A DNA stretch of 64,000 nucleotides, taken from a virus. Where the stretch lies: positions 1-64,000 of the IMG/VR virus record IMGVR_UViG_3300044998_001357; one strand, written 5' to 3'. The notes under the pieces are model-generated. The model was not told the origin of the DNA, ran no database searches, and saw nothing but the letters and a program-made list of their open reading frames with translations. Positions 1 to 64,000 of this stretch are shown here, piece after piece. Both the position numbers and the translations under genes were made by a program. Numbering within the stretch: the first letter of the stretch is position 1; every line of letters starts with the position of its first letter.

Positions 1-82
1 TGCCGCAAAACGCAGGATAGTTTGTTTTTTTACTGTTAGTAATTCCCCGGATTTATAAGTTTCCCTTGCGGCGGCCTGCGAG

Positions 83-2206
83 ATGGATATACCTAGTTCT
101 TATGAAGAATTAAAAAGGCGATCTCGTGCCCGCAACCTGGCGTTGTCACTGGCGGGCCGGGACATTGGCGACTTGCCGGACGTGGTCAACCCGGCCCGCA
201 AGGCGCGGGCAGCGGGTGACTTCCGCTTCTTCTGCGACAGCTACTTCCCGCTGACGTTCCATCTGCCCTGGTCGCGGGACCACCTGCAGGTCATCGCCCG
301 CATCGAGCAGGCGGTGCTGCGCGGCGGCCTGTTCGCGATGGCCATGCCGCGCGGGTCGGGTAAGAGCACCATCTGCGAGTGTGCCTGCATCTGGGCGGTG
401 CTGTACGGACACCGCGAGTTCGTCTGCCTGATCGGCTCGGACGAAGGTCACGCGATGGACATGCTCGACGCCATCAAGATGGAGTTCGAAGGTAACGACT
501 TGCTCCTGGAGGACTTCCCCGAGGCGTTGTTTCCAATCCAGGCGCTCGACGGCATCGCCAACCGCTGCAACGGGCAACTCTACAAGGGTGAACGGACGCA
601 CATCGGCTGGACCGCCCGCGAGGTGGTGCTGCCGACGCTCAAGCCCGACGGCTGGCTCCAGCGCGAGGATTTGCGGCCGTTCGTGCGGGAGGACGGCACC
701 TCGAAGGCGTCGGGCGCGATCATCAAGGTGGCGGGCATCACCGGCCGAATCCGGGGCATGAAGTACAAGCGGGCCGACGGCCGCACGGTACGGCCAACCT
801 TGGTGGTGCTCGACGACCCGCAGACCGACGAGAGCGCCAAGTCCCCATCGCAGTGCGCCACCCGCGAAGCGATCCTTTCTGGCGCAGTCCTGGGCTTGGC
901 CGGGCCGGGCACGAAGATCTCAGGCATCATGCCCTGCACGGTCATCCGCCCCGGCGACATGGCCGACAATATTCTCGATCGCAATAAGCATCCCGAATGG
1001 AACGGCCAGCGAACCAAGCTCGTCTACGCCTTCCCGACCGACGAGAAGCTCTGGCAGCGCTACGCCGAGGTCCGGGCCGAGAGCCTACGCCAGGGCAACG
1101 GCGGTGAGGAGGCGACTGCGTTCTACCGCGCTAACCGCGCGGCGATGGACGAAGGGGCGGTCGTCGCCTGGCCCGAGCGGTTCAACCACGACGAGTTGTC
1201 GGCGATCCAGCACGCCATGAACCTGCGGCTGCAGGACGAGGCCGCGTTCTTCGCCGAGTACCAGAACGAGCCGCTGCCCGCCGAGACGGCGTCGGACGAC
1301 GAACTGACCGTCGAACAGATCGCCGCCAAGTTCAACCGGATGAAGCGGGGCGAGGTGCCGGTCGGCTGCAATCACGTCACTGCCTTCATTGACGTGCATG
1401 GGAACTTATTGTTCTGGGTGGTTTGCGGCTGGGAGGACGACTTCACCGGCTACGTCCTCGACTATGGCGCGTACCCGGACCAGAAGCGGCCGTACTTCAC
1501 GCTGCGGGATGCCCGACCGACGCTCACTGGGATCCTGCCCAGCGGTGGCGTCGAGGCGGCGATCTACGCGGGGCTGGAGACGCTGACTGGCCAGATGCTC
1601 GGCCGAGCGTGGCGACGCGACGACGGCGCGGACCTGCGGGTCGAACGCTGCCTGGTCGATGCCAACTGGGGTGCCTTGACAAATGTGGTCTACCAGTTCT
1701 GTCGCCAGTCCGCCCATGCGGGGATCGTGCTGCCCAGCCACGGGCGATTCGTCGGCGTATCAAGTAGACCGTTCAGCGAGTATAGCCGGCGGCCCGGCGA
1801 CCGGGTCGGCTCTAACTGGCGGATGCCGAACGTGCAGGGCAAGCGGGCCGTGCGGCATGTCCTCTTCGATACCAACTTCTGGAAGTCGTTTGTTCATGCC
1901 CGCCTAGCCGTGCCGATGGGACAGCGCGGCTGCCTGTCCCTCTTTGGCGACAAGCCCGAGACGCACCGTCTTTTCGCGGAACACATGACCGCCGAATACC
2001 GAGTTCGTGCCGAATCTCGCGGCCGCACGGTAGACGAGTGGAAGCAGCGACCCGAACGCAGCGACAATCACTGGCTGGACTGCCTGGTTGGGGCCGCTGT
2101 GGCCGCGTCGATCCAGGGAGCAACTCTCCTTGGCATCAGCGATCGCGAGCCGACGAAGAAGGCGCGGGTCAGCTTCGCCGAGCTTCAGCGGAGGAATCGG
2201 CGATGA
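83..2206 (+). CDS. Phage terminase large subunit (GpA-like)
   Basis: Walker A-like AMPRGSGKST, Walker B VVLDDPQ, C-terminal nuclease region (AFIDV...NHWLDC); first gene of head operon. Confidence 0.9.
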   Translation: MDIPSSYEELKRRSRARNLALSLAGRDIGDLPDVVNPARKARAAGDFRFFCDSYFPLTFHLPWSRDHLQVIARIEQAVLRGGLFAMAMPRGSGKSTICECACIWAVLYGHREFVCLIGSDEGHAMDMLDAIKMEFEGNDLLLEDFPEALFPIQALDGIANRCNGQLYKGERTHIGWTAREVVLPTLKPDGWLQREDLRPFVREDGTSKASGAIIKVAGITGRIRGMKYKRADGRTVRPTLVVLDDPQTDESAKSPSQCATREAILSGAVLGLAGPGTKISGIMPCTVIRPGDMADNILDRNKHPEWNGQRTKLVYAFPTDEKLWQRYAEVRAESLRQGNGGEEATAFYRANRAAMDEGAVVAWPERFNHDELSAIQHAMNLRLQDEAAFFAEYQNEPLPAETASDDELTVEQIAAKFNRMKRGEVPVGCNHVTAFIDVHGNLLFWVVCGWEDDFTGYVLDYGAYPDQKRPYFTLRDARPTLTGILPSGGVEAAIYAGLETLTGQMLGRAWRRDDGADLRVERCLVDANWGALTNVVYQFCRQSAHAGIVLPSHGRFVGVSSRPFSEYSRRPGDRVGSNWRMPNVQGKRAVRHVLFDTNFWKSFVHARLAVPMGQRGCLSLFGDKPETHRLFAEHMTAEYRVRAESRGRTVDEWKQRPERSDNHWLDCLVGAAVAASIQGATLLGISDREPTKKARVSFAELQRRNRR

Positions 2207-2376
2207 GCGCGCCTTCCGCGACCCCGAACGACAGGCCGGGCCTGGTATGTCGTCGGTGCGGCTGCCGTCATTTTCGCGTCATCTATACTCGGCACAGGGC
2301 TACCGGCATTCTTCGGCGCAGAGAGTGCCGTCACTGCGGACTGCGCATCACCACCTGGGAGCGTCCCTTGCGGTAA
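2203..2376 (+). CDS. Small Zn-ribbon protein (NrdR-N/Ogr-like)
   Basis: CRRCGC...RRRECRHCGLRITTWE; ATG overlaps terminase stop (ATGA). Confidence 0.7.
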   Translation: MSAPSATPNDRPGLVCRRCGCRHFRVIYTRHRATGILRRRECRHCGLRITTWERPLR

Positions 2377-2676
2377 CCTGTTCGGTAACTGTTCGGTAAC
2401 CTGTTCGGTAACTGTTTCGCAACTGTTTCACGCCTGTTTCACAACTGTTTCGCAGCTGTTCGGTAACTGTTCGGTAACTGTTCGGTAACTGTTCGGTAAC
2501 TGTTCGGTAACTGTTCGGTAACTGTTCGGTAACTGTTTCGCAACTGTTTCGCAACTGTTTCACAGCTGTTTCACAGCTGTTTCACAGCTGTTCGGTAACC
2601 TGTTCGGTAACCTGTTCGGTAACCTGTTCGGTAACCTGTTCGGTAACCTGTTCGGTAACCTGTTTCGCAACCTGTA
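2371..2676. repeat. Tandem array of ~26 11/12-bp units with invariant CTGTT core
   Basis: Units CTGTTCGGTAA, CTGTTCGGTAAC, CTGTTTCGCAA, CTGTTTCACAG and rare variants, read directly. Confidence 0.97.
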
Positions 2677-2758
2677 TGGTCTATTAGTGTAACGCGTGCA
2701 TTGATACTCCTTTATTGCGTATCACATCATCTGATATACTCTGGCATAGGAGAATTCT

Positions 2759-2956
2759 ATGCCGGACGAAATCAACGACGCCATCGAACAGAACGCGAAG
2801 GGACCGGCCAAGGCGTCGGGCGACGCCGGCTCGGTTGAGCAGCACAAGCTTTCCGAGCAGATCGAGGCCGACCGCTACCTTGCGTCCAAGGAAGCCGCCA
2901 AGCAGCCGCGTCGCGGCCTGCGCTTCAACAAGCTCGTACCGCCGGGGGCCGACTGA
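2759..2956 (+). CDS. Small head-associated protein (gpW-position)
   Basis: AGGAG RBS; lies between terminase and portal; abuts portal start. Confidence 0.65.
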   Translation: MPDEINDAIEQNAKGPAKASGDAGSVEQHKLSEQIEADRYLASKEAAKQPRRGLRFNKLVPPGAD

Positions 2957-4405
2957 ATGTTTCGCTGGCTGGCCAACCTCTGGAGCACTACGCCGCCGCG
3001 ACCGGGTCGTAGCCGGGTCGTCCGCGTCGTGCGCGGCCGCTACGACGCGGCCGTGACCACCGACGACAACCGCCGCCACTGGGCCAACGCCGACGGCCTG
3101 TCGGCCAACCAGGCTAACAGCGTCGAGGTGCGCCGCGTCCTGCGCAATCGCGCCCGCTACGAGGTCGCCAACAACAGCTACGCCAAGGGCATCGTCCTCA
3201 CACTGGCCAACGACGTGGTCGGGACCGGCCCTCGCCTGCAACTCCTCACCGAGGACTCGAAGGCCAACACCCGCATCGAGCGAGAGTTCACGGCCTGGTC
3301 CAAAGCGATAAGCCTGCCCGAGAAGCTGCGCACCATGCGCATGGCTCGGGCCACCGACGGCGAGGCCTTTGCGGTCTTGACCAGCAACCCGCGACTACCG
3401 ACGCCGGTGCAACTCGACCTGCGGCTAATCGAGGCCGACCAGGTGGCCACGCCGAGCTTTTCCGCCTGGGAGAGGGCTGGAGTCGATGGGATCGTCTTCG
3501 ACGCGGCGGGCAACCCGGTTGAGTACCATGTCCTCAAGGACCACCCAGGGGACGGCTACTGGAATGGGCGCGAGTACGATCGAGTGCCCGCCTCGGCGGT
3601 GCTGCACTGGTTTCGTTGCGACCGGCCGGGCCAGGCGCGGGGTATTCCGGACATCACCCCGGCCCTGCCGCTGTTCGCCCAACTGCGGCGCTTCACTCTG
3701 GCCGTGATCGCCGCCGCCGAGACGGCCGCCGACTTCGCCGGTATCCTCTACACCGACGCGCCCGCCAGCGGGGAGGCCGACGCCGCCGAGCCGTTCGAGC
3801 CGATCGAGTTGGAGAAGCGGGCGCTGGTCACCATGCCCGGCGGCTGGAAGATGAGCCAGCTGCAAGCGGAGCAACCGGCTACCACCTATGCCGAGTTCAA
3901 GCACGAGATCCTCAACGAGATCGCCCGCTGTCTCAACATGCCGTTCAACGTCGCGGCGTGCAACAGCAGCGGCTACAACTACGCGTCCGGTCGGCTCGAC
4001 CATCAGACCTACTTCAAGGCGATTCGCGTCGAGCAGGCCCACCTCGAGGCCGTTGTTCTCGACCGCATCCTCGCGGCCTGGTTCGACGAGGCGGCGCTGA
4101 TCCCCGGCTTACTGCCCGTCGGCTTGGGGCCGCTCGCCGGCTGGCCGCACCAGTGGTTCTGGGACGGGCACGAGCACGTCGATCCCGCTAAGGAGGCCGC
4201 CGCCCAGGCGACCCGCCTAGCCAACCTGACCACCACGCTCGCCGACGAGTACGCCCGCCGTGGCCTCGACTGGGAGGCCCAGTTGCGGCAGCGCGCCAAG
4301 GAGATTGCGCTTATGCAGGAGTTGGGCCTGACCCTGGCGCAAGCTCAACCATTCATCGACCATGATGAGGAATTCGACGATGACATCGACACGTCGGACG
4401 ACTGA
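2957..4405 (+). CDS. Phage portal protein, lambda family
   Basis: LRNRARYEVANNSYA, RPGQARGIP, NYASGRL, VDPAKEA motifs. Confidence 0.92.
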   Translation: MFRWLANLWSTTPPRPGRSRVVRVVRGRYDAAVTTDDNRRHWANADGLSANQANSVEVRRVLRNRARYEVANNSYAKGIVLTLANDVVGTGPRLQLLTEDSKANTRIEREFTAWSKAISLPEKLRTMRMARATDGEAFAVLTSNPRLPTPVQLDLRLIEADQVATPSFSAWERAGVDGIVFDAAGNPVEYHVLKDHPGDGYWNGREYDRVPASAVLHWFRCDRPGQARGIPDITPALPLFAQLRRFTLAVIAAAETAADFAGILYTDAPASGEADAAEPFEPIELEKRALVTMPGGWKMSQLQAEQPATTYAEFKHEILNEIARCLNMPFNVAACNSSGYNYASGRLDHQTYFKAIRVEQAHLEAVVLDRILAAWFDEAALIPGLLPVGLGPLAGWPHQWFWDGHEHVDPAKEAAAQATRLANLTTTLADEYARRGLDWEAQLRQRAKEIALMQELGLTLAQAQPFIDHDEEFDDDIDTSDD

Positions 4406-6332
4406 CGATCAGCCGCCGCGTCAACTGCGGCTAGAAGGTACGGCGGCTCTCGACCTGGAGGCCGCCGCCGAGGACGGAGCGACGCTGCCGCGCTTCCGCA
4501 TGGTCGCCTACACCGGCACGCCAATGCGCGTTGCGGGCTGGCGGTACCCGATCGTCATCGACCTGGCCGGGCTGTCGATCCCGTCGCAGGCCCGACCGAT
4601 CCGCTTCGGCCACGACCCGCTCTCCGGCGTCGGCCACACCGACGCGGTGCGGGTCGAGGACGGACAGCTGGTCGCCACCGGCCTGGTCTCCCGCGACACG
4701 CCGGCGGCCCGCGAAGTTGTGATCTCGGCCAAGAACGGCTTCCCGTGGCAGGCCTCGGTCGGGGCAGGCGTCGAGGAGTTCGAGTTCGTCAAGGAGAACC
4801 AGACGGTGTTGGTCAACGGTCGCACCTTCACCGGCCCGTTGAACGTCGTCCGCAAGTCCACCCTCGGCGAGATCAGCTTCGTCGACCTCGGGGCCGACGG
4901 GAACACCTCGGCCAGTGTTGCCGCATCTCAACCACATCAGGAGGCGTTTATGCCAGACATTAATCATGATCATAATAATGAATCGCCTGCCACTCAGGCG
5001 ATCATCCGCGCGAAAGCAGAGCGCCAGCGAATCGATACAATCCGCGCGCTCGTCGAGGAGGCGGCTAGCAATCGTTACGCCGACATGGACGCCCTGGAGC
5101 AGATCGCGGCTCAGGCGGAATCCGAGGGCTGGGACGCGCAGCGGACCGAGCTAGCGATTCTGCGGGTGACCCGCCCGCGTGCGCCGATTGCGCGTGACCG
5201 ATCGGAGCGCCCGAGTCAACAGGTGCTCGAGGCCGCGCTCTGCATGGCAGCCGGAGTCAGCGACGAGACCCTGGCCCGCGACCGAGACTACGGCGAGCAG
5301 GTCGTGTCGGCGGCCTGGCAGCATCGACGCCGAGGCCTGCGAGGGATCCTCGCCCTGGCCCTCGAGGGGGGCGGCATCCGTGTGCCACATGGCGGCCGAG
5401 AGTTTTACGAAGCGCTCGTGGCTCACCAGCGCATCGAGGCGGCCGGGTTTAGCACGGTGAATCTGCCGGGCATCTTGGGCAATGTCGCGAATAAGATGTT
5501 GCTGGATGCGTTCGAGTCAGCACCTGGCACATATGAACAAATTGCTGCGCAAGAAGATTTCTCGAACTTCCATCAGCATCAAATCTACCGACTTGATGCG
5601 ACCGGCAACTTTGACAAGGTTGCCGACGGCGGCGAAATCAAACATGGTGCGCTCCAAGAATCGGAGTACACCAACAAGCTCGACACTTACGGGATGATGA
5701 TGACCATTACGCGTCAGCAAATCATCAACGATGAATTGTCGGCATTCCGTTCGCTTGTTGGCCAGCTGGGCCGCCGTGCAAAGATCGCGATCGAGCGGGC
5801 GCTCTACGCTGTGGTGATGGAGGCGACGGATACGTTCTACACGGCCGCGCGGGGCAACCGGCTAACCAACGCGGCTCTCGGCATTACGTCGCTCGGATCT
5901 GCACGAAGCGCGCTTGCGAAAATGCAAGACGCCAATGGCGACCCGCTTGCAACGGCTGGCCGGTACCTGCTGGTCCCGACCGAGTTGGAACCGTTGGCGA
6001 TGCAAATCTATACGTCTGTTACGGTCAATGAGACTACCACAGTCGATAAGCCGCGACCCATCAACAATCCTTACGTCAATCGCTACGAACCGATCGGCAG
6101 CCCGTATCTGTCGACCGGCACCGGCGGTGGCCAGTCGCCGACGACCTGGTATCTCTTGGCCGATCCTGCCGTGCTGCCTGCGTTTCAAATCGCATACCTC
6201 GATGGCCGCCGCCAGCCGGTCGTGGAGACGGCGGACGCTGAGTTTAGCACGCTCGGTATGTCCATGCGGGCATACTGGGATTTCGGGGTTGCGCGCATCG
6301 ATCATCGCGGAGCCGTCAAGGCTACCGCATAA
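4380..6332 (+). CDS. Prohead protease / major capsid fusion
   Basis: N-terminal protease-like region (AYTG...H...WQASVG...EISFV) and C-terminal capsid-like region (TYG...ITRQQIINDEL...DFGVARIDHRG); start chosen from GAGG RBS. Confidence 0.85.
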   Translation: MTSTRRTTDDQPPRQLRLEGTAALDLEAAAEDGATLPRFRMVAYTGTPMRVAGWRYPIVIDLAGLSIPSQARPIRFGHDPLSGVGHTDAVRVEDGQLVATGLVSRDTPAAREVVISAKNGFPWQASVGAGVEEFEFVKENQTVLVNGRTFTGPLNVVRKSTLGEISFVDLGADGNTSASVAASQPHQEAFMPDINHDHNNESPATQAIIRAKAERQRIDTIRALVEEAASNRYADMDALEQIAAQAESEGWDAQRTELAILRVTRPRAPIARDRSERPSQQVLEAALCMAAGVSDETLARDRDYGEQVVSAAWQHRRRGLRGILALALEGGGIRVPHGGREFYEALVAHQRIEAAGFSTVNLPGILGNVANKMLLDAFESAPGTYEQIAAQEDFSNFHQHQIYRLDATGNFDKVADGGEIKHGALQESEYTNKLDTYGMMMTITRQQIINDELSAFRSLVGQLGRRAKIAIERALYAVVMEATDTFYTAARGNRLTNAALGITSLGSARSALAKMQDANGDPLATAGRYLLVPTELEPLAMQIYTSVTVNETTTVDKPRPINNPYVNRYEPIGSPYLSTGTGGGQSPTTWYLLADPAVLPAFQIAYLDGRRQPVVETADAEFSTLGMSMRAYWDFGVARIDHRGAVKATA

Positions 6333-6347
6333 CGGGAGGTAACACCT

Positions 6348-6674
6348 ATGGTTATCTTTATTCATGACGGCGACACTATTGACCACACCCCGACGGCGGA
6401 CGTGGCTGCCGGGGATGTGGTTGTGCAGGGCAATTTGGTCGGCGTAGCTAAGCAGCCGATCAAGGCCGGCCAGCTGGGGGCATTGGCCGTTGTCGGTGTG
6501 TTCGACTTCCCGGTCGCGTCACTGACCGGCTGGGCGGTGGGCGACACGGCGTATTGGGACGCCACGGCGCAGGTCGCCACCGAGACCCAGACCGGAAACA
6601 AGTTGTTGGGCAAGGCAGTGCTGGTAGACTCGCGGCCGGGCAGCCCGCACGTTCGCATCCGGCTGAGCCAGTGA
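6348..6674 (+). CDS. DUF2190-family capsid cement/decoration protein
   Basis: GDTIDHTP...VAAGDVVVQG.LVGVA...G.LGALAVVGVF directly after capsid gene. Confidence 0.85.
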   Translation: MVIFIHDGDTIDHTPTADVAAGDVVVQGNLVGVAKQPIKAGQLGALAVVGVFDFPVASLTGWAVGDTAYWDATAQVATETQTGNKLLGKAVLVDSRPGSPHVRIRLSQ

Positions 6675-6681
6675 GGTTAGT

Positions 6682-7047
6682 ATGTCTGATCTTTTGAATA
6701 CCGGACTCGATTGGCTTGCCAACCAGATGACAGAGCACGTTTCGCGGCTGGTCACATACCGACGCGGGCCGGACGAAGTTGCGGTGCGGGCCATCATCGG
6801 CCGGCGAAAGATCAGACTTGACGATGGCTACGGTGGCGTGCGGATAGAGTGGCCTGACCGGGATTTCATAATCCGCGCTGATTTGCTCGTGATTGGAGGT
6901 AATCAGATCAAGCCAGAGCGTGGCGACAAGGTTATCGACCAGGGCAAAGTCTACGAGGTGATGGTTTTCGGTCGCGAGCCGCCCTGTCAAGACGACCCGC
7001 ATGGACATATGTTTCGTATCCATACCAAACAAGTAGGAATTGAGTGA
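6682..7047 (+). CDS. Putative head-tail joining protein
   Basis: Position and size; DRDFII...P.RGD...YEV...RIHTK pattern. Confidence 0.6.
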   Translation: MSDLLNTGLDWLANQMTEHVSRLVTYRRGPDEVAVRAIIGRRKIRLDDGYGGVRIEWPDRDFIIRADLLVIGGNQIKPERGDKVIDQGKVYEVMVFGREPPCQDDPHGHMFRIHTKQVGIE

Positions 7048-7232
7048 TGCTCGAATTGATGCGACAACTGCTCGGCATGTACCGCCAGGATCCCGCCGGG
7101 CTTCGTGAGGCCCTGCCGCTCCTCAAGGCGATCCTGCACTCCGACGCCCTGACCGAGATCGTTCGGGCCACCAAGTCTCCGATCGACGACGTGGTGCTGC
7201 GAGTACTGCGTGCCCTGGTTCCCCAGGAGTGA
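7044..7232 (+). CDS. Hypothetical protein (62 aa)
   Basis: Translationally coupled on both sides; ATKSPIDDVVL motif. Confidence 0.55.
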   Translation: MMLELMRQLLGMYRQDPAGLREALPLLKAILHSDALTEIVRATKSPIDDVVLRVLRALVPQE

Positions 7233-7235
7233 GCC

Positions 7236-7664
7236 ATGCCCGCGACCATCTTGGACCTGGCTGACGCCGTCGTTGAGCAGCTGAACACCACCCCGTTCAG
7301 CCAGCCGCTCGTCGCCGTGCGACACTACCAGCCGCTTTTCGAGCTTTCCGAGATGGCCGAACTGCGCGTCAGCGTGGTGCCACGATCGGTGGCGAGCAAG
7401 GCGTTAGACCGTGGCCGTGACGACTTCGATTACAAGATTGACGTGGCGGTGCAACGCAAGGTCGAGCCGAGCAAGGAGAACCTCGATGCGCTCATGGAAC
7501 TGGTGGAGGAAATCGCCGACCACCTCCGCTCACACCGGCTGGTCAGCTTCCCGCAGGCCCGCTGCATCGAGGTGGCCAACGAGCCGGTCTATGCGATGGA
7601 GCACCTGGAGGAGTTCCGCCAGTTTACCAGCGTCCTCACGCTGACCTACCGCGTGTGGAGGTGA
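7236..7664 (+). CDS. Putative tail terminator/completion protein
   Basis: Position and size; IDVAVQRK...EEIADHLR...FTSVLTLTYR. Confidence 0.6.
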   Translation: MPATILDLADAVVEQLNTTPFSQPLVAVRHYQPLFELSEMAELRVSVVPRSVASKALDRGRDDFDYKIDVAVQRKVEPSKENLDALMELVEEIADHLRSHRLVSFPQARCIEVANEPVYAMEHLEEFRQFTSVLTLTYRVWR

Positions 7665-7667
7665 GCC

Positions 7668-8099
7668 GTGATCACGATGACCTTCCAGGCCGCCAAGCAG
7701 GGCTTCTTCGACCGGGCCAAGGTGAAGAACGCGGTCGACGCCGGCACCCGGCGGGTGCTGTCACGGTTCGGAGCGTTCGTGCGGACGCGGGCCAAGACCT
7801 CCATCCGCAAACGCAAAGGTACCAGCCCGCCCGGCAGCCCGCCATACTCGCACGTCGGCCTGCTGCGGAAGTTCATCCTGTTCGCTTACGACCCGGCACA
7901 GAAGTCGGTCGTGATCGGGCCGACCCTGATCCGCGCAGGATCGGAGGCCCCGCGATTGCTCGAATACGGCGGTGAGGCGGTCCGCCGCACGAAGAAGAAG
8001 ACCCGTCGGCTTCGCTACCGCCCCCGGCCGTACATGGGGCCGGCATTCGAGGCCGAGCAGCAGCAGTTGCCCGCCCTGTGGAAAGACTCTGTTCGTTGA
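7668..8099 (+). CDS. Putative virion morphogenesis protein (HK97 gp10-like)
   Basis: Basic; LLEYGG...RPRPYMGPAF C-terminal signature. Confidence 0.65.
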   Translation: MITMTFQAAKQGFFDRAKVKNAVDAGTRRVLSRFGAFVRTRAKTSIRKRKGTSPPGSPPYSHVGLLRKFILFAYDPAQKSVVIGPTLIRAGSEAPRLLEYGGEAVRRTKKKTRRLRYRPRPYMGPAFEAEQQQLPALWKDSVR

Positions 8100-8109
8100 G
8101 GAGATACCG

Positions 8110-8550
8110 ATGGCCGTGAAACTCGGGCTTGACGCCAAGCTGTACCGCAACACGGGAACATATTCTTCGCCCACCTGGAACGACATCCCTAACGTCAAGG
8201 ACGTAACCCTGAACCTGGAGGCAGGCGAGGCCGACGTGACCACGCGCGGCAACAACGGCTGGCGCGCTACGGTCGCCACGCTCAAGGACGGGTCGATTGA
8301 ATTCGACATGGTCTGGGACACGGCCGACACCGACTTTGCCGCTATCCGCGATGCGTTCCTGAATCGCACCGCAATCGAGTTTGCGGTGATGGACGGCGAT
8401 ATCACTGTTGTCGGCTCGCAAGGTCTGCGAGCTACTTGCATGGTCACCAAGTTCAGCCGCAGCGAGCCGCTCGAAGAAGCCATCATGGTCAGCGTAACCA
8501 TCAAGCCAACCTATTCGGCCAATGCTCCTAGCTGGTTGGTTGTTTCCTAA
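8110..8550 (+). CDS. Major tail tube protein
   Basis: GAGGAG RBS then MAVKLG; VKDVTLNLEAGEADVTTR; position before chaperone and tape measure. Confidence 0.8.
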   Translation: MAVKLGLDAKLYRNTGTYSSPTWNDIPNVKDVTLNLEAGEADVTTRGNNGWRATVATLKDGSIEFDMVWDTADTDFAAIRDAFLNRTAIEFAVMDGDITVVGSQGLRATCMVTKFSRSEPLEEAIMVSVTIKPTYSANAPSWLVVS

Positions 8551-8559
8551 GGAGTATTT

Positions 8560-9069
8560 ATGCGTGTCTTTTCGGATTATCAAAATCGCACTTGGTCGGT
8601 GGCTATTAACGTTGCTGCCGTGAAACGAGTGCGCGGCCTGGTCGGTGTCGACCTGCTGGCACTGGTCAACGAAGGCATGGAGCCTCTGAGCCGTCTGTTG
8701 GCCGACCCGGTTCGGCTGGCCGACGTGCTGTACTGCCTGTGCAAGGACGAGGCCGACGCTCGCCAGGTCAGCGACGAGGACTTTGGCCGAGCGCTGTACG
8801 GCGACGCCATTGGCTGGGCGGCCGAGGCGTTCGTCGAGGAACTGTTCGATTTTTTCCCCGACGCCCGAGCGCGGGTGGGCATGCGAAAAGTCCTGGAGAT
8901 GAGCCATCGGCTGAAAGCCAAAATGATGGACCAGGCAGAGCAGGCGCTCGACCAGCTGGACCTGGACAGCCTGGCGCAGCAGCTGATGTCGACCCCTGGG
9001 AAACCATCGACGAACTCGCCGGAATCGTCGGAGTCAACCCCGACCCGCTCACTCTCTGTAGTCTCGTGA
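8560..9069 (+). CDS. Tail assembly chaperone (gpG-like)
   Basis: AAGGAG RBS; between tail tube and tape measure; contains in-frame T TTT TTC heptamer at 8850-8856. Confidence 0.75.
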   Translation: MRVFSDYQNRTWSVAINVAAVKRVRGLVGVDLLALVNEGMEPLSRLLADPVRLADVLYCLCKDEADARQVSDEDFGRALYGDAIGWAAEAFVEELFDFFPDARARVGMRKVLEMSHRLKAKMMDQAEQALDQLDLDSLAQQLMSTPGKPSTNSPESSESTPTRSLSVVS

Positions 9070-9260
9070 CCATGGCCAGCGCGCGCAATCGCGCAGAGTG
9101 GCAACGTACCGCAACACTTATGGCTTTGATAGCTAATTGTCATCGAGATCCAAAGAAGACACGAGCGTTTGCTCCGGAAGATTTTCTGGAACAGAAAGCT
9201 AATGATGTTAAGCCTATCAAAGCAAGTATTGATGTGTTGCGAGCATTCGTTGAGCAGTGA
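8850..9260 (+). CDS. -1 frame extension of tail chaperone (gpGT-like)
   Basis: -1 frame is open across the slippery site to 9260; protein-like LAGIVGVNPDPLTL segment lies upstream of the first ATG (9072). Confidence 0.65.
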   Translation, partial: FFPRRPSAGGHAKSPGDEPSAESQNDGPGRAGARPAGPGQPGAAADVDPWETIDELAGIVGVNPDPLTLCSLVTMASARNRAEWQRTATLMALIANCHRDPKKTRAFAPEDFLEQKANDVKPIKASIDVLRAFVEQ

Positions 9261-9269
9261 GATGCAAAC

Positions 9270-10949
9270 ATGTCGACGGCAAGCGGAATTCGTGCAGGTG
9301 CTGCCTATGTAGAGTTAGGCGTCAAGGACAGCCGCCTCATCAAAGGTCTTGATGCGGCTGCCAAGAACCTGAGTGCGTTCGGCGCAAGCATTACTACGAT
9401 TGGTGCTCAAATTGCCGCGCTCGGTGCAGCTGCTGCCGTCCCTCTGTTTGCTCTTACCCAACAGGCGGGCAGCCTGGCCGATTCCTACGACAAGATGTCC
9501 GCGCGCACCGGGATCTCGACCGAAGCCCTGTCGCAGCTTGGATTTGCGGCCGAGCAATGTGGCAGCAATTTGGCCGAGCTAGAGCTTGGCCTCAAGTCAA
9601 TGCAGCGAGCGATTGCTTTGGGTGCAGCAGGCCCGGGCCTAGCCGGTCTGTCAGGTGACCAGCAGTTTGCGATCCTCGCCCAGAGGATTGCGAGCATCGA
9701 AGATCCCGCTCGGCGCACCGCTGAGGCCATAAAGATTTTCGGTCGGTCCGGTAACCGATTGGTGCCGCTGCTGTCCGAGGGAGCCGAGGGGGTGGCTAGG
9801 CTGCGCGCAGAGGCCGCCGCGCTCGGCCTGACCATGAGCCGCGAAGCGGCAACGGCAGGTGCTAAATATGCAGACGCTTGGAATCGTATGCAGCGCGTGC
9901 TGCGGTCGACCTGGATGGCGATCGGTGGCGCATTGGTTCCGGCGCTCACCGATTTGCTGGACAGAATTCTACCTGTCCAACTGGCAGTTATCGACTGGGT
10001 GCGCGCTAATGGGTCACTGGTGAGTTCTGTGGCGATGGTATCTGCGGGCCTGCTAACAGCGGGCGGTGCTTTGATCGCGCTTGGTATTTCTGTCTCATCG
10101 CTAGGCGTTTTGGTATCAACATTTGCTAGTGGGCTTGGATTGCTTGGGACATTGCTAGGCGTGGTGATTAGTCCGGTAGGGCTGCTGGTGTCTGCTTTGG
10201 TGGGGCTTGGAGCGGCCTGGGCGACAATGACCGATAGCGGCAAAACGGCTTTGGCCACGCTGTCCGGCCGTGGCAAAGAGGCTCTCGGCACGCTGGCGGG
10301 CGGATTCCAGCTACTGTATGCGCAGTTTATGGAGGCCTGGGGTGGGATACTGCAGGCCATCCGCGCAGGTAGACTAGAGCTTGCTTTCGAAATCGCCGCA
10401 GCGGCGATCGTGAAAGTGTGGTATGAAGCCATGCTTGCACTACGCAAAGCATGGAATTCAACCATTGATAGCTTTGTTAAAACCATACAAGCCAACCCAT
10501 GGATTCTCCCGCTCATTGGAGCGGCGGCGGGCGGTTCAGTGGGTGCAGTCCTTGGCCCTAAGGGCATTGTGGTCGGCGGTGCGATCGGCGCAGGAGCCGG
10601 TATCGGCGCGACGCTGCGAGCGGAGGAGCTTGGTGACCAGCTGCGAGTGTACACGCTCGCGGCGGAGATGCGCCTCGCAGACGCTCAGCGCAGGCTGGAG
10701 GAGCTACTCGCCCAGGCGCGGACATTGCCGCCACGAGCGACGCCTTCCGGCCCGCCCGGCAAATACCCCACGGCCGCCGAACTGCAGGCGACTCTGCAGG
10801 GCGCACGCGGCTCTTTCAATACACCTTTTGCCGCTCAACAACTTGGCCTAAGCGATCAAGTTAAAAAGCAAGAGGATTTGCTAAATGACTTATTAGGCGA
10901 AGTCAAGCAATTCAAAGAGCTAGTTCGAGGAGGGTTGTCGTTTCAATGA
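9270..10949 (+). CDS. Tail tape measure protein
   Basis: Ala/Gly/Leu-rich helical 559 aa; IRAGAAYVEL N-terminus; KMSARTGISTEALSQL; position. Confidence 0.85.
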   Translation: MSTASGIRAGAAYVELGVKDSRLIKGLDAAAKNLSAFGASITTIGAQIAALGAAAAVPLFALTQQAGSLADSYDKMSARTGISTEALSQLGFAAEQCGSNLAELELGLKSMQRAIALGAAGPGLAGLSGDQQFAILAQRIASIEDPARRTAEAIKIFGRSGNRLVPLLSEGAEGVARLRAEAAALGLTMSREAATAGAKYADAWNRMQRVLRSTWMAIGGALVPALTDLLDRILPVQLAVIDWVRANGSLVSSVAMVSAGLLTAGGALIALGISVSSLGVLVSTFASGLGLLGTLLGVVISPVGLLVSALVGLGAAWATMTDSGKTALATLSGRGKEALGTLAGGFQLLYAQFMEAWGGILQAIRAGRLELAFEIAAAAIVKVWYEAMLALRKAWNSTIDSFVKTIQANPWILPLIGAAAGGSVGAVLGPKGIVVGGAIGAGAGIGATLRAEELGDQLRVYTLAAEMRLADAQRRLEELLAQARTLPPRATPSGPPGKYPTAAELQATLQGARGSFNTPFAAQQLGLSDQVKKQEDLLNDLLGEVKQFKELVRGGLSFQ

Positions 10950-12034
10950 TTACTCTCATCGAGCGAAACACATCAAGACAAGTACGTTATGGCGTGACAG
11001 GAGGGAGCGAAACTCTGCTGTACACGGCCTCCGGCTCGTCCGATCAGGCGGCTGTGTACGCGGCGGTAATCGCTAACACTCCGACTGTCTGGGATGGATT
11101 CGTCCGCCGAGAGGTGCGCCTCCGGCCGATGGGAGACGACGCCCACTGGGAGGTCGAGGTAGAGTACGGCACTCTGGGACAGGATGGCACGCTGGACCCG
11201 GTCGGCACGACACCAAGCCTGACTAGCCCTGCTCCGTCCTCGCTGACGGAGCCGTTGCTGGGCGGCTATTCTTTCGACCTGACCGCCGAGACGGTGCGTA
11301 TCACGCAGTCGCTGCGCACTGTCGGCCGCGTGGCAGCAGGCCCGCCAGAAGCTGCAGGCGTCACTCTGGCAGTAGTCGCCACGCCGCTGACTGTCACGCC
11401 TGCGCCGGACACGGTGTCGGCAGACCAGGTTGGCCAGACGCTGTGGATCACCGGCGGACCATCGGCCTGGGTACGAGGAGGCTATCGCATCGTAGCCGTA
11501 GACGTGCCTAACAATCGCTGGACCCTTGACCGATCGCCTGCGCCTCTCGGCACGACCAACGGCCAATGGACACTGCTACCACAAGCGCCAAATTACCAGG
11601 GCGCAATTGGCGTCAATGATGACAGGATCGATGGCGCAGATATTTTCGGACCTCGGTTTGAATGGTCACGCACGGTATCATTACCAATAGTGACACGCGC
11701 CTATTTGATCACGCTGAGAAACCTTACTGGCACCAAGAATTCAAGGCGCTTTTATGGCTCGCAACCAGGTGAGGTGTTGTATCTTGGCGCGACCGGCACA
11801 TACACGCTAGGCGAGCGATGGAGCGTCACGCATCGCTTTGCCGAGCGAGCCAACCAGGTCGACTTGACAATCACTCCTAATCTGACCATTCCCCTCAAGC
11901 GGGGCTGGGAATATCTCTGGGTGCGCTATCTGCCTGAGGTGGTGGACGGCCGAGTCCTGCACCGAGCGGCCGCCGCTTACCTGGAGGATGTGATCCCCGA
12001 CGGCGACTTCGCTCTCATTGGAATAGGAGAGTGA
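10946..12034 (+). CDS. Putative distal tail/tail tip protein
   Basis: Coupled to tape measure; beta-rich; GAIGV...GEVLYLGA...KRGWEYLWVRY. Confidence 0.55.
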   Translation: MITLIERNTSRQVRYGVTGGSETLLYTASGSSDQAAVYAAVIANTPTVWDGFVRREVRLRPMGDDAHWEVEVEYGTLGQDGTLDPVGTTPSLTSPAPSSLTEPLLGGYSFDLTAETVRITQSLRTVGRVAAGPPEAAGVTLAVVATPLTVTPAPDTVSADQVGQTLWITGGPSAWVRGGYRIVAVDVPNNRWTLDRSPAPLGTTNGQWTLLPQAPNYQGAIGVNDDRIDGADIFGPRFEWSRTVSLPIVTRAYLITLRNLTGTKNSRRFYGSQPGEVLYLGATGTYTLGERWSVTHRFAERANQVDLTITPNLTIPLKRGWEYLWVRYLPEVVDGRVLHRAAAAYLEDVIPDGDFALIGIGE

Positions 12035-12035
12035 G

Positions 12036-13739
12036 ATGGATCCGCTTAAGCCTGTCCAGCCTGGAACGCCCGTCGGAAGAGCATTACATGCTCAGACGTT
12101 TAATCTCTTGCTGGACGCTGCGCAGCTGGCGCGGGGTTTGCGCGGCCAAGAGGTCGGCTCTGCTCCGGCGGGACTGCTGGATGTGCAGCCTTGCACGACC
12201 GTCTGGGTTCGAGCGCATGCAGATCTACCGATCGGTAGCGTGCTGTCGTTGGCTGGTGTTGCTGCCTGGGATCCCGAGGCGGACGCCACCACGGCAGCAC
12301 GTCGTCCGGCGTTTGACAGTGCGGCCCCGGTCGGCGGCAAGCCCTGCGTGATCCTGCAAGAGCCTGCCCTCGAAGGGCAGCTAGCGCGGGCGGCGATCTC
12401 GGGCGCAGCGCTGGTCCGGCTGATCGTCGACTCCGACACTCCCTATCCTTACGCTGTCGTCCAGCCTGGCGAGACAGGCTCAATGCTCAACGCCCCGGCA
12501 GGAGCGGCCCGCGTTCTGTGGGTGGAGGACAGCGAAGAGACTGAGCGTTGGGCGGTAGTCAGGCTAGGCGACTCGACAGCCCAGACTCCAGTCTGGGCCA
12601 GGGCGCTAACATCAGTTTCTGATGATAACGGCACTTATGTATCAATTGTTCAATGGTGGATTCAGCCTAACCAAAACGATCCACCCGCATGGCAAAGCTT
12701 CGATTTGATTCGAGCCAAACCGGCCAACGACGAGATACCCGATACCAGCAAACGGTACTTGTGTACACCAACGAGCGTCGTATCCGATGACGGCTTGCCG
12801 GTGTATATCATGGACGTTTCCTGCTGTGGTGTTGATCCGCCGCCCGATCCGCCGTCCAATCCGCCGTCCAATCCGCCGCCCGACACGACATTCATCCAGT
12901 CATGCTGTGGCCCGCAACTCCGACGACAGCGCGTGCAAATGGTATTCGCCGAACCGGGCTATGTATCCAGGCTCCGAGACGTCTGCATGCCTGGATACCC
13001 CGACGTCATTGAAGGATACATTGAGTGGGACGGTTCAAGGTCATGGGAGGGATACATTCAGCACACCCACAACGGCATCACGGTTACTCTTTATGTGAGT
13101 ATCCGTTGTACAGAAAATGTCTCTCTGATGGTGTCGTTCTACACGCTGGCCATCACGGGGCTGCAGGGGCCAATCTGCAGTCCGACTCTTTTAGGGTCGC
13201 GCAACTCTTGGAACTGGAGCTATCTTGCCGAGACGGTCTGCAATCCGCTGTGTGAGCAAGTGGCTATGTGGCCGGAGACGTACGACACGTTGGCGCGACT
13301 CCGAATTGGCAGCGGCTGCCCGGCTTTGCCTGTTGGCGATCCTCCCTCTACGTGCTGCCCAACGTCTACAGTGTGGTGCGTCGATCTCTCCAACATGCCC
13401 AATCCAGGAGCAGGCAACTGCAGCGGTGGAGCACAAGCGTACACGTTCAATCATAAGTTTGATTGTGTATGGGAAGCCATTGGAACAAATGGCTGGACTG
13501 CTCTATTTGATCCGAGTATTTCTTATGTTGAGTTTTATCGCAACGGCGCATTCCGAGTAAGCTACGAAGGCTCACCTGTAACAGACTGCAGCGCACCTCT
13601 CGTGATGTCGATGTTCGAGGCTGCGTGCGATTGGCCGCAGCAGGTGACCTTCAACCCTGGAGCTTGTGGTGAGGGGCCACCACCGCCACCACCGCCGCCG
13701 CCGCCACCGCCACCGCCACCACCACCGCCGCCGCAGTAA
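12036..13739 (+). CDS. Putative tail protein with Cys-rich modules and C-terminal poly-Pro
   Basis: Several CC motifs, PPSN repeats, 19 consecutive Pro at C-terminus. Confidence 0.6.
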   Translation: MDPLKPVQPGTPVGRALHAQTFNLLLDAAQLARGLRGQEVGSAPAGLLDVQPCTTVWVRAHADLPIGSVLSLAGVAAWDPEADATTAARRPAFDSAAPVGGKPCVILQEPALEGQLARAAISGAALVRLIVDSDTPYPYAVVQPGETGSMLNAPAGAARVLWVEDSEETERWAVVRLGDSTAQTPVWARALTSVSDDNGTYVSIVQWWIQPNQNDPPAWQSFDLIRAKPANDEIPDTSKRYLCTPTSVVSDDGLPVYIMDVSCCGVDPPPDPPSNPPSNPPPDTTFIQSCCGPQLRRQRVQMVFAEPGYVSRLRDVCMPGYPDVIEGYIEWDGSRSWEGYIQHTHNGITVTLYVSIRCTENVSLMVSFYTLAITGLQGPICSPTLLGSRNSWNWSYLAETVCNPLCEQVAMWPETYDTLARLRIGSGCPALPVGDPPSTCCPTSTVWCVDLSNMPNPGAGNCSGGAQAYTFNHKFDCVWEAIGTNGWTALFDPSISYVEFYRNGAFRVSYEGSPVTDCSAPLVMSMFEAACDWPQQVTFNPGACGEGPPPPPPPPPPPPPPPPPPPQ

Positions 13740-13758
13740 TTACACCAGGACCAGGATT

Positions 13759-14013
13759 ATGACACCTGAGCAAAAACGAGAGGAGTTTTACCGGCGCATC
13801 GCTCAGCATGCGCATCTGCTCCGGGTGACCGACCGCCTTAAGCCCTGCAGACATCGAGGTGAGGCGACCGGCGAGACAGGCGGGTGTCGCTCCTGCGGAG
13901 GCGTGCGACAGGTGCCTCTGTACGCCTGCGCCGTGCATGGGACGTGCTCCCTGTGGGAGCCGACGGACAGGACCGAGCACTACTGTGGACGATGTCCAGA
14001 GAGGGAAGCATGA
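13759..14013 (+). CDS. Small Cys-rich (metal-binding) protein
   Basis: CRHRG...CRSC...YACAVHGTC...CGRC; AGGA RBS. Confidence 0.6.
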   Translation: MTPEQKREEFYRRIAQHAHLLRVTDRLKPCRHRGEATGETGGCRSCGGVRQVPLYACAVHGTCSLWEPTDRTEHYCGRCPEREA

Positions 14014-14114
14014 GCGCAGCACTAGGATTCGATCCCTCTTCGGCGATGCGGCGGCTGAGGCGAGACGTGCCTCTTGCCGAGGCCAAAGCTCTTGTGGCAG
14101 CACGGGAGGTCTAA
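14010..14114 (+). CDS. Very small hypothetical protein
   Basis: ATGA overlap with previous stop and GAGGG RBS; fills the gap exactly. Confidence 0.35.
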   Translation: MSAALGFDPSSAMRRLRRDVPLAEAKALVAAREV

Positions 14115-14115
14115 G

Positions 14116-15465
14116 ATGCCACTTGACGAATTCTACATCCAAACCACTGGCTCGAATATGAATTCGGGCACGACTACTTCAGACACACCCACAATTGATG
14201 TTCCTAACGGGAACTGGAATAGTTCGACACATGTATTCATCGCTCCGGGCGGCACCCCTTTTGCCTCGGCAACCGTGGGCGATTGGGCGCATGTCTCACT
14301 CGACAATGCGACCACGCCGGCACGATTCGCAAAGATCGTCTCCATCACGGGCGGCGGCAGCACGATCACACTCTCCTCGGAAGATACAATGGGCACCTCT
14401 CCCACCACGGGCACTACGGGCCGACGGGTGCGTATTGGTGGCGCGTGGGCCGACCTGGGCGTGACATCTGCCATCACCGGCTCCAATAGCACCGTGGGAA
14501 TAAGGGTGAATGTGCGCGCTGGCACCTATTCCAATACGACAAACGATCGCACGTTGGCACGCAGCGGGCTAACGAATGCAATTATGCATTGGCGTGGCTA
14601 TAACACCACACCTGGCGACTGTGACACAGATTATTCCTTAGCGCGTCCCACCCTTACCTTTACAACCGGACGGCTTCTTGTGAGCGGGGCGCATCAATAT
14701 GTAAAAAACTTTGTTGTTACAGGAGCACAAATCAGCAGTTCGCAGTTGCGAATTAGTGGTGCCAACGTAACGCTGCGTCGCGTTTGGGTCGAATGCACTT
14801 CAGCCAACGCTAACGGTCGGGCCTTCGGCACAACTGGCACAGATTGTAGTATCTTCAATTGCTACTTCAAGGCGGCTGCTCAAGCCGACGTTACGGAATT
14901 ATTGCCAGCTGGCACGCAGCTACATAATTGCGTATTTGATTCAGGTAACAACGGTACAAGCGTGGGCGCGGCCACAGCGGTGATTATAGAGGGCTGTATC
15001 TTTCGTGGCCAAGCGGCCGACGGAGTGCGGATCACAAATAATACGCGCATGAGCATCATCAGCTGCACCTTCCACGCCCAGGGCGATAATGGCATCAATA
15101 TTACAACCTTGCCGTCTTCTCTAGTAATCAGCAAGTGCTACTTTTCTTCTATCACCGGAACAGCCATTCGAAACGGCACGGCCAACGACACGAACTTGGT
15201 GCGGCGCTCTCGCTGCGTTTTCTACAACTGTGGCATCAACGAGAGCGGATTCGGTGATGCGCCCCACTTCGACGCGCGCACCGACAGCAGCAATCCGTTT
15301 GTCAATGCCGGCGCGGGTAATTTTGCACTGGCTAACACCAGTAGCGGCTACGCGCCAGCATCGCCTTTTGAGGGCCTGGCGACAACTGTGTCGTATGCCG
15401 ACATCGGGGCAGTGCAGCACCAGGACGCCGGTGGTGGCTCAACGATTATCGTAGTGGAGGATTAA
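14116..15465 (+). CDS. Right-handed parallel beta-helix protein (tailspike-like)
   Basis: Repeated I.NC.F / I.GC.F / I.SC.F coils; C-terminal DIGAVQ; GGAGG RBS. Confidence 0.75.
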   Translation: MPLDEFYIQTTGSNMNSGTTTSDTPTIDVPNGNWNSSTHVFIAPGGTPFASATVGDWAHVSLDNATTPARFAKIVSITGGGSTITLSSEDTMGTSPTTGTTGRRVRIGGAWADLGVTSAITGSNSTVGIRVNVRAGTYSNTTNDRTLARSGLTNAIMHWRGYNTTPGDCDTDYSLARPTLTFTTGRLLVSGAHQYVKNFVVTGAQISSSQLRISGANVTLRRVWVECTSANANGRAFGTTGTDCSIFNCYFKAAAQADVTELLPAGTQLHNCVFDSGNNGTSVGAATAVIIEGCIFRGQAADGVRITNNTRMSIISCTFHAQGDNGINITTLPSSLVISKCYFSSITGTAIRNGTANDTNLVRRSRCVFYNCGINESGFGDAPHFDARTDSSNPFVNAGAGNFALANTSSGYAPASPFEGLATTVSYADIGAVQHQDAGGGSTIIVVED

Positions 15466-15469
15466 TCTC

Positions 15470-16957
15470 ATGGCTTACGATGAGACAATTGTTGCTGGCA
15501 CTGTTTCAAAGATTATTGAAGTGTGCTTGCGCGATTCTACCACGGGGCAGGGCAAGACGGGGCTGGCTCACAGTGCCGTCACGGCCCGCTACGTCCGCGA
15601 GGGCGGCACGGCCACTACGATCACGCTGAGCGCGGGCACGGCGGGAGATTCTTACAGCAGCGGCAAATGGGCGCAGGTAGACGCCACCAACATGCGTGGC
15701 GTTTACCAATTTCACGTCCCTAACGCGGCCCTCGCGTCGGGCGCTCGGGCGGTGACGATCACCTTTCAAGCGGCAGGTACGTTGGATAAACAGATTCGCA
15801 TCTGCCTTGTAGCGGTGGATCAGTACGACGCGGTGCGCGCAGGGCTGACGGCGCTACCCAATGTCGCGGCCAACGCGGTGGGCGGCCTGCCTGTGCTGGA
15901 CGCGGCTAGTACCGTGCCGGCAAACGTAACCCGATTCGGCGGCACGGCGGGAACTTTTGCAAGTGGTCGTCCCGAGGTCAATGCGACACACTGGGGAGGC
16001 ACCGCCGTCGGCAGCGCCAATGTGCGCGCGAACATCGTGCAAGTGGCGGGACAGACTGCCAATGCTTCAGCGAGTGTGTCCTTCCCCGCGTCGATCGGCA
16101 CCAGCACCTTGGACGCGGCAGGGGTGCGCTTGGCGGTTGGCTTGGCCTCGGCCAATCTCGACACGCAGTTAAGCAGCATCCCCACGGCGGCTGCCAACGC
16201 CACGGCGGTGCGCAGCGAACTCACCACGGAGCTAGGCCGCATCGACGTGAGCATCTCCTCGCGGCTGCCAACGGCCTCGTACACTGCGCCGGCTACGGTA
16301 GCCGCCATTGCCAGTGAAGTGGACACCGTGCTGACAGCGGCGCATGGGTCGGGGTCGTGGCAGACCGGTACAGGTGGCGGTACAGACTGGACCGCCGACG
16401 AACGCGCGGCGATTCGGGCAATCCTGGGTGTGCCGCTGTCGGGTACGACGCCGGTCATCCCCACCGAAGGCGTGCTCGACGCGATCAGGGACCAAGTGCT
16501 CCCGCTGACCTACACCGTTCCGAATCGGGTCGATGCAAGCGCGACGGTCACTGTGGGGCCGGAAACAGTGGATGAGATCGCCGAGGGCGTGGTCGGCAGG
16601 CTAGGCTCAGCCACCGTCCGGCTTGTCTCTCCGCTTACGCCGGATGGAGGACTGATCACCATACTGCGGGGCGACGATTACCATGCCGCCGACCGTCAAG
16701 TGTACGAGTGGACCGAGGAGGCTGCAGGCTGGCCGGTGCTTACCGGCGCATCCATCGAGCTACGGCTCAACGAGAGCGGCCCAGTGATTGCAGGGTCCGT
16801 ACTCGTTGATACCGGCAGTGCCAAAAAGGTCCGCGTCGAGATCACACGCGCACAATCTCTCACAGCCCAATCAGGCATTTTCCGGCTTGTAGCGATCCTT
16901 CACCCATCAGGGCGTGAAGTAACGCTTAAGCGAGGCAAAGTAATTACTTTATGGTAG
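15470..16957 (+). CDS. Putative virion structural/fiber protein
   Basis: Ala/Thr/Gly-rich 495 aa in the tail operon; GGAGG RBS. Confidence 0.55.
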   Translation: MAYDETIVAGTVSKIIEVCLRDSTTGQGKTGLAHSAVTARYVREGGTATTITLSAGTAGDSYSSGKWAQVDATNMRGVYQFHVPNAALASGARAVTITFQAAGTLDKQIRICLVAVDQYDAVRAGLTALPNVAANAVGGLPVLDAASTVPANVTRFGGTAGTFASGRPEVNATHWGGTAVGSANVRANIVQVAGQTANASASVSFPASIGTSTLDAAGVRLAVGLASANLDTQLSSIPTAAANATAVRSELTTELGRIDVSISSRLPTASYTAPATVAAIASEVDTVLTAAHGSGSWQTGTGGGTDWTADERAAIRAILGVPLSGTTPVIPTEGVLDAIRDQVLPLTYTVPNRVDASATVTVGPETVDEIAEGVVGRLGSATVRLVSPLTPDGGLITILRGDDYHAADRQVYEWTEEAAGWPVLTGASIELRLNESGPVIAGSVLVDTGSAKKVRVEITRAQSLTAQSGIFRLVAILHPSGREVTLKRGKVITLW

Positions 16958-16960
16958 ACC

Positions 16961-17251
16961 ATGGATAAACACATGCAACCAGACAATGTTCAGTTGATTC
17001 GTCCAGCACCAATCAAAATTGATGCTGACAATGCGATAAAAGAACTAAAAGATATTCTATCCAAGCCAATACGTTTTGAGTTGGATGCAGCCAAGACGGT
17101 TGCGCAGGTCGAGCGCCTGGCTGATCGGCTGGAGAGCCAGGCGGTTTCCGCTGCCTGGTGGGCGGGCTGCGGCGCAGGCGGCCTGTCTGTCGGAGGGGTC
17201 GTGTTGATGCTTGCAATGATGGCATCAATACTTGGGAGGGCTAAGCGATGA
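16961..17251 (+). CDS. Small membrane protein (holin-position)
   Basis: C-terminal hydrophobic segment followed by basic tail; coupled to protease gene. Confidence 0.45.
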   Translation: MDKHMQPDNVQLIRPAPIKIDADNAIKELKDILSKPIRFELDAAKTVAQVERLADRLESQAVSAAWWAGCGAGGLSVGGVVLMLAMMASILGRAKR

Positions 17252-18321
17252 GACGAGCTCTTATGTGTCTGTTGGCTGTGACGCTTTTGGTTGTAGGCAC
17301 TGGAAGCGCCACTACGCATATGTTAGGCCCTGCCAAGGCGCAGGCCTGCGAGGCCAAAATTAATGCGCCTGCGCGCATCCTAGAGCACAGGCTGTTTGTG
17401 GCCAGCCCTGAGTGCAAAACAGAAGGCGCGGTTTATCTGTGGGACGTGTCCCCAGAGGATGTAGCCGACACGCTAATCGAGGGGGACCGGCTCATTATGG
17501 CCGCTCCGCCGGGCACGTATAAAATACGCTTAACTGTGCTTACCATTAAAGACGGCAAACTGCAACGACCTCAAGTATGCCGTCATGTGGTGGTCGTCGA
17601 GCGATCGGGCCAGGCTCCTCCGGTGACGCCACCCGGTTCTGGTCCTGGCCCGGGTACACCCAAGCCGCCCGAGGGAGGGGCGAAGCCGAACCCCGCTAAG
17701 GCGTTGGGCCGCATTCAATTTGGCAATGCCGGCTGCACGGCAACGCCGATCTGGCCGCCTCGCGCCGACGGCCGATGGGACATCATCACCGCCGCACACT
17801 GCATGCAGGGCGTTGGGTCGCGGGGAACATTCACGACCCAGGATGGACGACGCATACCTGTGCGAGTGGTGGTCCACGAGCGCGGCTCCGACCTGGCTTG
17901 GCTGGTCACAGAGTCGCCGGTGGAGTCGCTGGATTACGCGGTGTTGGCCAAGCGGATGCCGGAGCCTGGGGCCAAGGTGTGGCACGCAGGTTATGGCGTG
18001 GATCGGCCTGGCAACCGCGAAGAGGGCGAATTAATCAACGCTGAAGCAGGACAATATCAAGCTACGTACATGATCAGCGTGTCGTCAGGCGATTCAGGCG
18101 GAGGTATATTCAGCGATGCCACCGGCGAATGGCTAGGTGCTGTCTGCTGCACACGCGCTAAGGGGGTCCGGGCGACCGTCTGGGCCGGTCATGCTCTCCG
18201 CGCTGCGGCCCTGCGGCCAGGCGCAAATACAGAAGCACAGCTGCTAGATAAATATATAATTCCGCGCGGGGCCGAACACCCTATCCTCATTGAGGATACG
18301 GCGGCGCGTCCGGCGAAATAA
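17248..18321 (+). CDS. Secreted trypsin-like (S1) serine protease
   Basis: Signal peptide, Pro/Gly linker, catalytic motifs TAAHC, SDLAWL, GDSGGG. Confidence 0.85.
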   Translation: MRRALMCLLAVTLLVVGTGSATTHMLGPAKAQACEAKINAPARILEHRLFVASPECKTEGAVYLWDVSPEDVADTLIEGDRLIMAAPPGTYKIRLTVLTIKDGKLQRPQVCRHVVVVERSGQAPPVTPPGSGPGPGTPKPPEGGAKPNPAKALGRIQFGNAGCTATPIWPPRADGRWDIITAAHCMQGVGSRGTFTTQDGRRIPVRVVVHERGSDLAWLVTESPVESLDYAVLAKRMPEPGAKVWHAGYGVDRPGNREEGELINAEAGQYQATYMISVSSGDSGGGIFSDATGEWLGAVCCTRAKGVRATVWAGHALRAAALRPGANTEAQLLDKYIIPRGAEHPILIEDTAARPAK

Positions 18322-18331
18322 CTGCCGGACG

Positions 18332-18366
18332 GAAAAGCAAAAGGGCCGGGAGATTCTCCCGGCCCT
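18332..18366 (-). terminator. Intrinsic terminator between convergent genes
   Basis: Perfect inverted repeat AGGGCCGGGA/TCCCGGCCCT with T-rich tail on the minus strand. Confidence 0.75.
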
Positions 18367-18368
18367 AG

Positions 18369-18629
18369 TCATTCAGTCTTGCGCGGCCGCCCTCGGCGTT
18401 TGCCGGGCGGTTTTTTCGCCGCTACCTCCACCTCCGCCACGGGTAGTGGCGGGGCATCCACCACGTAACGGCAAGTGGGCGGCGCGGCAAGATGCCGCGC
18501 AATCGCATGCTCTAGCTCGGCTCGGTAGGTCCGCCCGTTGGCAACCGCCAGGGCCTCGATCTCCGAATCGAGAGTCTCGTCGATCTCGACGAACCTGGCC
18601 CGACGGCCGGGTTTTGCTGTGTCCGTCAT
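18369..18629 (-). CDS. Ribbon-helix-helix (Arc-like) regulator
   Basis: RFVEIDETLDSEIEALAVANGRTYRAELEHAI; AGGAGG RBS; divergent from early operon. Confidence 0.7.
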   Translation of the reverse strand: MTDTAKPGRRARFVEIDETLDSEIEALAVANGRTYRAELEHAIARHLAAPPTCRYVVDAPPLPVAEVEVAAKKPPGKRRGRPRKTE

Positions 18630-18706
18630 CGTACACCTCCTCGCTCCTATCATACACCATCCCGAGCGAGATATAGACGCGGCCAAGAAAATTTTGGAAA
18701 ATCCTC

Positions 18707-18735
18707 TTGACTCCGGTCTAGATGGAGTATATATT
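18707..18735 (+). promoter_or_regulatory. Sigma70-like early promoter with palindromic operator candidate
   Basis: TTGACT-17 nt-TATATT; ACTCC-N9-GGAGT inverted repeat overlapping the spacer. Confidence 0.7.
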
Positions 18736-18781
18736 GAAGGTGTAAGGCAAACGCAACCACTAAACCAAAGGAGTCCGTGAA

Positions 18782-19156
18782 ATGGCTACGATCGAACTGA
18801 ATGGTGTCCAGTTGACCCTTGAGATCTTGCCGTTCGAGTCGAACGACCAAGGCGGCTGGCACAACGCCATCGTGACCACCCCCGACGGTCAGACGATTCA
18901 TGTCGGCGGGGGGTGGGTGCACTCGGCGGAATCCGCTTCGCACGACAATCGCTGCAGCGGATTGGCGGTGGACACTTGCCCCGAGGTCCGTTGGCCCGGG
19001 GCCACAAAGGAAGGCGACTTCGAGCCGTATGATGCCGCCGACATCGGCGATTTGGACGGCCTAATGCGGGCCGTCGGCCTCTCCTCGCAGGAGAGGCAGC
19101 AGGCCGTATCTGCTATCCAGGACGCCTCGCGTGAGGCGTTCCTCGGGCTGGACTGA
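18782..19156 (+). CDS. Hypothetical early protein (acidic)
   Basis: AAGGAG RBS; first gene after promoter. Confidence 0.7.
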   Translation: MATIELNGVQLTLEILPFESNDQGGWHNAIVTTPDGQTIHVGGGWVHSAESASHDNRCSGLAVDTCPEVRWPGATKEGDFEPYDAADIGDLDGLMRAVGLSSQERQQAVSAIQDASREAFLGLD

Positions 19157-19237
19157 GCAGAGTGGCCCGCTCTCTGTGGGGAGAGCGGGTTAATGCCCCG
19201 ACGCTGTATGGTGCAGCGTCGGCCGTCACAAGGCGGC
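19157..19237 (+). ncRNA. Twister ribozyme, circularly permuted (type-P5-like), copy 1
   Basis: GCA-GA-GUG-[P1 hairpin]-UAA-UGC-C-CC-[P3 hairpin]-GCCG-UCAC-AA-GG-CGGC; P2 UGC/GCA, pseudoknots GUG/CAC and CC/GG; predicted cut U19191^A19192. Confidence 0.85.
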
Positions 19238-19273
19238 ATTCGTGCGGGGACCGCCCCGCAGGAGGAGAGACCA

Positions 19274-19798
19274 ATGGAAAAGATCACCCCCACTGAAGCG
19301 GCAGCAGCGATCGCTGGCCTGCTACCGCAATATGAGGCGGGCCTAGCGGCCCGCCACGCGGCCGAACAGGCTCTGGACCAGCGTGCAGTCGAGGCAGCCA
19401 ACGCGGATCTGTCCCAGATCTGCGCCAAAGTCCGAGAGATGATGCAGATCATCACTCCGGAGGAGTTGAGCGATGGCCGATGCTATACCCTCGTGTTAGC
19501 CGCATCTCGCGGCGCAACGCCGCGAGGCCTCCGCGATATTGCGGAGGCTCTCGTAGTCTCTCGCGAGGACGGTATCACCGTCCCAGCGCACCGGTACGAG
19601 TCTATGTTCCGGGGCCGTGGCTGGGCGCGGCTTGAGAAAGGTGATGGTGATGGTGAGGTCTGGGCCGAACGTGTGGCAGGCGGATACCGCCTGCGGAAGG
19701 AAGGCCGATGGATAATCGGCGGTAGCAATGGTCTCACCCACGAGGGAGAGACCACTTGGGATGTCCGCCGAGTAGCGGGCATGTGGATAGCTTCGTGA
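19274..19798 (+). CDS. Hypothetical protein bracketed by two twisters
   Basis: GGAGGAG RBS before MEKITPTE; open 174 codons. Confidence 0.7.
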   Translation: MEKITPTEAAAAIAGLLPQYEAGLAARHAAEQALDQRAVEAANADLSQICAKVREMMQIITPEELSDGRCYTLVLAASRGATPRGLRDIAEALVVSREDGITVPAHRYESMFRGRGWARLEKGDGDGEVWAERVAGGYRLRKEGRWIIGGSNGLTHEGETTWDVRRVAGMWIAS

Positions 19799-19820
19799 GG
19801 CGTTTCCAACTCTGGACTGA

Positions 19821-19903
19821 GCAGAGTGGCCCGTCCTCCCTATAGAGGGGGGGCGGGTTAATGCCCCAGGCTGCATGGTGTGGCCTGGCCGTCACAAGGC
19901 GGC
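19821..19903 (+). ncRNA. Twister ribozyme, copy 2
   Basis: Core identical to copy 1; P1 and P3 differ in sequence but remain paired (including G-U); predicted cut U19859^A19860. Confidence 0.85.
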
Positions 19904-19985
19904 ATTCGAGCGGGTCGGTCCCGCAGGAGATTCTAGGGTTCGCCAAGGCGACCTCTTGGCTGGCCTTGACAGAAAGGAGCAACGG

Positions 19986-20330
19986 ATGAAATTTCGTATT
20001 GAGGTAGAAACCAATAAGGGTTATAGGGTATGGATAGCCCGCATCACGGGAACCTACATTCGATACGGCCTGAGACGGTCGTTTATCCCGGCTGATGTAT
20101 ACAGCCGGAACCGCAAATACCAAACTGTGAATCAAGTTTGGGAGTTGGGTTCCGGCTTATACGAGCTAATCAGAACGAAAAAGAATAATGAGTTTTTTAT
20201 ACTATATCACTATGACGGCGGGCTGGCCAAGAAGACCATCGATATGGCCCGCGTGAAGGCCATCGCCCGGCTGCTGGACGCGGGCGAAGACTTCGAGTCT
20301 GCCCGGCTGGCGACCAAGTCCGGCGCGTAG
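19986..20330 (+). CDS. Hypothetical protein
   Basis: AAGGAG RBS; WIARITG...YGLRRSF pattern. Confidence 0.7.
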   Translation: MKFRIEVETNKGYRVWIARITGTYIRYGLRRSFIPADVYSRNRKYQTVNQVWELGSGLYELIRTKKNNEFFILYHYDGGLAKKTIDMARVKAIARLLDAGEDFESARLATKSGA

Positions 20331-20521
20331 GCGCTGGCGGGGTGCGCACCGGGCGCTGCTGTCGAGTGAGCCCGTACTAGCGGCAGGGCGGTAATCGCCC
20401 CCCTGTCGGACCTGTTCTTCATCTCAGACAGTCCGTTCCTCTGATTCATTCAGGGGAGATACTGTGGGGAGTATAGTCTGCCCCTAAACCATTTTCACCC
20501 TTTGATATGAGAGGAAATATC

Positions 20522-21055
20522 ATGAACGAGAGTACCTTCCTGGCCTACCTGGCCCATGCCCCGCACCTGATTCCGGTCGAGTTCCCAAGCAAGGTGTGGA
20601 CCGTTACCCACACCGATGTGAATCATAAACGCGCATTGGTGTGCGCTCATCTGCGCTGGAGCGTACACAACAGCAAGATTAAATGGGCCACAGCGTTCAC
20701 AAGCCGGGGTCGGTTTGTGTACGCGTGCCGTGATAGAAACCTCATGAGTGGTCATGTCGCCAACAAAGCGAAGTATTTCGCTCAGTACGCCACACAACGA
20801 CGATTCTTCATACCACAAGGAAGATTCTTGCTTCGTCTGGACGCCGACACCGGCTTCCGGAAGGTCATCTACTGCCTACCAAAGGGATGGAAGAGAGGAT
20901 TTTACATCGACCATCCCGACGTGCTGGCCTACTGGGACTTGGTCCACTCCAAAGAAATGCCCGCAGAGATACTGTGGGATATGTGCGAGGAGTTAGGGCT
21001 GGTCCAGCCAGGAGCAGAAGAGAAGCACAAGTCTACCTGCGTACCTGTAGTGTGA
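20522..21055 (+). CDS. Hypothetical protein
   Basis: GAGG RBS; C-terminal PAEILWDMCEELG motif. Confidence 0.6.
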   Translation: MNESTFLAYLAHAPHLIPVEFPSKVWTVTHTDVNHKRALVCAHLRWSVHNSKIKWATAFTSRGRFVYACRDRNLMSGHVANKAKYFAQYATQRRFFIPQGRFLLRLDADTGFRKVIYCLPKGWKRGFYIDHPDVLAYWDLVHSKEMPAEILWDMCEELGLVQPGAEEKHKSTCVPVV

Positions 21056-21214
21056 TTGGTATTGCCCTATATAGGGTGCTTATGTCAGAGCTCCACCTAC
21101 TCGTGGAGCTCCGCAACTGAGCAGGGAAGAGGGATAATCGCGTCCCTCGAGCGGCGAATCCCTATCCTTCTTTGAGGTGACCAAAATAATTCCGGGACAG
21201 ATAAGGAGGTTCCT

Positions 21215-21682
21215 ATGCGACACACTGTTTTTCTGCTCTCCCTCTGTAATTTAGCTTACCTGGTCATGCCAGGCCATGAGCATGTCCTACGGATGCGTCG
21301 GCTCCTTTGGGGGAGAAAAGCCCTCCGCTGGCTCAAGGAGCTAGCGGTGCGATGGCGACGAAAGCTGGCTCACACCCTCAGGCTCCTTGCCGAGAGGGTC
21401 GATGTTCCCGACTGGTCCATACCCAAACGGGAGGAGTACAAGGTACGGCCCGACGAACACGGCCGACCCGAACTAGTGCTCGCTGAAGAGCCCGAGCCGG
21501 TGATTGCCACCCCCTTCTGCCTGGATGAGCTCTCCCACGAGGAGCTTATCATCCATGGCAAGAAGCTCGGAGTGAAGGGACTACAAAAACAGATGCGCCG
21601 TGATACCATCCTGAAGCGCATCAAATCGGCATGTGAAACCCAACGCTCAGGGTCGGTTAGGGCCGGAGTTCGTGCGCGATAA
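21215..21682 (+). CDS. Hypothetical protein with C-terminal Rho_N/HeH-like motif
   Basis: AAGGAGG RBS; LDELSHEEL...KKLGVKGL.KQMRRDTILKRI. Confidence 0.55.
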   Translation: MRHTVFLLSLCNLAYLVMPGHEHVLRMRRLLWGRKALRWLKELAVRWRRKLAHTLRLLAERVDVPDWSIPKREEYKVRPDEHGRPELVLAEEPEPVIATPFCLDELSHEELIIHGKKLGVKGLQKQMRRDTILKRIKSACETQRSGSVRAGVRAR

Positions 21683-21994
21683 GCAGCAAGGCACTTGGGA
21701 CGCTTGACAGGTGGGCGGTTGTCCGTGCCTTGCTCCTGTCGCGTCCTCGATGCCGACAGATTTGCGTCGTGTCTGTTCATGAGGCGCTTCGGGCAATCCC
21801 GCCTAATGGACAACCGGTGCCGAGCTATCATTGTCCCTGCCAAGCGCCGGAATGCTCTTCAATGCCCTCGGCAGGACGTTAACCTCCGACAGCATGGGCG
21901 GGAACAAGACACCAATCGTTGCTAGAGACAGGCGAGCCATACGCCTGCGTCGATTGACAGTCGAAGGCCGTAACAATAAAACTGGATATGTGAT

Positions 21995-22228
21995 ATGCAT
22001 GAAGTAACAAACGCCGACCGCGCCGACTTCGCCCTCACCGCCCTAGAGGCTTTTGCCGCTCAGACCGGACAGTTAAAGTCCGGTCAATGGGATGAGGATA
22101 TGCAGACCGTCGTACAAGACCTTCTGTGCGACCTTATGCACTACTGCGGACAGAACAATATTGACTTCGCCCTCACGCTCAAAGGAGCGTTGGGGTGCTA
22201 CAAGGAGGAACAGGAGGAAGAAGAATGA
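21995..22228 (+). CDS. Hypothetical phage protein
   Basis: NADRA..A..AL...DLLCDLMHY; coupled to next gene. Confidence 0.65.
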   Translation: MHEVTNADRADFALTALEAFAAQTGQLKSGQWDEDMQTVVQDLLCDLMHYCGQNNIDFALTLKGALGCYKEEQEEEE

Positions 22229-22674
22229 CCCAGCAAGAAGCTGAAGCCTTGGCGCTTCCACTGATGCAGCAATGGGGACTGACCAAGTTCGGTTGGTCCC
22301 TTTCCTTTAGTAAGGCACGATTCGCCCTCGGTCAATGCCACTTCGCAAAGAAACAGATTCGTCTATCTATTTACCTCCTCGCTCTTAACGAGCAAGAAAA
22401 GGTAAAGGATATCATTCTTCACGAAATCGCCCACGCCCTAGCCGGACCTGAGGCAGGACATGGGCCTCTCTGGCGCGCCTGGGCAAGGAAGGTAGGAGCC
22501 CAACCCGAGCGGCGCATCAACGCCAATATCCCCCCAGGCGATTGGTCTTCCACCTGCCGGGCGTGTGGTCTGACCCACACCATGTATCGCAAACCCAAAC
22601 GGCAGTACTACTGCCAGTGCCGCAAATCAGGAGTCTTGGAATGGACGAATACCCCTACTGCTCAGGCAAGCTAA
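22225..22674 (+). CDS. SprT-like zinc metalloprotease
   Basis: LGQC...IRLS...HEIAHAL...HGPLW plus C-terminal CxxC...CxC. Confidence 0.85.
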   Translation: MTQQEAEALALPLMQQWGLTKFGWSLSFSKARFALGQCHFAKKQIRLSIYLLALNEQEKVKDIILHEIAHALAGPEAGHGPLWRAWARKVGAQPERRINANIPPGDWSSTCRACGLTHTMYRKPKRQYYCQCRKSGVLEWTNTPTAQAS

Positions 22675-23036
22675 CTCCCCTAGGTGTTCTTATCCCCCCT
22701 TCTGTTAACACTAACACTCGAGGACGAGTAGTAATAACCTCCGATATCCGAGTCCCGTACATCCGGGATAGACCAAATAGACATTGTTAGACACGCAGAT
22801 GACTTTTTGGACCGGGGTAGACACCAAATTTACCCCGGACCCCATGTATAACTTTGTCTAGTTTCTTACCCATCTAACCTTACGCTGGTCACTTTTTCGA
22901 CCGTAGACTATCCGGCTATGCGGAATTAGGTGTCGATTCTCGCTTGGGGCGGGCGTAAGATACCTACAGTGAAATCCGAAGTTGGATTCGCCTGCGGCCA
23001 CGGCCGTGGCCCTTGACCGGGCCAGGAGAACACACA

Positions 23037-23288
23037 ATGGCACGCTATACCCTGTACCAGACAGGCCCCGACAACAGTAGCACCTACGCGGAGTGCTGGG
23101 GCAGCACGCGGACGAGTCGTGGGCGAGAGGTTGCGACGGCATCCACGCTCGTCGGCCTAATGGATGCCGTGGACCAGTTCGACCACGACAACTGGTCCAT
23201 CTATGGCCCCGGCGCTCGCTACATCTGTGGCAGTCGCCGTGACTACTACGCCCTGCCCTCCATCGCCCGCCTTGAAGGGAGGGCCTGA
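23037..23288 (+). CDS. Hypothetical protein
   Basis: AGGAG RBS before MARYTLY. Confidence 0.55.
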   Translation: MARYTLYQTGPDNSSTYAECWGSTRTSRGREVATASTLVGLMDAVDQFDHDNWSIYGPGARYICGSRRDYYALPSIARLEGRA

Positions 23289-23289
23289 G

Positions 23290-23478
23290 ATGTACACCAC
23301 ACGCAGAATCTTTCTGCCCGAGTTGCGCCGCCTCCACATGGCGCATCCAGACTTCGCCGACTCAGGTTGGGCTATCGTCCGTCTCGATGGCGATGAAGAG
23401 ACCGTTATCGACTGGTTCGCCGACCGCCATGCCGCAATTGCAGAAGTGGACCGTCTCAACGAGGAGGAACAGTCATGA
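23290..23478 (+). CDS. Hypothetical protein
   Basis: GGAGG RBS; abuts previous stop. Confidence 0.5.
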   Translation: MYTTRRIFLPELRRLHMAHPDFADSGWAIVRLDGDEETVIDWFADRHAAIAEVDRLNEEEQS

Positions 23479-23550
23479 CTGCTTGCGTGATGGACCTGCC
23501 GGCTCATAGTAATGCATAGTGGCCCGTGACAGGGCCGGGAGAATATCGTC

Positions 23551-24129
23551 ATGGCAACCGTACAACTGGTCGCTGTCCGGTCTGGGGTGGCGACGGTACA
23601 GAAGGACAACGAGGCCCCGGTCGAGATGACGTGGGGCCTGCTGCACGATGCCCAGCAACAGGACGGTGCGACGGGCTACGTGTACCGCTGGCTGATGCAC
23701 GAGTTCTGCCGCTGTGAGTATGACCAGCGGCAGGGAAAGCCGTGGCAGTCGCCCCGGCGCGAGGTCGAAGAAATCGTGGCCGACCTGCGTGCCCAAGACG
23801 CACGAGCCGCCGCCGAAGCGGAAGCGGCTCGTATGGAGAGGCAGGAGCGGCAGGCCGCAGAGGACCGTCGCCGCAGGCGGGACGAAGAAGTCCGCAGGGT
23901 CGAGGCCGAGCGGCGGCAGACTGCCGATGACGACCCGTGGTGGCCCATCCCGTGGTGGGAAGTCCCCGTGGGCGTGCGGTTCGACACGCCGGGTCGCAAT
24001 CAGGGGCAGATTGTCGAGGTCAGCTTCGGCACGTTCGGCAGGGCCGAAGCCGGAAGCATCGACCCTTACATGAACGTCACCGACCACAGTGACGGCAGCA
24101 GTCGGACCTATAAGCGGCGTTCCATCTAA
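23551..24129 (+). CDS. Hypothetical protein with charged coiled-coil
   Basis: GGAG RBS; 192 aa. Confidence 0.6.
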   Translation: MATVQLVAVRSGVATVQKDNEAPVEMTWGLLHDAQQQDGATGYVYRWLMHEFCRCEYDQRQGKPWQSPRREVEEIVADLRAQDARAAAEAEAARMERQERQAAEDRRRRRDEEVRRVEAERRQTADDDPWWPIPWWEVPVGVRFDTPGRNQGQIVEVSFGTFGRAEAGSIDPYMNVTDHSDGSSRTYKRRSI

Positions 24130-24203
24130 CATCTCGACTCCCGCCCCACGTCGGGCCGGTCTAGCAACCGACGTGGGGCACTACGGTTACAGGAGAAACA
24201 CTA

Positions 24204-24452
24204 ATGGCGTACAAGTACCGCACTATCGAAGTTGATGAACACGGTCGGTCCTGCATCGTCGCCGTGAATGGTGACGAGGAGGCTGAGGTTGGCGGCTACG
24301 GCGACGGACTCACGGTGGGTGACGAAGTGGAATTTTCCGATGGGTCGGTGTGGACGGTGGATAAGGTCTATTCGCGCATCCAAACAGGAAACCCCGGCTC
24401 TGGTACGGCCAACTTCGTCGCCGTGGACCTCGTGCAGGGTGAGGAGGATTGA
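24204..24452 (+). CDS. Hypothetical acidic protein
   Basis: AGGAG RBS. Confidence 0.6.
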   Translation: MAYKYRTIEVDEHGRSCIVAVNGDEEAEVGGYGDGLTVGDEVEFSDGSVWTVDKVYSRIQTGNPGSGTANFVAVDLVQGEED

Positions 24453-24552
24453 GCCGTGCCCAAGCACCCGACGCACGACGTGGACTATGACCCGCCGGGC
24501 TTGCCTGCTGCATCGAAGAAGGTCAGGACAGCACCGGAAGGCGACGTAAGCC

Positions 24553-25652
24553 ATGAACCTGCCAGACTGGAACATTGAGCACGTCGAGGACTCGGCTCGG
24601 GACTACAGGGTCCATGCGACCTACGGCCCCGAGCCGAGTGCCTGCATCCACTGCGGCAATGGCACGAAGCTGTACCGGCACGGCACTCGTGAGCAACTGT
24701 TGATGGACCTGCCCGCCCACGGCAAGCTCACCCGCAATCGCTACCGCTGTCAGGACTGCGGCAAGACCTTCCTCCAGCCCTTGCACGACGTGGACGAGCG
24801 GTCGCCGATGAAGTCGGCGTGGACGAGAAGACCGTCCGCAATCTGTTCCGGGCCTACATCGAACGGCTGGACAGCACCACCGTATTCGACACGCCCGAGT
24901 GGATGGGAATAGATGAAGTCCACCTGCTGAGAAAGCCTCGCTGTGTCCTGACCAACATCAAGGAGCGGACCATCATCGCCGTGCTGGAGAAGCGGACCAA
25001 GAAGGTCGTACTGGCCCACCTGAAAGCCATGCCCGACAAGGACCGCATCAAGGTCGTCACGATGGATATGTGGGGGCCGTACTACGACGCCGTGTCCGAG
25101 GTACTGCCCGACGCCGACATCATCATCGACAAGTTCTATGTCGTTCGCATGGCGAGTGCGGCGATGGAGGCGGTCAGGAAGTCGCTGCGGGCCGGGTTGG
25201 AGGCCAAGACTCGCAGGAAGTTGATGCACGACCGCTTCATCCTGCTTCGACGGAACCGTGACCTGAAGCCAGAGCAACTAGAGACGCTGGGCCAGTGGTC
25301 GCAGATGTTCGCAGAGGCGTACAAGCTCAAGGAGGACTTCTATGACCTCTGGAGCATCCCACAGAAGTCAGACGCCAAGGCCGCTTACAAGACGTGGCGG
25401 AACTCCATCAAGGGCACGGAACTGCTGACCGCCTTCCAGCCGCTCCTGACCGCCATGCACAACTGGGAGACGCCCATCTTCGCCTACTGGGACCACCGGG
25501 CCACGAACGCCTTGACTGAGGCCCTAGACGGTGTGGCGAAGTTGATGCAGCGGCAGGGGCGGGGCTACTCCTTCGAGGCCATCCGTGCCAAGATGCTCTA
25601 CTCGCCGACGCTCCAGAAGCAGCAGGCGAGGCCGTGCCACCGCTCCCTCTAG
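24553..25652 (+). pseudogene. ISL3-family transposase, split by frameshift/internal deletion
   Basis: Zn finger CIHCG...RYRCQDCGKTF in one frame; MGIDE, VTMDMW..Y, IIIDKFYVV, TNALTEA...GYS in another; intervening region shortened. Confidence 0.85.
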
Positions 25653-25891
25653 GCACAAATATCGATGCCCTGCTCCTAATGTTAGAAGCAGAAAAGCGGT
25701 GCCCTAGAGAGTCGAAATACTTGTTTCCAAATAGCCGGTTTTAGCACGAAAGAAGGGGAGAAAAGGGACGGAAGACCGGCCAACCGGAACATTTTACCTT
25801 ATAGCACAAGAATATTTCCGGTATTAAATCGCACCTTTTCCGCCACACTAAACTGTTCTATCCAATCTATCCAACAGAAAGCGAGACGAAA

Positions 25892-26266
25892 ATGGCAGGC
25901 ATCAAGGTTTGTGTAACCCTCCAAGACATCAAGAATGGCCGACCAGGAGAGTGCAACCTCTGCCCAATTGCCCTGGCTCTGACTCGGGTGACTAAAGACA
26001 GGGAAGTGATGGTCTACAATAAAGACTACATCATCTGGATAGAGGTGGGGGGACATACTCTCTTGGCACCACCGGAGGTCCAGCGGTTTGTGCGGATGTT
26101 CGATAAGCAACCTCGGACGGGCGATGGCTACATCGACATCTACCACAAGAATTACAACCCACCCATACCCTTCGAGTTTGAATTGCCGGATGTGGGTGGC
26201 CCAGAATGGCAGGAGCCGTGCTGTCACTGCGCACAAGCAGAACTGGACGGTGAGCAGTGTGACTAG
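25892..26266 (+). CDS. Hypothetical protein
   Basis: VT..DI..G....C..CPIALAL pattern. Confidence 0.6.
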   Translation: MAGIKVCVTLQDIKNGRPGECNLCPIALALTRVTKDREVMVYNKDYIIWIEVGGHTLLAPPEVQRFVRMFDKQPRTGDGYIDIYHKNYNPPIPFEFELPDVGGPEWQEPCCHCAQAELDGEQCD

Positions 26267-26471
26267 GCTGTTCTGCCCAATCTACCCGACTTTATCCTTA
26301 CAAGCAGTACGCACTGACCCTATCTCAGATAGACCAGTACTGAAGCGTTCGGCTGTCCGATTGGGTGGCATAATAGGGACGGTGAGACATGCGCCGATAG
26401 CGGCCTAACGAACAACTGTACCTCTCCCTGGGCAACGCACGCTGATTGCCGGATTCGGAGGGCGATAGCCC

Positions 26472-26777
26472 ATGACGGAGAATGAAAAGAATACCAGTGT
26501 TCGCCTGGCTTTTGCCGAGTTGTTCGGGGAGTATCAGGAGATGGCCGTCGTCTCCCTTCTGCGCGAACGACCGGCTGGGGAGAAATTAACCGCCCGGGAA
26601 CTACGGCTGGTGGTCGAATACATCACCCACCTCAATCGACCCGACCGTTTGCGAACCAACGCCGAGACCTTCCGCGAGGGGGAGTTCTCGAAGAAGTTGT
26701 GTCGCCTCCTAGGCTTCGCCACACCAGAGGATGTGTTCGACCGGTATGGTCGTTATGGGAGCGCGATTATTGTATAA
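26472..26777 (+). CDS. Hypothetical protein
   Basis: GGAGG RBS; 101 aa. Confidence 0.55.
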   Translation: MTENEKNTSVRLAFAELFGEYQEMAVVSLLRERPAGEKLTARELRLVVEYITHLNRPDRLRTNAETFREGEFSKKLCRLLGFATPEDVFDRYGRYGSAIIV

Positions 26778-26896
26778 CCACTAAAGAACAGGGGGTCGAA
26801 CGAATGACCTTGCGTACACTCGGTTATACTTTATGCTAGGGCTGGGACTATTTAAGCAGGAGAAAAGACAACTTCACCACATTCTTGGGCACGACG

Positions 26897-27130
26897 ATGA
26901 GCAACGTATGGAACCGAGCCACCCTGGTGGGACAAACCTTCGGGCGGCTCACGGTGATGTCCTATACTAATCGTAGACTATCCACTGGACATATCGTCTG
27001 GTTTTGTCGCTGCGAGTGCGGCGGCAGCGCCGAAGCAACAACCGCCAATCTTCGGTCGGGAAATACGCAATCCTGTGGCTGCCTCCAGCGGGAGCGTAGC
27101 AGGAAACCAAACACTGAACGCTCCACTTGA
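26897..27130 (+). CDS. N-terminal Cys-rich domain of phage HNH/AP2-type endonucleases, stand-alone or remnant
   Basis: GQTFGRLTV...WFCRCECG...NLRSGNTQSCGC with no nuclease domain following. Confidence 0.65.
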   Translation: MSNVWNRATLVGQTFGRLTVMSYTNRRLSTGHIVWFCRCECGGSAEATTANLRSGNTQSCGCLQRERSRKPNTERST

Positions 27131-27204
27131 GACTTTGACGCTAAAATCGCACGAGTGCTTAGTGGGGGTTCGAGTATATCTAGGACACCTAATGAGGAAT
27201 AAGT

Positions 27205-27600
27205 ATGGTGATGCAAACATTCACGATTGATAAACTGGTGGATACTCTCGGACTGGAAACTGTCAGCGAGTATATCAGGGAACTCCTGGGCGAAGAACCC
27301 AAGGCCGACGCAACACTCGACTTTGAGCGTCGGTGCGCAGTCGAGAATAAGTGGTGGCAGGCTGAAGTACGACTGGCTCGACTAAGCGAGCAATACGCCG
27401 TCATGTGGGAGTGGTGTTACGAGAATGGTGATGCCAATCATACCCTCATCGAGGTGGGCCACACCGACGAATTTCTCTGGGACAAGATGCGAGACTTCGC
27501 CCGACAGCTAGACATTCCTTCAGGCGACGGAACGATTCGATTGGGGGAGATTACCTACAAACCTGCCGTCTGGCACGACATCGAAACTCACGACGAGTGA
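27205..27600 (+). CDS. Hypothetical protein
   Basis: GAGG RBS; followed by terminator. Confidence 0.6.
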   Translation: MVMQTFTIDKLVDTLGLETVSEYIRELLGEEPKADATLDFERRCAVENKWWQAEVRLARLSEQYAVMWEWCYENGDANHTLIEVGHTDEFLWDKMRDFARQLDIPSGDGTIRLGEITYKPAVWHDIETHDE

Positions 27601-27619
27601 GCCAATCATCCATCGCAGG

Positions 27620-27652
27620 AGCCGGGTAAAATCTACCCGGCTTTTTCATTTT
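27620..27652 (+). terminator. Intrinsic terminator
   Basis: AGCCGGGTA/TACCCGGCT stem followed by T-run. Confidence 0.75.
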
Positions 27653-27665
27653 AATGGAATAAAAG

Positions 27666-28277
27666 ATGAGCTCGAAAAAGGCCGACGTGAAACTTACGCT
27701 ATATGAGAGGGGATTGCTTCGCTACATTGGGATACCTGTCCGGGTGGGCGGAAAGTCACTCCAGGAGTTACATGAATTCTTTGGGTCGGACTGGCCGATT
27801 GAGGCTTCTCTTAAGAAGCTTATCTTTTGTGAGCTAGTGAAAAAATGTATTACAGAAGAATACTATGATTTTACAGAGAAGGGTGGCAAAACTCTTTTCT
27901 GGTTCAATCACCATTTTCCCAGCGCCATCCAACTAGCGACACTAAAAAGGATTAAACTAGGCCTAGGAACTCACTTATCCGCCGATGAAAAAGAGGTAGC
28001 GAATAAACTTATCCAGGCTGGCTGGGTAAAGATAGCAAACGATAGTCGCTTTATTCTTACTGAAACAGGCTATCTTGTCTCTCGATGGATTGAAAGTGAG
28101 TGGATTGTCAAAGAAGACCAAATCGCCATCCAGGTCATCCAAAGTTCGCCGTTTGGTTTCGATGTTCCGCTCGGGGTCTTGGCCGACTGGGCCGAAGAAA
28201 CGGACCATCCCGAGGCGGCAACTGTCCGGATTATGCACTGGGTAAAGGAAAAGATTGGGCCATGGAAATCCAGCTGA
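27666..28277 (+). CDS. Hypothetical protein, wHTH-like repeats and C-terminal VLADW.EE motif
   Basis: Two 'L...x.V......x..TE.G' winged-helix-like segments; GVLADWAEETDHP. Confidence 0.55.
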   Translation: MSSKKADVKLTLYERGLLRYIGIPVRVGGKSLQELHEFFGSDWPIEASLKKLIFCELVKKCITEEYYDFTEKGGKTLFWFNHHFPSAIQLATLKRIKLGLGTHLSADEKEVANKLIQAGWVKIANDSRFILTETGYLVSRWIESEWIVKEDQIAIQVIQSSPFGFDVPLGVLADWAEETDHPEAATVRIMHWVKEKIGPWKSS

Positions 28278-28405
28278 CAGTCGAAGGTTGACCAAGCTAT
28301 CTTTGATGCTATTGTTTGGCTATCAAGGAGAGGTCAATCCCGGGATACCTACCGTGGAGTTGGTCACCGAATTAATATCTCCGGTTCCGAAAGAGGGGGT
28401 GGATA

Positions 28406-28663
28406 GTGGATATCGCCGGAATGGTACGGGATGGTTATTTGAAGCTGCAAGCCATGACCCGTGACGCCAGCTGGGAGGATTATCAAGTCCTCACCCAGGG
28501 GAAGCCTTACCAAATCGTGATTCAGAAAGCGGAAGCCTATAAGGTTATGGTCTATCGGGCCATCGAACGAGGCCCCAATATTCCCGACCGAATCGGCGCG
28601 GTTTATGTCGAATTGATGGATGCATTTGAGGAGGCAAGCGAATGGATATCCGACAAGTTGTGA
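28406..28663 (+). CDS. Hypothetical protein
   Basis: GAGGGGG RBS, GTG start. Confidence 0.45.
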   Translation: MDIAGMVRDGYLKLQAMTRDASWEDYQVLTQGKPYQIVIQKAEAYKVMVYRAIERGPNIPDRIGAVYVELMDAFEEASEWISDKL

Positions 28664-29081
28664 CGACGACGGCGAGCTTTTGTTGTTGTTGGGCAGGCAA
28701 GAGGAGCGGCTTACCTCTTGCCTCCGACTGACTCCACTGGACGGCGAATCCGCACTGCAAAAGCTTGACCTGGCCTTCACCCAGGTTCTTGGAACGGGAA
28801 CTCGGACGCCACCCGACCACAATCGTCTTCTTCTCCTCCTGAGTGACCCTTCCTGCCGGAACGGGTCACTTTTTTTGTGCCCTTTTAGGCTTCGACAATA
28901 CGTGTACCGAAGTACACTATAAGAGGCGAAGAAAATTCCGGCACTGGCCTTGATGCTATGATTGAAGCTGTGTAATATGCTATGTGGAAGCTAGGAGTCA
29001 CCGATGCAGCAACTGTTCGAGGCGATGTACACAATCGCTCTCTTGGTCTGTTTCTTTATCGCCCTACTCAGGAGGGAGTAA

Positions 29082-29441
29082 ATGATGAGCGAACTCGGAT
29101 TGAAAGAAATCCGCGTTGTGAGCACACGCCCATCCCGCGTTGGCCCCAAAAGAAGAACGACTCGCGAGAAGCCCTTGCGAACAGGAGTTGAACTGGCATC
29201 TGAACGGTACGCTCTTGGGCAGGATATCTGGACGGGCCTAGCTCTCCAGGGCGAGGATGCTCGACAGTGGCTGCGAATCTTCTTCCAAGTGGAAGAGGAG
29301 CACGGCTGGGCCACGAGCGTCGAGTCGATAATCGAGGTTCGTGGCGACCACGTAACGGTCGCTCTGCAAGACGGCAGGAAGAAGATTGTTGTTCGACACG
29401 TCTCGTCGCGTCTCGCAGAGGATGGCGAAAAACAGAGCTAA
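29082..29441 (+). CDS. Hypothetical protein
   Basis: GGAG RBS. Confidence 0.55.
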   Translation: MMSELGLKEIRVVSTRPSRVGPKRRTTREKPLRTGVELASERYALGQDIWTGLALQGEDARQWLRIFFQVEEEHGWATSVESIIEVRGDHVTVALQDGRKKIVVRHVSSRLAEDGEKQS

Positions 29442-29456
29442 TCAGAGGATAGGAAG

Positions 29457-29933
29457 ATGAAGCGTATCATCGAAATGAAGCCCATCCAGGAACTCACCAA
29501 CGAAATCAACAAGAATATGGAAGAGTCGCTCCAGCGGGTCCGTGAGAACTACCAACGCAAGTTGAGGAACATGGAAGAGCACCGGCGGCTGATTCCCTTG
29601 CTCGACGCCGAGGGCGTGCCGCTGGAAGTCTACAAGTGGGACCAACTGGAGACGCTCTGTATCAACCTAGGAAAGAAACCCCAGACCAAGAAGGGCCGAC
29701 AGCAATTCGTACGGTGGCTTCAGGCCATTCGTCGGGTTGTTGATTGCCCCCTGGTGAACCAGGGGACAGTGATTCCCAATAGCCGCACACGCGAGGTAGA
29801 GGTAACACTCTGCCCCACTAATTATCCTGACCTGCGGGTTAAGTACCGCGACAAGCTACCCAAGGACGCCAAGTGTAAAGTGGTGCGCAAGCGGGTACGG
29901 TACACGGAAGTACAGCTTGTATGTGAAGACTGA
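29457..29933 (+). CDS. Hypothetical protein
   Basis: RBS present; followed by GGGGTGGGGA/TCCCCACCCC hairpin and T-run. Confidence 0.6.
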   Translation: MKRIIEMKPIQELTNEINKNMEESLQRVRENYQRKLRNMEEHRRLIPLLDAEGVPLEVYKWDQLETLCINLGKKPQTKKGRQQFVRWLQAIRRVVDCPLVNQGTVIPNSRTREVEVTLCPTNYPDLRVKYRDKLPKDAKCKVVRKRVRYTEVQLVCED

Positions 29934-29990
29934 TTTGTTGGGCGGTAAGGGTGGGGAAACAAATCCCCACCCTCTTTTTCGGGAGGTAAG

Positions 29991-30737
29991 ATGCGGTTTC
30001 GCTACGATACTTCGCTCGCCAAGCTTGCTCGTTTTGCCGAGAAAGAACCTGAGGAAGCCGACTTGCCCGGCTTTGGGCCTTGTATTGTGGTGACGTTTCG
30101 TAATGGCAGAGCGATTCTCCACCACAGGGTCCAAAAAAGGGGAAAATTGGAGCACTGTAAAATAACGTGCGAGCATGCGAATGTTTGGAAACATTTCGCT
30201 GATATAAGTAAGGTAATTTCAGAACTCGCTGGTGGAAGGCGATATAAAAGAATTGGTACTCTGTTGATTGACGTGAAAATTACATCATCGCCCAATTGCC
30301 GGGAACTAATCGCACGCGTTCATCTCACGAACCAGCCGCCTAGCAATTACGGTTTTGCCGCCAAAGAGAAGATTCTATCTCGGACGGTGGTTTTTAATTC
30401 GCAGAAACACCCAGAGCAACTAGGCGTTTGCCTGTCCTTTATTCGCGGTCTTGAGCCAGGAGTTTTTCTGGATTTCTTGATGGATGAAACGCATGAGAAA
30501 TCCAAGGCAGACATCTGGAAACTGGCTGAGTGTTCAACTAAACGAGAATTCAGTCCTGGGTATCCTGTTGCACCCGCTGAGATTCTCGATAACAGCGATA
30601 TAAAGAAGAAAATCTCTATATATCTTTTTGGTAAAGTAGTTCTCATAAAATCCCAAAATGCAGGCGATGTGGTTATCGACAGTATAAATTACAACCTGTA
30701 TAGGGACTGGAACCATCTTGTAAAGGTGTATGGTTGA
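29991..30737 (+). CDS. Hypothetical protein
   Basis: GGAGG RBS; 248 aa. Confidence 0.6.
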   Translation: MRFRYDTSLAKLARFAEKEPEEADLPGFGPCIVVTFRNGRAILHHRVQKRGKLEHCKITCEHANVWKHFADISKVISELAGGRRYKRIGTLLIDVKITSSPNCRELIARVHLTNQPPSNYGFAAKEKILSRTVVFNSQKHPEQLGVCLSFIRGLEPGVFLDFLMDETHEKSKADIWKLAECSTKREFSPGYPVAPAEILDNSDIKKKISIYLFGKVVLIKSQNAGDVVIDSINYNLYRDWNHLVKVYG

Positions 30738-30780
30738 AAAATACTACCTCCGTTTACCATCGCAGTAAGGAGGCCCGACG

Positions 30781-31542
30781 ATGGCAGTACAATACGCAAC
30801 CGGTATCCGAATCCTTGACAACCTGGTTCTTTCAACAGTAGAGTCGTTTGATGGACAGCTTCTCCAGTATTGGCACGAGGAATTTAACGCTATCAGCGAG
30901 CTTTTCGTTGTGGACGCTGTGGTAACGGTAGATGCAACCAAGCCGATTCTGGCGAAAGCCGCAAAGTACCGAAAATACCGAAAATTGGTGAAGCACACCA
31001 GGAACCAAATGACCCTAAGCCGAACTCCAAATGCCGGTAAAATGGTGAGGTATGGTGACAAGGTAGGGTTGGTGACTCATTATCAAGGTGGCCGATGCCG
31101 GGTCGAAATCGATAGTAAATCAGTGCTTGTTGACTCTAGTCATGTTCAAGTAATCGAGCCAGAGCAATACATGCAAGGGAAGCTTGTTTGTTCTTTATGC
31201 TATTCCACCACCAATAAAAAGTCTATCCTTTGGGTTCTGGTTCGTGGAGTAACACACGCCACCTGCCTAAAATGTTACACCAGCCATGTTCTGGAGGGTA
31301 ATGCTCATATTCGAATTGGGTCTCGGGTAAGGCACCCGGCTGAGTTTATCACACCGCCAGGAAACCAGGATGATTTTGAAGATGGCTTCCTCAGGGCGAT
31401 TGCTCAAAACCAGGATAACACGACCGACTGGCTCATCTACGCCGACTATCTGGAGGAACGGGGATGGCCCATGGACACCCAACGCGCCGAACTCATTCGG
31501 AGGACGCTTGATGAAGCGAGGACCACGACCACGACCCATTGA
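30781..31542 (+). CDS. Protein with C-terminal TIGR02996-like domain
   Basis: FLRAIAQNQDNTTDWLIYADYLEERG....RAELIR; AAGGAGG RBS. Confidence 0.75.
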   Translation: MAVQYATGIRILDNLVLSTVESFDGQLLQYWHEEFNAISELFVVDAVVTVDATKPILAKAAKYRKYRKLVKHTRNQMTLSRTPNAGKMVRYGDKVGLVTHYQGGRCRVEIDSKSVLVDSSHVQVIEPEQYMQGKLVCSLCYSTTNKKSILWVLVRGVTHATCLKCYTSHVLEGNAHIRIGSRVRHPAEFITPPGNQDDFEDGFLRAIAQNQDNTTDWLIYADYLEERGWPMDTQRAELIRRTLDEARTTTTTH

Positions 31543-32095
31543 AGAGCGTTTTCAAGACTACCTCCAAAAAGGGGGCGATGAAGAGTGTTGGGGATGGCTG
31601 GGACCGGTAAATCGCCAAGGATATCCCACCCTGGGTCGGGGCGGAAAAGGTGCCGGACAGGCCTCGGCAAGGATTCTGGCCTACCGGCTGGCACACCTGG
31701 TCGAACCCGAGGGGCTTGTGGTCACTACCTGCGGTAAGACCGATTGCCTCAATCCACGGCACCTCCAACTGGTTTCCCAAAAACCCGGCCGGACTGCTGC
31801 CGGTCGACTATGGGCAAAGGTGCTTAAAGGGGGTTCTGGGGATTGCTGGGTCTGGCAGGGTAGCACAACCAACGGCTACGGCTACATCTCGATGGGTCGC
31901 GGCGTTTACATGCCGGCTCACCGCCTGGTCTGGCAACTGGAACGAGGAGAGATTCCTCAGGGTCTGCTGGTTCGCCAGAAATGTGAGAATCGGCTTTGCT
32001 GCAATCCGGAGCATCTTTTCCTGGCGTTAAACGCGCAGGATAGCCCGGAGGTGTCCGAAATTGTTGTGCAGCGATGGCTAATGTTTAGCCGATAA
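31511..32095 (+). CDS. Tandem HNH-type endonuclease
   Basis: Two units of CW.W.G....GY...(AHR)...C....C.NP.HL; first His of the HNH motif appears replaced in both units. Confidence 0.8.
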   Translation: MKRGPRPRPIEERFQDYLQKGGDEECWGWLGPVNRQGYPTLGRGGKGAGQASARILAYRLAHLVEPEGLVVTTCGKTDCLNPRHLQLVSQKPGRTAAGRLWAKVLKGGSGDCWVWQGSTTNGYGYISMGRGVYMPAHRLVWQLERGEIPQGLLVRQKCENRLCCNPEHLFLALNAQDSPEVSEIVVQRWLMFSR

Positions 32096-32856
32096 CCATC
32101 CACATGTCGATGCCAGAGAATGTTTGTCTTAAAAAACAACGAGCAGCCGACCTGGATTCCTTGTCGACCAGAAAAAACCCCTCCTGGAAAACTATCCTGG
32201 AGGGGTTACGTTCAGTTTGTCCCATAAGGTCAACCTAAGCTCTTTGAGCATTCGGATGGCCTCGTTCCGACGGGCCGGCTCGCAATCCGCTCCGCCACAC
32301 TCTTGGCGAATCGCAGGCGTCTTGCGAGGCACGATACCACGGTAAGGACCAACACAATTGCAACTGCCCACAAAACCAATTATCTGCCATGATGAACCCC
32401 CTTTCCTGTGACCTGGGACACGGTCTAAAGGAGTATACGTACCTTCAGATGGGATATTTTCGTTTCGCGGTTTTTCGACCCGGCCTATATCCTTTACCCG
32501 GAACGTCCTGCTTTTTCGGTCTTGGTGGCGTGTGATAGTGGTCTTTTTGAATGGCCTGATTAGCCCTTTCCCAAGGCCTCGGGCGGTGGGTTGGCAGGGA
32601 TAAGACAATCGCAGCCGTTGCCGATGAGGTCTGCTCGTCCCGCCTCGATGAGAGCCCGTCGCACCTCGAAATAGTTCTCGGGCTTGAAAAACTGAAGCAT
32701 CGCCCGCTGCATCTTGCGGTCTTTAAGTTGTTTGGCCACATAGACTTCCGCGCCGGTGAAGGAGGCCCGGTTTGTATAGTAAAGTGTCGTAGCGATGTCG
32801 AACGGGTAGACACTTTGCTGTTCTCATGGTACGTTCTCCTTTCAGGAGGATTTGCC

Positions 32857-34443
32857 GTGCGTGCCTACAGCTATATCCGGTTCTCGAACCTCAAACAACA
32901 ACGAGGCGAATCGTTTCGCCGACAGTCGGAATTCGCAGCCAACATCTGCCGCGAAAATGGCTGGCAGCTGGACGACACCCTCACACTCCACGACCTGGGT
33001 GTGTCGGCCTTCCGTGGGAAGAACGCCAAGGTTGGTGCCCTGGCAGAGTTCCTCGATGCGGTCCGCAGCGAGCGCGTGCCGGCCGGGTCCGTGCTCATTA
33101 TCGAGAGCATCGACCGGTTAAGCCGGAACAAGGTGGGCGAGGCCCTCCAACTGTTCATCTCCATCCTCAATAGCGGCGTTTCCATCCTGACCCTCGAACC
33201 AAGGCGGCACTACACCTCGAACTCCATCAATGAAATCGCATCCCTGCTTGAGCCGATTATCTATATGAGTCGAGCCCACGAGGAGTCGGCCACCAAGTCC
33301 TACCGGCTGAAGGACGCCTGGGCCAAAAAGAAACAGCGTGCCGCCTCTGCCCGAACTCCCATCAGTCGAAATTGCCCTCGTTGGCTGGAACTCACCGAGA
33401 ACGGCTACGTCATTATCCCCGAACGGGCAGCCACGGTGGTCAAGATTTTCGAACTATGCCGGGATGGGTTAGGTATTCAGCGAATCCGAAACTACCTGAT
33501 TGCAAACCAGGAAGTTCACAAGCCATTTGGGGACTCGGGCAAGTGGCGAAGTAGTTACGTTGAAACCATCCTGAAAAGCCGTGCGGTCTTTGGGGAATAT
33601 CAGCCTGGTGCGCGCGACGAACAGAATCAAAAAAAGACCTGCGGTTCACCCATTGAGAACTACTTCCCGGTGGTGGTGTCCCAGGAACTTTTCTTTGCCG
33701 CCCAGTCAGCCATGCAATCCCGCTACCGTTCAGCAGGAAGGCCCGGAATGCGGGAAGCCAACCTCTTTACCGGGATTGTCTGGTGCGCCCGAACCAAGAC
33801 CAGGATGTCGGTCATCTCTTTTCGGTCCTATCGCTACCTGACCTCCGGAGCGGTTGCCCAGGGCAAGGTGCGTCGGGGTAACCCCTACAGCTTCCCCTAT
33901 AAAGAGTTTGAGCAAGCGATGCTACAAACGCTCTCGGAACTCCCCGTCGACGACACCCAGGAGGACGAACTGTCTCAGCAAGTGCAGTCCATCCAGGGAA
34001 GAATTGAAGTTATCGATAAACGTATCGAGGAGGCGGAGAAACGGGTGGTCGACCCAACCGAGGAACAGCCAGGGGTTTACATTAATATCATCAAAGCACT
34101 TAACATAAGCAAGTTAGACATGGTGCGTCAGCTAGAAGAAGTAAAGGGGAAGCAAGGATTGAAGCAATCTAATAGCTTTGATTCTCTTTTACATAAGCTT
34201 GAGAGTCTGCCGCTTGATGAGCTCGAGCCGGCTCGGCAAAAGTTGAAAAGCAGGATTCGAAGCATCGTAGATGCCATCTGGGTCCATATTTCAATAATCA
34301 ATAACAAAACACGAGTTGCGCAAGCTCAGGTTTTTCTCAAAAACGGTAAAAGGAAGCATATTCTTTTTTACAGTCATCCCGGCAAGGGACGCCTTCCCAC
34401 GCCCATCGAGGACTTCTCTCAGGCCGATTTGCGGGAGATGTAG
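32857..34443 (+). CDS. Large serine recombinase/integrase
   Basis: AYSYIRFS..Q..G.S..RQ, DLGVSAF, IESIDRLSR, recombinase domain and coiled coil; AGGAGG RBS before GTG. Confidence 0.92.
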   Translation: MRAYSYIRFSNLKQQRGESFRRQSEFAANICRENGWQLDDTLTLHDLGVSAFRGKNAKVGALAEFLDAVRSERVPAGSVLIIESIDRLSRNKVGEALQLFISILNSGVSILTLEPRRHYTSNSINEIASLLEPIIYMSRAHEESATKSYRLKDAWAKKKQRAASARTPISRNCPRWLELTENGYVIIPERAATVVKIFELCRDGLGIQRIRNYLIANQEVHKPFGDSGKWRSSYVETILKSRAVFGEYQPGARDEQNQKKTCGSPIENYFPVVVSQELFFAAQSAMQSRYRSAGRPGMREANLFTGIVWCARTKTRMSVISFRSYRYLTSGAVAQGKVRRGNPYSFPYKEFEQAMLQTLSELPVDDTQEDELSQQVQSIQGRIEVIDKRIEEAEKRVVDPTEEQPGVYINIIKALNISKLDMVRQLEEVKGKQGLKQSNSFDSLLHKLESLPLDELEPARQKLKSRIRSIVDAIWVHISIINNKTRVAQAQVFLKNGKRKHILFYSHPGKGRLPTPIEDFSQADLREM

Positions 34444-34628
34444 GCAACAGAAGAATTGCGTCCGCTCACCGTGAAGGCTCGCAGGGCCTCGCGCTCGCAT
34501 CGCTCGTAGGCATCTCCCTGCCCCGGGAGATGACCGCGAAACTGAAGGGCCTCGGTCCAGGAGTTGACCCACTTCTCCCCATCCCAAGACTCGCCATCTT
34601 TGTTCACAACCACAAAGCAATCACCCAT
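34419..34628 (-). CDS. Small hypothetical protein convergent with recombinase
   Basis: GAGGTG RBS before MGDCFVVV. Confidence 0.5.
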   Translation of the reverse strand: MGDCFVVVNKDGESWDGEKWVNSWTEALQFRGHLPGQGDAYERCEREALRAFTVSGRNSSVAYISRKSA

Positions 34629-34724
34629 CGCTAACACCTCAATAGGATGGCACCTAGCTTAATCGCCAGTAGGGTGTAGTCAATTGGTTGAGGCGTGCTA
34701 TGATTTGTCAAAAGGGGTGACGAA

Positions 34725-35186
34725 ATGGATGCCGTTCTGGTTCGATATATCGACTTTGCTGACCTGGCGGATATCGTTCGGTGCGAAAGAGCCCGGGGGA
34801 TTAAGTGCTGGGACAAGGAAAGTTTAAAGACGCTTATTAACAAACCCAGGGTGCGTGGCCTTGTGGCCGAGACCATCCTGGACAATAATGCGATTTGGGT
34901 CTGTGGCGCAATGATTTTCGCCGTTGAGTCCGATGGCTACGAAATCCTGTTGCTGTCGCACCATCCCGAAGCACCCGAAGAAACCAAAATTGCCCTCCTG
35001 CGAAAACTCTATACCCGGTCGGAAATGAATGATAAGAAGAATTTAAGGGTCACTATCCTCGACGGGGATTATTCCACGGTCCGTTTTTTCCAGGACCAGG
35101 GATGGGAAGTAAAACTCAGGCCCAATCCCGTCAGCACAGATATATGGGTGGGTACTTTTAAGCAAAAAGCATTCTTGGCCTATTGA
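34725..35186 (+). CDS. GNAT-fold protein (RimI-like, divergent)
   Basis: VRYI..ADL.DI..CE...W...L; C-terminal FFQDQGW. Confidence 0.6.
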   Translation: MDAVLVRYIDFADLADIVRCERARGIKCWDKESLKTLINKPRVRGLVAETILDNNAIWVCGAMIFAVESDGYEILLLSHHPEAPEETKIALLRKLYTRSEMNDKKNLRVTILDGDYSTVRFFQDQGWEVKLRPNPVSTDIWVGTFKQKAFLAY

Positions 35187-35258
35187 TTAAGTGATTTTTC
35201 TGGATATCATTGTAGGTCGCCCAAAAGGCGACCTTTGGCTATTTACTCAGGTGGGAAA

Positions 35259-36140
35259 ATGTTTAATGCCTTGCTGCCGTACTATGGCTGTAAACGACAG
35301 TCCGCTCTCCGAATCGGGGCCTTTTTGGGAAAACACACCGCCTACTGGGATGTTTTCTGTGCTTCCTGCTCGGTACTCTTTGCCAAGGAGCCCTCGCGCA
35401 TTGAAGTGGTGAACGACCTTCATGGAGGTGTCGTCAACCTTGCGCGTGTGGTGGCAAACGACAACCTGGCACCGCTTCTGTTTGACAAGCTGTCCCGAAC
35501 CGCCTTTTGTGAACCGCTGTACCATGAGATGCGCTCCAGGCTCGAGGAAGGTATCTCAGACCCCCTAGAATGGGCGTATAGCTATCTGGTGGTCTCCTGG
35601 CAGGGGCAAAATGGATTCACCGGCACCCAGAAGGAAAACAGGACCAGTTTTTGCAAACGGTTTGGGACCGGTGGTGGCGACCCGGCGACCCGGTTCCGAA
35701 ATATGGTCGCCCATCTACCAAGTTGGTGGGAACGGCTACGAGGAGTTACCATTCTCCAGAGCAACGCCTTTGACCTACTGAAGCGTATCGCCGACGAACC
35801 TGGTACGGTGATTTACTGTGACCCGCCTTACTACGAGAAGACGCTTCAATATCGCCACGATTTCACCAAGGAGGACCACGAAAAACTTGCCAAGGCCCTG
35901 AACCGGTTCCAGAAAGCTCGTGTCGTGGTGAGTTACTACGACCATGAAATTATCGACGAATTTTATGTTGGTGGTGGATTCATGAAATTCGACATTGAAA
36001 CTCGTAAAACCCTATCCCTATCAATGGGTAAGACAGAATCTCGCGCCCCGGAAATCCTATGGGTGAAGAACTATGAAGAAGATAGTGGTGGTGGGACTCC
36101 TGCCCGGGCAGGCAAAAAAAGTAGAAAGTGGGTGTCCTGA
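35259..36140 (+). CDS. DNA adenine methyltransferase (Dam/D12 class)
   Basis: LPYYGCK, DVFCAS, EVVNDL, IYCDPPY, EILW.NY. Confidence 0.88.
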   Translation: MFNALLPYYGCKRQSALRIGAFLGKHTAYWDVFCASCSVLFAKEPSRIEVVNDLHGGVVNLARVVANDNLAPLLFDKLSRTAFCEPLYHEMRSRLEEGISDPLEWAYSYLVVSWQGQNGFTGTQKENRTSFCKRFGTGGGDPATRFRNMVAHLPSWWERLRGVTILQSNAFDLLKRIADEPGTVIYCDPPYYEKTLQYRHDFTKEDHEKLAKALNRFQKARVVVSYYDHEIIDEFYVGGGFMKFDIETRKTLSLSMGKTESRAPEILWVKNYEEDSGGGTPARAGKKSRKWVS

Positions 36141-36375
36141 GGCAAGCCTCACGTTCGTTCAGGCTGACAAGAAAAATCGTTTGCCACCCGGTGAACACGT
36201 CGTATTAGTAACCAAGTTCATCCGCCACGGATGGACCGAATCCGCCTATAAAAAGTTTGACCGAGAAAACATCCATTTTCACGATGGCGGCATTAGTGGC
36301 CTAATTGTCAAAATTAAGGGTATCTGCAAGGAGCAAGGCCGTGGATTTTTTAAATCTGCTGAAAAAAACACTTGA
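36073..36375 (+). CDS. Hypothetical protein (DUF2325-like)
   Basis: IVVVGL...VVLVTKFIRH...GGISGL. Confidence 0.5.
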   Translation: MKKIVVVGLLPGQAKKVESGCPEASLTFVQADKKNRLPPGEHVVLVTKFIRHGWTESAYKKFDRENIHFHDGGISGLIVKIKGICKEQGRGFFKSAEKNT

Positions 36376-36676
36376 TGACGTGAAAGAAGCCAATTTTGCC
36401 GAGGCGGGGATAGGTTTCGCCGAACTGGCACGTTTTTGCCGGCGCATCGACAATAGTGGCGTTGCGCCTCCAACCGAGACCGTGTTTTACTGTATCGTTC
36501 ATGGCGCTGTCTGGGAAGTGGACCTGCCAACCATTCAAACTATCCTGAGGCGTATTGCCAAGGGTCGAGGTTTCCAAATGGAAGGAAGGCTTCTCACGCG
36601 AGAAGCATTCTTTCTGGATACGATGACGCAATCAGAGGCACGAGCAGGACTTCTTGACCTACCGGAGGAATCATAA
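36305..36676 (+). CDS. Hypothetical protein
   Basis: ORF overlapping previous gene; true start may be the GTG near 36341. Confidence 0.45.
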   Translation: MSKLRVSARSKAVDFLNLLKKTLDDVKEANFAEAGIGFAELARFCRRIDNSGVAPPTETVFYCIVHGAVWEVDLPTIQTILRRIAKGRGFQMEGRLLTREAFFLDTMTQSEARAGLLDLPEES

Positions 36677-36838
36677 ACAGGACGGTCCATCCCGCGTTTT
36701 AGGGTATCTCGATGAACAAGACCGCTCTCCTGACACCAGCATCCAGGATGATAGGTGTGTTGACTACAACATAGCATAAGCAGAAGCAAAAAGAGGGTGG
36801 TGGTATAATCCACTACCCTTTTCTTTTGGTATATCACT

Positions 36839-36918
<80 letters not shown>

Positions 36919-37017
36919 TTCTGTACGCCACCTTAACATCCTCTGCTTAAAAGTACTAAGCTAAGGTGGGGAAGCGACTACCAAAATCCGAACTTTTTTT
37001 TTGAAAGGGGCTTCGCC

Positions 37018-37248
37018 GTGGTGATTGTTGAAGTTCTCGACAACGAGGATAACATCATGGGCTTTTTCGTAACCGAACTCTCCGCACCGGAGTGTCAATC
37101 CAGACCGCTTCTGGAGTTTGAGGGGGTGCCGGGCCAGTGGTGGCCCTCGGGGGGCTTTGAATACCTCCAAACAGAAGGGCCAAACGCCTGGTTCAGACAT
37201 GCGGCAAGACTGGGAGAGGTTCACCTAGCCACTAGAAAATTTTTCTAG
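37018..37248 (+). CDS. Hypothetical protein
   Basis: AAGGGG RBS, GTG start. Confidence 0.4.
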   Translation: MVIVEVLDNEDNIMGFFVTELSAPECQSRPLLEFEGVPGQWWPSGGFEYLQTEGPNAWFRHAARLGEVHLATRKFF

Positions 37249-37566
37249 TTCGAGCTATTGACTATACAGGGCAAGCTCCTAATTATTGAGTCAGAGAAAA
37301 CGCTAGCTTTAGGAGCGATGGATGACGTTGTTCTTGTCGGTAGCTGTTTTTCGTGGTTGCTTGCCAACCACCAGCCCTGTCGCTCAAGACCTCTCTGTGA
37401 CGCTTTGGGTGTTTGCCCAGTCCTCGGTGGTCACTGCTTACGTCAGCGGGCTAGGGTTCGCTGGGGGGAGGGGTACACGGGCCTCGACATCGCCGACATT
37501 ACCCCGGCGCACCGGCAGTACCGTTTTGGCCGAATTGAAGGATTAATTCACATTGTGAACTAGGAG

Positions 37567-38790
37567 ATGAAAATGATTTTGCGAGGAAATTCTGAACTTC
37601 TGGAGAAAGGCTCGTTCGTTCTCCAGCATCAGCCCCTGGCGACCAAGGAAGGTTTCCGGAACGTCGCCAAGAAATGGTACGACAAGACCATCTCCTTTCC
37701 CCAGGCGATGGAGAAACTGGAACAGGACCGCAGCCACACCACCGACCTGAATGCGACTCTGGACGAGATGGTGCCTGCAGTAAACGAAGCGGGTCGTTTT
37801 GTCTTTCGATATCAGGACGGACGTGAGTTTCAGCCCACCCGTTTTGCTTTGACTCAGCTGGCCGGCTGGGCCTCAACCAGCCGCTGGGTACTGGAAAGCC
37901 TCTCCAGCCCACAGCTGGACCGCAGGGGCCGAAAACAGTACGACCGCGACCGCCAGGACGCCGAGACGCTACTGACCATAGTCCAAAATGGTCTCAGGCG
38001 TACCAAACCGGGCAAGCTCTTTCTGTGGCGAATCCGGGACGACAATACGCTCCGGGCGATTCTGTCCGACCGCTACGCCGTCGTGGATAATCGCTGGTTG
38101 CTTGAGTCCATGGAGCAACTGATTCCTGGTGGACGGGTAAGCCACTGGCGTGGAAACAGCGATTCGCTATACACAAACATTTTGATTCCTGATAGTATTC
38201 GGGCCGAGAGCGACAGCGACTATGGCGGCATGTTCTTTGTCGGCAACAGCGAGATTGGCGAAAGCCGATTGTCGGTGTATCCCTCTCTTTTCCGTGCGAT
38301 TTGCTGGAATGGCTGCATCTGGGGACAAAAAAAGGGTGAGGCCCTTACTCGGATTCATCGTGGCCGAGTGGACCTGAACGCCCTGCAGGTAGCCATTCGC
38401 GAGAATCTGAACTCGCAGATTCCTCTGCTCAACAACGGCATCAACTCCCTGCTGCAGACCAGGATGCTTCGTTGGGAGAACAGTTCTGCCACACCGCTAC
38501 TGGCGCAGGTGGCCATGGACGCCCGGATGAGCCGCAAGCAGGTTAAAGAGTTTCTAGGGGCCTACGACACAGAAGCCGTGACCACTCCGGAATATCGAAA
38601 CACCCTGTTTGGCATCATCAACGCCATTACCCGAGCAGGACAGAATCTGGAAGACTCGGACTGGGTGAGGTTTGATGAACTGGGCGGACGCATCCTGGCC
38701 GAGGGAGAAATTGGTTGGGAGCGAACGATTAAGCGGGCTATGTCGTTGCGCACAAGCGAGATTGAGTCCGTTTTAGGTATGGCTGGATAA
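37567..38790 (+). CDS. DUF932-family protein
   Basis: RAILSDRYAVVDN; NSEIG...ICWNGCI; IHRG; TLFGIINAIT. Confidence 0.8.
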   Translation: MKMILRGNSELLEKGSFVLQHQPLATKEGFRNVAKKWYDKTISFPQAMEKLEQDRSHTTDLNATLDEMVPAVNEAGRFVFRYQDGREFQPTRFALTQLAGWASTSRWVLESLSSPQLDRRGRKQYDRDRQDAETLLTIVQNGLRRTKPGKLFLWRIRDDNTLRAILSDRYAVVDNRWLLESMEQLIPGGRVSHWRGNSDSLYTNILIPDSIRAESDSDYGGMFFVGNSEIGESRLSVYPSLFRAICWNGCIWGQKKGEALTRIHRGRVDLNALQVAIRENLNSQIPLLNNGINSLLQTRMLRWENSSATPLLAQVAMDARMSRKQVKEFLGAYDTEAVTTPEYRNTLFGIINAITRAGQNLEDSDWVRFDELGGRILAEGEIGWERTIKRAMSLRTSEIESVLGMAG

Positions 38791-38925
38791 ATTAATTTTT
38801 TCAGCTATTCTTCAGTCTCGTTACATACTAGAATGCAGGATGTCGCCAGCTAAGCTCAGGTTGGCGGCATCACTTCTGGGATGAGCTTGGCCCCTTTAGT
38901 GGGGATTTGGTGAGGTGACTGAAGC

Positions 38926-39180
38926 ATGGCAAAAAAACGAACGGAGTATGATGTAACTCCAGAGCAGTTTATCGAGGCCTGGCAGACCTCACAGAGTGCT
39001 CAGGAAGTGGCGACTCGTCTTAAGATGCCTAAACCAATTGTTCTTGCCAGGGCATCTTTCTACCGCCAGGCAGGAATCAATCTGAAAAAAATGCCACGAA
39101 AAACCAGCCGCGAACTTGATGTTGAGCGACTGAATAAACTAATTGAAGAATTGAGGCGCAAGGAATCACCCAGGAGGTAG
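38926..39180 (+). CDS. Small putative DNA-binding protein (paralog A)
   Basis: PEQFIEAWQTS.S..EVA..L...ARAS.YR..G..LK.M...LDVE.LN. Confidence 0.7.
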   Translation: MAKKRTEYDVTPEQFIEAWQTSQSAQEVATRLKMPKPIVLARASFYRQAGINLKKMPRKTSRELDVERLNKLIEELRRKESPRR

Positions 39181-39195
39181 GTTTCTTTTTCTCTC

Positions 39196-39223
39196 AAGGC
39201 GACCTCATGGTCGCTTTTTTTTT
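39196..39223 (+). terminator. Intrinsic terminator
   Basis: GCGACC/GGTCGC stem plus long T-run. Confidence 0.75.
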
Positions 39224-39441
39224 GTTGTTGGCGTGCAAACTGTTGACCAAGTTATTTTGTAAACTATACTCTGTCCTAAGGTATTGGCGTCAATGAGCGA
39301 CAAGCCTTGACCGGTAAATTTGTACAGTTATCCTTGGGGAGAGTTGGTTACCGGTGCAGGTGGAAACATTCGCCGCAATCTGGAGGGAATCACGGTCCGG
39401 AAGAGCTATGTCCGCCGTAACGAGATTCTTTAGGAGAGCTA

Positions 39442-39978
39442 ATGGTCGATTTAGTTCCAATTTTCGAAGAACTAGCGAAGGGTCTGGGTCTTTCAGAATA
39501 TGATATTCTGATTGTTGGGGACGGCTCCGGAACAGTCGCGGACAAGTCTTGTGGTTGGTATTGTCTTTCGTATAATAAAAGTGCCCGGCAGGTAATCCCA
39601 TATTTTGGTGGTGTTAGTGGCGGCACCAATAATCTTGCCGAACTCGAACCAGGTATTTTTGGATTATGGAGCTATCGCCAGGTTTTGTGGAGCCTTTACG
39701 TTCGCTCCGGCGGAAACAAGGGTGATTTCAAGCCTCTTCGTATGGTGATTGTGTCGGATAGCGAAGTGACTGTTCGTTGCGGAAACAAGCAATACTCCAG
39801 AAATGCTAATGCTCCATTATGGGCGAGTATCGATTGGTTCGAGCGCAAAGGATATACTCTCACCTGGTTTCATGTTCCACGCAACAGCAATCCGCTAAAC
39901 GAACTATGTGATGCCAGGGCTGGAAAAGTGCGGCTCACTTTTCAAGGTATGAGGTTTACGGATGAGCAAGCAAAATAG
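39442..39978 (+). CDS. RNase HI-family protein
   Basis: GDGSG, TNNLAEL, SDSE, NAPLW, WFHVP..S.PLNELCD. Confidence 0.8.
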   Translation: MVDLVPIFEELAKGLGLSEYDILIVGDGSGTVADKSCGWYCLSYNKSARQVIPYFGGVSGGTNNLAELEPGIFGLWSYRQVLWSLYVRSGGNKGDFKPLRMVIVSDSEVTVRCGNKQYSRNANAPLWASIDWFERKGYTLTWFHVPRNSNPLNELCDARAGKVRLTFQGMRFTDEQAK

Positions 39979-40228
39979 CTACAAATTTTCACCTGAAGAC
40001 TTTGTTCGAGCGTGGGAAACCTCTTCGTCGACAAAAGAAGTATCAAATAAGCTTTCGGCGATTTGTGGGAGAGACGTTCCAGTGCATCTGATTTCGGCTC
40101 GCGCTTCGAAGTATCGCGCACGCGGCGTGAGGTTAAAGTATATGAAGGGTGGTCGAGAGAGCCTTGATGTGGAACTGCTAAACCAGGTAATGCGTGACGC
40201 GAAGGGCGTGGCTCTTTCGGAGAGTTAG
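39962..40228 (+). CDS. Small putative DNA-binding protein (paralog B)
   Basis: PEDFVRAWETS.S..EVS..L...ARAS.YR..G..LK.M...LDVE.LN. Confidence 0.7.
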   Translation: MSKQNSYKFSPEDFVRAWETSSSTKEVSNKLSAICGRDVPVHLISARASKYRARGVRLKYMKGGRESLDVELLNQVMRDAKGVALSES

Positions 40229-40435
40229 GATACATGTTTGTGAATACCTGAAGTACGCAGGGATACTGCAATCCAAAACTTCCCACCCGTCGCTTCCTTT
40301 GATTACGACTAAATGGAAGGATTATCACTTCTCCAAGGAAGATGGTAGCCTGCTAACCCTCTTTTGTTTTGAGGGGTAGCCACACGACAGCGTAGGTGTA
40401 TTCTCCTGGAGATAAAAAAACTCTGGGGGTGTCTT

Positions 40436-40780
40436 ATGCAGAAGGTGTGGGTAACGAGACTGTTTGGGGGAGCGGCCGCTCGCGGACGGATGAATCCGGC
40501 GGTGCATATGCAGGTTCGCCACGGCCAAGACCCGTTCTGGATTGTGGCGCTACAGTCGGGTAACTACACGGTTGACCTGGCGTTGACCTCGGGGGGCGCA
40601 CCGGTGCGTCGGGCCTATCCCAACGACCTCATGGTGGATGAGCCGGTGGCCAGCGGCTTTGGGTGGCCGACCACGGGCGGCAGCGTGATGACCCATCGCG
40701 TCGGCCAAACCCCGGTGGGTAACATCAATGGTGGGGCCTATCTGGGGCCAGATGGCAAAACAAAGACGTTCACTCGCTGA
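40436..40780 (+). CDS. Hypothetical protein
   Basis: GGGGG RBS; 114 aa. Confidence 0.5.
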   Translation: MQKVWVTRLFGGAAARGRMNPAVHMQVRHGQDPFWIVALQSGNYTVDLALTSGGAPVRRAYPNDLMVDEPVASGFGWPTTGGSVMTHRVGQTPVGNINGGAYLGPDGKTKTFTR

Positions 40781-41000
40781 TTTAACCCTTCTTGTTCTTT
40801 GGCTTTTCTGGGTTACTAGTAATGGTCGTGAACATGGTCTTAGGCCTGTTTACGACCTTTAGCTGAGAACGCTCATCATTCGTGCCCACCTATGCCCCGG
40901 CGATGAGTAAAATCGCCATTGGCGCATGTAAGATTGTTTTGGTATTGATTCGGTGATGACTGGTCTTTGTGGATGTTTACTTGGCCTCCTAGGAGAAAAA

Positions 41001-42134
41001 ATGAAGTCGACACATCGCTCGGAAGTCGTACCAGTGGTTCTGCAGAAGCACCCCAACGCGGATAGCCTATCCATTGTTAAGGTATGGGGCTACACCTGCA
41101 TTGTTCGAACGGTCGACTGGCAGGGAAGGTCGCGTGGCGTTTATATTGTTCCCGATAGCTGCGTGGATGTACGCCGACCGGAGTTCTGTTTCCTGGCGGA
41201 TAAGGCCAAAGAAGATGGGACGTACCGTGTTCGGGTCACCCGGCTGCGCGGCGAACTGAGCTATGGTCTGCTCATTCCCGCCCCGGACTGGGCCGAACTG
41301 GGCCAGGACTTGGCTCCGTATCTGGGTGTGACCCGCTACGAGCCACCGGAACACTCACGTGGCTTCATCGCTTCGGGCGAGGAGGAGGAGGGGCCTGACC
41401 TCTGCACCGGTCCGGAAAAGTACGACGTGGAGGCGTTCGAGCGTTACCACCACCTGCTGGAGGTGAATGAGCCGGTGGTGGTTCTTGAAAAGCTTGACGG
41501 CACCAACATGCGGGCGGTTTACTGGGAGGGTCGTTACTGGGTCAAGACCCGTAATCGTTGGGTCAAGCGCGTGCCGACCTACTCACACATCACCCTAGAT
41601 TCCCTTATCGGTCGTGGCGTGGCGGAAGAGCAGGCCCGGGAAATTGTTGAGCGGATTGCCAATCGCTGCCCTAAACTGAACAGCCACTGGGAGGCTCTCG
41701 AAAATAGTCCGGCCACAATGAAGTTTCTCAAAGAGAATCCGGGGATGACCCTCTACGGCGAGGTGTTTGGCGCGACGAACCGAATTCGCTACTGGAAGCA
41801 TGGCAAGAATCGTTTGGCGGTTTTTGACATCTATGACCAGGGCGTTTTCCTGAATGCCGGCAACACCTGGCGTCTGGGCGTAGCCAACGACCTGGAGATG
41901 GTTCCTGCGTTCACCCCTTTCGCAGGAGGGCGTACCTCGTTTGCTTTTCATGGCACCCCCTACAAGTTCGACACCATCAAGCGGCTGGCCACGGGAACCA
42001 CTCTGGTGGAGGGTGCCGGCTGTGCAGTGATTCGTGAGGGGGTCGTGGTTCGTCCACTCCAGGAGCGTTACGACCCCAAGATTGGCCGGGTGATTCTCAA
42101 ATGTGTCAGTCCTGATTTTTTGGTAAAGGATTAA
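41001..42134 (+). CDS. ATP-dependent RNA ligase (DRB0094/Rnl2-like) with N-terminal OB domain
   Basis: KHPNADSL N-terminus; motifs EKLDG, GEVFG, FDI, EGVVV, LKCVS. Confidence 0.88.
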   Translation: MKSTHRSEVVPVVLQKHPNADSLSIVKVWGYTCIVRTVDWQGRSRGVYIVPDSCVDVRRPEFCFLADKAKEDGTYRVRVTRLRGELSYGLLIPAPDWAELGQDLAPYLGVTRYEPPEHSRGFIASGEEEEGPDLCTGPEKYDVEAFERYHHLLEVNEPVVVLEKLDGTNMRAVYWEGRYWVKTRNRWVKRVPTYSHITLDSLIGRGVAEEQAREIVERIANRCPKLNSHWEALENSPATMKFLKENPGMTLYGEVFGATNRIRYWKHGKNRLAVFDIYDQGVFLNAGNTWRLGVANDLEMVPAFTPFAGGRTSFAFHGTPYKFDTIKRLATGTTLVEGAGCAVIREGVVVRPLQERYDPKIGRVILKCVSPDFLVKD

Positions 42135-42523
42135 GAAGCAATCGAGATTATGGAACAACTCGGTTGCAGGAGCACGTGATGCAATTTTCAATGTCGTCGA
42201 GCATCGCGAGGGGTACTACAGCCGCCTGGCAGAAGAGACTACGCACACCCACGATTGGTGTCGCAAAAAATACGTCTAGTTGGCAAAAAAGAATGAAGTC
42301 CTATTGATTTCAAGATATGACAATTGAAAAGGTTTTGCATGAGGTTTGATGTTCTGCGACGACGATGGTCCGGCCGAGTTTATCCAAACACTCAGAGCTA
42401 CCGACCCCGATGAAGCCATAGCGATGATTCGTTACCGAATCAAGAAGATTACCCGGCATCATTTTCAAGGGTAGACCCGACTTTTTAGGCTATTCCGGTG
42501 GCTGGGAGTCGTGCGTTTCTTTC

Positions 42524-42886
42524 ATGAACGATGCACTAAGCAAAATTATTATGACAACGAATGAGACTTTTGCCGAGATGGGAATCATCGTAGGAGCACC
42601 GCCTCGGCATCCGGACTGGCACAGAGTACGCAAGGCCTGGCTAAAACTTCAACCCGTTTGCCAGGCCTGTGGCGGAACCGATAAGCTTGAGGTTCACCAC
42701 ATTGTGCCGTACTGGAAAGAACCCCGGTTGGAGCTTATCGTTACTAATTTGATTACTCTGTGTGATGCGCCCTATCGGCACTGTCACTTCATTGTCGGTC
42801 ACCTTATGCACTGGGCCAGCTGGAACCCGGATGTTCGCGAGGACGCCCAGCGGCTGCTCGACAAGATACGTTCTCGACCCCGTTGA
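42524..42886 (+). CDS. Small HNH endonuclease
   Basis: CQACG...EVHHI.P...NLITLC...CH...GH. Confidence 0.85.
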   Translation: MNDALSKIIMTTNETFAEMGIIVGAPPRHPDWHRVRKAWLKLQPVCQACGGTDKLEVHHIVPYWKEPRLELIVTNLITLCDAPYRHCHFIVGHLMHWASWNPDVREDAQRLLDKIRSRPR

Positions 42887-43006
42887 TGGGTTTTCATCTC
42901 GGTGTAGTATTGGTTTGTCCGCAGAGAGCATGGTCTTGGCCCGGTCGGGAAAACGACGGGTGCGACACCCCGGAGAGACGGGGACTTCTTTAACCGAGGA
43001 AACCTT

Positions 43007-43219
43007 ATGTTCTGGAACTTACTCATCGAACTGCTTATTCGACTGATTGCGATTCTGATTGAACGGCATCTTTCAGGAAATAAACTTTCATCCCGGGAGC
43101 GAGAACAGCTGAGTCGCGCCGTTGGATACATGGAGCAGGCGACGGAACTTGCCAAGACCAAGTTCTCGATTATTCCCACGGAGCCACCTCCTTATGAAAG
43201 TAGAAGAAGTAACGCCTGA
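43007..43219 (+). CDS. Small hypothetical protein, hydrophobic N-terminus
   Basis: GAGG RBS. Confidence 0.5.
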   Translation: MFWNLLIELLIRLIAILIERHLSGNKLSSREREQLSRAVGYMEQATELAKTKFSIIPTEPPPYESRRSNA

Positions 43220-43312
43220 ATTGTATGACGAAGTTGCTCACTTGTTTACTCTTTATAGATTCGTCGTTGCGGCAGTCGGCCATCGCGTTTGTGCGGTCAA
43301 GGGTGCAAAAAA

Positions 43313-43681
43313 ATGAGAACTGGATGGATTCTGTTGCTCCTGGTTGGGTTGGTATGGGGTGCTCCGTTGCCCTCGGAGCGACCCCGACCTTCTCTTACTG
43401 CCCACCGCTGGATGATGCGGCACGGTAGCAGTCTTTTTTGGGCGCGTTTCTATCCTTGTGGGCAGTATTACGCGGGGCCTGGAGATAAGTCGGCTATTTT
43501 GTGGCACGGCAACTGGGTTCTGCAGGGCGATATCTTGACCGTTGAAGAATTTTCCATCTGGGATACCGCTAAGGAGAACCGGGTTGTTTACTGGTCGGTG
43601 TGCCTGGATAAGTCTAGCTGGACCGGTGAACGCATTACCTGTTCAGGATTTGTTGATGAGTTTTCTCTTGAAGGAGACTGA
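43313..43681 (+). CDS. Putative secreted protein
   Basis: Signal-peptide-like MRTGWILLLLVGLVWG; W.G.W motif. Confidence 0.5.
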   Translation: MRTGWILLLLVGLVWGAPLPSERPRPSLTAHRWMMRHGSSLFWARFYPCGQYYAGPGDKSAILWHGNWVLQGDILTVEEFSIWDTAKENRVVYWSVCLDKSSWTGERITCSGFVDEFSLEGD

Positions 43682-43682
43682 G

Positions 43683-44448
43683 ATGACCGCGAAAAATCGA
43701 ATCCCTCTTTCCCCCTCGGTTCAAACGCGACAAGACTGGCTTTGAGGACGCAACGGAAATTATTCTGGAAGTCCTCCACGGCGAGGGCGGGCAGGATGCC
43801 AAGCTTTTTGTAGAGCAGCTGGCCGACCTCTACCTCCGCTATGCCGCACGTCATTCGATTCGTGTTTTCGTTCTGGACAAATCGCCGGGTCATTGCGTTT
43901 TTCGGTTGCAGGGCAAGGGGGTGGGCCACCTTTTTGCTCGCGAGGCCGGAAAGCACTGCATTCAACGTATCCCCTCCAACGACCGTTCGGGTCGTCCGCA
44001 AACCTCGTTTGTGAGCGTGGCGGTTCTCCCCTTACCTCCCGAAAACACGGTGACTCCTCTGCCCGAAAACGAACTGCAGATTACCGTCCAGACCGGAAAG
44101 CAAAGGGCCGGTGGCCAAAACGTCAACAAGGTGGCCAGTGCCGTGCGGATGAAACATCTACCCACGGGTTTGTCGGTCTTTATCCATGGTCGAGACCAGG
44201 GCCAGAACAAACAAGAGGCCCGACGCATTCTGACCGCCAAGGTCAATCAGCTACGAAACGCCCAACGACAGGAAGATTACTCCCGACTCAAAAATGGGCA
44301 ACTGGGCGAGCGCGGCCGGGGCGGGAAAATCCGGACCTATAACTTTATCGATGGTCGGGTAACCGACCACCGGAGCGGTCAGACCACCAATAATCTGAAG
44401 GGTCTTATGAAGGGCAACCTCGAGCTTCTTGCAAATCTGTCTGATTAA
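43683..44448 (+). CDS. Class I peptide release factor-like protein lacking domain 1; frame break at CTT-TGA (43740-43745)
   Basis: AAGGAG RBS + ATG 43683; +1 frame encodes IILEVLHGEGGQDAKLF, EAGKH.IQRIP, GGQNVNK..SAVR, KIRTYNF..RVTDHR. Confidence 0.85.
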
Positions 44449-44610
44449 CGTATTCTCGGTCCATCGCCCGGACCGTGGCAAACCAAGAGAATCGACGAAT
44501 GGCTCTCGCTGAGATGTATTCCTCGCCCTGTTCGCTGCACGAAAGGTATCGCCGAATTCTGTTTTTTGCCTTTGCTGGACTGGAGCGTACTTAATCTTGG
44601 AGGTGGTAAA

Positions 44611-44979
44611 ATGTCAACGCTAGAACATGTGCAGATTTGCCTCAGTCAGGCACTTGGAATGCCTATCGACGAAATCTGGGAAGATACTCTGCTGCATGAA
44701 CTGGGGGCCGATAGCCTGGATTTCCTCGATATCACCTTTCGTCTAGAACGTCGTCTGGGAGTCTCCCTGCAAACCACGGCACTGTTCCCGGAGTGGCTTC
44801 TGGAGACCAATTCGGAATACGTGCATCGGGGCAACTTAACCAGCAAGGGTGTCCAGCGACTGACAAAGGAGCATCCCCAAGTGCCGGCCAGGGAAGGGAT
44901 GCCGGCAGGTGATGTGTTAACCGTCGGCTTCCTGGTCCAGGTTCTGGACCGCCTGCTGGTTCCATCGGGAGCAAAATAA
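44611..44979 (+). CDS. Acyl carrier protein (long form)
   Basis: LGADSLDFLDITFRLE phosphopantetheine-attachment motif; GGAGG RBS. Confidence 0.85.
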   Translation: MSTLEHVQICLSQALGMPIDEIWEDTLLHELGADSLDFLDITFRLERRLGVSLQTTALFPEWLLETNSEYVHRGNLTSKGVQRLTKEHPQVPAREGMPAGDVLTVGFLVQVLDRLLVPSGAK

Positions 44980-45369
44980 ACAATCAGGGTCGTGGTCCCA
45001 ACTCGGACGCCCACAGTGAATACACAGTGGGCAGTCCTGGGTTGCCCACCGGGCTTTTTGATGGAGATTGCAACCGCACAGTTTGCAACCACCCTTATTG
45101 TAAAAACCACAGGATTGACATGTGGCCATGCGCTGTTGAAATACCGCTTCTGAAACCAGGGGCGCTCCCTGTAGCACGTGTTGCGCCGCCGCCTGTACAA
45201 AGCGGCCGACCTTGTCCAGAAAGGTGGGCTCGGTCCATAGTTGACGATAGGCCGGATTATAGTGGAATAGCCAGCACAGTCTGCACTGGTCGGAGGTGTA
45301 GGGTGCTCCAGTCACTCGCTCGCAGGTGCAGGGACGATTACTGGGTGATGGTAAAGTTGAAGCTTCCAT
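44917..45369 (-). CDS. Cys-rich protein (DUF6171-like)
   Basis: RMATCQSC....CKLCGC.L..KA.W....CP. Confidence 0.65.
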   Translation of the reverse strand: MEASTLPSPSNRPCTCERVTGAPYTSDQCRLCWLFHYNPAYRQLWTEPTFLDKVGRFVQAAAQHVLQGAPLVSEAVFQQRMATCQSCGFYNKGGCKLCGCNLHQKARWATQDCPLCIHCGRPSWDHDPDCLFCSRWNQQAVQNLDQEADG

Positions 45370-45778
45370 TGTTGAAGATATTCCCATTTAAGCATCGATA
45401 TCTTGCGAACAAAGGCGAGCAAACTGGTGGCGAAAATGGATGGAACGGACTTAGCGGATTGCTATCACCGGGAGTTCCATTGATGGTAAAGGAAAGCCAC
45501 CAACAAAGAGCTGCGGACATGTTCACAGTAAAAGACATGGATATGCCGCAACCTATACCGCTGAAGCGCCAGCCGAAAAATCCGTAGGAATCACTTGGAG
45601 TCCATTCCATTGGGATGGTCAGGCCATTCAGGCAGCCCATATCGACCCCGAAGAATCCCTCGACCTCGGAAAAGGTGCCGTAAATCGTTGGCGGTAGCGG
45701 CCCTGGACAGCAACCCGGCGCGGATATATAAGATATACAACAGGGCCGACATGGATTAAATAGAAAAGGCATTGCCAC
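45338..45778 (-). CDS. Cys-rich protein resembling tail-protein CC modules
   Basis: FNPCRPCC...GCCP..LP.T; overlaps the DUF6171-like gene. Confidence 0.55.
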   Translation of the reverse strand: MAMPFLFNPCRPCCISYISAPGCCPGPLPPTIYGTFSEVEGFFGVDMGCLNGLTIPMEWTPSDSYGFFGWRFSGIGCGISMSFTVNMSAALCWWLSFTINGTPGDSNPLSPFHPFSPPVCSPLFARYRCLNGNIFNNGSFNFTITQ

Positions 45779-46029
45779 GACTCTTCATTAAGGTATGTGG
45801 TCAACCTTCGAGAAATACCCCGGACACCCGATACGGTCGCAACCCCTGCAGCATTCCCAATGTCCCCTGTCCGGTTGGTGCCGCTTACCCCAGGCGTTAA
45901 TGGAAGCCCTGTGCTCCCTGGTGTGTCTGTCGCAATCGATTATGCGGTAGAGAAGGGTCTGCCGGTGATTCGTGGTTGCTCTATCGCTCCTCGGGGTATT
46001 TACCTGGATAGTTTATCCAGGAGAAGACC

Positions 46030-46485
46030 ATGTCGACCAAGATTTCTTGCCTGCTGCTTGTTGATAGCAACGAATCCGAACGCTCGTTGACCCGCCGTAA
46101 ATTGGAAATCGCTCGAGTGAATATCGATACACTCTCGATAGCCACAACCCTCAGTGAGGCGATATCGCTGGTTCAGAAGTCCGACCCGCAGGTGATTCTG
46201 CTTGAGACCGACCTCGCCGATTCGCATGCTCTGGATACGCTCCGGGCGCTGCGACGAATAAGCGAGGCGGCGATTGTCGTTCTGTCTCACGGTGAGGATG
46301 ATTTTTCTGGACTTTGTGCCATCCGGGCCGGGGCCGATGACTATCTTCTCAAAGAGAAGCTAAGTCCCGCTGCCCTGCGACACGCCATCTATAACTCCCT
46401 GTCGCGACACGAATTGAGGCAGGCAACGCAGCGAATGACCGCGCGTATTGAACAACTAGCCATGATTCCTGGGGTGGCTCAATGA
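46030..46485 (+). CDS. Stand-alone response regulator receiver domain (atypical)
   Basis: LLLVDSN...PQVILLE..L.D...IVVLS...AIRAGADDYLLK; phosphoacceptor Asp position appears to be Glu. Confidence 0.8.
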   Translation: MSTKISCLLLVDSNESERSLTRRKLEIARVNIDTLSIATTLSEAISLVQKSDPQVILLETDLADSHALDTLRALRRISEAAIVVLSHGEDDFSGLCAIRAGADDYLLKEKLSPAALRHAIYNSLSRHELRQATQRMTARIEQLAMIPGVAQ

Positions 46486-46829
46486 TGTACTTGAACGAAG
46501 CCATCATTGCCGCCATTTTCACTGGTTTTGGTGTGTTACTACGAATCGGTATCGAATACGTAAGAACAAAATCAGATGTCCGGATGAAGGAACGAAAACA
46601 GCGTGAGGACAGCGGACGCTCCGCTGTGGAGCAGGCTGTTAAGATGTATCAGGATATTGCGATTGGGCTGAGAGATGACCTGAAGCAGATGGTTACCAAT
46701 CTCAACTCACTAGAAGCCGACCACCTCGCCTGCCGAGAAGAGAATGCCTTCTTGCGAGCAGAGATGAAGGGTCTGAACGAGCGTGTTCAAACCCTGGAGA
46801 AAGAACTAAGGAGTAGACGAGCCGAGTAA
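46482..46829 (+). CDS. Membrane-anchored coiled-coil protein
   Basis: N-terminal TM segment, C-terminal heptads. Confidence 0.6.
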   Translation: MMYLNEAIIAAIFTGFGVLLRIGIEYVRTKSDVRMKERKQREDSGRSAVEQAVKMYQDIAIGLRDDLKQMVTNLNSLEADHLACREENAFLRAEMKGLNERVQTLEKELRSRRAE

Positions 46830-46873
46830 ATCCGTTATATTGGGTTCTCGACATAAACCTGTGGAGAGAACCC

Positions 46874-47467
46874 ATGAAAGACTTTGAAGCACTTAAGCAA
46901 ACCTTTTTTCACCGTGTGGCGTGCGGTCCCTACGAGCATCCGACCAGCACCCTTGTCTTAAGCGACATTGTTCTTCATCTCCCCATCCTTGAATACTACG
47001 CCTCACAGTGCGAACATGTGACCGAACTAGGGGTTCGGGGCGGTCAGTCCACCGTCGCCTTGGTTTCGGGCTGTACAGGAGAAGTACATAGCTACGACAT
47101 CGAAAAAACCGACTTTGTTGATTTCTTTCAGACGCTCTACAAGCCCTGTTCCTGGTTTTTCCATCAGGGCGACACTGCCAATCCGTCTCTTGGAATTCAG
47201 GACACGGATTTGCTATTCATCGACACATTGCATACATATAATCATGTGAAGCAAGAGCTTAATCTTTGGGGCAGGAAGGCGCGAAAGTACCTCATCTTCC
47301 ATGACACTTTCACCTGCGGGTATCTCGATATCAGTGGTCCTGACCCGACCCAGCCGGGCATTCTCAAGGCGATTGAGGAGTTCCTGGCGAGCTATCCAGG
47401 AGAATACGAAACCGTTTATCAAACCAAATGTTGCAATGGGCTATGGGTGCTGAAGCGATGCAGTTAA
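46874..47467 (+). CDS. Class I SAM-dependent methyltransferase (Methyltransf_24-like)
   Basis: VTELGVRGG.ST, DLLFIDTLH.Y, IFHDT. Confidence 0.85.
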   Translation: MKDFEALKQTFFHRVACGPYEHPTSTLVLSDIVLHLPILEYYASQCEHVTELGVRGGQSTVALVSGCTGEVHSYDIEKTDFVDFFQTLYKPCSWFFHQGDTANPSLGIQDTDLLFIDTLHTYNHVKQELNLWGRKARKYLIFHDTFTCGYLDISGPDPTQPGILKAIEEFLASYPGEYETVYQTKCCNGLWVLKRCS

Positions 47468-48285
47468 TTGTACGGACGCATGGGGGGTTGGGAAATCGAA
47501 TGCGTGCCCTGGTGGCCGCTCGACGAGCCGCACTCCTTCTGGGTCGTTCTCTTTTGGTGTGCTGGGACCAGAATCATTATCATTTATGTTGCGATTTCTC
47601 GCGACTGTTCGCCAACCGGATAATCCAGGTTGGCTCGGATTACTGGTACGCCCAGCGCGAGAAGCTGTTGTGTTTCGGCGTTCAAAAACAGCCTGTTGTT
47701 TTGCCATCCACCCAAGCGCCGGTTTTGCTAGTGGAAGAAGAGAATTTTTTCTGGGTCGCGCAAGACAAGCGGGTGGTCTGGGGGCAGTATGGTCCCCACC
47801 GGGTCGCTTTGGAACCCTGGCGAGAGGAACTTCTGGAGGCGTTTGCCTGGCTTCAGCCCGCGCCCGCCATCCTTCGGGCGGTGGAGGCTTACCGGCAGGC
47901 TTCTTTTGGCCCCCGGGTGCTGGGCGTGCATATCCGCCACGGGGATAATCTCTGGTCCAATACCCATACCAGCGACCCGCTTTTTGCCGAGGTGATTGCC
48001 GCCGAACTGGAGCGTCTGGACGCGCAGCTATTTGTTTGCACCGACGACCCACAGACCAATCAGCGGCTGCAGTGGTGGTTTGGCAAGCGGGTGCTAACCT
48101 ACCCGGTGCGGAGTCTGGAGCGAGGCCGAGACCCCGAGGCGATTGAGGATGCTCTGATTTGTATGCTTCTGTTGGCTCGCACCCAGAAAATCATTCGCTC
48201 GTCAGGGAGTAGTTTTTCCCAGGTGGCCTCCTGGCTGGGAAATGTGCCAACCGTGGATGTGGGACCGCATGAGCACTCGTACTAG
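47458..48285 (+). CDS. Fucosyltransferase-like glycosyltransferase (GT11/GT23-like)
   Basis: GGLGNRM, GVHIRHGD, FVCTDD, SSFS. Confidence 0.8.
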   Translation: MQLIVRTHGGLGNRMRALVAARRAALLLGRSLLVCWDQNHYHLCCDFSRLFANRIIQVGSDYWYAQREKLLCFGVQKQPVVLPSTQAPVLLVEEENFFWVAQDKRVVWGQYGPHRVALEPWREELLEAFAWLQPAPAILRAVEAYRQASFGPRVLGVHIRHGDNLWSNTHTSDPLFAEVIAAELERLDAQLFVCTDDPQTNQRLQWWFGKRVLTYPVRSLERGRDPEAIEDALICMLLLARTQKIIRSSGSSFSQVASWLGNVPTVDVGPHEHSY

Positions 48286-48309
48286 ATGGAGATGCTAGTT
48301 TCAAAGCTA

Positions 48310-48337
48310 TTGACCGAAAAATTTTTCCCCATATTAT
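48310..48337 (+). promoter_or_regulatory. Sigma70-like promoter candidate
   Basis: TTGACC-16 nt-TATTAT upstream of the DGQHR-like gene. Confidence 0.45.
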
Positions 48338-48382
48338 TCAGCTACCGAGGATTTTTCGTCGCTGAATAATAGGAGCTAGCAC

Positions 48383-49654
48383 ATGCCGACGCGTATTTTC
48401 TCAGGACCGGTCCATCGCTGGGAAGTCTTTGACCATGTACGACTGTTTAGCGAGATTACTCTGCCGTTCTGGGAAGCTCGGGAATACCTGATGCCCGTGC
48501 TGTACAACGCGATGACCGGCCGTGGTCAGCAGCGAGAGGTGAGTCCCGCCCACATACGGAAAATCAGAAGAGCGATGAGCGAGGGGAGTTTCACCCCCAC
48601 TCCGGCGTCGGCCAATCTGTCGCCCAATCATCGCAAAAGACTACAGATAGAGCAGGGGCGATTCACGCTGGAGGTCGATTCTGGAGACCCATTGCTGCAG
48701 ACCGATGCGGGGCACCGGTTTGAGGTGTTGTCTGCCTTTTTGCGTGACCTGCAACAGCAACTCGCGGCGGCAACCGACGAAGATAAGAAGACGAAGCTAC
48801 AAAGATGGATTCAGCAGGTACGTCAGGCTCCGATTACGGTTACCATTTATCTGGATGGCGACCCTCAGCTGGATTTTCTGCATCTGCAGTTGGGCAAGAC
48901 GGTCGATTCGGCTCATATGTTGTCCCTTCGGCTGCAACAGCAGGCCGTGGGTGACCCGGTGGTGGCGACCGCGTTTGAGGTTGCTCGACGCCTCAACAAG
49001 CACGAAGATTCTCCCTGGAGGGGCGAAATTCGTTTTGACTCCCGAGGAAAAGCGCGACTGCCTATTACCACCCTGTGTGCGCGTGGTTCTAGCGATATTG
49101 CCACCTCGCTCGTGGGACTGGCCCGGGTGGGGGTCGCCTTTGGGGTAACAGACGCCAATCAGCTGGCCGGCCTGCTTGTGGACATCTACTGCGAACTGGT
49201 CAATCACTTCGGCTCGGACGAGGACGGGCCGATGGTCGCCGGAAAGCCACTGGCCGGTCTGTCGGCAGGCGGGAAAAAGGGGCAGGCGACCATGCTGGTG
49301 GGGGTGGCCACCTGTATGGCCTACCGTGTTCTGGCGTCCTCTCGGCAGTCGCTAGAGAGCAACGATATCATGCGGATGGTAGCGGCGGTCGAACAGACCC
49401 TGAACTTTCCGGTGGCCGGCAACTTCTCCGGTCCGCTCAAGCGTGCCACCTTGGGGAAATTCGCCCGGCAGCTTTATCAGGACCGCGACGAGAGTACCCA
49501 GAACGGCGTGCCGCTTAAGCTCATTGACATCCTCTCGGCCTCGACGTTCAATCTGACTCGTCTGCCGACCTTGGAGGACTGTCCCAGTCCGCCCAGTTCC
49601 CCTTGGGACCAGATAGAACAACAGCCTTCCAGGGCCGGCTGGGAGGTTGCATGA
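48383..49654 (+). CDS. DGQHR/DndB-like (ParB-fold) protein
   Basis: QQREVSPAHIRKI...F.P.P...LLQTDAGHR...ITVTIY...Q..F..LQ..K.V. Confidence 0.6.
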   Translation: MPTRIFSGPVHRWEVFDHVRLFSEITLPFWEAREYLMPVLYNAMTGRGQQREVSPAHIRKIRRAMSEGSFTPTPASANLSPNHRKRLQIEQGRFTLEVDSGDPLLQTDAGHRFEVLSAFLRDLQQQLAAATDEDKKTKLQRWIQQVRQAPITVTIYLDGDPQLDFLHLQLGKTVDSAHMLSLRLQQQAVGDPVVATAFEVARRLNKHEDSPWRGEIRFDSRGKARLPITTLCARGSSDIATSLVGLARVGVAFGVTDANQLAGLLVDIYCELVNHFGSDEDGPMVAGKPLAGLSAGGKKGQATMLVGVATCMAYRVLASSRQSLESNDIMRMVAAVEQTLNFPVAGNFSGPLKRATLGKFARQLYQDRDESTQNGVPLKLIDILSASTFNLTRLPTLEDCPSPPSSPWDQIEQQPSRAGWEVA

Positions 49655-50760
49655 ATCTGAATTTACTCGCGCCGGTGAATCAGCTGGGCTACGGCTATGT
49701 TGGGCTCAACGTAGCCTTGGCCCTGGACAGGCTGGGCCATGAGGTTGCTCTCTGGCCCATTGGGGGAGTCCAGGCAGAACCCCGATACCACGCCCCGATT
49801 CAGAAAATGATGGAGCGGACCTTGACGTTTAACCCTGCTGCCCCATCGCTGCGTATCTGGCATCCCTTTGACCTGGCTCAGCACTGTGGTAGTCTCCGGG
49901 CCGCGTTCACCTTCTTCGAACTGAACCGGCTGAAACCAGTGGAGCGACACCACCTGCTAGCCCAAGACCTGGTCTTTGTCTCTTCAGAATGGGCACGGGA
50001 AGTTCTCGAGCGAGCAGGATTACCGAGGGAGCGCATCTATTTTGCCATGCCTGGCGTGGACCACAGCATCTTTAGTGTCCGTGAACTTCCCAAGGACTCT
50101 GTTACCACGTTCCTAAGCGTGGGGAAATGGGAGTACCGTAAGGGACACGATTTTCTGCTGCGAGCCTTTGAAGCGGCGTTTGGTAAACAGGATAATGTTC
50201 GACTGGTGATGCACTGTTATAATCCCTGTTTTCAAACGACCGAGCAGGCTAAAATCTACAACGAGCAGTGGGTCGCCTACTATCGCCAGTCGCCTCTAGC
50301 AGACAAGATTGTGATTTCTCCAGGACGACTGGAATCGCAGACTCAACTGGCAGACCTAATGGCCCAGGCCGACTGTGGGGTATTTTTGTCGCGTGCCGAG
50401 GGCTGGAACCTGGAGGCAATGGAGATGATAGCCCTGGGTCGTCCTGTGATTCTCACCAACTACTCGGCCCACACCACATTTGCCCACCCAACAAACAGTC
50501 ACCTGGTGGAAATTACCCAGACCGAACCGGCTGAGGATGGTGTCTGGTTTTCCGCCGGCGACAAACAGTGGAACGGCCAACCCGGAGAGTGGGCTCATCT
50601 GGGCGATACCCAGCTAGAGCAGACAGTCGAGCATCTTCGCTCGATTCATCGCCAAAAGCAATTAGGCACACTGGAACTAAACCATGTTGGTGCTTCTGTT
50701 GCCCGGCAATATACGTGGCATAGAACAGCATATAATATTGTGAGTGTACTTGAATCATGA
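49651..50760 (+). CDS. Glycosyltransferase family 4 (GT-B)
   Basis: FLSVGKWEYRKG.D.LLRAF; SRAEGWNL.AME.IA.G.PVI.TNYS. Confidence 0.9.
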   Translation: MNLNLLAPVNQLGYGYVGLNVALALDRLGHEVALWPIGGVQAEPRYHAPIQKMMERTLTFNPAAPSLRIWHPFDLAQHCGSLRAAFTFFELNRLKPVERHHLLAQDLVFVSSEWAREVLERAGLPRERIYFAMPGVDHSIFSVRELPKDSVTTFLSVGKWEYRKGHDFLLRAFEAAFGKQDNVRLVMHCYNPCFQTTEQAKIYNEQWVAYYRQSPLADKIVISPGRLESQTQLADLMAQADCGVFLSRAEGWNLEAMEMIALGRPVILTNYSAHTTFAHPTNSHLVEITQTEPAEDGVWFSAGDKQWNGQPGEWAHLGDTQLEQTVEHLRSIHRQKQLGTLELNHVGASVARQYTWHRTAYNIVSVLES

Positions 50761-51584
50761 AATGTTGGTCTATCGAGCGGGTTCGCACCCCGGAAAACTG
50801 CGGGGTTGTGACCAGTGGTTACGGTGCGTATTTTCCAGGGGTGCAGTTGCTGTACTGCAGTCTTGTTTGGACCCACGAAAACCTGGAGATGCTGCTCTGG
50901 GAAATTCCGGATTGCCCGTTAACTGCCCAGCAGCGCGACTGGTGTGAGCGACAACCTCGTCTTCGGGTGGAGAAACTTACTGAATGTGTAGTACCGACCT
51001 ACTGGCGGCCGGCATGGCAAAAACCGGCCATGATTCGGCATTCCCCGTTTGAGCGAACGCTTTGGCTTGACGCGGATTGTCTGGTATTACGCTCCCTGTT
51101 GCCTGTATTGGAACACATACAACAGCATCCTTTGTTCTTGACGCCCAACACGATTTACACGCCCAATCATCCCCAGCTGGCCGCTCAATTGGGCATCACG
51201 GACCGCAAAGAGCTCTTCACGCTCAATACCGCCATTGTGGGCTACCACCAGGGACGAGAGGACCATCGCAAGCTGGTGGAACGCTGGTGTGAACTGACCC
51301 GCCGGATTGGTTCTCATCCCGACCATCTGGAGAAATACGTCAGCAACGCCGACGAGGGCGTTCTGCGAACCGTTTTGCAGCTGGAGTCGCAGACCCATAT
51401 CGTCTGGCCGGATTTACACTGGGCCTGGCCGGTGTGGCATGGCCATGACTATCGTCAGGGCAGTCTGGAAGACACGAATAATCTTCTGTCGCGATGGCCC
51501 CATGAATACGTGGTTCATTTTCTCGGTCAGCCCAAAATCTGGGCACCCTCTGAGTTGCTCGACATCGAACCCCACAGGATTTGA
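50757..51584 (+). CDS. GT-A fold glycosyltransferase (GT8-like)
   Basis: W.KP..I, TLWLDADC (DxD), LNTAI, DE..L, VVHFLG.PKIW. Confidence 0.75.
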   Translation: MKCWSIERVRTPENCGVVTSGYGAYFPGVQLLYCSLVWTHENLEMLLWEIPDCPLTAQQRDWCERQPRLRVEKLTECVVPTYWRPAWQKPAMIRHSPFERTLWLDADCLVLRSLLPVLEHIQQHPLFLTPNTIYTPNHPQLAAQLGITDRKELFTLNTAIVGYHQGREDHRKLVERWCELTRRIGSHPDHLEKYVSNADEGVLRTVLQLESQTHIVWPDLHWAWPVWHGHDYRQGSLEDTNNLLSRWPHEYVVHFLGQPKIWAPSELLDIEPHRI

Positions 51585-51587
51585 AAC

Positions 51588-52073
51588 ATGAGTGATGTAA
51601 CAATTAGAGAGTTAGAGTATATTGATTTGAGTAATGGATTCATTGAAACACTATGTCGGTTGAGTCCAACCACCACCAAAAACATCGTTCAGTCCATGGA
51701 CATCATTAACAAGCTTCGTCAAACGGAGACGACCACGGTGCTAGTGGCCCAGAAACTCGATAGGGAGATTATCGGGACTGCCACTCTGGTGCTGATGCCG
51801 AAATTTATACATAACGGCGGGGTCGTGGGTCAAATCGAGGATGTTGTTGTGAAGGACGCCTGGTCCCGGCAAGGGATTGGCTCTGCTTTGGTGCGCCGGT
51901 GTATATCGCTGGCGAAAGAAAAGAAGTGCTACAAGGTGGTTCTCCACTGCAAGGAAGAAATTCAATATTTTTATACTTCGCTGGGTTTTCGGCCTCACGA
52001 AGTAGCACTACGACTTGACCTGGGCGGTGAAAATGAGTTTTCAACAGGCGAAGAAGTCAGGGAGGGTCGCTGA
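51588..52073 (+). CDS. GNAT acetyltransferase, glucosamine-6-phosphate N-acetyltransferase-like
   Basis: KFIHNGGVVGQIEDVVV...RQGIG...CYKVVL.C...FY..LGF. Confidence 0.85.
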   Translation: MSDVTIRELEYIDLSNGFIETLCRLSPTTTKNIVQSMDIINKLRQTETTTVLVAQKLDREIIGTATLVLMPKFIHNGGVVGQIEDVVVKDAWSRQGIGSALVRRCISLAKEKKCYKVVLHCKEEIQYFYTSLGFRPHEVALRLDLGGENEFSTGEEVREGR

Positions 52074-52539
52074 ACAAATCGTGGGCGAAATCCTCCGAAA
52101 GGCTGGGGTTGTTTGTAGACGACACGAAGGAAAAAACTCAGAATGGGATTTGCAATGCGTACTATCGACCGGGATTGTGTTTACCATTGAGGTGAAATAC
52201 GACCTGCTTGCATCGACTACAGGAAACATAGCCATCGAGTACGCCAATCCCCGCACAAACAAACCCTCCGGCCTATTCGCGACCAAGTCAAATCTATGGT
52301 TCATTGTTTTGGATAAGCCGTTGTCGGTATGGGTTGCCAAAACAGAAGACCTAAAGCTTTTTTTTTCGACTCAACCTCCACTGAAAATCATCGAGAAGGC
52401 TGGAGACGGCAACGCCGCCTTAAGACTTTATTCCAAGGACCACATTCTCGATTCTGTTTTTTCACGACTGGACGAGTTGCCTCCCTGGTCTATCTTCAAG
52501 GAGTTGGAAAACTTGTTGGGTTGCAATCCACTGGAATGA
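52033..52539 (+). CDS. PD-(D/E)XK-like phage nuclease
   Basis: G..AE...WDL...IEVKYD...TGNIAIEY...PSGL.AT. Confidence 0.65.
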   Translation: MSFQQAKKSGRVAEQIVGEILRKAGVVCRRHEGKNSEWDLQCVLSTGIVFTIEVKYDLLASTTGNIAIEYANPRTNKPSGLFATKSNLWFIVLDKPLSVWVAKTEDLKLFFSTQPPLKIIEKAGDGNAALRLYSKDHILDSVFSRLDELPPWSIFKELENLLGCNPLE

Positions 52540-52546
52540 GGTTAGG

Positions 52547-52957
52547 ATGATGAAAATTGAGGTCTTATTGGTTGCTTGTGCTCCAAATGTAACGTCTCCT
52601 GCTTATAGCGCGGTGCTTTGTTGTGATACTCCTGAGGGACTGGCCTTTCCTCGCCGTGAACTGGATGAGAACTGTTCTTCTTTAGAGACCGCTGCGAAGA
52701 TGCTTGAAGATTCTTTGGGTTTGCAGGCCCGAATTTTTGGACACGGCTGGGTGGATTTGCTTCCTCTGCCTGTTGCGGACCACGCTCTGCGAGTTCGCGA
52801 CGGAATTCGTTGGATTGGGCTGGCTTACAGCTGTATCATTCCGCAGCGAGTGAAGCCAAAGCAAGACGCAAAATGGGTGGAATTGGCTGAGATTGTTGTA
52901 TCGAGGATGGTTGAAGACCATCTCGATATTCTGCACACATCTTGTCAACGGAGCTAA
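52547..52957 (+). CDS. Hypothetical protein, possibly degenerate NUDIX fold
   Basis: FP..EL.E..S.LETA.KMLE..LGL. Confidence 0.45.
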   Translation: MMKIEVLLVACAPNVTSPAYSAVLCCDTPEGLAFPRRELDENCSSLETAAKMLEDSLGLQARIFGHGWVDLLPLPVADHALRVRDGIRWIGLAYSCIIPQRVKPKQDAKWVELAEIVVSRMVEDHLDILHTSCQRS

Positions 52958-52960
52958 GTC

Positions 52961-53296
52961 ATGTTCGGTTTCTTCTCTCGTGTAAACAATCAGCCAACTC
53001 TAACGATTAGCGTTCCTCCTGACCAGGATTATGTTAAACTTGATTTGAACCTTGGCAAATCCCCAACCCCTGAAGCTCTTCGCGACTTTGGACGGCTACT
53101 GTTTTATCTCAATCGAGGCGTATTGGTTTCTCTTATTATTAATACGCTCAAGCAGTTAGACCAAGAGCGCTCCGAAATTATTCTCAAAGAGTGGGACATG
53201 ATGGAGAAAAAAGGAAGCGCCATGATGTCTGTTCCGTTGATTCGGCCAACTCAGGTGTTTTCACAAAATAGAATGGAGAATAGTAAAGATGATTGA
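52961..53296 (+). CDS. Hypothetical protein
   Basis: GGAG RBS; overlaps thyX start. Confidence 0.55.
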   Translation: MFGFFSRVNNQPTLTISVPPDQDYVKLDLNLGKSPTPEALRDFGRLLFYLNRGVLVSLIINTLKQLDQERSEIILKEWDMMEKKGSAMMSVPLIRPTQVFSQNRMENSKDD

Positions 53297-54155
53297 GGCT
53301 CGGATTGTGTGTGATTCACTTAGTAAAGCCGGCACTCGGCTAACAACTTTTGTGCTCACCTATCCACGCTTTATCCATTCGGAACTGATGACGCACCGGT
53401 GTTTTAGCCGCAATGCCGCCTCGAGTCGTGCGATTCCCATTAGCCGAATGCTGGCGTCGGTATTGAACAATCCCGCCGAGCCGGTTGAGTGGGGTGCCAA
53501 TAATCCCGGAATGCAATCCAAGACTCTTTTGACCGGCTGGCGAAAAGTTGCCGCTCGCCGGCTGTGGCGATTTTCCTCGAAAGTCGCCTGCGTGATATCT
53601 TGGGGTTTAAGCAAGCTGGGCACCCACAAGCAGATTGCCAATCGGGTGACCGAGCCTTATGCGCATATACAGACCATTGTGACCGCCACCGACTTTGAAA
53701 ACTTCTTCTGTCTGCGTGCCCACAAGGACGCTCAACCCGAATTCAAATATCTGGCATTTCTAATGCTTCGTGCCTACATTGAGTCTACGCCCAAAAGCCT
53801 GGAGGTTGGGCAGTGGCATCTACCCTTTGCCGATAAGTATATTCCTGAGGGATTGACCGAGGCACAACTACTCAAGATTACCACGGCTCGCTGCGCCCGG
53901 GTGTCGTACGCCAACTTCGAGGGTGATATCGACTTTCAGAAGGACTACAAGCTACACGACAGTCTGTTGGAAAATGGCCACATGTCTCCCTTCGAGCACG
54001 CGGCACGCTGTGAAGACAGTCTGGTTTGTTCGGGTAATCTACGTGGCTTTACTCAGTATCGTAAACTGTTCCATAACGAGTGTCGAACATTGAGTATGAG
54101 CGAGGCAAAGGTCTTGCTGGAACAGTGGCTTGCCGAAATGGGGGTGACTGCTTGA
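53289..54155 (+). CDS. thyX: FAD-dependent thymidylate synthase, phage type
   Basis: PRFIHSELMTHR.FSRNAASSRAIP; NFF.LR...AQPE; ARCARVSY; H.SPFEH. Confidence 0.88.
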   Translation: MIEARIVCDSLSKAGTRLTTFVLTYPRFIHSELMTHRCFSRNAASSRAIPISRMLASVLNNPAEPVEWGANNPGMQSKTLLTGWRKVAARRLWRFSSKVACVISWGLSKLGTHKQIANRVTEPYAHIQTIVTATDFENFFCLRAHKDAQPEFKYLAFLMLRAYIESTPKSLEVGQWHLPFADKYIPEGLTEAQLLKITTARCARVSYANFEGDIDFQKDYKLHDSLLENGHMSPFEHAARCEDSLVCSGNLRGFTQYRKLFHNECRTLSMSEAKVLLEQWLAEMGVTA

Positions 54156-54733
54156 GAATTCTGTGGCAGAAGTGGATTGACCCCATTGCGCCGCTGGTTA
54201 CCGGCTCTAAGCAGGACAGGGTCGATGAAGAGGGTGATGGCGATTCTTCGGTTATGGACCACGCCAGGGGAATACATTTTGGGCCTGGAATCATTGGTCC
54301 TCTCGGAATTGTGCCGCTTCACGAGAGCATCCTACCTAGCCGTCTTTACAACTTCTGGATGGCCAACTGCGACTTTGACCTTTCGGCTCGGGTCGTTGAA
54401 CTACTTGAGTGTGTGCGTGGTGTCGAGACGCTAGACATCTTTACTCGCTACCGTTTTCGGGTGGCGATTGGAAAGGTGTTCGACGAACACCTTGTGAAAC
54501 AAGAGATTGAAAAAATTCTTACCGGGCAAAGGGTTCTTCCCGGCAAGATTGATTTTTTGCGTTCGAAATTGCCTGAGGTTTACACGTTCTGGGCAATTCT
54601 GATTAACCATAAATATATCGATTTTGTTGTTGCTGATACCCCCGAAGGCCTCAGGCATCAAGTTGGCGTTAAGAAAGGCCCCGCAGAGGAAATCATTTGG
54701 TGCTGGGATGAGCAAACGAAGAGTAGTGACTGA
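54152..54733 (+). CDS. Hypothetical protein
   Basis: TTG start overlapping thyX stop; NFW..NCDFDL...GVETL...RYRF...IGKVF. Confidence 0.55.
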   Translation: MRILWQKWIDPIAPLVTGSKQDRVDEEGDGDSSVMDHARGIHFGPGIIGPLGIVPLHESILPSRLYNFWMANCDFDLSARVVELLECVRGVETLDIFTRYRFRVAIGKVFDEHLVKQEIEKILTGQRVLPGKIDFLRSKLPEVYTFWAILINHKYIDFVVADTPEGLRHQVGVKKGPAEEIIWCWDEQTKSSD

Positions 54734-55247
54734 TGCCGAGTTCAACAAGGCACTCTATGGCGTGCCTGGCGACGAGCAATCGATTCGCGATGCGTCAAAC
54801 AATAGAAATATCCTAAAATCTGTCAGTTCATCCTATCGGAGATTCCTGAGCCAGGATGTTCTTCTGGGATGTGAACTTCACGCTTTATGGCGCACGCTAC
54901 AGTATCATCGCGACGAGTATGGCCAGAAGTTCACAACATCGCTATACCGTTTTGCTCACTGGCAATGCAGGTGCGAGATACGAAAATTGTGCTTTTTTCT
55001 GCAGCAGCGCAACAAGGCCGGCTGTCGTCTACCGGTTCTTATGGTTGAGCGTGATAACTTAGTAGATAATATCAGAGATGCAATTACATGCTTAAAACAC
55101 GAGTGGATGCGCTCAATTATTGTTGATTACTATTTCTTTGGGTATTCATTGCGGCAAATCGCTGTCCGAAACGGTCTTTGCTACGAGGGTACACGCAAGC
55201 GACTGCGATTGGCCGAACGTGAACTAGGAAAAATTTTGGCTGACTGA
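54708..55247 (+). CDS. Sigma-70-like factor / region-4 HTH protein
   Basis: ALWRTL.Y....KFTT.LY; C-terminal YYF.GYSLRQIA...G...EGTR.RL..A. Confidence 0.7.
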   Translation: MSKRRVVTDAEFNKALYGVPGDEQSIRDASNNRNILKSVSSSYRRFLSQDVLLGCELHALWRTLQYHRDEYGQKFTTSLYRFAHWQCRCEIRKLCFFLQQRNKAGCRLPVLMVERDNLVDNIRDAITCLKHEWMRSIIVDYYFFGYSLRQIAVRNGLCYEGTRKRLRLAERELGKILAD

Positions 55248-55312
55248 TAGTCAATTTGTTTCCTCGGTGAGTATTATTTTTGCCTTCCATTCCCTTGAAA
55301 ACTGGAGTTGAT

Positions 55313-55615
55313 ATGAAGAGCCTAGATTATGTGGTTGAGTTCGTAAACATGGACCAAAACAAGATTAAAGACACCTTTGAAGCTGTCCGTAAGGTCGTGA
55401 AGGTCGGCCGAATGCTTGCCAAATTGACTATCACCACAACGGTCGATGACGATGCACTGGAACGATTTGAGGCGATTCTGGATGTGATTGAACCCATCGC
55501 CAAGGAACCGGCTATCTGGGAGCTTATCAAGCTCGTGTTGAGCCTGCTCAGTAAGGACAACAATCCGGCGGGGCGTGCTGCTGAACTGACTTATCTTTTG
55601 GAAAAGGCTGATTAA
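55313..55615 (+). CDS. Hypothetical protein
   Basis: GGAG RBS; T.TTVDD.AL motif. Confidence 0.55.
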   Translation: MKSLDYVVEFVNMDQNKIKDTFEAVRKVVKVGRMLAKLTITTTVDDDALERFEAILDVIEPIAKEPAIWELIKLVLSLLSKDNNPAGRAAELTYLLEKAD

Positions 55616-56397
55616 TGAACCGGTTGCTTTTTTTCCTGGCCCTGACCTCGTTGGGGCCGGCTTTTGCTGCCGACTTTGTGATTCCGCAGCAAAAGATTGT
55701 CGGAGCCGAGCAGGTGATTTCGCCGGGTGAACTGGTGACCCTGTCGGTTAGTCCACCCGAGAAAACCCCAGGACTGACTTCTACCAGCTATAAGTGGAAG
55801 ATTCTTGAAGGCACCCAGGAACGCCGCTTTGCGGTGGATGTCAACGGAAACATCTTTTTCGGCGCGGGTATCAAACCACGGACGTTCACGGCGGTGGTGG
55901 CTATTACCCATCTCTTTACCGAACGAACCGGCGACAAGGTGACACGGGCTGCCACCCACACGGAAATTCTCACCGCGACCATTCGGGTGGGCGGCGAACT
56001 TCCGCCGCCGGATGGGGACAAGACCCCAGTGGTGCCCAAGCCCGATACCGATGCCTCCTTCCCTGCGGGAAAGTATCAGCTGGCTCGTTTTGCTTACGAA
56101 GCGGGTATGAAGGTTTCGGCTTCGGGGCGGACCAAAGGTAGGGCTCTGGCGGACTCGTTCAAGAACATCGCCTCGGCGATTGCGGCGGGCGGCCTCAAGG
56201 ATGCGCGAGCGATTTTGAAGCAAACCAAGGATAGTAACGACGCTGCTCTGGGCGACCAGGTCTCTGCCTGGGAATCGTTTAGTGATGCCCTGGAAGAAAA
56301 GCTGTTTACTCTTTACCAGTCGGGTTCGTTGCGCTCGGCTGCGGATTTTGCCACCGCCTGGAATGAACTTGCCCAGGGTTTGGAGAAAGTGAAGTGA
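55615..56397 (+). CDS. Secreted protein with Ig/PKD-like domain and Pro-rich linker
   Basis: Signal peptide; PGELVTLSV...SYKW; coupled to protease gene. Confidence 0.6.
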   Translation: MNRLLFFLALTSLGPAFAADFVIPQQKIVGAEQVISPGELVTLSVSPPEKTPGLTSTSYKWKILEGTQERRFAVDVNGNIFFGAGIKPRTFTAVVAITHLFTERTGDKVTRAATHTEILTATIRVGGELPPPDGDKTPVVPKPDTDASFPAGKYQLARFAYEAGMKVSASGRTKGRALADSFKNIASAIAAGGLKDARAILKQTKDSNDAALGDQVSAWESFSDALEEKLFTLYQSGSLRSAADFATAWNELAQGLEKVK

Positions 56398-57377
56398 GCG
56401 AACTTATCCGCGCTTTTGAAAAAGGGGAACTTTCAGGCTGGTTGGGTGACAAGAACCCCGGACTGATTCGTTCGGAGTTCCGACTTCTGAGTCAGTCGGG
56501 ATATCTCAGTACGTTTGCGATTAGCGGCCGAGAAAAACGCGCCCAGAACGCGGGCCGCAAAACCATGCTGTACCTACTGGCCCGGAAGGTGCTTGGCAAG
56601 GACATTCCGCTTTATCGCCAGGAGATTGGCGACTGCGCGAGCTTTGGCGGAAAAAACGCTATCGAACTGTTGCAGTGCTCCCAGATTGCGGTGCAGAAGC
56701 AAGAAATTCGCTGGCGACCCGTCTTTCCGCCCTACACCTACGGAGCCAGTCGGGTCTACGTCGGTCGTGGTCGATTGCCACGCAAACCAGACGGTTCCTG
56801 GGGCGATGGTTCGACGGGGGCCTGGATTGCCCAGTCGTTTCTTCGCTACGGCTGCCTGTTTGCCGACGAGGCGGGTGTACCGGCCTACAGCGGCCGGGTG
56901 GCGACCGCGTTTGGCGACAGCGACCCCAGAAACGACCTGGATAAATGGCTTCCCACCGCCAAGGCCTACCTGACCGGTGCGGCGGCACTGGTTCGTACCT
57001 GGAAGGAACTGGTCGATGCTATTAGTAATGGCTATCCAGTCTTTTGTGGGTCTATGGTCGGTTTTGAGTGGCAGCCGCGCCGCGATGGGTTTCACTACCG
57101 TGGGGAAAAGTGGGCTCATCTGATGTGCTTTACCGGGGTCTGTGACGACCCCAGTAACCCCTATGCCATCCTGCAAAACAGCTGGGGGGATGTCCACGGC
57201 CGACTCAAAGATTTTGACGACGGACACCTGTTGCCACCAGGCAGTCTACGCATCCGCCGTGCGGATGCCGAGGCGATTCTGGCCGCTCGAGACAGCTATG
57301 CGGTCAGTCAGTTTCGTGGTTTTCCAGACCAGTCTCAAGAAATTCAGCGTCATATGTTTGACTTGATTGGGAAATAA
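56394..57377 (+). CDS. Papain-like (C1) cysteine peptidase
   Basis: Q.IGDC.SFG, WAHLM, QNSWG catalytic motifs. Confidence 0.8.
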   Translation: MSELIRAFEKGELSGWLGDKNPGLIRSEFRLLSQSGYLSTFAISGREKRAQNAGRKTMLYLLARKVLGKDIPLYRQEIGDCASFGGKNAIELLQCSQIAVQKQEIRWRPVFPPYTYGASRVYVGRGRLPRKPDGSWGDGSTGAWIAQSFLRYGCLFADEAGVPAYSGRVATAFGDSDPRNDLDKWLPTAKAYLTGAAALVRTWKELVDAISNGYPVFCGSMVGFEWQPRRDGFHYRGEKWAHLMCFTGVCDDPSNPYAILQNSWGDVHGRLKDFDDGHLLPPGSLRIRRADAEAILAARDSYAVSQFRGFPDQSQEIQRHMFDLIGK

Positions 57378-57392
57378 CTTTAAGGATTTGAC

Positions 57393-59021
57393 ATGTATCG
57401 ACTCATTTTAGTCTATCTGGTGTTGGCCTTTAGCTTCCCCTTGTTCGCCGCTCGTTCGGATGATGAGGAGTTGTCTGGAGATGTGCCGCCCAGTGCGGAG
57501 ACCGAACTGTACGCCGCACTGCGACACAAATACTCCGGGCGATTTGAGGCAGAAGACCTTAACCATATCTATTACTTTACGACCTATGCCATTCCAGAGA
57601 AGTGGAATCTCAATGGCGAAGAGGTCCAACTACGTCAACAGGCAGATTACGCTCTGTCGTTTGTGTTGAATAGCTGTGCCTCTCATAAGTCTGAGGGGCA
57701 TATTGAGAAGCCACGACGCGTCAATGGAAGCAAAACACTCTGGTGGGTTGATATCCGGGATTATGGCTGGTCTACGGAGGACATGAATACCATCTTCCGG
57801 ATTCAACCTTACTTTTTAGCTCCGCTGGTTACCTCGAAAGAAAACGCGATTATCTTTCGAGCGGACTGGTTTATCGTTAATGCGATGGATAGCACCAAGC
57901 AGGAAGACCGGGGCATCAAGGATATCGCATATTTTATCTTGCTCTACGGCAAGGGGAATGAGCCCAAGAACGCCGAAGAGTTTCGCAAACGCTGGAATGT
58001 GGACCTGAGGACGATTCGGGCACAGAAGCTGGAGACGGGTACGATTGTGGATTCGGGCGAGTCGGGCGTTTCGCAGCACACCCGACAACTGCGGCGAGGT
58101 CGCACGATTACCGGGTACTACTGGGAGACCCGGGACGTAAAATCTCATGACGCCGACCGGGACAAGGTCAAAGCGCGTGATTTCGTCGAGGAGATTTCCG
58201 CTGAACAATTTGATGCAGGTGAGTACATCGTCAGTCACAAAAACGGGCTGCAGGTCTATCTGCTCAGTGCCGGTGTTAACGAAGATTTCAAGGTTGTGAA
58301 TTTTGCCGACCCCACGCTGGTGGTCGACCGCCAGGACCGCCACGACCCCCGCGTGCGAACAGCTAAGGGGTGCATCATTTGCCACTCCATGGGAATTATC
58401 CCCTACACCAACACGGTACGCGACCTGTTTCGTTCCGGGATTGACCTCAAGGTCAAGAACAAAGACCTTGCTCGTGCTCTCAAGGCGTTTTACCTGAAGC
58501 ATGACGGCAGCGAGGTCGAGGACGATAACCGGATTTACGAGCGTGCCGTCAAGCAGGTCAACGGCCTGGACCCCCAGAGCAACGCCAAGGCCTACCAGCT
58601 GGTCTACGACTGGTACTGGAACAATAAGGTCACCCTTGAGCAGGCGGCACGAGAATGGGGTATGGAAACCGAGATGTTCCGCCAACAAATCAAAGGTACA
58701 ACCGGTGGTCGATTAAGCTTGCTATACAAGAACAAACCCATGCCTCGCGAAATTTGGGATGCTGTTCAGACGGGCGGATATATCCAGTCCGGCCTATTGA
58801 TTCGGCGTATCGCATCACCTTTCTCGGTTCCGACTGTTTCGGTTCCGCTTGCGGAAGTCGTCACAAAGACCAATTTGATTGATGGAAAAAAGGTACTGGC
58901 CGAACTAGACCCTGGGGCGAAGGTAGAAATTCTAAAAACATATGACGATGAATGGTTTTATGCCCGTTCTGGTTCTGTCGAAGGGTATATTCTTCGCGCA
59001 AATGTGAAGGAGCTAAAGTGA
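57393..59021 (+). CDS. Secreted CxxCH protein with C-terminal SH3-like domain
   Basis: Signal peptide; GCIICH; C-terminal L..G.KVEIL....W......EGYI. Confidence 0.7.
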   Translation: MYRLILVYLVLAFSFPLFAARSDDEELSGDVPPSAETELYAALRHKYSGRFEAEDLNHIYYFTTYAIPEKWNLNGEEVQLRQQADYALSFVLNSCASHKSEGHIEKPRRVNGSKTLWWVDIRDYGWSTEDMNTIFRIQPYFLAPLVTSKENAIIFRADWFIVNAMDSTKQEDRGIKDIAYFILLYGKGNEPKNAEEFRKRWNVDLRTIRAQKLETGTIVDSGESGVSQHTRQLRRGRTITGYYWETRDVKSHDADRDKVKARDFVEEISAEQFDAGEYIVSHKNGLQVYLLSAGVNEDFKVVNFADPTLVVDRQDRHDPRVRTAKGCIICHSMGIIPYTNTVRDLFRSGIDLKVKNKDLARALKAFYLKHDGSEVEDDNRIYERAVKQVNGLDPQSNAKAYQLVYDWYWNNKVTLEQAAREWGMETEMFRQQIKGTTGGRLSLLYKNKPMPREIWDAVQTGGYIQSGLLIRRIASPFSVPTVSVPLAEVVTKTNLIDGKKVLAELDPGAKVEILKTYDDEWFYARSGSVEGYILRANVKELK

Positions 59022-59704
59022 AATCGGTCAATCGACTTGTGTTATTTGCGTTTGTTTTGTGTGCCACAGTACTGGTGGCACCTGGGGTGTGGGCTAGTTA
59101 TCCTCTGGTTACCCACAGTGCTGTGGTACAACAGGTTCAGCCGATTGTGATTGGGGTGCCGCTTGCGCCGGATTATTACTACTCGGTTGGCGATGGGCTT
59201 TATGCCGAGGAAAGAGAGCGTCGGATTGCCGAGGCGGTTATTCGGCGGTTTGGTCAGGAGTATCAGGTTGTCTCTCCCGGAGCAAAATCTGGGATGGGCT
59301 CCAAAGCCAAGGCCAAGGCCAAGGCCAAGGTAAATTCCGCTCCTGCCCCCTCGCCTCTAAACCGTGATTCGTTCCGACTGGTGGGGGTGATGCCTGTGGC
59401 GAAACAGTCGTTGCCGCCTCCTGCTCGTGATTCTGAAGATGTTGCTGCCATCAATCAAAAAGTGCAGCAGCTTTTTGAAGCCAGTTGCCTGAAATGCCAC
59501 AAGCCGGGCGCTTCCAAGCCTGGTAATATACAGATTTTTACATCTGAGCGAGAGTTGTTTTTTGACTCTGACCCGAAAAAAGAGTCACTTAGGCGTTTGC
59601 GGGTGTATGAATCTGTAGAGAGTGGCGATATGCCACGGGGAGCTCCGCCCTGGACCCCCCAAGAGCGAGCCATTTTGAAGCAATGGTACGAGATGTCCAA
59701 GTAA
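59018..59704 (+). CDS. Secreted c-type cytochrome domain protein
   Basis: Signal peptide; SCLKCH heme motif; SGDMP distal Met; L..W. Confidence 0.8.
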   Translation: MKSVNRLVLFAFVLCATVLVAPGVWASYPLVTHSAVVQQVQPIVIGVPLAPDYYYSVGDGLYAEERERRIAEAVIRRFGQEYQVVSPGAKSGMGSKAKAKAKAKVNSAPAPSPLNRDSFRLVGVMPVAKQSLPPPARDSEDVAAINQKVQQLFEASCLKCHKPGASKPGNIQIFTSERELFFDSDPKKESLRRLRVYESVESGDMPRGAPPWTPQERAILKQWYEMSK

Positions 59705-59716
59705 TGGAGATTGATG

Positions 59717-60055
59717 ATGATGAAGTATGTGATGATTTTTCTGGCTCTGATTTGCATTGCGGCCGCTCCGGTGTTTGCCGGCTGCCCCACCGCGACGGTT
59801 TCAGCGCCTGTTGTGACGACTCAAATTGTGGCAACCCCACTGGTGGCTGTGGCGACCCCTGTGGTCGAGCTACGCCAGACCCAGACGTTTATTCCGGTGG
59901 TTACACAGCAAAAGGTTGTGCAACAGGAAGTGGTTGTCAAGCAAAATGTCGTGCAGCAAAAGGTTGTACAGCAAAAGGTTGTACAGCAAAAGGTTGTACA
60001 GCAAAAGGTGGCGCAGCAGAAGCGTAGGCTTGCGTTGCGGGCTCGCGGCCACTAA
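59717..60055 (+). CDS. Secreted low-complexity protein with QQKVV repeats
   Basis: Signal peptide; 15-nt repeats at ~59953-60010. Confidence 0.65.
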   Translation: MMKYVMIFLALICIAAAPVFAGCPTATVSAPVVTTQIVATPLVAVATPVVELRQTQTFIPVVTQQKVVQQEVVVKQNVVQQKVVQQKVVQQKVVQQKVAQQKRRLALRARGH

Positions 60056-60082
60056 GCCTACCATCCTGAAGAGCAACTTCTT

Positions 60083-60113
60083 ACGCCACGGAAAAACTCC
60101 GTGGCGTTCTTAT
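60083..60113 (+). terminator. Terminator-like hairpin
   Basis: ACGCCACGGA/TCCGTGGCGT followed by T-rich tract. Confidence 0.6.
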
Positions 60114-60163
60114 TTGACAATCGACGTTTCTGAATTACCATGGGCCCATCCCAGGAGGTGACG

Positions 60164-60739
60164 ATGCAAACCGTTCAACGATTAAATAATCTGTTGTGTC
60201 ACATATCCAATGTGCGAAAGGCATGTTTGATTATTGCTGCACAACTTTTGCGAAGGAACCAGGAACAGCTTGCCATCCGTTTAATACAGGCTTCGCAGTT
60301 CCACGATGTCTCCAAGTTTCAGGGTATGGAGTTTGAGTACTTGAACGACAACCAATGGCCACGACCTGAAAACGACCTTCGGAAAGCTGAATTCGACCGG
60401 GCGGTCAGTCTGCATGTCTACAACAATTCGCATCACCCGGAATACTGGGACGGCATCCATAACATGCCCGAGCTTTCGGTGGCGGAAATGGTCGCGGACT
60501 GGCAGGCACGCTCGTGGGAGCAAAACACCGACCTGGAAGAATGGATCAGAGCAAAAGCCACCAAGAGGTTTGGCTTCTCTGAAAAAGACCCAGTCTTTCA
60601 AGTTATTTTGAAGTACGTTGGTATGCTAAAAGGAGAGATTCCTGATGTGCAAGTGGGACTGGCGATTTCTGAAGCTGGCCCGGCAGGTCGCCTCGTGGAG
60701 CAAAGACCCCTCCACTCAGACCGGTGCGGTAATTGTTGA
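60164..60739 (+). CDS. HD-domain protein (DUF5662-like)
   Basis: H...V...HD.SK...H...N.HHPEYW...M.....EMVADW.A.S. Confidence 0.75.
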   Translation: MQTVQRLNNLLCHISNVRKACLIIAAQLLRRNQEQLAIRLIQASQFHDVSKFQGMEFEYLNDNQWPRPENDLRKAEFDRAVSLHVYNNSHHPEYWDGIHNMPELSVAEMVADWQARSWEQNTDLEEWIRAKATKRFGFSEKDPVFQVILKYVGMLKGEIPDVQVGLAISEAGPAGRLVEQRPLHSDRCGNC

Positions 60740-61541
60740 TTCTAGTCGTCGAATTGTCTCGGTGGGCTACAACGGCTTTGCTCGTGGCGTGGACGACACC
60801 CCAGAGCGGTATCTGGAGCGCGAACTTAAGTATCGTCTCATTGTGCATTGTGAACGCAATGCTCTTCTGTTCGCGGACACCCACCGACTTAAGGGCGCGA
60901 CCCTGTACACCTGGCCGTTCATGAGTTGCTCGGTTTGTGCGGGTATGGTCATTCAGTCGGGAATCAGGCGGTGTGTGGCTCCTTTTATCCCCGAGGACAA
61001 GCGTGAGCGTTGGGAGGCGGATATGAAGCTGGCCACCCAGCAGTTCCAGGAGGCGGGGGTGGAGCTCTGTCTGCTTGATGGTCGATTCGAATTTGTTAGT
61101 GACTTCATAGACCACCACAACATGAAGATTGTTGCGAGTTCTGGCCATTTCGACCCCCTTCACGAGGGTCATCTGCGTTACCTAGAGGCGGCCTCACGTC
61201 TGGGGGATTTTCACGTGGTGATTGTCAACAGTGACGCTCAACTTTGTCTAAAGGGTCGTCAACCTTTGCTCAACGAACAACAGCGACTGGAAGTAATTCG
61301 CTCGCTCAAATTCGTCGATGCCGCCGTGCTCTCGGTCGACCAGGACCGCTCGGTCGCGCAGACACTACAAAATATTCGGCCTGCTGTTTTCGCCAATGGT
61401 GGCGATGTGGTTGACGAAAGCCAGTGTCGTGAAGCCATGACCTGCCGATTCCTGGGAATCCAGATGGTTTTTGGTGTGGGAGGTTCCCACAAAATCGCTT
61501 CCTCTAGTGAGCTCCTCGGACGGTTTGTCAAGTCCTCTTGA
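60645..61541 (+). CDS. dCMP deaminase fused to cytidylyltransferase-like domain
   Basis: SKDPST..GAVIV...GYNG...HCE.NA...CxxC, then SGHFDPLHEGH (HxGH)...NSD...ANGGD...SSS. Confidence 0.85.
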   Translation: MCKWDWRFLKLARQVASWSKDPSTQTGAVIVDSSRRIVSVGYNGFARGVDDTPERYLERELKYRLIVHCERNALLFADTHRLKGATLYTWPFMSCSVCAGMVIQSGIRRCVAPFIPEDKRERWEADMKLATQQFQEAGVELCLLDGRFEFVSDFIDHHNMKIVASSGHFDPLHEGHLRYLEAASRLGDFHVVIVNSDAQLCLKGRQPLLNEQQRLEVIRSLKFVDAAVLSVDQDRSVAQTLQNIRPAVFANGGDVVDESQCREAMTCRFLGIQMVFGVGGSHKIASSSELLGRFVKSS

Positions 61542-61587
61542 TGGTGTATCTGACTGGGCTGTCTCAAGACTGTTCGGGAGAATGATA

Positions 61588-63501
61588 ATGAGTATTTTTG
61601 AGAAACGTACGGCTTTCAAGCCGTTCGAATACCCAGATATTGTCAAATTCAAGGAGGCTATTAACCATAGCTATTGGTTGGTGAGCGAGTGGACGTTCTT
61701 GTCCGATTTGGATGATTTTCATACCCGGCTCACCCCGGTCGAGCGTTCCGCCGTCAAGAACGCCCTGCTGGCCATTTCGCAGGTGGAAGTGGCCGTCAAG
61801 AAGTTCTGGGGGCGTCTGGGAGACCGAATCCCCAAGCCCGAGTTCGAGCAGGTAGGGGCGACGTTCGCGGAATGTTTTGCCGATGGTACGGAGGTGCTTA
61901 CCCCGACCGGATGGGTAGACCTGGCCGAGGTCGTGGTGGGAGACGAGGTTCTTCAGTTTAACCAGGACGGCTCTTTCTCTTTTGCTCGGGTGACTCATAA
62001 GGTAGACCGCGAGTACACCGGTCCGATACATCGTTTCCACAATAGAAACACAGAAATACTTGTTACTCCTAATCATAGAATGGTTTGCTTTAATAAAGCC
62101 GGCGAGTACATTGTGACCACTGCCGAAAACCTCTCTGTGCGAAACACCAATCTGTTTCTTCCCGAGGCGGGTCGGCTGGTCGGCGATGGCGCTACCGAAC
62201 TGTCGTTCGAAGAACGGTTGCGTGTGGCCATCCAGGCCGATGGTAATCGCCCAACGACGGGCCGGCGACCGCGATTGGGAGATGGGTCCGGGGTTGAATA
62301 CGAAATCCGTATTAGCGAGCCACGCAAGGTCGAGCGACTAGACTGGATTCTTTCCAATCTTCCTGCGATTGGGTCGTCCAAACGACCCATTCCTTCGCAT
62401 CCAGGCATGTTTTGTTACACGATTGGGATTGATGCAGAATACAACTACAAAGAATTTGACTGGGTTACTCTTGTCGGGAAAACAGCAGAGTGGTGCGAGG
62501 ATTTTATTCAAGAACTCGCGGAGTGGGATGGAACACGACCGGCTGGTAAGAAGGTGAAGTATTCCACTACCAATCGGGCAGCCGCCGACGTGGCTCAGAT
62601 GGTTGGGGTCGGAGCGGGTTACCGAGTTCACCTTGGAACCTACACGGATAAGCGCAAGGATGTGTATATCGTCTCTTTCACTTGCAATAGAGAGCGGGTT
62701 AACTTGCCGTCGCTTAAGAGGGAGGTGGTGGACTACTCGGGGTGGGTGCGATGTGTGACGGTTCCTTCAGGTGCCATCATTACCCGGTATAATGACCAGA
62801 CTTTTATTGCCGGCAACTGTGAGGTGCGCCATGCGGATGCTTATTCTCATCTCCTGGAAATTCTGGGCCTGAATACTGACTTTGAGTTATTACTCAAAAT
62901 TCCAGAGATGCAGGGACGGGTGGAATATCTAGGTGAGTCTGTTCGGAGTGGACCCACCAATTCTGATTTCGCTTCTACATTGTCACTCTTCTCTCTTTTT
63001 GTAGAGAATGTGTCGTTATTTGGACAGTTTCTTGTGGTGAAAAGTATCAACAAGCATCGAAACTTGTTGAAAGATATTGACAATGTCATTCAGGCCACTC
63101 AACAGGAAGAGACTATTCACGCTCGGTTTGGGGCGTTTTTGGTCAATCTTATCAAGGCTGAGCACCCCGAGTGGTTTAACGATGATTTTGTCGTCCGTGT
63201 GCGTGAGGCGTGTCTGCGTGCGTATAAGTATGAGCATGCAATCATAAATTGGATTTATTCCGGCGGTGACCTTCCCTACCTTCCTCGCGAGGACATTTTT
63301 ACGTTCCTGCAGCACCGCTTCAACACCAGCCTGGCGATGATTGGTATCGAACCTCTCTTCGAGGTGGACCAGGCCCGGCTCGATAAAACCTTCTGGTTTG
63401 ATGAGGAAGTCCTGACCGAAACCCGAACCGACTTCTTCCACAAACGACCTGTCTCCTATTCCAAGCACAATAAGCCCGTGAATGCGGAGGATTTGTTCTA
63501 A
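61588..63501 (+). CDS. nrdB: Ribonucleotide reductase class I beta subunit with intein
   Basis: KPFEYP, AISQVEVAVKKFW, E(C)EVRHADAYS, ENVSLF.QF, EE.IH, DFF.KRP..Y. Confidence 0.92.
   Translation: MSIFEKRTAFKPFEYPDIVKFKEAINHSYWLVSEWTFLSDLDDFHTRLTPVERSAVKNALLAISQVEVAVKKFWGRLGDRIPKPEFEQVGATFAECFADGTEVLTPTGWVDLAEVVVGDEVLQFNQDGSFSFARVTHKVDREYTGPIHRFHNRNTEILVTPNHRMVCFNKAGEYIVTTAENLSVRNTNLFLPEAGRLVGDGATELSFEERLRVAIQADGNRPTTGRRPRLGDGSGVEYEIRISEPRKVERLDWILSNLPAIGSSKRPIPSHPGMFCYTIGIDAEYNYKEFDWVTLVGKTAEWCEDFIQELAEWDGTRPAGKKVKYSTTNRAAADVAQMVGVGAGYRVHLGTYTDKRKDVYIVSFTCNRERVNLPSLKREVVDYSGWVRCVTVPSGAIITRYNDQTFIAGNCEVRHADAYSHLLEILGLNTDFELLLKIPEMQGRVEYLGESVRSGPTNSDFASTLSLFSLFVENVSLFGQFLVVKSINKHRNLLKDIDNVIQATQQEETIHARFGAFLVNLIKAEHPEWFNDDFVVRVREACLRAYKYEHAIINWIYSGGDLPYLPREDIFTFLQHRFNTSLAMIGIEPLFEVDQARLDKTFWFDEEVLTETRTDFFHKRPVSYSKHNKPVNAEDLF
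61873..62817 (+). mobile_element. Intein (315 aa) with LAGLIDADG-like endonuclease in nrdB
   Basis: Starts CFADGTEVLT, block B VTPNHR, motifs AIQADG and LAEWDG, ends IAGN followed by Cys+1. Confidence 0.9.
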
Positions 63502-64000
63502 TGAGCGCAGAGTATATCTGGTACACTGAATATACGCATAAGTTCATGAATGCGGGGAGTGGCTACCTTCTGTCCGGTGAGAACGTGGATGAACGCGTTT
63601 GGGAAATCTGTAACACCGCCGAGAAGCGTCTGAAGAAACCGGGCTTCGCCAAGAAGTTCCGTTCATACTTCCAGAGGGGTTGGTACTCGTTTTCAACCCC
63701 CATCTGGGCCAACTTTGGCACCGACCGGGGTTTGCCAATCAGTTGTTATAATTCGCATATCTCGGATTCAATTGATTCGATTCTGGGACATGCGCACGCC
63801 GAAATTGCCATGATGACCAAGTTGGGTGGCGGCACTTCGGCTTACTACGGTGAGGTGCGTGGTCGTGGTGAACCCATTCAGGGAGGCAAAAACGGCCAGT
63901 CTTTTGGCTCGGTCCATTTCGCCAAACATCACGAGTCGCTGATTCAGACCTGCTCGCAGGGCAGTTGCTACGCCGAGGGAACGGAAGTTCTGACCGACCG
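63501..64000 (+). CDS. nrdA: Ribonucleotide reductase class I alpha subunit (5' part, runs off window)
   Basis: Own translation from ATG 63501: STPIWANFGTDRGLPISC, KLGGGTS.Y.G..R.RG, SQGS. Confidence 0.9.
   Translation, partial: MSAEYIWYTEYTHKFMNAGSGYLLSGENVDERVWEICNTAEKRLKKPGFAKKFRSYFQRGWYSFSTPIWANFGTDRGLPISCYNSHISDSIDSILGHAHAEIAMMTKLGGGTSAYYGEVRGRGEPIQGGKNGQSFGSVHFAKHHESLIQTCSQGSCYAEGTEVLTD
63966..64000 (+). mobile_element. Start of a second intein, in nrdA
   Basis: After SQGS the frame reads CYAEGTEVLTD, an intein block A, instead of the expected xRRG. Confidence 0.8.

Follow-up and report, generated by a model that had tools for sequence, protein, structure and literature searches.

Type-P5 twister ribozymes as probable intercistronic processing and leader modules in a phage genome

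The DNA analyzed here, referred to as the window, consists of bases 1–64000 of a 148,783-bp IMG/VR virus record (IMGVR_UViG_3300044998_001357) that is ~99% complete according to CheckV and is classed as 'linear'. Three small genes, designated A, B and C, follow one another in the window with a twister ribozyme in each of the two junctions between them (Table 1). Neither gene A nor gene B has a match in Pfam or PHROG, and the 15 metagenomic homologs of gene B are all hypothetical. Gene C matches phrog_26647 and, weakly, Phage_Gp111. A paralog of gene A, denoted A′, is situated at ~146653–147012 of the record in a second locus of the same kind, the tail locus, which also includes a gene, X, that encodes a 366-aa product for which Pfam and PHROG searches gave no function. 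The promoter-like site ahead of gene A possibly is the start of the transcription unit, and terminator-like hairpins are located upstream of it at 18342–18407; both assignments are consensus matches only. The segment 18685–18776 that spans the promoter-like site resembles two places in a related contig, L005. The start codon assigned automatically after twister 2 is doubtful and the ATG at 19986 is preferred as the start of gene C. The AGGAG at 19925–19929 that follows twister 2 has no start codon at a working distance.

Table 1. Features of the window between the promoter-like site and the end of gene C.
Feature	Coordinates	Strand	Basis or remark
Promoter-like site, TTGACT-17-TATATT, 10/12 consensus positions	18707–18735	+	Consensus scan only; ahead of gene A
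Gene A, 124 aa, no family	18782–19156	+	ORF; TGA 19154–19156 adjoins twister 1
Twister 1, type P5 with P3	19156–19241	+	RF02684, R1, fold, pair counts
Leader hairpin GCGGGG/CCCCGC (19244–19259), then Shine-Dalgarno sequence AGGAGGAG (19260–19267)	19244–19267	+	
Gene B, 174 aa, ORF between twisters	19274–19798	+	Paralog B′ at record end
Remnant of 27 nt ahead of twister 2, homologous to the gene A 3′ end	19794–19820	+	Repeat D1
Twister 2, type P5 with P3	19820–19907	+	RF02684, R1, fold
Leader hairpin GCGGG/CCCGC (19910–19924), then orphan AGGAG (19925–19929)	19910–19929	+	Read from sequence
AAAGGAG (19973–19979) and gene C, ATG 19986 to 20330, 114 aa	19973–20330	+	

The ribozymes were assigned with covariance models. 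In the Rfam search that the initial annotation had proposed as a check, the Twister-P5 family (RF02684) matched both elements over the full length of the model (positions 1–58), with scores of 37.3 bits for 19156–19237 and 37.4 bits for 19820–19903, and with E-values of 6e-6 in a search of 1.1 kb and 3.5e-4 when both strands of the whole window were searched. These scores are 0.2–0.3 bits below the RF02684 gathering score of 37.6, a cut-off that is operational rather than a defining property of the family. For this reason a default Rfam scan of the window at gathering thresholds returned zero matches, and the twisters surfaced only when E-value thresholds were applied. No other Rfam family exceeded its gathering threshold anywhere in the record; matches to whalefall-1 (19055–19096 on the minus strand and 19075–19138 on the plus strand) were far below threshold and were taken as chance hairpins. 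A dedicated model, R1, which was built from nine twister copies, detected exactly five copies in the whole record, all on the plus strand. Twisters 1 and 2 scored 107 and 90.7 bits, respectively, with this model, and the three further copies are located at 145559–145644, 147011–147102 and 148242–148332. The last of these is the sole copy of the five that is above the RF02684 gathering score (38.0 bits for 148242–148328), and the copy at 145559 was absent from the matches of the RF02684 search of the record. Both twisters described in the initial annotation are present, and that description held in each detail that was checked, but they are two of five copies in the record and do not form an isolated pair.

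The minimum free energy (MFE) fold of each window copy alone comprises P2, a closed P1 hairpin, a P3 hairpin and P4, such that the essential stems P1, P2 and P4 together with the optional P3 are present in the P5-permuted order. The folds have z values of −5.67 for twister 1 and −5.20 for twister 2, and none of 200 shuffled sequences folded as well. Every core element that had been named at the outset was located in both copies: the UAA of the cut site, P2 (GCA/UGC), GAGUG, the L4 loop GUCACAAGG, and the pseudoknots T1 (GUG/CAC) and T2 (CC/GG). GCAGAG and GUC.CAAG are also present, as are the U and A of the Hoogsteen pair, and UUAAUGC directly follows P1 in all five genomic copies. The definitions of T1 (L1 with L4), T2 (L2 with L4), the additional G-C pair in P4, and the U·A pair were taken from the literature (PMC5408937). 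Four core positions differ from the Rfam consensus and the differences pair up with each other. The middle pair of T1 is U-A where the consensus has g-c, and T2 is CC/GG in place of GC/GC, with both sides changed in each case; the nucleotides that are highly conserved in the Rfam consensus are all either present in the window copies or altered with compensation. The scissile step in twisters is the U-A adjoining P1, with the conserved A on the 3′ side of the cut (PMC5408937). On the basis of this family architecture, cleavage is predicted at U19191/A19192 and at U19859/A19860.

Pair-by-pair counts bore out the observation that P1 and P3 differ in sequence between the two copies and yet remain paired, in part through G-U pairs: P1 differs by one double change and three one-sided G-U changes, and P3 by two double and two one-sided changes. 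An alignment of 30 copies, drawn from this genome, four IMG/VR contigs and 14 metagenome contigs, extended the comparison. Standard pairs are formed in 97% of cells and double changes occur in 25 of 32 pairs; none of 500 shuffles reached the observed values, and partners that were slid out of register were only 36–42% paired. P1, P3 and P4 each covary across the set. The closing pair of P3, for example, is C-G in 17 copies and U-A in 10. T1 and T2 are paired in 97–98% of cells, T2 with three double changes within the set, and the G-C extension of P4 is invariant in 30/30 copies. As the DNA pattern used to retrieve most of the related loci fixed the core, invariance of the core among them is by construction. 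In addition, the model guided the fitting of the alignment. A scan of genome contigs with a twister DNA pattern gave zero matches and hence pointed to neither a host nor a prophage.

Taken with the covariance-model matches, the folds, the covariation and the compensated pseudoknots all support the ribozyme call of the initial annotation: by sequence and structure, 19156–19237 and 19820–19903 are type-P5 twister ribozymes, and self-cleavage of both is predicted. A departure from the family pattern is seen in P2, which consists of only three Watson-Crick pairs: in each of the 30 copies an invariant C faces A, U or C where the fourth pair would form. The usual number of P2 pairs is four, and it has been noted that an altered number might disturb the active site (PMC5408937). 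Other candidate features were considered and set aside. A P5 stem formed by pairing of the 5′ flank with the conserved AUUC after P4 was sought by reading the sequences and none was convincing. A post-cleavage switch, in which GGCAUU after P4 would pair with the new 5′ end AAUGCC, was dropped because this pairing is absent from the structures predicted for the 3′ products by MFE folding. The ATG within UAAUGC is in frame with genes B and X, but was judged to be coincidental as it is out of frame in twister 2.

The twisters have a fixed layout relative to the genes. The conserved unit consists of a stop codon, the twister, and a Shine-Dalgarno sequence with a start codon, and in close relatives includes a GC hairpin before the ribosome binding site. 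As had been read initially, twister 1 begins on the base after the stop codon of gene A, with GCAGAG running from 19157 directly behind the TGA. Four of the five genomic copies have a preceding stop codon close by: in three it abuts the first twister base, and ahead of twister 2 the stop of gene B is 22 nt upstream. The fifth copy, at 145.6 kb, is in a 320-nt intergenic stretch. Across the alignment, the stop codon ends between −2 and +1 nt from the twister start in ~20 of the 30 copies, and a Shine-Dalgarno sequence and start codon are found 1–49 nt after the twister in 27; these were uncalled in the other three, of which at least two are at a contig end. On the downstream side, each of the five genomic twisters is followed by CAUUC, the GC hairpin, AGGAG or a near variant (AAGGUG in the 145.6-kb copy) and then a start codon, with the exception of twister 2, where the AGGAG is an orphan and gene C starts ~60 nt further on behind its own Shine-Dalgarno sequence. 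The GC hairpin thus follows all five genomic copies, and is also found in close relatives. Changes in its stem are compensated, as in GCGGAG/CUCCGC of the 145.6-kb copy and GAGCAU/AUGCUC of contig L020. More distant relatives possess no extra hairpin and the Shine-Dalgarno sequence is situated 9–16 nt after P4. The predicted folds of the cleavage products mirror this layout: the 5′ product ends in the P1 hairpin, and the 3′ product begins with a leader composed of P3, P4 and the hairpin in which the Shine-Dalgarno sequence is open, being largely unpaired in the MFE structure. The order of ribozyme, hairpin and accessible ribosome binding site ahead of an ORF is the layout at the five genomic copies, the orphan AGGAG of twister 2 included, and in close relatives.

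The content of the intervals between twisters is variable. Arrays in related contigs comprise one to three twisters, and the segments between successive twisters hold 0, 1, 2 or 3 ORFs, a point that the initial annotation had proposed to check in related genomes. In the tail locus, one interval includes a GP88-like gene together with A′, and the next includes gene X. Gene B is between the twisters in L005, and an unrelated 103-aa ORF is between an intact and a decayed twister in L029. The first inter-twister segment contains two ORFs in L009 and three in L013, with one ORF in the next segment in each case, and a 152-nt segment in L021 has no credible ORF. Conversely, more distant homologs of gene B in four contigs (L024, L025, L027 and L028; 54–63% identity) have no twister directly on either side, a twister being one or two genes downstream in three of the four. 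The second element of L029 has lost GCAGAGUGG, UAAUGC and the L4 loop, and has retained the hairpins, the leader hairpin and the Shine-Dalgarno sequence. The variable content, the unbracketed homologs of gene B and the decayed copy in L029 together indicate that the conserved unit is the junction module and not the bracketed gene. As judged from these contigs, the bracketing of gene B is not conserved, and the comparative data on array content and mosaicism reveal no selection on pairs of twisters. In the relatives, the gene B homolog is the first gene, or close to the first, in an operon that diverges from HTH repressor-like genes, a position that fits an early operon.

The placement of the twisters between a stop codon and the next ribosome binding site implies that their most likely action is to divide a long message into pieces of one gene each. 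We therefore favor, with a probability of roughly 0.7, the interpretation that the twisters are intercistronic self-cleaving modules which serve in processing and as leaders, or insulators, the two in the window being among five in the phage. Processing of a polycistron had been listed in the initial annotation as the simpler alternative to a bracketed cassette, and is the best fit to the placement and the comparative data, cleavage being predicted. Processing of polycistronic transcripts has been suggested previously for bacterial hammerhead and twister ribozymes (PMC6765202). According to this interpretation, a single polycistronic RNA, probably initiated from 18707–18735, would run from gene A through twister 1, gene B and twister 2 into gene C and beyond. 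Each twister would fold and cut on the 5′ side of its conserved A, at 19191/19192 and 19859/19860. The upstream message would end in the 11–13-bp GC-rich P1 hairpin followed by U with a 2′,3′-cyclic phosphate, and the downstream message would begin with 5′-OH AAUGC, followed by P3, P4, the GC hairpin and the exposed Shine-Dalgarno sequence. Neighboring cistrons would thereby be uncoupled in stability and translation, each gene acquiring a 5′ end that is independent of context, and a gene 'bracketed' by twisters would merely be a gene between two such junctions.

In bacterial mRNA decay, 5′-OH ends and terminal hairpins hinder RNases that depend on the 5′ end and 3′ exonucleases, respectively, and a fixed leader removes the influence of the upstream context. 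By analogy with this knowledge of 5′-end-dependent decay and with the RiboJ insulator, the modules may stabilize and insulate the messages in which they reside. As direct repeats of ~120–140 bp, the same modules may also serve as DNA recombination junctions at which cassettes are swapped.

Several observations pertain to this last property. The gene orders differ around the modules, being A-Tw-B-Tw-C in the window, A′-Tw-X-Tw-B′ in the tail locus and A-Tw-B-Tw-X in L005, where Tw denotes a twister. In L029, a 121-aa ORF with a 3′ end resembling that of gene A is followed by a twister, the 103-aa ORF, the decayed twister and X. L005 is collinear with 17134–19887 of the window and switches to gene X of the tail locus within the second twister. 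The homology to this L005 module, which leads into gene X there, stops just after the AGGAG at 19925–19929, and the orphan sequence is a mosaic breakpoint. P1 and P3 types assort independently among the copies: in the second L005 copy, for instance, P1 is of the twister 2 type and P3 is identical to that of twister 1. In addition, a direct repeat, D1, relates 19130–19189 to 19794–19853, with an equivalent arrangement in L005. The remnant of the gene A tail that D1 places in front of twister 2 signifies that the duplicated unit starts upstream of the ribozyme and not at the cleavage site. Taken as a whole, the repeat unit extends from 27 nt ahead of the twister to a point beyond the Shine-Dalgarno sequence, such that the boundaries of repeats and mosaic segments do not coincide with the U^A step, and no reverse transcriptase (RVT_1) was detected in the record. 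DNA-level recombination at the repeats therefore is the economical explanation for the mosaicism, and retrozyme-like mobility was rejected on the same two grounds, the missing reverse transcriptase and the repeat ends away from the cut sites.

It could be argued from these data that the modules act mainly at the level of DNA, as ~120–140-bp repeats at which homologous recombination shuffles, duplicates or deletes cassettes, with RNA cleavage secondary or incidental. The differences in gene order among the window, the tail locus, L005 and L029, the break in L005 synteny inside a twister, the recombined P1 and P3 types, and the gene A remnant before and orphan Shine-Dalgarno sequence after twister 2 all are expected on this proposal, for which the PeSL elements of T4-type phages provide a precedent (PMC2839356). 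However, recombination is an expected by-product of any dispersed repeat and is compatible with a processing role, and the number of loci is small. Moreover, the proposal leaves unexplained both the ribozyme core, with compensated pseudoknots and covarying stems in distant contigs that share no stem sequence, and the fixed succession of stop codon, twister and Shine-Dalgarno sequence. An exclusively or mainly DNA-level role thus is considered unlikely.

A second proposal is that the copies are catalytically dead or very slow and persist only as structured intergenic spacers, providing a 3′ hairpin and leader hairpins, or as sites for host RNases. The presence of three rather than four Watson-Crick pairs in P2 of every copy would accord with loss of activity, as would the scores of both window copies just under the Rfam threshold. 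The decayed copy in L029, in which the hairpins, leader hairpin and Shine-Dalgarno sequence outlasted the core, illustrates that the hairpin scaffold can persist without catalysis. Nevertheless, that copy equally exemplifies how the element appears once constraint is lost, and the window copies are unlike it: the nucleotides that are highly conserved in Rfam are all present or compensated, and the core has been kept where the stems have diverged completely, which is hard to explain without selection on catalysis. Thus, we view inactivity of the ribozymes as distinctly unlikely, and intercistronic processing remains the preferred role.

The initial annotation had emphasized a different possibility, namely that gene B and its twisters form a dedicated self-excising, circularizable cassette. 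The arithmetic of the claim is correct: with cuts at 19191/19192 and 19859/19860, double cleavage would release a 668-nt RNA that carries a ribosome binding site, the complete ORF 19274–19798 and its stop codon, if both twisters are active. The ends of this RNA would meet as a nicked hybrid twister, which a host ligase of the RtcB type, or reversal of the ribozyme reaction, could seal to yield an exonuclease-resistant circular mRNA. The scheme is chemically feasible. Twister products carry 5′-OH and 2′,3′-cyclic phosphate ends, which RtcB joins. In the Tornado design, coding RNAs flanked by twisters are circularized in E. coli by the native RtcB (PMC12628768). The hybrid also is predicted to form as proposed: when the 5′ half of twister 2 is placed ahead of the 3′ half of twister 1, the chimeric sequence adopts a complete twister fold (−56.8 kcal/mol). 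However, this fold is automatic for any two type-P5 copies that share a core and therefore is not evidence of design. Furthermore, a rebuilt, complete twister would be expected to cut again, an outcome that Tornado avoids by not leaving an intact ribozyme in the circle.

The enzymatic and comparative data also are at odds with a dedicated cassette. A search of the ~99%-complete phage record, with positive controls, found no RtcB (PF01139), and no end-healing kinase of the AAA_33 type was found in the record. The phage does encode an RNA ligase at 40953–42134, but this protein belongs to PF09414, an ATP-dependent type that needs 3′-OH and 5′-phosphate ends. The segments between twisters hold from none to three ORFs, more distant homologs of gene B are unbracketed, and in L029 the partner of an intact copy is decayed. 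For the analogous hammerhead arrays, a search for circles was negative (PMC3088659). A search of the literature on twister-catalyzed ligation yielded nothing useful. The variable content, the unbracketed homologs and the missing phage RtcB together argue against the dedicated cassette, and formation of the circle from gene B is deemed very unlikely, the same applying to a biologically meaningful circle of any kind. A broader version, in which successive twisters and a host RtcB-type ligase, or twister-catalyzed religation, make circular, exonuclease-resistant mRNAs of individual early genes, the 668-nt gene B RNA being one example, whose lifetime is timed by the cleavage and ligation equilibrium of the junction twister, is likewise very unlikely. 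Were circularization to occur, joining of the ends of different cassettes would amount to gene shuffling at the RNA level and could underlie the independent assortment of P1 and P3 types.

The interpretation of the twisters as processing and leader modules can be placed alongside several known systems. The elements resemble type-P5 twisters (RF02684, clan CL00120; PMC5408937) in the succession of P2 3′ strand, P1, UAA, P2 5′ strand, optional P3 and P4 with L4, as well as in the T1 and T2 pseudoknots and the conserved A on the 3′ side of the scissile bond. They differ from that family description in the U-A middle pair of T1, the CC/GG sequence of T2, the three-pair P2 and the lack of a P5 stem from the flanks, and the phage copies straddle the gathering cut-off with one of five passing. 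As only this copy exceeds the Rfam cut-off, such arrays are under-counted by default scans.

The biological role of self-cleaving ribozymes in bacteria and phages is largely unproven (PMC6765202). The closest natural parallel is provided by the hammerhead ribozymes of prophages, which flank single genes or short gene blocks and which cleave both in vitro and in E. coli (Perreault et al., 2011; PMC3088659). Several co-oriented ribozymes flank genes of varying identity in both systems, and the role proposed for the hammerheads, the division of long transcripts into gene-length mRNAs, is the one favored here; the idea of circular products had already been raised in that work, where circular or spliced products were sought and not detected. 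In contrast, the ribozymes in the phage are of the twister class, they have a fixed relation to the stop codon and Shine-Dalgarno sequence, and a leader hairpin accompanies them in close relatives.

In Tornado constructs and retrozymes, as at the phage locus, an insert between self-cleaving ribozymes is released with ends that RtcB can join (PMC12628768). Unlike these systems, the locus has no engineered ligation stems and the phage has neither RtcB nor reverse transcriptase; a circle here would also retain a whole twister because both ribozymes are of type P5 and cut internally. The PeSL cassettes of T4-type phages (PMC2839356) similarly are short regulatory repeats between small non-essential genes and are found at the breakpoints of indels and replacements, but a PeSL comprises a promoter and a terminator instead of a ribozyme, and DNA mini-circles have been shown for PeSL. 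The window locus lends further support to an association of ribozyme modules with the mosaic breakpoints of phage genomes.

The organization of stop codon, ribozyme, hairpin and ribosome binding site mirrors that of the engineered RiboJ insulator, in which the sTRSV ribozyme and a 23-nt hairpin precede the ribosome binding site and which elevates expression 2- to 10-fold (PMC6206723). A leader that bears a hairpin is left after cleavage of RiboJ, as is predicted for the phage module. The latter is natural, twister-based and intercistronic rather than promoter-proximal, and hence may work like RiboJ without being a member of the same family. The locus, in which two twisters with predicted cut sites separate three small genes behind a probable promoter, offers a compact, testable example. 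Overall, it represents not a new kind of element, but a further clean example of a known arrangement that is distinguished by a leader resembling that of RiboJ and by a slightly atypical variant of the core.

The twister ribozyme at record positions 145559-145644 scored 104.6 bits with R1, the covariance model built from nine twister copies, and was not listed when the genome was searched with the Rfam Twister-P5 model (RF02684) at E ≤ 1. As only one of the five twister copies in the record passed the Rfam gathering score, default annotation overlooks most of this variant. A decayed copy also was detected in the related contig L029 (see table), in which an intact twister is followed by one 103-aa ORF and then by the degenerate element. 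The latter retains P1-like and P3-like hairpins, the leader hairpin and a Shine-Dalgarno sequence, but is devoid of GCAGAGUGG, UAAUGC and the L4 loop.

Twister-associated features and other phage genes
Feature	Position	Length	Characteristics
Decayed twister	L029:5888-5972		31.7 bits with R1; no Rfam match
Orphan Shine-Dalgarno AGGAG	window 19925-19929		3′ of twister 2 hairpin; no start codon at working distance
Gene X	record 147141-148241 (L004:1631-2731)	366 aa	LGASDPEM motif at N terminus
ATP-dependent RNA ligase	window 40953-42134		PF09414 and PHA02142 OB domain
HNH protein	window 42524-42886		
Short release-factor-like protein	window 43906-44448		RF-1 domain

Searches of Pfam and PHROG gave no match for gene X, which has at least 893 homologues in metagenomes. 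A twister is located directly 5′ of gene X in the tail locus at the end of the record and in the related contigs L005, L020 and L029, and in the last of these a MoxR-type AAA ATPase gene comes after gene X. The AUG within the UAAUGC element of the 147-kb twister copy (L004:1541) shares the frame of gene X, as does that of twister 1 (window 19193) with gene B, and the corresponding AUG in twister 2 is out of frame with the downstream ORF. The matches in frame probably reflect chance in GC-rich DNA. Gene C, downstream of twister 2, possesses its own ribosome binding site at 19973-19979, 45 nt beyond the orphan AGGAG; the equivalent AGGAG in L005 serves gene X. Among the genes encoded by the phage, which include an ATP-dependent RNA ligase, RtcB is absent.

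The promoter-like region 5′ of gene A (window 18685-18776) occurs twice in L005, at 1544-1612 and, immediately 3′ of gene X, at 3885-3976. This duplication suggests that the region constitutes a second repeated regulatory cassette alongside the twister module.

Gene B′, the paralogue of gene B in the tail locus, is cut by the end of the virus record. The final ~200 nt of the record (148590-148783) are 99.5% identical to window positions 19490-19689, whereas the preceding part of B′ is only ~80-85% identical to gene B. Thus, to judge from these identities, the contig probably broke at a repeat. B and B′ may also have undergone gene conversion.

Follow-up and report, generated by a model that had tools for sequence, protein, structure and literature searches.

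Release at UGA is the task of RF2, RF1-type factors read UAA and UAG, and UAA is read by both host factors. The +1 frameshift at CUU-UGA is a textbook case of translational autoregulation, which the literature searched treats for RF2 genes only, and the leader ORF of E. coli prfB has about 25 codons. The prfB cassette is made up of an SD-like AGGGGG, a 3-nt spacer and CUU UGA C (PMC12421855). In the survey of 12,753 genomes by Prince et al. 2025 (PMC12421855), CTTTGA, an AGGGGG-like SD and C at +4 were hyper-conserved in prfB, TAG was never the gating stop among 8,164 prfB genes, and no conserved frameshift was seen in prfA; a UAG/RF1 counterpart was stated as unknown by Atkins et al. 2016 (PMC5009743). 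The latter work also notes a giant-virus release-factor gene with readthrough and frameshifting, the Mimivirus/Megavirus gene of PMC3521657. That gene resembles the one described here as a viral termination factor whose synthesis needs recoding at stop codons, and differs from it in being of the eRF1 eukaryote/archaeal type, in belonging to an amoeba virus, in its unrelated sequence and in its other signals. The literature searched, the coverage of which is incomplete, yielded no account of frameshifting in a release-factor gene of a phage or of RF1 type, so that absence is not proven.

It is proposed here, with a probability of roughly 0.8, that a phage gene uses a prfB-like programmed +1 frameshift to yield a class-I release factor without domain 1, the synthesis of which would depend on slow UGA termination. 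The gene shares with prfB the CUU UGA hexamer, a short leader ORF (20 codons in the present case) and the gating of a class-I release factor, and its family is enriched both in C at +4 and in an SD-like element at a distance of 3 nt from the CUU, on the 5' side. It differs from prfB in that the gated protein is RF1-type and not RF2-type, and in that domain 2 follows immediately on the site, domain 1 being missing. Our locus lacks the SD-like element and has G at +4; among its relatives UAG occupies 44% of the sites, compared with none of the 8,164 prfB genes (PMC12421855), and a third have two tandem sites. A further difference is expected at UGA sites, where the phage product should not recognise the stop that gates it.

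The shift cassette and the release-factor frame

The window, which is the whole stretch of DNA analysed, covers 64 kb from the start of a virus record of 148,783 bp, which has a completeness rating of 99%. By frame and ORF inspection we confirmed the layout given in an earlier note on this sequence, namely a strong ribosome-binding site and a 20-codon frame ending CTT TGA G, followed by a release-factor body in the +1 frame. The Shine-Dalgarno AAGGAG (43671-43676, + strand, like the other elements of the locus) lies 6 nt 5' of the leader ATG at 43683, and the TGA of the upstream gene (43679-81) falls between the two. The leader ORF in frame 0 (43683-43745) consists of 20 codons (MTAKNR...QDWL) plus TGA and is translated as MTAKNRIPLSPSVQTRQDWL, followed by the stop. 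The cassette observed at its end (43737-43746) places TGG as the E-site codon, CTT (43740-42) in the P site, TGA (43743-45) in the A site and G (43746) at +4. The release-factor body occupies the +1 frame from 43744 to 44448, with 234 codons plus TAA at 44446-48, giving a predicted product of 20 + 234 = 254 aa. This frame is closed by a TGA at 43684-86 that overlaps the start codon and is open from there to the TAA; its first ATG, GTG or TTG is the TTG at 43906, exactly as the earlier note had it.

Two elements of a prfB-like cassette are present in the window: a short leader ORF that has a start codon and an SD of its own (AAGGAG-N6-ATG), and the slippery CUU followed by the U of an in-frame stop. 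The weak-termination C at +4 is absent, the base being G. No internal SD-like 4-mer was found in the window 3 nt 5' of CUU, where CGACAAGAC precedes TGG CTT, and the caveat raised on this point was correct. No downstream stimulatory RNA structure was detected 3' of the window site (z = -0.78), and a search of the whole window against Rfam at gathering thresholds gave no match. Because the window has no internal SD and has G instead of C at +4, shift efficiency may be low. Leader codons 9-10 read CTT TCC (43707-43712) at the place where 36 relatives have a second CTT-stop; this may be a relic of a lost upstream first shift site, which is an inference only.

Conservation of the frame break in a family of release factors

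A protein search uncovered a large family of short RF1-like proteins of about 205-290 aa. We fetched 130 homologous loci, comprising 28 IMG/VR phage contigs (mostly of 50-570 kb), 22 MAG-binned contigs (Pirellulaceae, Obscuribacterales/Melainabacteria and others) and 80 metagenome contigs, and a scripted frame analysis of this set yielded 114 distinct family loci with 40-63% protein identity. In 98 of them (86%) we observed a CTT with a stop codon directly behind it, in the -1 frame with respect to the body. By chance, such a pair within a 20-codon stretch and in the right frame is expected in about 2% (2.1%) of loci, a rate taken from the hexamer frequency in the same DNA. The binomial tail for 98/114 is 3e-145 with relatedness ignored. 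The modal position of the site, 12 codons before the G.GG motif (47 loci), is also that of the window, and 81 of the 98 loci lack any start codon in the body frame at a distance of 8 or more codons before that motif. A true SPF-type RF2 among the weaker matches (L049) serves as a positive control, since its canonical TCT CTT TGA C was picked up by the same script. The earlier note would have counted its reading refuted by homologues that are continuous ORFs matching the +1 frame upstream of the hexamer; the alignment revealed no such continuous ORFs, and both the frame break and the CTT-stop are kept at the same place, which supports the prfB-like gating that it had suggested.

The surroundings of the site are also constrained. 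Family leaders have their own ATG in 70 loci and are 21 codons long at the median; most open with a Lys-rich M-S/T-K-basic stretch (MSKK...), and their last two residues are Cys-Leu or Trp-Leu. UGU, UGC or UGG serves as the E-site codon in 68 of the 98 loci, and since these codons encode Cys or Trp, they point to a constraint on the nucleotides and not on the residue. At +4, 69% have C and 20% have G. Within the 9 nt before the E-site codon, an SD-like 4-mer occurs in 42/98 loci (43%) versus 84/686 control windows (12%), an enrichment with an odds ratio of 5.4 (p = 6e-12). About 12 relatives without a shift site have a plain ATG just before domain 2. In two loci (L018 and L096) GTT TGA replaces CTT TGA at the homologous place; GTT is a possible variant of the slippery codon, with re-pairing on UUU as well.

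The stretch at 43744-43905 (54 codons), which lies between the cassette and the first possible start codon of the body frame, encodes the most conserved block of the family, including the invariant G.GG.D motif. Gene calls in the family begin inside this block or bear unrelated N-termini, and the call P0002 on a near-identical contig is of 175 aa only; gene callers truncate frameshift-gated genes or assign spurious N-termini to them. An independent assembly, a 23-kb Logan contig from run SRR35365481, is identical to the window across leader and site (401/401 nt), and the protein that it encodes is 99% identical to the window factor. The window locus has no DNA similarity to GenBank phages. In a GenBank protein search LR756511.1, a 595-kb uncultured phage, was the only family member, the other matches being ordinary RF1/RF2 at 30-36% identity. 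Two loci with CTT TAG C sites (L044 and L046) come from MAGs of Melainabacteria/Obscuribacter, on contigs of 1.1 Mb and 759 kb; on the basis of these very long MAG contigs, the gene may also be chromosomal or prophage-borne in Obscuribacterales.

Identity of the gating stop and tandem sites

The gating stop of the 98 loci is TGA in 54, TAG in 43 and TAA in one, and on a FastTree phylogeny of 108 proteins the state of the site (TGA, TAG, TAA or none) changes at least 26 times. Sister or near-identical proteins differ in their gating stop (TAG/TGA; L128 versus L130, and L035/L040 versus L036/L037), and the near-identical proteins of L006 and L007 have TAA and TAG, respectively. TAA, by way of which TGA and TAG are linked in single steps, is seen only once. 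Comparison of the site stop with the stop usage of neighbouring genes revealed no clear difference (TAG 26% versus 19%, TGA 37% versus 36%). The recognition loop of the encoded protein has no link to the stop type either, PPT being combined 37 times with TGA and 21 times with TAG; PxN-D is found with both TGA and TAG sites. A link of the PxN loop to TGA sites, which held in 4/4 cases at first, was ruled out by L014 (PDN) and L107 (PKN), both with TAG sites.

A second CTT-stop lies 10-23 codons upstream of the first-described site in 36/98 loci, often with a different stop, and about a third of the relatives are therefore predicted to need two successive +1 shifts. At the tandem loci a mini-leader (MSKKNRR-C/W/Y-L, e.g. 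MSKKNRRCL) ends at the first CTT-stop. The pairs are TAG then TGA in 10 loci, and TAA then TGA or TAG in 8. Two tandem sites were inspected by eye, one at L003:2926-3008, among the nearest relatives of the window, and one at L133 (LR756511.1):123-199.

The encoded factor

The body matches Pfam PCRF at positions 97-194 of 194 together with the whole RF-1 domain. As the PCRF match starts only at model position 97, domain 1 is absent, as the earlier note had claimed, and with it the part contacting the L11 stalk and RF3. The match to the RF1 model likewise begins at position 101-109, and the full-length RF1 architecture is not met. The body scores 198 bits for RF1 (NCBIfam NF001859, 197.7 bits with a cut-off of 400; TIGR00019, 185.5 with a cut-off of 423), 143 for RF2, 50 for PrfH (TIGR03072, 49.8 with a cut-off of 166.65) and 26 for ArfB (cut-off 100, over 32 residues only, the decoding domain being present in the body). 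In a search of PDB sequences the body matched T. thermophilus RF1 (E = 2.5e-40), and identity to solved RF1 chains over domains 2-4 is 36-38%. An AlphaFold (AF2) model built from a 46-sequence family alignment reached a pLDDT of 92.9, and no other disruption was found in the body; superposed with Foldseek on ribosome-bound RF1, the model gave a TM of 0.90 and about 2 A rmsd over about 235 residues. The model and its superposition indicate that the body is a complete RF1-type domain 2-3-4 module without domain 1.

The roles of the RF1 contact residues in reading U1, A2 and the third base are known from published structures of RF1 termination complexes. The helix-alpha5 decoding motif GEGGQDA (43780-43800) aligns with G114-A120 of T. 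thermophilus RF1, with Glu119 changed to Asp. The recognition loop QRIPSNDRSGRPQTS (43963-44007) aligns with Q181-S195; Q181, P184 and T194 are kept, T186 is changed to N, E187 to D and H193 to Q. The tripeptide at 43972-80 is PSN and does not meet the RF1-type PxT, so that the non-standard specificity loop noticed earlier is real; it is not unique, being a case of a PxN-D variant that recurs and has arisen several times in a family whose usual form is PPT-E. Asp at the Glu119 position is invariant family-wide, and Gln at the His193 position is the majority state. The catalytic GGQ (GGT GGC CAA, 44110-44118) stands in the context RAGGQNVNK and is invariant in the family. The statement that GGQ is intact holds for this motif, and the GGQ that the earlier note quoted in HGEGGQDAK belongs to the helix-alpha5 motif (G-x-G-G-x-D/E-A). 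The RF1-like C-terminus KIRTYNF..RVTDHR is retained, as had been reported. Because E119D, T186N and H193Q differ from RF1, codon specificity, and even release activity, cannot be read from the sequence.

The factor resembles RF1 (prfA; TIGR00019 / NF001859) in domains 2-4, GGQ, Q181, P184, T194 and its C-terminal motifs. It differs from RF1 in the missing domain 1 (about 100 residues), in an HMM score of 198 below the cut-off of 400, and in having PSN for PxT, Asp for Glu119 and Gln for His193; in addition, no programmed frameshift is known in prfA (PMC12421855, PMC5009743). With PrfH (RF-H), which is paired with RtcB2, the factor has in common that domain 1 is missing and GGQ is kept, whereas PrfH has lost the stop-codon-reading elements and the window factor reaches only 50 bits with a cut-off of 167 and has no RtcB partner. 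To our knowledge, no frameshift has been described for prfH.

Genomic context

The window encodes terminase, portal, a capsid-protease fusion, tape measure and a large serine integrase. The fusion (4362-6332) is a 656-aa protein combining capsid protease and major head protein according to PHROG matches, and a 676-aa ORF at 61471-63501 joins a PhoH-like/RNR-like N-terminal part to a ribonucleotide reductase small subunit, again by PHROG matches. The phage genome has 54.8% G+C and no tRNA genes, and a crude ORF set in the standard code covers 90% of it; the 163 ORFs end in TGA (74), TAA (63) and TAG (26), UGA making up 45%. As the code is standard, all three stops are in use and tRNA genes are absent, the UGA of the window site is a real stop. 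The frameshift-gated gene is the only one with release-factor domains in the phage genome.

Its neighbours encode an Rnl-type RNA ligase, an HNH endonuclease, an unknown exported-looking protein, an ACP-like protein and a response-regulator receiver. The RNA ligase (Pfam RNA_ligase plus a PHA02142 OB domain; 40953-42134) lies two genes upstream of the release factor, an arrangement that recalls the RtcB2-PrfH pairing; no RtcB partner was found among the window neighbours. Downstream of the release factor are the ACP-like (PP-binding) protein (44566-44979), the stand-alone response-regulator receiver (46030-46485) and a Methyltransf_24 protein (46874-47467). No conserved neighbour or operon partner emerged, since tblastn with 16 window neighbours gave only two single matches. 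The RNA ligase neighbour was present by tblastn in 1 of about 115 loci, and its family is not among the 25 most frequent Pfam families of 116 flanking proteins of the relatives, among which Pfam detected only scattered HNH endonucleases, one RRF and one nucleotidyltransferase.

Proposed mechanism and alternative explanations

All steps of the mechanism that we propose are inferred from the sequence and from the prfB precedent. Ribosomes would initiate at ATG 43683 with its strong SD, translate 20 codons and then pause, the P site being occupied by Leu-tRNA on CUU and the A site presenting UGA-G. Fast reading of the UGA by RF2 would release the 20-residue peptide and yield no factor, and slow termination would allow Leu-tRNA to slip from CUU to UUU, with GAG at 43744 as the next codon and the 254-aa protein as the outcome. 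The product would be a short basic leader fused to RF1-type domains 2-4, that is, the decoding domain and the GGQ domain, and its synthesis would be coupled inversely to the capacity of the cell for UGA termination. The programmed frameshift is strongly supported by the comparative evidence, and for the slip itself there is no expression, ribosome-profiling or peptide evidence. The dependence on RF2 is likewise inferred only, and the suggestion that the gene acts as a sensor of RF2 activity is plausible. The factor is most likely a stop-codon-dependent class-I release factor in the infected cell, its release activity being an inference. Since UAA and UAG are the stops that RF1-type factors read, a prfB-like feedback loop would be closed at the UAG sites of relatives; at the window the negative feedback of prfB is not obviously closed, because an RF1-type product is not expected to read UGA. 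The UGA site of the window would close no feedback loop unless the altered pocket reads UGA.

It is possible, though doubtful, that the pocket does so. The factor would then have a broad specificity and read UGA in addition to UAG and UAA, and its site would be a true prfB-like autoregulatory loop. The many flips between TGA and TAG among close relatives make the two stops look interchangeable for the gene, and ten relatives place TAG and TGA sites in tandem. The pocket moreover departs from RF1 at positions that are universal in RF1/RF2 (E119 to D in all members, H193 to Q in most), and the loop mixes the RF1-like QRxPxT with the RF2-like GRR(H/Q)TSF. However, the Pro that opens the tripeptide is RF1-type, as is Gln181, no residue change follows the stop type, PPT and PxN each occurring with both stops, and a need for any weak stop would explain the interchangeable stops equally well. 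Two readings, which computation cannot separate, fit the free exchange of TGA for TAG, the scarcity of TAA and the tandem TAG+TGA gates: in one, expression is coupled to general termination capacity through any weak stop; in the other, the factor senses itself through a broadened specificity. The idea of a phage-borne class-I factor of bacterial type that has gained a broader specificity, perhaps for all three stops, and controls its own synthesis by a +1 shift on whichever weak stop is at hand (UGA or UAG) remains tentative. If it were true, the tandem UAG+UGA sites of relatives would be an AND gate on total termination capacity, and the PSN-D / Gln193 / Asp119 pocket would be a natural solution to G at the second stop-codon position.

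The earlier note had also considered a role in ribosome rescue. A stop-codon-independent rescue factor of the PrfH or ArfB kind, made upon ribosome stalling, would account for the missing domain 1, as in PrfH, and for the altered tripeptide and His193, and the Rnl-type RNA ligase two genes upstream could be compared with the RtcB2-PrfH pair. We nevertheless consider this role improbable. The HMM scores fall far short of the cut-offs (50 bits versus 167 for PrfH and 26 versus 100 for ArfB), the ligase is a neighbour in a single locus, and the family keeps the alpha5 motif, Q181, P184, T194 and mostly PxT, which rescue factors have lost. Because most decoding elements are retained, rescue is less likely than stop-codon-dependent release.

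The absence of any frameshift is still harder to uphold. The locus would then hold a gene for a 20-aa peptide and a separate truncated factor starting at TTG 43906, or a factor with a non-canonical start in the +1 frame, and this is exactly how gene callers annotate it (the 175-aa P0002 on the near-identical contig). The 54 codons before 43906 are, however, the best conserved of the family, which is not expected if they are untranslated, no SD precedes 43906, and the only strong SD serves the 0-frame ATG. Reinitiation at the TTG within CTTTGA was ruled out, as this triplet lies in the third frame and hence the wrong one.

A pseudogene or a one-base sequencing or assembly error, which the earlier note thought an equally good explanation since a single indel between 43686 and 43742 would likewise join the frames, is already refuted as far as comparative data can do so, because the second assembly is identical, 98/114 diverged loci share the same frame break and CTT-stop, and the body is otherwise undisrupted and folds with high confidence.

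Significance

What is new is a known recoding mechanism on a branch of RF1-type factors that lacks domain 1. The device known from RF2 genes here gates an RF1-type gene, at UGA or UAG, singly or in tandem, in a large family mainly of big phages. This family is a natural test bed for relating stop identity and context to frameshift efficiency, and its domain-1-less factor with a changed decoding pocket has a specificity that can be measured. The arrangement also hints that large phages keep watch on the termination capacity of their hosts and supplement it.
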